Shown: positions 1 through 12,577 of the stretch, piece by piece
How positions within the stretch are numbered: position 1 is the first letter of the stretch
How the letters are laid out: every line of letters begins with the position of its first letter
Virus record (IMG/VR): IMGVR_UViG_2675903368_000004
Strand: one strand, 5' to 3'
DNA from: a virus
Taxonomy: Duplodnaviria; Heunggongvirae; Uroviricota; Caudoviricetes
DNA length: 12,577 nt
Position numbers and translations under genes: made by a program
The notes under the pieces: generated by a model
Database searches by the model: none
Told to the model about the DNA's origin: nothing
What the model saw: the letters and a program-made list of their open reading frames with translations, nothing else

Positions 1-7564: not shown

Positions 7565-7578
7565 CACATCCATCCTCA

Positions 7579-8283
7579 TTAACTGACGGTTACAGTGCAG
7601 GAAGTGGAGGTCACTTTGTTAACCGGGCTCGCTGAATCAGAAATCTCGCAGGTATACGCACCGGCATCACCGGATGCTGCTGATGCCTTACTGAACGTTG
7701 CCGCCGTCTGTCCGGAAACAGGAGAACCACCTTTTTTCCAGGCATAAGAATAAGGCGGCACACCACCCACAGCCTCAACCGCCATTTCAAGTTTCGCTCC
7801 GGAAGCAACCCGCAGCGTGCTTTTTAAATCGACCTTCACTTTCAGCGGCTCTGTCGTCAGCACAGGCTTACCTTTCAGGCGCAGAGAAAACGTTGCAGCC
7901 ACAACACCATTGGTTCCTGCAGACCAGGTATGCTGACGCACCTCTGCCATAAAGGTAAATCCGTTGCCTGACGGAAAAATAACTTTAAAGCCATACGTGG
8001 TGTCATTGTCATAGGCACTGCGCAACGCGTTCTGGGCAGCATTCAGATAAAAGTTGCCTGACATGGAAATCTCTGAAGCAGCCCCAAGACCGTTAATATT
8101 TTCCTGCTCAACAGAACACAGCGTGGTGACATCAATATCCTGCTTTTGTCCTGCGGTAAACTGCACCTCTTTGATTGTACAGCTCAGGCCAAGATAGCTG
8201 GCAGAATCCAGGGTTTCTGCTGTTACCGGTGCAGACGAAATCATAATTTTCGTCAGTTGCGAACGCTCAAAATTAGAGGACAT
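7579..8283 (-). CDS. Major tail (tube) protein with C-terminal Ig-like domain
   Basis: 234-aa ORF, ATG 8283 with AGGAG 7 nt upstream; sits upstream of the G/GT chaperone pair; C-terminal ~95 aa (...GGVPPYSYAWKKGG...AGAYTCEISD...) look like a bacterial Ig-like fold, as on lambda gpV. Confidence 0.85.
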   Translation of the reverse strand: MSSNFERSQLTKIMISSAPVTAETLDSASYLGLSCTIKEVQFTAGQKQDIDVTTLCSVEQENINGLGAASEISMSGNFYLNAAQNALRSAYDNDTTYGFKVIFPSGNGFTFMAEVRQHTWSAGTNGVVAATFSLRLKGKPVLTTEPLKVKVDLKSTLRVASGAKLEMAVEAVGGVPPYSYAWKKGGSPVSGQTAATFSKASAASGDAGAYTCEISDSASPVNKVTSTSCTVTVS

Positions 8284-8296
8284 ACTCGTCTCCTGA

Positions 8297-8322
8297 AAAT
8301 AAAAAAACCCGCCAGCGGCGGG
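8297..8322 (-). terminator. Strong intrinsic-terminator-like hairpin immediately upstream of the major tail gene SD
   Basis: Minus-strand RNA CCCGCC-GCU-GGCGGG (6 G:C pairs) followed by UUUUUUUAUUUU, then CAGGAGACGAGU-AUG of the major tail gene. Confidence 0.55.
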
Positions 8323-8343
8323 TGGGTAAAATCATTAATGACC

Positions 8344-8688
8344 TCAGGCTATTACCTGGAATTCAAGCGTGGCTCTGCTCAGACGGGAGTCAGGATCATA
8401 ACCCTGCGTTTTAGAAATAACGGAGGGTGCCAGTTTTCTTACCGCATCAAGCGCCTGCTCACGAATATTATCTGCGTCATCAGGTACTGTCGCCCAGACA
8501 TCGATCTGCACGGTAATTCTGGATTCAGCCTGCCCATCAAGCACATCAGATACCGTGTCAGACACCACAGAAAACACCAGCCACGGCGGAGATACCGCAG
8601 GCTTTCCCTCCGTCAGCGGGACCACATAAGGATAAACCTGTCCTCCGGCCAGCTGAGACAACAGGGAATACAGTGTGGCCTCCCTCAT
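8344..8688 (-). CDS. Tail terminator / tail completion-like protein (assigned by position and size)
   Basis: 114-aa ORF, ATG overlapping the upstream stop (ATGA); last gene before the major tail gene. No sequence family confidently recognised. Confidence 0.6.
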   Translation of the reverse strand: MREATLYSLLSQLAGGQVYPYVVPLTEGKPAVSPPWLVFSVVSDTVSDVLDGQAESRITVQIDVWATVPDDADNIREQALDAVRKLAPSVISKTQGYDPDSRLSRATLEFQVIA

Positions 8689-9131
8689 TTACTTAAGACC
8701 TCATCAATAGCCTGATTCATTCGCTGTATGGCAACCTGCGCCGCCAGCTCCTCTGTCGTATCGAAAGCCGGGCGAATGAATGGATGCGCGGGCATGTTTA
8801 TCGTTCCCAGCTCCACAAAGCGCCAGTAAAATGCATTTCGGGGATCGCTGGCTTTCATGCTGTTATCACTGTTTCCGGTTCGCAGGTTCCGTCCGCGAAT
8901 GTGGACACCCGAGATAATTTCCCCCCGACGCTTTGAACGCTGAGTGAGAACAACCACATTTTTCTTCAGTTTCCCGGTTCGCTCTGGCGCACGTTCAACA
9001 ACTGCATCCCGCATAACTTCAGCACCGGCACGGGTGGCATCGCGCAGAACCTTATTGTTTTCTGCCCTGCTGAGCGTCTCCAAATCCCGTGCAATATCCG
9101 CCAGGCCAGAAAAATCAAGACTGAAATCCAT
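8685..9131 (-). CDS. HK97 gp10-family neck / tail-component protein
   Basis: 148 aa; N-terminus MDFSLDFSGLADIARDLETL...ATRAGAEVMRDAVVERAPERTGKLKKNVVV resembles the HK97 gp10 family pattern (recollection). Start set to ATG 9131 (overlaps upstream TGA as TGATG); the track's 9134 start is a GTG one codon earlier. Confidence 0.7.
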   Translation of the reverse strand: MDFSLDFSGLADIARDLETLSRAENNKVLRDATRAGAEVMRDAVVERAPERTGKLKKNVVVLTQRSKRRGEIISGVHIRGRNLRTGNSDNSMKASDPRNAFYWRFVELGTINMPAHPFIRPAFDTTEELAAQVAIQRMNQAIDEVLSK

Positions 9132-9469
9132 CACACATTCCCCTTCAGGCTGCAGAGTATTTCAAGCCGGGTAGCGCGTGCATCCGGTATTGGTGGACCT
9201 TCTATACCCAGAATGGCCCCTTTAAATGCACCGGTCAGCACTTTTAGACATGAAGTTGCTGTTACATCTCGCCGGAATCTCATCCAGACTCTGACCGTAG
9301 CCTGAGCGGTTTCTGCTCCGCCTGAGATTATCTCCCTCCCGCTGATACCCTTAACTTCTGCCCATACGGTAGCTCCCTCCGTCACCGTCTCCACCGGATG
9401 CCCTGACGGAGAGCGGGCGGTGGTGACATTCAGAATAATTACGCGATCACGTAATCTGCCCGCCTGCAT
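9131..9469 (-). CDS. Head closure / head-tail adaptor protein (assigned by position and size)
   Basis: 112-aa ORF, ATG 9469 with AGGAGG 4 nt upstream; second gene after the capsid gene. Family not confidently recognised from sequence. Confidence 0.6.
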   Translation of the reverse strand: MQAGRLRDRVIILNVTTARSPSGHPVETVTEGATVWAEVKGISGREIISGGAETAQATVRVWMRFRRDVTATSCLKVLTGAFKGAILGIEGPPIPDARATRLEILCSLKGNV

Positions 9470-9477
9470 GCCTCCTC

Positions 9478-9795
9478 CTACAAAGGAATAAAACGATAAG
9501 GCTCCAGCAGAGAAGAAAAACCAAACGGGACTGGTGCCTTGCTGACATCTGAGGAATTTTCCCGGTTTTCGTACCAGTGCCCGACCAGCAACATGAGCGC
9601 CAGCAAAACATCATCAGCTATAAGCACCCCTTCAGGATCACCTTCCGGCACCGTCTCCTCATAAAGCTTACGGTTGATAAAATTTTCTGCCTTGCGGCAG
9701 GCAGCCCGGAAATACAGCATCAGTAACTCATCATCAGTTGCATCATCTGTATCAATACGGCACTGCGCCCTGAGTTTTTCCACTATTGCTGCCAT
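9478..9795 (-). CDS. gp6-like head-tail connector protein
   Basis: 105 aa from ATG 9795 (AGGAG 6 nt upstream): MAAIVEKLRAQCRIDTDDATDDELLMLYFRAACRKAENFINRKL..., acidic N-terminus typical of gp6-like connectors. The 165-aa track ORF starts at a TTG inside the capsid gene and is rejected. Confidence 0.7.
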   Translation of the reverse strand: MAAIVEKLRAQCRIDTDDATDDELLMLYFRAACRKAENFINRKLYEETVPEGDPEGVLIADDVLLALMLLVGHWYENRENSSDVSKAPVPFGFSSLLEPYRFIPL

Positions 9796-9806
9796 CAGAA
9801 ACTCCT

Positions 9807-9850
9807 GCCCGCAACACTGTGCGGGCATAAAAAAACCGCGTCGGCGCGGT
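9807..9850 (-). terminator. Tandem hairpins after the major capsid gene: terminator-like hairpin plus a second GC hairpin abutting the next SD
   Basis: Minus-strand RNA ACCGCG-CCGA-CGCGGU + UUUUUU (9829-9850), then GCCCGC-ACAGUGUU-GCGGGC (9807-9826) immediately 5' of AGGAG-N6-AUG of the connector gene. Confidence 0.6.
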
Positions 9851-9871
9851 CTGTAACTGAACAACGAGTGG

Positions 9872-11089
9872 TTATTTGCCAGTGAGCGCCTTGATGGCTG
9901 CCACATCTTCCAGCACACAGTCAAAACGATGGAAAGCCAGAAATGCCACCTGATCAAACTCAGCATAACGCTCAACCAGACGTTTCAGTTCCATATAAGT
10001 AACGCGGCGAATGATAAAGCGGTTGAAATCCCCCAGGAAAATGAATTTTTTTCCGGTACCAATCCCGTCAATAGCCTGATCAATAACATAAGGGATCCCC
10101 AGCACAGTAGCCGGCGTACCGCCTGCAATATCCGGCAGCCATAACGGGCGTTTCTGTCCATCCTCCATCTCTTCAATAGTCTGCAATGTGGCATCATTGA
10201 ATGCCCAGCGGTATTTCGGCCCACCACGATATGCCGGATCAATGGCATGTTTCAGGGCATTCATTTCTTTCCAGGTGAAAGCGGCAGAGGCTGCAGTCTG
10301 GATGGTTCCCGTCACCGACGCTGCCAGCCCTTTTGGCTGTAACGGTGATCCCGTTCCGGTCCCCTGAACCAGATATTTTGCCTCTCCACGACCAATACGC
10401 TGGGCAATACGGTTTGCCAGATAAGATTCAATATCCACCCCACTGTCCTGGAGCAGCTCATTGGACACACGAATTATTTTTGATGACAGCTTTTTAGCCC
10501 CCAGAATAGCGGTCCCGAACGTCACATCCTGTTCCGTTGCGGCTGTATTTTCCGCCAGCAGTTCGCCCTCTTCAGTCGTGCCATCAGACGTTGACCAGGT
10601 GATATCCTGCCCGGTTGATGTGGTCAGAAGTTGCGCCACACTGGCAATCCCGCCATAAGCCTTCATGGTGTCAATGATTTTGTTACGCATCTGCGTGGGC
10701 ACCGTATATCCGCCCTGAGAATCCGTTGTTACACTCTGAGCCCGCAGTTCACGCATCAGATTACGCTCTTCAGCATTCAGTTCTGCAAATCCGGCACGCA
10801 GAAAACGGTTAAATGCCGCAGCACGCTTCTCTTCCACCGCCTTTTTCCCGTTCTCCGCCTCATTATTCTGGCGCTCTTCCGGCCCGGACTCATCCACATA
10901 TGCCTGATCCTGACGGCGCAACTCTTCTTCACGGGCGATTTGCTCATCCAGCGCATCCAGCTCAGCTTTCGCCCTGTTCCACTCTGCCCGTTGCTCATCA
11001 GTCCATGCGTTATCACCAATTTTTTCATGCAGTGCACGCATATCCTTTGCAATGGTGTTTCGTTTTTGCTTCATCTCATGAAGTTTCAT
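9872..11089 (-). CDS. Major capsid protein, HK97-fold, with N-terminal scaffold-like (delta) domain
   Basis: 405-aa ORF directly downstream of the prohead protease with no separate scaffold gene; first ~115 aa highly charged/coiled-coil-like (MKLHEMKQKRNTIAKDMRALHEKIG...AELDALDEQIAREEELRRQ...), remainder typical in size for an HK97-type capsid. Not identical to HK97 gp5 as I recall it. Confidence 0.88.
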   Translation of the reverse strand: MKLHEMKQKRNTIAKDMRALHEKIGDNAWTDEQRAEWNRAKAELDALDEQIAREEELRRQDQAYVDESGPEERQNNEAENGKKAVEEKRAAAFNRFLRAGFAELNAEERNLMRELRAQSVTTDSQGGYTVPTQMRNKIIDTMKAYGGIASVAQLLTTSTGQDITWSTSDGTTEEGELLAENTAATEQDVTFGTAILGAKKLSSKIIRVSNELLQDSGVDIESYLANRIAQRIGRGEAKYLVQGTGTGSPLQPKGLAASVTGTIQTAASAAFTWKEMNALKHAIDPAYRGGPKYRWAFNDATLQTIEEMEDGQKRPLWLPDIAGGTPATVLGIPYVIDQAIDGIGTGKKFIFLGDFNRFIIRRVTYMELKRLVERYAEFDQVAFLAFHRFDCVLEDVAAIKALTGK

Positions 11090-11103
11090 CGTCAGTAGTA
11101 TCC

Positions 11104-11695
11104 TTATGCATTAAGAAGGGTCAAAAGACGCTCACGCGCCATTCGTTCGTTAACAGCTTTCTTCAGCGCACCACTCGCCCGCGCTTCCTGCCAGGCTTTC
11201 ATTGAGCGGACACCAGAGTCTGCGTCCTGATAGGCCGGATATGTCACCGGGCTGACGTCATACAGACGAGAAATGCGCGTGATTTCCCGGATAACAATCC
11301 CCTCGTCGTCTTCATACCAGCTCTCTCCGTCACGGGCGACACGAAACGCGAACGAGGACTGATTAATGTCACCACGCAACATTGGAGACAGCACCAGGTC
11401 ACAAATAGTCGGAGTATCCGGTGCAACAATGTCATAACGTAAACCGCGTTCATCCACCGACAATGACAACGTGCCGGCAGAACTTCGTCCGAGAATGAAA
11501 TTAGGATCATGATTAAACAAGCCACGTACATCATCATTCAGTACATCATCAAAAGCCCCCGGCTTGATGATTTCACGAAATCCCCACAGAGGTTCTGAAC
11601 GACTGTTAAATACCGAGCCATACCCCAGAATGTGGGTCGGGGCATTATCATATTGTTCCGCCCGCACCTCCCCGCTGTAACAGCGCGTTTCACGG

Positions 11696-11703
<8 letters not shown>
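11104..11703 (-). CDS. Prohead (capsid maturation) protease, HK97 family
   Basis: 199-aa ORF between portal and capsid, ATG with GAGGA 9 nt upstream; ...GYGSVFN...IKPGAFDDVL...GLFNHD...ILG...SPVTYPAYQDA fits the HK97 prohead protease family pattern (recollection). Confidence 0.85.
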
Positions 11704-12575
<872 letters not shown>

Positions 12576-12577
12576 AG

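Follow-up and report, generated by a model that had tools for sequence, protein, structure and literature searches.

The GenBank records of the phages HK97 (NC_002167), HK75 (NC_016160) and HK542 (NC_019769) carry 'regulatory: terminator' features within the late operon, at the junction between the tail completion gene and the major tail gene. In HK97 the feature is labelled 'putative' and occupies positions 6692-6719, between gp11 and gp12; its annotation reportedly stems from the HK97/HK022 genome paper published by Juhala and colleagues in 2000. In addition, the three records mark terminators 3' of the capsid gene and 5' of the tape-measure gene. The junction site of HK97, like the one described below, is known from annotation: a search of the literature for the function of the site or for its transcript ends retrieved neither an experimental study of it nor a transcriptome of an HK97-like late operon.

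In phage lambda a single late transcription unit, over 20 kb long, extends downstream of Q, and there are sense-strand GC hairpins followed by a T-run in its intergenic gaps. One of them lies between I and J (15462-15483), another between D and E (6097-6118), just 5' of a high-copy gene, and further sites of this kind follow J and lom. By contrast, the gap between U and V, which corresponds to the junction annotated in HK97, spans 7 nt and has no hairpin. In the late operons of lambda, Q-modified polymerase reads through intrinsic terminators.

Intrinsic terminators that lie in a tail operon and limit read-through in the lysogen are also a feature of morons, such as the gp15 moron of HK97, as these elements carry their own terminators (PMC3594210). 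A comparable design is described for conjugative elements, namely Tn916 and the Gram-positive ICEs with their bipartite antitermination systems: multiple terminators within a long operon keep out transcription that was not programmed, and a processive antiterminator, which is loaded at a single promoter, allows polymerase past them (PMC11658703, PMC8191782). The likeness is an analogy of design only, the elements and their antitermination factors being unrelated to those of the phage. Phage SPP1 was considered as a further analogue, with a hairpin suspected between its genes for tail completion (17) and the tube (17.1), and discarded: the two genes are separated by 13 nt, and the listed terminator (11,255-11,304) follows 17.1*.

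The locus examined here belongs to a stretch of viral DNA of 12,577 nucleotides, referred to as the window. All the genes in the window lie on the minus strand and represent the structural section of the late operon of an HK97-like siphophage, a prophage of E. coli. In a protein search, the major tail protein matches HK97-like lambdoid phages and many prophages. The gene order, the two genes that flank the hairpin and the elements of the gap between them are as follows.

Minus strand, head genes: portal (cut by the window end), protease, major capsid (11089-9872)
Minus strand, neck genes: Ad1 adaptor, head closure (9469-9131), HK97-gp10-like (9134-8685), tail completion (8688-8344)
Minus strand, tail genes: major tail (8283-7579), chaperones G and GT, tape measure, M-, L-, K- and I-like genes, start of J
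8344-8688, minus strand: tail completion gene, Tail_completion_gp17 / DUF3168 (Pfam E 4.8e-11; RefSeq annotation in E. coli genomes)
8324-8343, minus strand: spacer from stop codon to hairpin, 20 nt, C/A-rich and G-poor
8323-8307, minus strand: terminator hairpin ACCCGCC-GCU-GGCGGGU, best site of the scan, present in both the MFE and the centroid fold
8307-8296, minus strand: U-tract T7-A-T4 (T7 8307-8301, A8300, T4 8299-8296), read directly from the sequence
8294-8289, minus strand: Shine-Dalgarno sequence AGGAGA of the major tail gene, 5 nt 5' of the ATG (8283-8281)
7579-8283, minus strand: major tail (tube) gene with a C-terminal Ig-like domain, 72% identity to the HK75 major tail subunit

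The tail completion gene is the last of the neck block. The major tail protein contains an Ig_2 domain and is 38-84% identical to its other relatives; its matches to Pfam tail-tube families are weak. The gap between the two genes measures 60 nt, from the upstream stop codon (8346-8344) to the major tail ATG, and the hairpin begins 20 nt past the stop, outside the translated region and on the transcribed strand. Its stem comprises 7 bp, six of them G-C, formed by A8323-C8317 as the 5' arm and G8313-U8307 as the 3' arm, with the triloop GCU at 8316-8314 and an energy of -12.0 kcal/mol. The first T of the U-tract is at the same time part of the closing pair of the stem, and a single nucleotide, C8295, separates the tract from the Shine-Dalgarno sequence. 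The minus strand, which carries the hairpin, is the coding strand of all window genes. On the plus strand the hairpin is not followed by a T-run, and so the signal is one-directional.

The hairpin ranked first in a consensus terminator scan of the window. Under strict criteria (a stem free of mismatches, 6 bp or longer, with at least five G-C pairs, an energy of -10 kcal/mol or lower and at least six T in the next eight bases) two sites were found in the window, this hairpin and 9851-9834, both of them intergenic and on the coding strand. The chance level estimated from 200 dinucleotide shuffles is a mean of 0.065 sites per window, with any site at all in 4.5% of the shuffles. By its sequence features, the element is a genuine Rho-independent terminator signal, beyond what is expected by chance. 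No Rfam family matched anywhere in the window at gathering thresholds. A sigma-70 scan detected no promoter near 8283-8345 and a total of 7 in the window versus 9.3 expected from shuffles. The 60-nt gap harbours no ORF and no promoter-like site; a moron at this position was considered and rejected, as the extra gene and a promoter of its own are absent. The earlier note, drawn up from the DNA alone, had located the element at 8297-8322, had called it the most canonical intrinsic terminator in the window and had placed it after a head-completion gene and directly 5' of the tail-tube gene. Direct reading confirms the position and the sequence, the scan agrees with the ranking, and the families of the flanking genes (Pfam, identity to HK75) bear out the placement; the late promoter that might have been sought in the gap is not among the sigma-70 predictions.

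In HK97 the families of the flanking genes, the position of the signal and the succession of hairpin, T-run and Shine-Dalgarno sequence are all as in the window. The HK97 stem, GAACCCGCC-AGAU-GGCGGGUUU, is of the same type as that of the window and differs from it in loop and flanks. HK75 is more divergent upstream of the junction than downstream: its upstream protein is 52% identical to that of the window, versus approximately 80% for the N-terminal domain of the major tail protein. HK97 departs from the window in two ways: its major tail gene is directly followed by a terminator, and it has the gp15 moron; the window has neither. Judging from gene context and layout, the window hairpin is the orthologue of the 'putative terminator' between gp11 and gp12 of HK97, a feature that is thus already known. 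Moron terminators are a less close match, as the window hairpin has no adjoining extra gene or promoter and nearly all relatives devoid of a moron possess the hairpin. Given the short U-V gap of lambda, the site before the tail-tube gene is, on this comparison, a companion of the HK97-type major tail family and not of lambdoid phages in general.

The same arrangement recurs along the operon. All four gaps of at least 40 nt in the window share the order hairpin, T-run, Shine-Dalgarno sequence, and the genes directly 3' of the four hairpins are Ad1, major tail, tape measure and J. The three sister signals are the following.

9852-9833, minus strand: terminator-like hairpin between major capsid and Ad1, with the equivalent site marked as a terminator in the records of HK97, HK75 and HK542
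6882-6867, minus strand: terminator-like hairpin between GT and tape measure, directly 5' of the true tape-measure start (ATG 6850)
1274-1253, minus strand: hairpin between the gpI-like and gpJ-like genes, with a weaker T-run, homologous to the hairpin between lambda I and J

The four signals are best explained as punctuation of the late operon into head, neck, tube and chaperones, tape measure and tip, and fibre. A second strong hairpin, GCCCGCACAGUGUUGCGGGC, is found at 9831-9802 on the minus strand, directly 3' of the post-capsid terminator, and abuts the Shine-Dalgarno sequence AGGAG of Ad1; the finder scored a longer stem here at -17.7 kcal/mol. This hairpin could modulate translation of the low-copy Ad1 gene.

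The comparison with related prophages, which the earlier note had suggested, covered loci from bacterial assemblies sampled at one genome per species (71), viral contigs (80) and annotated phages or prophages (8). Of 78 diverse loci, with major tail proteins 35-84% identical to that of the window, 77 have a GC hairpin with a T-run directly 5' of the major tail gene. The hosts include Escherichia, Klebsiella, Serratia, Pectobacterium, Proteus, Providencia and Morganella, as well as Yersinia, Xenorhabdus, Pantoea, Halomonadaceae and Burkholderia; the loci of the last two groups keep the hairpin at a protein identity of 35-40%. The lone exception is a prophage of Xenorhabdus hominickii with a gap of 19 nt. 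Among 80 close relatives the stem is broken in one (L132), and the T-run is T6 or T7. The distance from the end of the stem to the major tail ATG is confined to 17-26 nt, with a median of 21 (73 loci), and almost every relative has a GGAG-type Shine-Dalgarno sequence at this place. Relatives also have a spacer 5' of the hairpin, the total gap measuring 45-66 nt, but its sequence is not conserved.

A stricter detector reported a site within 100 nt 5' of the ATG in 69 of 74 non-identical loci. Elsewhere it returned 121 sites in approximately 454 kb of sense strand (0.027 per 100 nt), and the whole antisense strand yielded 45. Terminators occupy the post-capsid position in approximately 30 and the pre-tape-measure position in approximately 40 of the 74 loci; nowhere in the neighbourhood is a terminator as constant as before the major tail gene. 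The comparison adds to the existing annotation that no other non-coding element of HK97-type tail modules is as conserved as this site, which is kept in hosts ranging from E. coli to Burkholderia.

This conservation concerns structure as much as sequence. Thirteen distinct 5-bp stem cores were observed, for example CCGCC/GGCGG, CCCGC/GCGGG, CCACC/GGUGG, ACCGC/GCGGU and GCUGC/GCAGC. RNAalifold, run on a MAFFT alignment, reported compensatory changes in all five pairs of a 5-bp consensus; as stems of unequal length fall out of register in such an alignment and give rise to many 'broken' cells, an arm-exchange permutation test, applied to each sequence, was used in place of the alignment consensus. 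The cores pair with their own arms at 4.92 of 5 positions, whereas arms swapped among cores pair at 3.09 of 5, and none of 2000 permutations exceeded 4.15. As the 13 cores differ and are all self-complementary, the structure has been kept through compensatory change. In an alignment of 74 sequences, conservation within the gap peaks at the stem-proximal T's, which are invariant or at least 90% conserved. Conservation of both the stem and the proximal T's fits termination itself, not a bare stability hairpin or a U-rich leader. On these comparative grounds, selection acts on the hairpin and the U-tract in combination, in other words on a signal with the shape of a terminator. A short, variable and always self-complementary element of this sort would be a convenient model for why antiterminated operons keep internal terminators. 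In the window and in its relatives alike, the C-rich arm of the stem is nearly always the 5' arm, and the spacer is C/A-rich and nearly free of G.

The two sides of the gap have partly separate histories. Across loci, the identities of the upstream protein and of the N-terminal domain of the major tail protein are loosely correlated (r = 0.53). Two prophages of one strain, Providencia sp. Me31A (L037 and L038), have major tail proteins that are 99% identical and upstream proteins that are 52% identical; their DNA identity starts at the T-run and their hairpin stems differ. The pair looks as if it arose by a recent exchange, the T-run being the breakpoint. In two Proteus prophages the corresponding identities are 99% versus 29%, and identity starts 10 nt 5' of the hairpin. 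When HK75 is set beside a Kosakonia prophage, similarity starts only at the Shine-Dalgarno sequence.

More drastic rearrangements are found at the same place. In prophages of Serratia aquatilis (L052) and Klebsiella spallanzanii (L023) the upstream gene belongs to the lambda gpU family (Phage_tail_U, E 1e-50): the neck-tail junction is a hybrid in which gpU replaces the gp17/DUF3168 type, and the hairpin is kept. In Enterobacter intestinihominis (L024) a complete moron is lodged at the gap, approximately 130-740 nt 5' of the major tail ATG, in the order hairpin, perfect TATAAT, gene for a 176-aa KilA-N domain protein and second hairpin. A Proteus prophage has an additional ORF of 108 aa 5' of the hairpin. 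Where the upstream gene differs, the hairpin thus remains next to the start codon of the tail-tube gene, a further point that the comparison adds.

The gap has also received an insertion sequence. In Serratia phage vB_SspS_OS31, a prophage (L004), the 1437-bp ISSspOS31 of the IS150 group lies in antisense orientation at approximately 1030-2470, having entered the orthologous hairpin at its loop: the loop consists of TCCG, the 4 bp duplicated as the target site. The intact site is found in another locus (L057). The particles induced from OS31 were described as 'devoid of tails' and non-functional, which the authors ascribe to packaging and do not link to the IS (PMC7556043). OS31 might be taken for a functional phage with a disrupted hairpin; it does not qualify as a counter-example, because the particles are tail-less and non-functional (PMC7556043). 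Taken across loci, the discordant identities and the insertions show the gap to be, in terms of sequence history, a recurrent joint and hot spot for module exchange, morons and IS insertion.

The reading that is favoured here, and that appears probable, is that the site is an intrinsic terminator kept inside a Q-antiterminated operon, where it would stop unmodified polymerase and be read through by the Q-modified enzyme. The phages 640R1, which is 99.6% identical in this region, and Evi (97%) encode an 'antitermination protein Q' upstream of the operon, and in both the order is Q, then lysis genes, terminase, head, neck and tail, all on the same strand. The window ends inside the portal gene; Q, qut and pR' lie outside it, and their presence is taken from these near-identical phages, a point that weakens the reading because lambdoid genomes are mosaic.

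The proposed sequence of events would be as follows. Polymerase that does not bear the Q modification would release its transcript at the U-tract; such polymerase might come from stray internal starts, from moron promoters or from leakage past tR' in the lysogen. The tail block would consequently be silent unless Q is made. Polymerase modified by Q and coming from pR' would pass the site, as the operon layout and the biology of lambda suggest, and the tail-tube gene would be expressed. More speculatively, in the read-through mRNA the hairpin may also block 3'-exonucleases and so protect the neck segment, and a U-rich, unstructured leader may be left 5' of the strong Shine-Dalgarno sequence.

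The tail-less particles of OS31 can be placed in this frame. A polar IS insertion before the tail block would also account for them; on that reading the tail genes would have no promoter of their own, and the IS together with the loss of tails is consistent with tail genes that depend on transcription through the junction. Against this stands the attribution by the OS31 authors of tail loss to a packaging defect and not to the IS (PMC7556043). Two further observations fit less easily with Q-dependent silencing. It does not account for the stricter occupancy of this site than of the post-capsid and pre-tape-measure sites, and the persistence of the hairpin by the start of the major tail gene despite upstream gene swaps and insertions would fit a role in major tail expression equally well or better.

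What had made the site puzzling in the earlier note was a strong terminator before a gene needed in high copy. With antitermination by Q, which that note did not take into account, the paradox would disappear, and Q is present upstream on the same strand in a phage 99.6% identical to the window. Nor is the placement special to a high-copy gene, as all four gaps of at least 40 nt have the same layout. A canonical terminator inside a lambdoid late operon is then to be seen as standard punctuation of an antiterminated unit, neither the end of an operon nor a paradox. The hairpin is not confined to this prophage, being found in all but one of the 78 diverse loci, with a broken stem in a single one of the 80 close relatives.

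Foremost among the alternatives, though rather unlikely, is a barrier to mRNA decay: the hairpin would protect the 3' end of the neck segment after endonucleolytic cleavage, and termination would be incidental. It may also block 5'-to-3' scanning by RNase E into the tail-tube cistron and, with the pre-tape-measure hairpin at the other end, would mark off a stable segment of tube and chaperone genes. Hairpins do bracket the high-copy blocks, as one follows the capsid gene and those at 8323-8307 and 6882-6867 flank the major tail and chaperone genes. In HK97 and HK542 terminators are annotated on both sides of the major tail gene, in 15 of 74 loci a short major tail gene is closely followed by a second site, and the hairpin moves with the 5' end of the major tail gene in mosaic relatives. 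Yet a pure block to exonucleases or RNase E has no need of a U-tract, whereas no columns of the gap are more conserved than the proximal T's; every hairpin in the operon has its T-run, and in the window no hairpin follows the major tail gene. The hairpin may contribute as a stable 3' end or stability element, which had been among the options first put forward.

It is unlikely, too, that the site is a dual-purpose cassette in which a terminator is combined with an mRNA insulator, acting with a U-rich enhancer or as an RNase E barrier, and with a short conserved 'linker', formed by the GC stem and T-run, for the exchange of neck and tail modules, morons and IS elements, the whole being selected along with the 5' end of HK97-type tail-tube genes. 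Such a cassette would explain the constant occupancy, the ATG spacing of 17-26 nt and the clustering of homology breakpoints on the hairpin. If it were true, the hairpin and U-tract in the read-through mRNA would set the very high output of tube protein.

Less likely again is a role confined to translation initiation. The hairpin would insulate the ribosome-binding site of the tail-tube gene, and the U-rich tract of 11-12 nt would act as an S1 enhancer or standby site, thereby securing high initiation for a protein present at approximately 200 copies per virion next to low-copy, apparently coupled neck genes. U-rich leaders are S1-dependent enhancers of translation. The fixed distance between stem and ATG across 73 loci agrees with this proposal, as does the persistence of the hairpin by the major tail Shine-Dalgarno sequence where a gpU-type gene, a KilA-N moron or an extra ORF lies upstream. 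Pairing between the 5' flank and the Shine-Dalgarno sequence is, moreover, slightly lower than with shuffled flanks (0.198 vs 0.263, Wilcoxon p = 0.002, 70 loci). However, the same layout precedes the low-copy genes Ad1, tape measure and J in the window, and the post-capsid terminator of HK97 ends 5 nt before gp6, so that the adjacency of T-run and Shine-Dalgarno sequence looks like genome compaction and not like a device for high expression. Lambda V, furthermore, is highly expressed behind its 7-nt gap that has no hairpin.

Other RNA-based proposals were discarded. A structure that sequesters the Shine-Dalgarno sequence or couples the two cistrons is suggested by the MFE fold, in which CCUGAG at the upstream stop codon pairs with UUCAGG at the Shine-Dalgarno sequence, and is at odds with the 70 loci, where pairing falls below that of shuffled flanks. 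An attenuator, riboswitch or leader element finds no Rfam match and no excess pairing with the Shine-Dalgarno sequence, and only 20 nt are available 5' of the hairpin.

Most improbable is a passive scar, left where the terminator of a head/neck block or of a lost moron was joined to the tail block and tolerated only because antitermination by Q makes it harmless. The gap is indeed a mosaic joint: major tail proteins 99% identical stand beside upstream proteins at 52% or 29%, and the point where homology sets in is the T-run, a place 10 nt 5' of the hairpin, or the Shine-Dalgarno sequence. L024 has a KilA-N moron with its own hairpin here, and morons bring their own terminators (PMC3594210). 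But a neutral relic would decay, and the hairpin is found in 77 of 78 loci with 13 self-complementary cores and a conserved T-run, L132 alone of 80 close relatives having a broken stem. The interpretation in the earlier note is thus borne out in part. The module boundary that it had listed among its options is supported by discordant identities, breakpoints and moron or IS insertions; the occupancy and the compensatory stems speak against a passive relic.

A minor observation concerns the tape-measure gene, which is split (window 6850-6635, minus strand). Near 6665 the window has one C fewer than phage Evi, 'ACAGCTAAA' becoming 'ACAGTAAA', and in place of the single longer ORF annotated in Evi it contains one ORF of 70 aa (6850-6638) and another of 1005 aa (6635-3618). 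The split reflects either a defective prophage or a sequencing error.

Follow-up and report, generated by a model that had tools for sequence, protein, structure and literature searches.

The window analysed here is the whole 12,577-nucleotide stretch of a Caudoviricetes virus record (IMGVR_UViG_2675903368_000004), an E. coli prophage in which all genes are located on the minus strand; the hairpin coordinates given below are likewise read on that strand. The ORF list and translations place the major capsid protein gene at 9872..11089, with a TAA stop codon at 9874-9872. Its 405-aa product has the HK97 fold, matches PF05065 Phage_capsid (237.8 bits) and phrog_10 (E = 2e-103), and is 100% identical to the capsid protein of phage Evi. 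It is followed at 9478..9795 by the gene of a 105-aa head-tail adaptor, Ad1, a gp6-like connector whose ATG lies at 9795-9793 and whose translation matches PF05135 (52.8 bits) and phrog_40 (E = 8e-35). Genes for head closure, neck or tail completion, the tail terminator, the major tail protein, the tail chaperones and the tape-measure protein come next. These profile matches agree with an earlier note on this DNA, which had placed a capsid gene upstream and a connector gene downstream of the feature under study. Over the 1.8 kb of the capsid region (9400-11200), the window shares 99.7-99.8% identity with nine E. coli phage records, the value for Evi being 99.8%. In this near-identical phage, a Q antiterminator gene (PF03589, 127.7 bits) has been detected upstream of the lysis, terminase and head genes.

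The gap between the capsid and adaptor genes measures 76 nt and reads, from 5' to 3' on the minus strand, as TAA, 21 nt, the core of a first hairpin (hp1), U7, A, a second hairpin (hp2), GGAG, UUUCUG and AUG. The spacer from the stop codon to hp1 (9853..9871) is unconserved among relatives. The terminator hairpin hp1 (9833..9852), identified from a terminator scan, folding and the presence of its stem in 58 variants, has a 6-bp core formed by ACCGCG (9850-9845) and CGCGGU (9840-9835) around a CCGA tetraloop (9844-9841); A-U and G.U pairing to the initial U residues lengthens the stem to 8 bp (9852-9833). The U7 tract of the terminator (9829..9835), which is read directly from the sequence and belongs to a U-run nearly invariant in the alignment, is the sole single-stranded stretch between hp1 and hp2, and the two hairpins are separated by 5-8 nt. 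The second hairpin (9806..9827), recognised from folding, 39 distinct sequences and compensatory changes, is an 8-bp stem without a U tail, in which the arms UGCCCGCA (9827-9820) and UGCGGGCA (9813-9806) enclose a CAGUGU loop. The Shine-Dalgarno (SD) sequence of the adaptor gene, GGAG (9802..9805), lies flush with the 3' base of hp2. The coordinates given to the element in the earlier note (9807-9850), its offset of 22 nt from the stop codon and the tetraloop were all right; the second hairpin does abut the SD of the next gene as had been described, but it is 8 bp in full rather than 6, the latter figure having counted the inner pairs.

Two further terminator-like hairpins are present on the minus strand of the same operon. 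One of these (8301..8323), with the sequence ACCCGCC-GCU-GGCGGGU followed by U7, lies between the tail terminator and major tail genes; no second hairpin accompanies it, and the U-rich tail leads straight into the AGGAG of the high-copy major tail gene. The other (6859..6882), AACCGC-UUCG-GCGGUU followed by a U-run, is found after the tail assembly chaperone gene and ahead of the tape-measure gene start. Promoter-like matches in the window were not above chance, and no conserved promoter was detected before the capsid gene. A T7-like unit of promoter, capsid gene and terminator, based on a sigma-70-like promoter at 11124-11097, was considered and rejected, as the -10 element is not conserved in relatives.

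Folding and terminator features of the two hairpins

The earlier note had proposed a folding free-energy calculation as a check on the element, and in this calculation both hairpins were more stable than all 200 dinucleotide shuffles made of each sequence. The predicted folds have energies of -11.2 kcal/mol for hp1 (z = -3.3), -18.5 kcal/mol for hp2 (z = -5.9) and -29.7 kcal/mol for the two jointly (z = -5.9), with 0/200 shuffles as good in each of the three cases. A consensus terminator scan ranked hp1 second-best of the 18 sites in the window (8 pairs, 5 of them GC, and a loop of 4); set against a shuffle expectation of 11.6 +/- 3.4 sites, however, this total makes the scan alone weak proof. 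An alternative pairing between the arms of hp1 and hp2, which might have acted as a switch, was rejected as a candidate, since it would comprise only 4 bp (CCGC/GCGG) with an 11-nt loop and be far weaker than the local hairpins. Rfam 15, which would cover any curated family of cis-antitermination elements, leaders or riboswitches, gave zero matches at gathering score in the whole window, and a search of 9400-10200 at E <= 10 returned only chance-level snoRNA matches (E >= 0.25).

Intrinsic terminators were recognised by a GC-rich stem of about 5-14 bp, a short loop, a U-tract immediately 3' of the stem and a position beyond the reach of terminating ribosomes. The first hairpin has a GC-rich stem, a short loop and a contiguous U7, and is located 21 nt past the TAA codon; it thus has every sequence feature of an intrinsic terminator, which bears out its earlier description as terminator-like. 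E. coli-type intrinsic termination requires a U-tract adjacent to the stem, and hp2 lacks one, GGAG coming next. Given the missing U tail and the SD immediately downstream, hp2 is probably not a standard terminator. A bidirectional terminator was also considered and rejected, as the plus strand shows A-runs and no U-runs after either hairpin.

Conservation, covariation and mobility

Relatives of the capsid gene were drawn from IMG/VR, from a set with one genome per species and from GenBank phages. Among Enterobacterales prophages with capsids 65-100% identical to that of the window, 58 distinct variants of the element have been found, and hp1, the U-tract and hp2 are kept in all of them, whereas no such conservation is seen in the spacer that follows the stop codon. 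The stem of hp1 is of the CCGC/GCGG type in each of the 58 variants and comprises 4-8 bp, with a U-run of 6-8 residues in every case. The second hairpin is always far stronger than the first, with minimum free energies of -14 to -26 kcal/mol in the relatives, as against -5.6 to -10.1 for hp1. It abuts the SD or sits a few nucleotides away in 58/58 variants, the gap being 0-2 nt wherever the script found an SD; in the remaining variants the hp2 stem includes the first G of the SD, or C or CA precedes a GGG-type SD.

The two helices are also supported by the pattern of base changes. In the alignment, 94% of pair cells are paired, compared with 28-50% after the 3' partners are slid by 1-3 columns, and RNAalifold recovers both helices unguided. 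Compensatory double changes occur in hp2 at the pairs 30-62 (AU/GC/GU), 35-57 (CG/UA) and 37-55 (CG/UA/UG). There are 39 distinct hp2 sequences, with stems of 8-15 bp and loops which include AUCU, UUCG, CAGUGU and GUAA, and the apex varies in both length and sequence and nonetheless stays complementary. This variability, together with the compensatory changes, indicates selection on pairing rather than on sequence identity. The cores of the stems are nearly invariant, which results in modest covariation per column, and part of the conservation may reflect a recent spread of the block by recombination. Taken from the comparison of relatives, the conservation excludes chance and indicates that both hairpins are real. 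A conserved RUG at the foot of hp2 raised the candidate of a small ORF or an N-terminal extension of the adaptor, which was rejected because the frame is not conserved: it matches the adaptor in the window and in one related locus (L070), and is out of frame in three others (L064, L072 and L083). The AUG or GUG at this position covaries with CAU or CAC as a base pair (pair 30-62).

Beyond these prophages, one GC-rich hairpin has been detected in the capsid-adaptor gap of distant relatives whose capsids are about 30-64% identical to that of the window, including Pasteurellaceae, Vibrio phage K396, Serratia phage PhooPhighters, Marinobacter, Aeromonas, Ralstonia and others. Where relatives possess a gap at this position, it nearly always contains such a hairpin, which is followed by a U-run in AT-rich hosts and is often without one in GC-rich hosts. 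These comparisons indicate that the hairpin after the capsid gene is an old positional feature, and its retention down to about 30% capsid identity fits a role linked to the capsid. The second hairpin appears as an addition, found only in the Enterobacterales branch (SfV, Evi and Klebsiella) among the relatives compared.

The element is also encountered behind a capsid gene of a different lineage. In five IMG/VR contigs the capsid is 23-25% identical to that of the window and its stop codon lies inside the hp1 loop (GCCGCUGCG-UAA-UGCGG), and the sequence continues with the same U-run, hp2, SD and adaptor gene; in 3/5 of these (L240 and two of the L251 type) hp2 is identical to that of the window. 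The same hp1 and hp2 precede different adaptor alleles, and some complete E. coli genomes lose homology to the window at 9806 or at 9833 (H83, H84). Such junctions indicate that the cassette is mobile and is passed on as a whole among head modules belonging to different capsid lineages. A motif scan of IMG/VR with GCGGTTTTTTN{0,2}RTGCCCG gave at least 120 loci and, among the matches listed, 77 had no homologue of the window capsid upstream. In 21 of the 77 loci listed the GCCCG was inside a hairpin, as against 13.6 +/- 3.3 after shuffling, and the flanking genes were heterogeneous, so that a general phage motif composed of a U-run, RUGCCCG and a hairpin was rejected as mostly pattern-selected chance.

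Comparison with known systems

The closest layout is that of the E. coli lambdoid phage HK97 (NC_002167), a phage of the same kind as that of the window, for which putative terminators have been annotated at 5192-5213 after gp5, at 6692-6719 before the major tail gene, at 7443-7462 and at 8398-8422. The first of these occupies the same position as the element of the window, after a capsid gene of the HK97 fold and before a gp6-type adaptor gene; the operon layout is shared, and the hairpin of the window at 8301-8323 is homologous to the HK97 site at 6692-6719. The HK97 gap, however, measures 33 nt and holds a single hairpin, GGGCGGG-GAAA-CCCGCCC followed by UUUU, with a GGAGG upstream of it, whereas the 76-nt gap of the window has a terminator and then a second hairpin preceding the SD. 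The authors of the HK97 genome paper are said to have discussed such hairpins as possible message stabilisers. In phage SfV (U82619), whose capsid is 69% identical, a putative rho-independent terminator has been annotated at 5547-5584 in the homologous gap. This gap reads CCGCGUAAUGCGG-U7-GUGCCCGCGUUCUGGCGGGCAC-AGGAGG, which corresponds to hp1, U7 and hp2 in the same order, although the annotation covers only the second hairpin and the spacer between SD and AUG, and leaves the first hairpin with the true U-tract unannotated.

A terminator directly downstream of the most abundant structural gene is shared with T7, in which a single terminator, Tphi, directly follows the capsid gene 10 and RNA levels fall beyond it (PMC6938266); phage LUZ100 has been described in the same terms, with a terminator after the capsid gene (PMC10134795). 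T7 differs in having its own RNA polymerase, a dedicated promoter before gene 10 and partial read-through, whereas the window would be transcribed by the host polymerase under Q antitermination. A second hairpin abutting the SD is likewise a feature of the window, and none is noted for T7 in the portion of the source drawn on here (PMC6938266). The WebGeSTer database describes a tandem class of "U-shaped" terminators, in which a stop codon is followed by two co-directional hairpins separated by less than 50 nt (PMC3013805). The pair in the window resembles this class, with hp1 L-shaped, given its U trail, hp2 I-shaped and less than 50 nt between them; it differs from it in that hp2 is fixed beside the SD of the next gene, in an operon that needs read-through, and its role is probably not termination.

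For translation, the nearest comparison is offered by the standby-site experiments of Espah Borujeni et al., in which translation became several-fold lower per 4 nt of single-stranded flank lost, and likewise per 4 bp added to the upstream hairpin (PMC3936740). The arrangement studied here is similar to these synthetic sites, with a hairpin of 8-15 bp located 5' of the SD, a proximal flank of about 0 nt and a distal flank of 5-9 U-rich nucleotides. Those constructs were synthetic and placed at mRNA 5' ends, whereas hp2 is intercistronic and its distal site is the U-tract of a terminator. An RNase III processing site of the T7 R-site type, with about 20 bp, was also considered as a counterpart and rejected, as the stems are too short, with 8 bp for hp2 of the window, 8-15 for hp2 of relatives and 4-8 for hp1.

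Possible roles in late gene expression

A virion requires capsid subunits in the hundreds but connectors in a number of about a dozen. On the late minus-strand transcript, hp1 and the U7 tract would constitute an intrinsic, Rho-independent terminator, at which polymerase unmodified by Q, whether from stray transcription in the lysogen or through loss of the modification, would stop. Transcripts ending at hp1 or trimmed back to it would carry a 3' hairpin, and the capsid message would in this way be shielded from 3' exonucleases, while Q-modified polymerase would read through hp1 to the connector and tail genes during lytic growth. The best reading of these features is that hp1 may serve as a leaky terminator and a 3'-end stabiliser which favours the capsid mRNA. 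Lambda late-gene expression ratios are reportedly set mainly by translation. Lambdoid Q proteins confer terminator resistance on late transcription (summarised in PMC11150451) and, by analogy, Q-driven read-through should also take place at hp1. As Evi encodes Q, read-through in lytic growth would probably depend on antitermination and not on the leakiness of the terminator. The earlier proposal that partial termination or a stabilising hairpin at this site tunes stoichiometry retains the support of a conserved hairpin that fits a role linked to the capsid, but a simple transcriptional step-down has become less certain with Q present in Evi; should the Q-modified polymerase ignore hp1 fully, any effect on stoichiometry would rest wholly on RNA stability and translation. 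The connection once drawn with a junction between high-copy and low-copy genes is not a specific one, as similar hairpins are also located ahead of two other genes of the operon, those of the high-copy major tail protein and of the tape-measure protein.

Several steps can be proposed for hp2 in the read-through RNA. By leaving nearly no single-stranded standby surface upstream of the SD, it could lower or insulate initiation of translation on the adaptor gene. It could also block 3' exonucleases or, once the U-rich linker has been cleaved, serve as a 5' cap, and from the predicted stabilities it should be a much better exonuclease barrier than hp1. The most likely role is that hp2 throttles or insulates adaptor translation, blocks exonucleases, or does both. 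The suggestion in the earlier note that this hairpin modulates initiation at the connector gene gains from its SD-abutting position in 58/58 variants and from the standby model, which predicts lower initiation (PMC3936740), but is weakened in the window itself by the slight sequestration predicted for the SD. An internal contrast, in which the terminator before the major tail gene has no hairpin ahead of the AGGAG, supports translational throttling by hp2.

In most relatives hp2 would also bring the U-tract beside the purine-rich SD and so allow the two to pair: as the hairpin directly adjoins U7 at its 5' base and the SD at its 3' base, U-A and U.G pairs can lengthen the helix. In ViennaRNA ensembles, the mean probability that the SD is paired was 0.81 in relatives bearing hp2 (0.54 for pairing with the U-tract) and 0.58 in relatives without it, a comparison whose p-value is unreliable, since the sequences are related and some start codons of the comparison group are uncertain. 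The value for the window itself, 0.58 (0.21 with the U-tract), equals the baseline of the relatives without hp2. Sequestration of the SD by the U-tract in hp2-bearing relatives is, on these predicted ensembles, a lead and not a result. It can be advanced tentatively that hp2 is a dedicated translational throttle which reuses the U-tract of the terminator as an anti-SD, in which case a single 45-nt cassette would determine where the capsid mRNA ends and also hold translation of the connector block at a low rate. It is on balance probable that the two elements act in combination, with hp1 as terminator or stabiliser and hp2 as throttle or barrier, and that more capsid is thereby made per connector protein.

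Other explanations account for parts of the same evidence. Terminators within a late operon may act as a firewall, stopping polymerase that lacks the late promoter and Q and so keeping the virion genes silent in the lysogen, with their position determined by the available intergenic space. Consistent with this, terminator-like hairpins with U-runs occur three times in the operon of the window, the layout recurs in HK97 with its four annotated putative terminators, Evi carries Q and, in the portion of a review on conjugation operons drawn on here, multiple intra-operon terminators are described as mitigating spurious transcription (PMC8955417). Such a function leaves unexplained both hp2, which has no U tail and lies flush with the SD, and the occurrence of a hairpin in the exact capsid-adaptor gap of very distant relatives, including those from GC-rich hosts in which the U-run is missing, which makes it rather unlikely as the account of the element; it is compatible with the combined action of hp1 and hp2 preferred above and does not exclude it. 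The single-stranded linker between hp1 and hp2 may instead be a processing site. RNase E favours sites of this type, in which a U-rich linker is flanked by stems, and cleavage within the U7AU sequence would divide the polycistronic late RNA in two, leaving hp1 at the 3' end of a stable capsid mRNA and hp2 as a protective hairpin at the 5' end of the downstream message. A U-rich single strand of 5-9 nt between stable stems is kept in 58/58 variants, the scheme would operate even with complete Q read-through of hp1, and RNase cleavage and degradation shape late RNA expression in T7 (PMC6938266). The geometry, however, follows trivially from a terminator beside any hairpin and, as the 8 bp of hp2 are too short for RNase III, only cleavage of the RNase E type fits; processing as the main function is considered improbable. 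It overlaps with the part of the preferred reading in which hp2 is a barrier or a 5' cap.

A back-up or booster function of hp2, raising the efficiency of termination at hp1, would place the pair in the catalogued class of tandem terminators with hairpins less than 50 nt apart (WebGeSTer, PMC3013805), and clusters of hairpins have been claimed to terminate better than single ones (PMC8355165). The GenBank record of SfV also marks hp2 and the following AGGAGGUUUUAUG as a putative terminator. Nevertheless, it is the SD that follows hp2, any U-rich stretch found 5-7 nt past the stem is the variable spacer between SD and AUG, and an efficient double terminator would starve the connector and tail genes, so that this function is very unlikely. 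The least probable of the explanations, to a degree that it deserves little credence, is that the 45-nt block serves, or merely survives, as a homology patch for swaps of head and connector modules between mosaic phages, in which the RNA structures are incidental. It would agree with the U-tract, hp2 and adaptor found behind the capsid lineage of 23-25% identity whose stop codon lies in the hp1 loop, with the different adaptor alleles behind the same hp1 and hp2, and with the breaks in E. coli homology at 9806 and 9833 (H83, H84). Against this stand the compensatory changes and the length-variable, complementary apex of hp2, and any conserved block between genes would be expected to show mosaic joints as a side effect.

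The element is an example of the post-capsid terminators already known from HK97-like late operons, and its homologue in SfV has been annotated before; what has been described less is the conserved second hairpin abutting the SD. If the proposed roles are true, very different protein outputs would be obtained from one antiterminated transcript without extra promoters, and a terminator or stabiliser hairpin together with an SD-abutting hairpin would be a combined means of setting ratios, a small step beyond what can already be gathered from HK97, SfV and T7. The cassette is common in E. coli and in many Enterobacterales prophages and could consequently provide a compact, portable part for setting ratios in synthetic operons. 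Among 5,426 complete E. coli genomes the element is present in 713, and its location is always chromosomal.

The hairpin pair behind a different capsid lineage

The terminator hairpin that follows the major capsid gene in the window (hp1) and the second, stronger hairpin abutting the Shine-Dalgarno sequence (SD) of the adaptor gene (hp2) also occur behind a capsid gene of another lineage. In five IMG/VR contigs (L268, L155, L200, L240, and L251) this capsid gene, with 23-25% identity, has its TAA stop codon within the loop of hp1, and the U-run, hp2 and the adaptor gene again follow downstream. A ribosome positioned at the loop-embedded stop codon would melt the 5' arm of the terminator, so that termination at hp1 in this arrangement could be sensitive to translation.

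Counterparts in known phages and in the late operon

In phage SfV (L082), the feature annotated as a "putative rho-independent terminator" (U82619, 5547-5584) spans the second hairpin and the spacer between the SD and the AUG, whereas the first hairpin, which bears the real U7 tract, carries no annotation in the GenBank record. An annotated HK97 "putative terminator" is the homologue of another hairpin of the window, located at 8301-8323 on the minus strand, where it separates the tail terminator gene from the major tail gene. This hairpin and one at 6859-6882 (minus strand), which separates the tail chaperone gene from the tape-measure gene, are both followed by a U-run, have a canonical terminator-like form and belong to the same late operon as hp1 and hp2; a second hairpin is absent at both of these sites in the window. 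The post-capsid hairpin of HK97 (L271, 670-730; HK97 5169-5229) has a GGAGG upstream and the gp6 AUG just downstream, which places it between an apparent SD and the start codon. This arrangement is possibly a split ribosome-binding site.

Hairpins of other relatives and unrelated phages

In three Pasteurellaceae prophages (L107, L108, and L111), a terminator-like hairpin with a U-run precedes the capsid start by approximately 50 nt and, as one is also found downstream, the capsid gene is bracketed by hairpins. Among the loci listed by an IMG/VR motif scan, L169, L243, L183 and similar loci, which represent some unrelated phage contexts, display a U-run followed by GCCCGGAG. Inspection by eye indicated that the preceding terminator contains, in its loop and 3' arm, the sequence CUCCGGGC, to which GCCCGGAG is complementary; given this complementarity, the terminator could pair with the SD of the next gene.

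Neighboring features of the window and of E. coli 042

A sigma-70-like match (TTGACC-16-GATACT; 11097-11124, minus strand) just upstream of the capsid start was considered as a promoter and rejected: its -10 element is not conserved among the relatives and promoter-like matches across the window are no more common than expected by chance, making the match probably fortuitous.

The tape-measure gene is divided into two minus-strand ORFs of 70 aa (6850..6638) and 1005 aa (6635..3618). Comparison of this region (6633-6850, minus strand) with the near-identical E. coli phage Evi revealed one C fewer in the window (ACAG-TAAAT vs. ACAGCTAAAT; indel between 6654 and 6655), which shifts the reading frame. 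The split reflects either a defective prophage or a sequencing error.

In E. coli 042 (L272; NC_017626, approximately 2235724-2244100), the PGAP annotation has a terminase (TerL) fragment, incomplete at its N terminus, immediately before the portal gene of this prophage type. The fragment is in turn preceded by a block that has capsid, protease, portal, connector, HNH and terminase genes of its own; this block resembles a satellite, or a second element, that has inserted at or close to the terminase gene.
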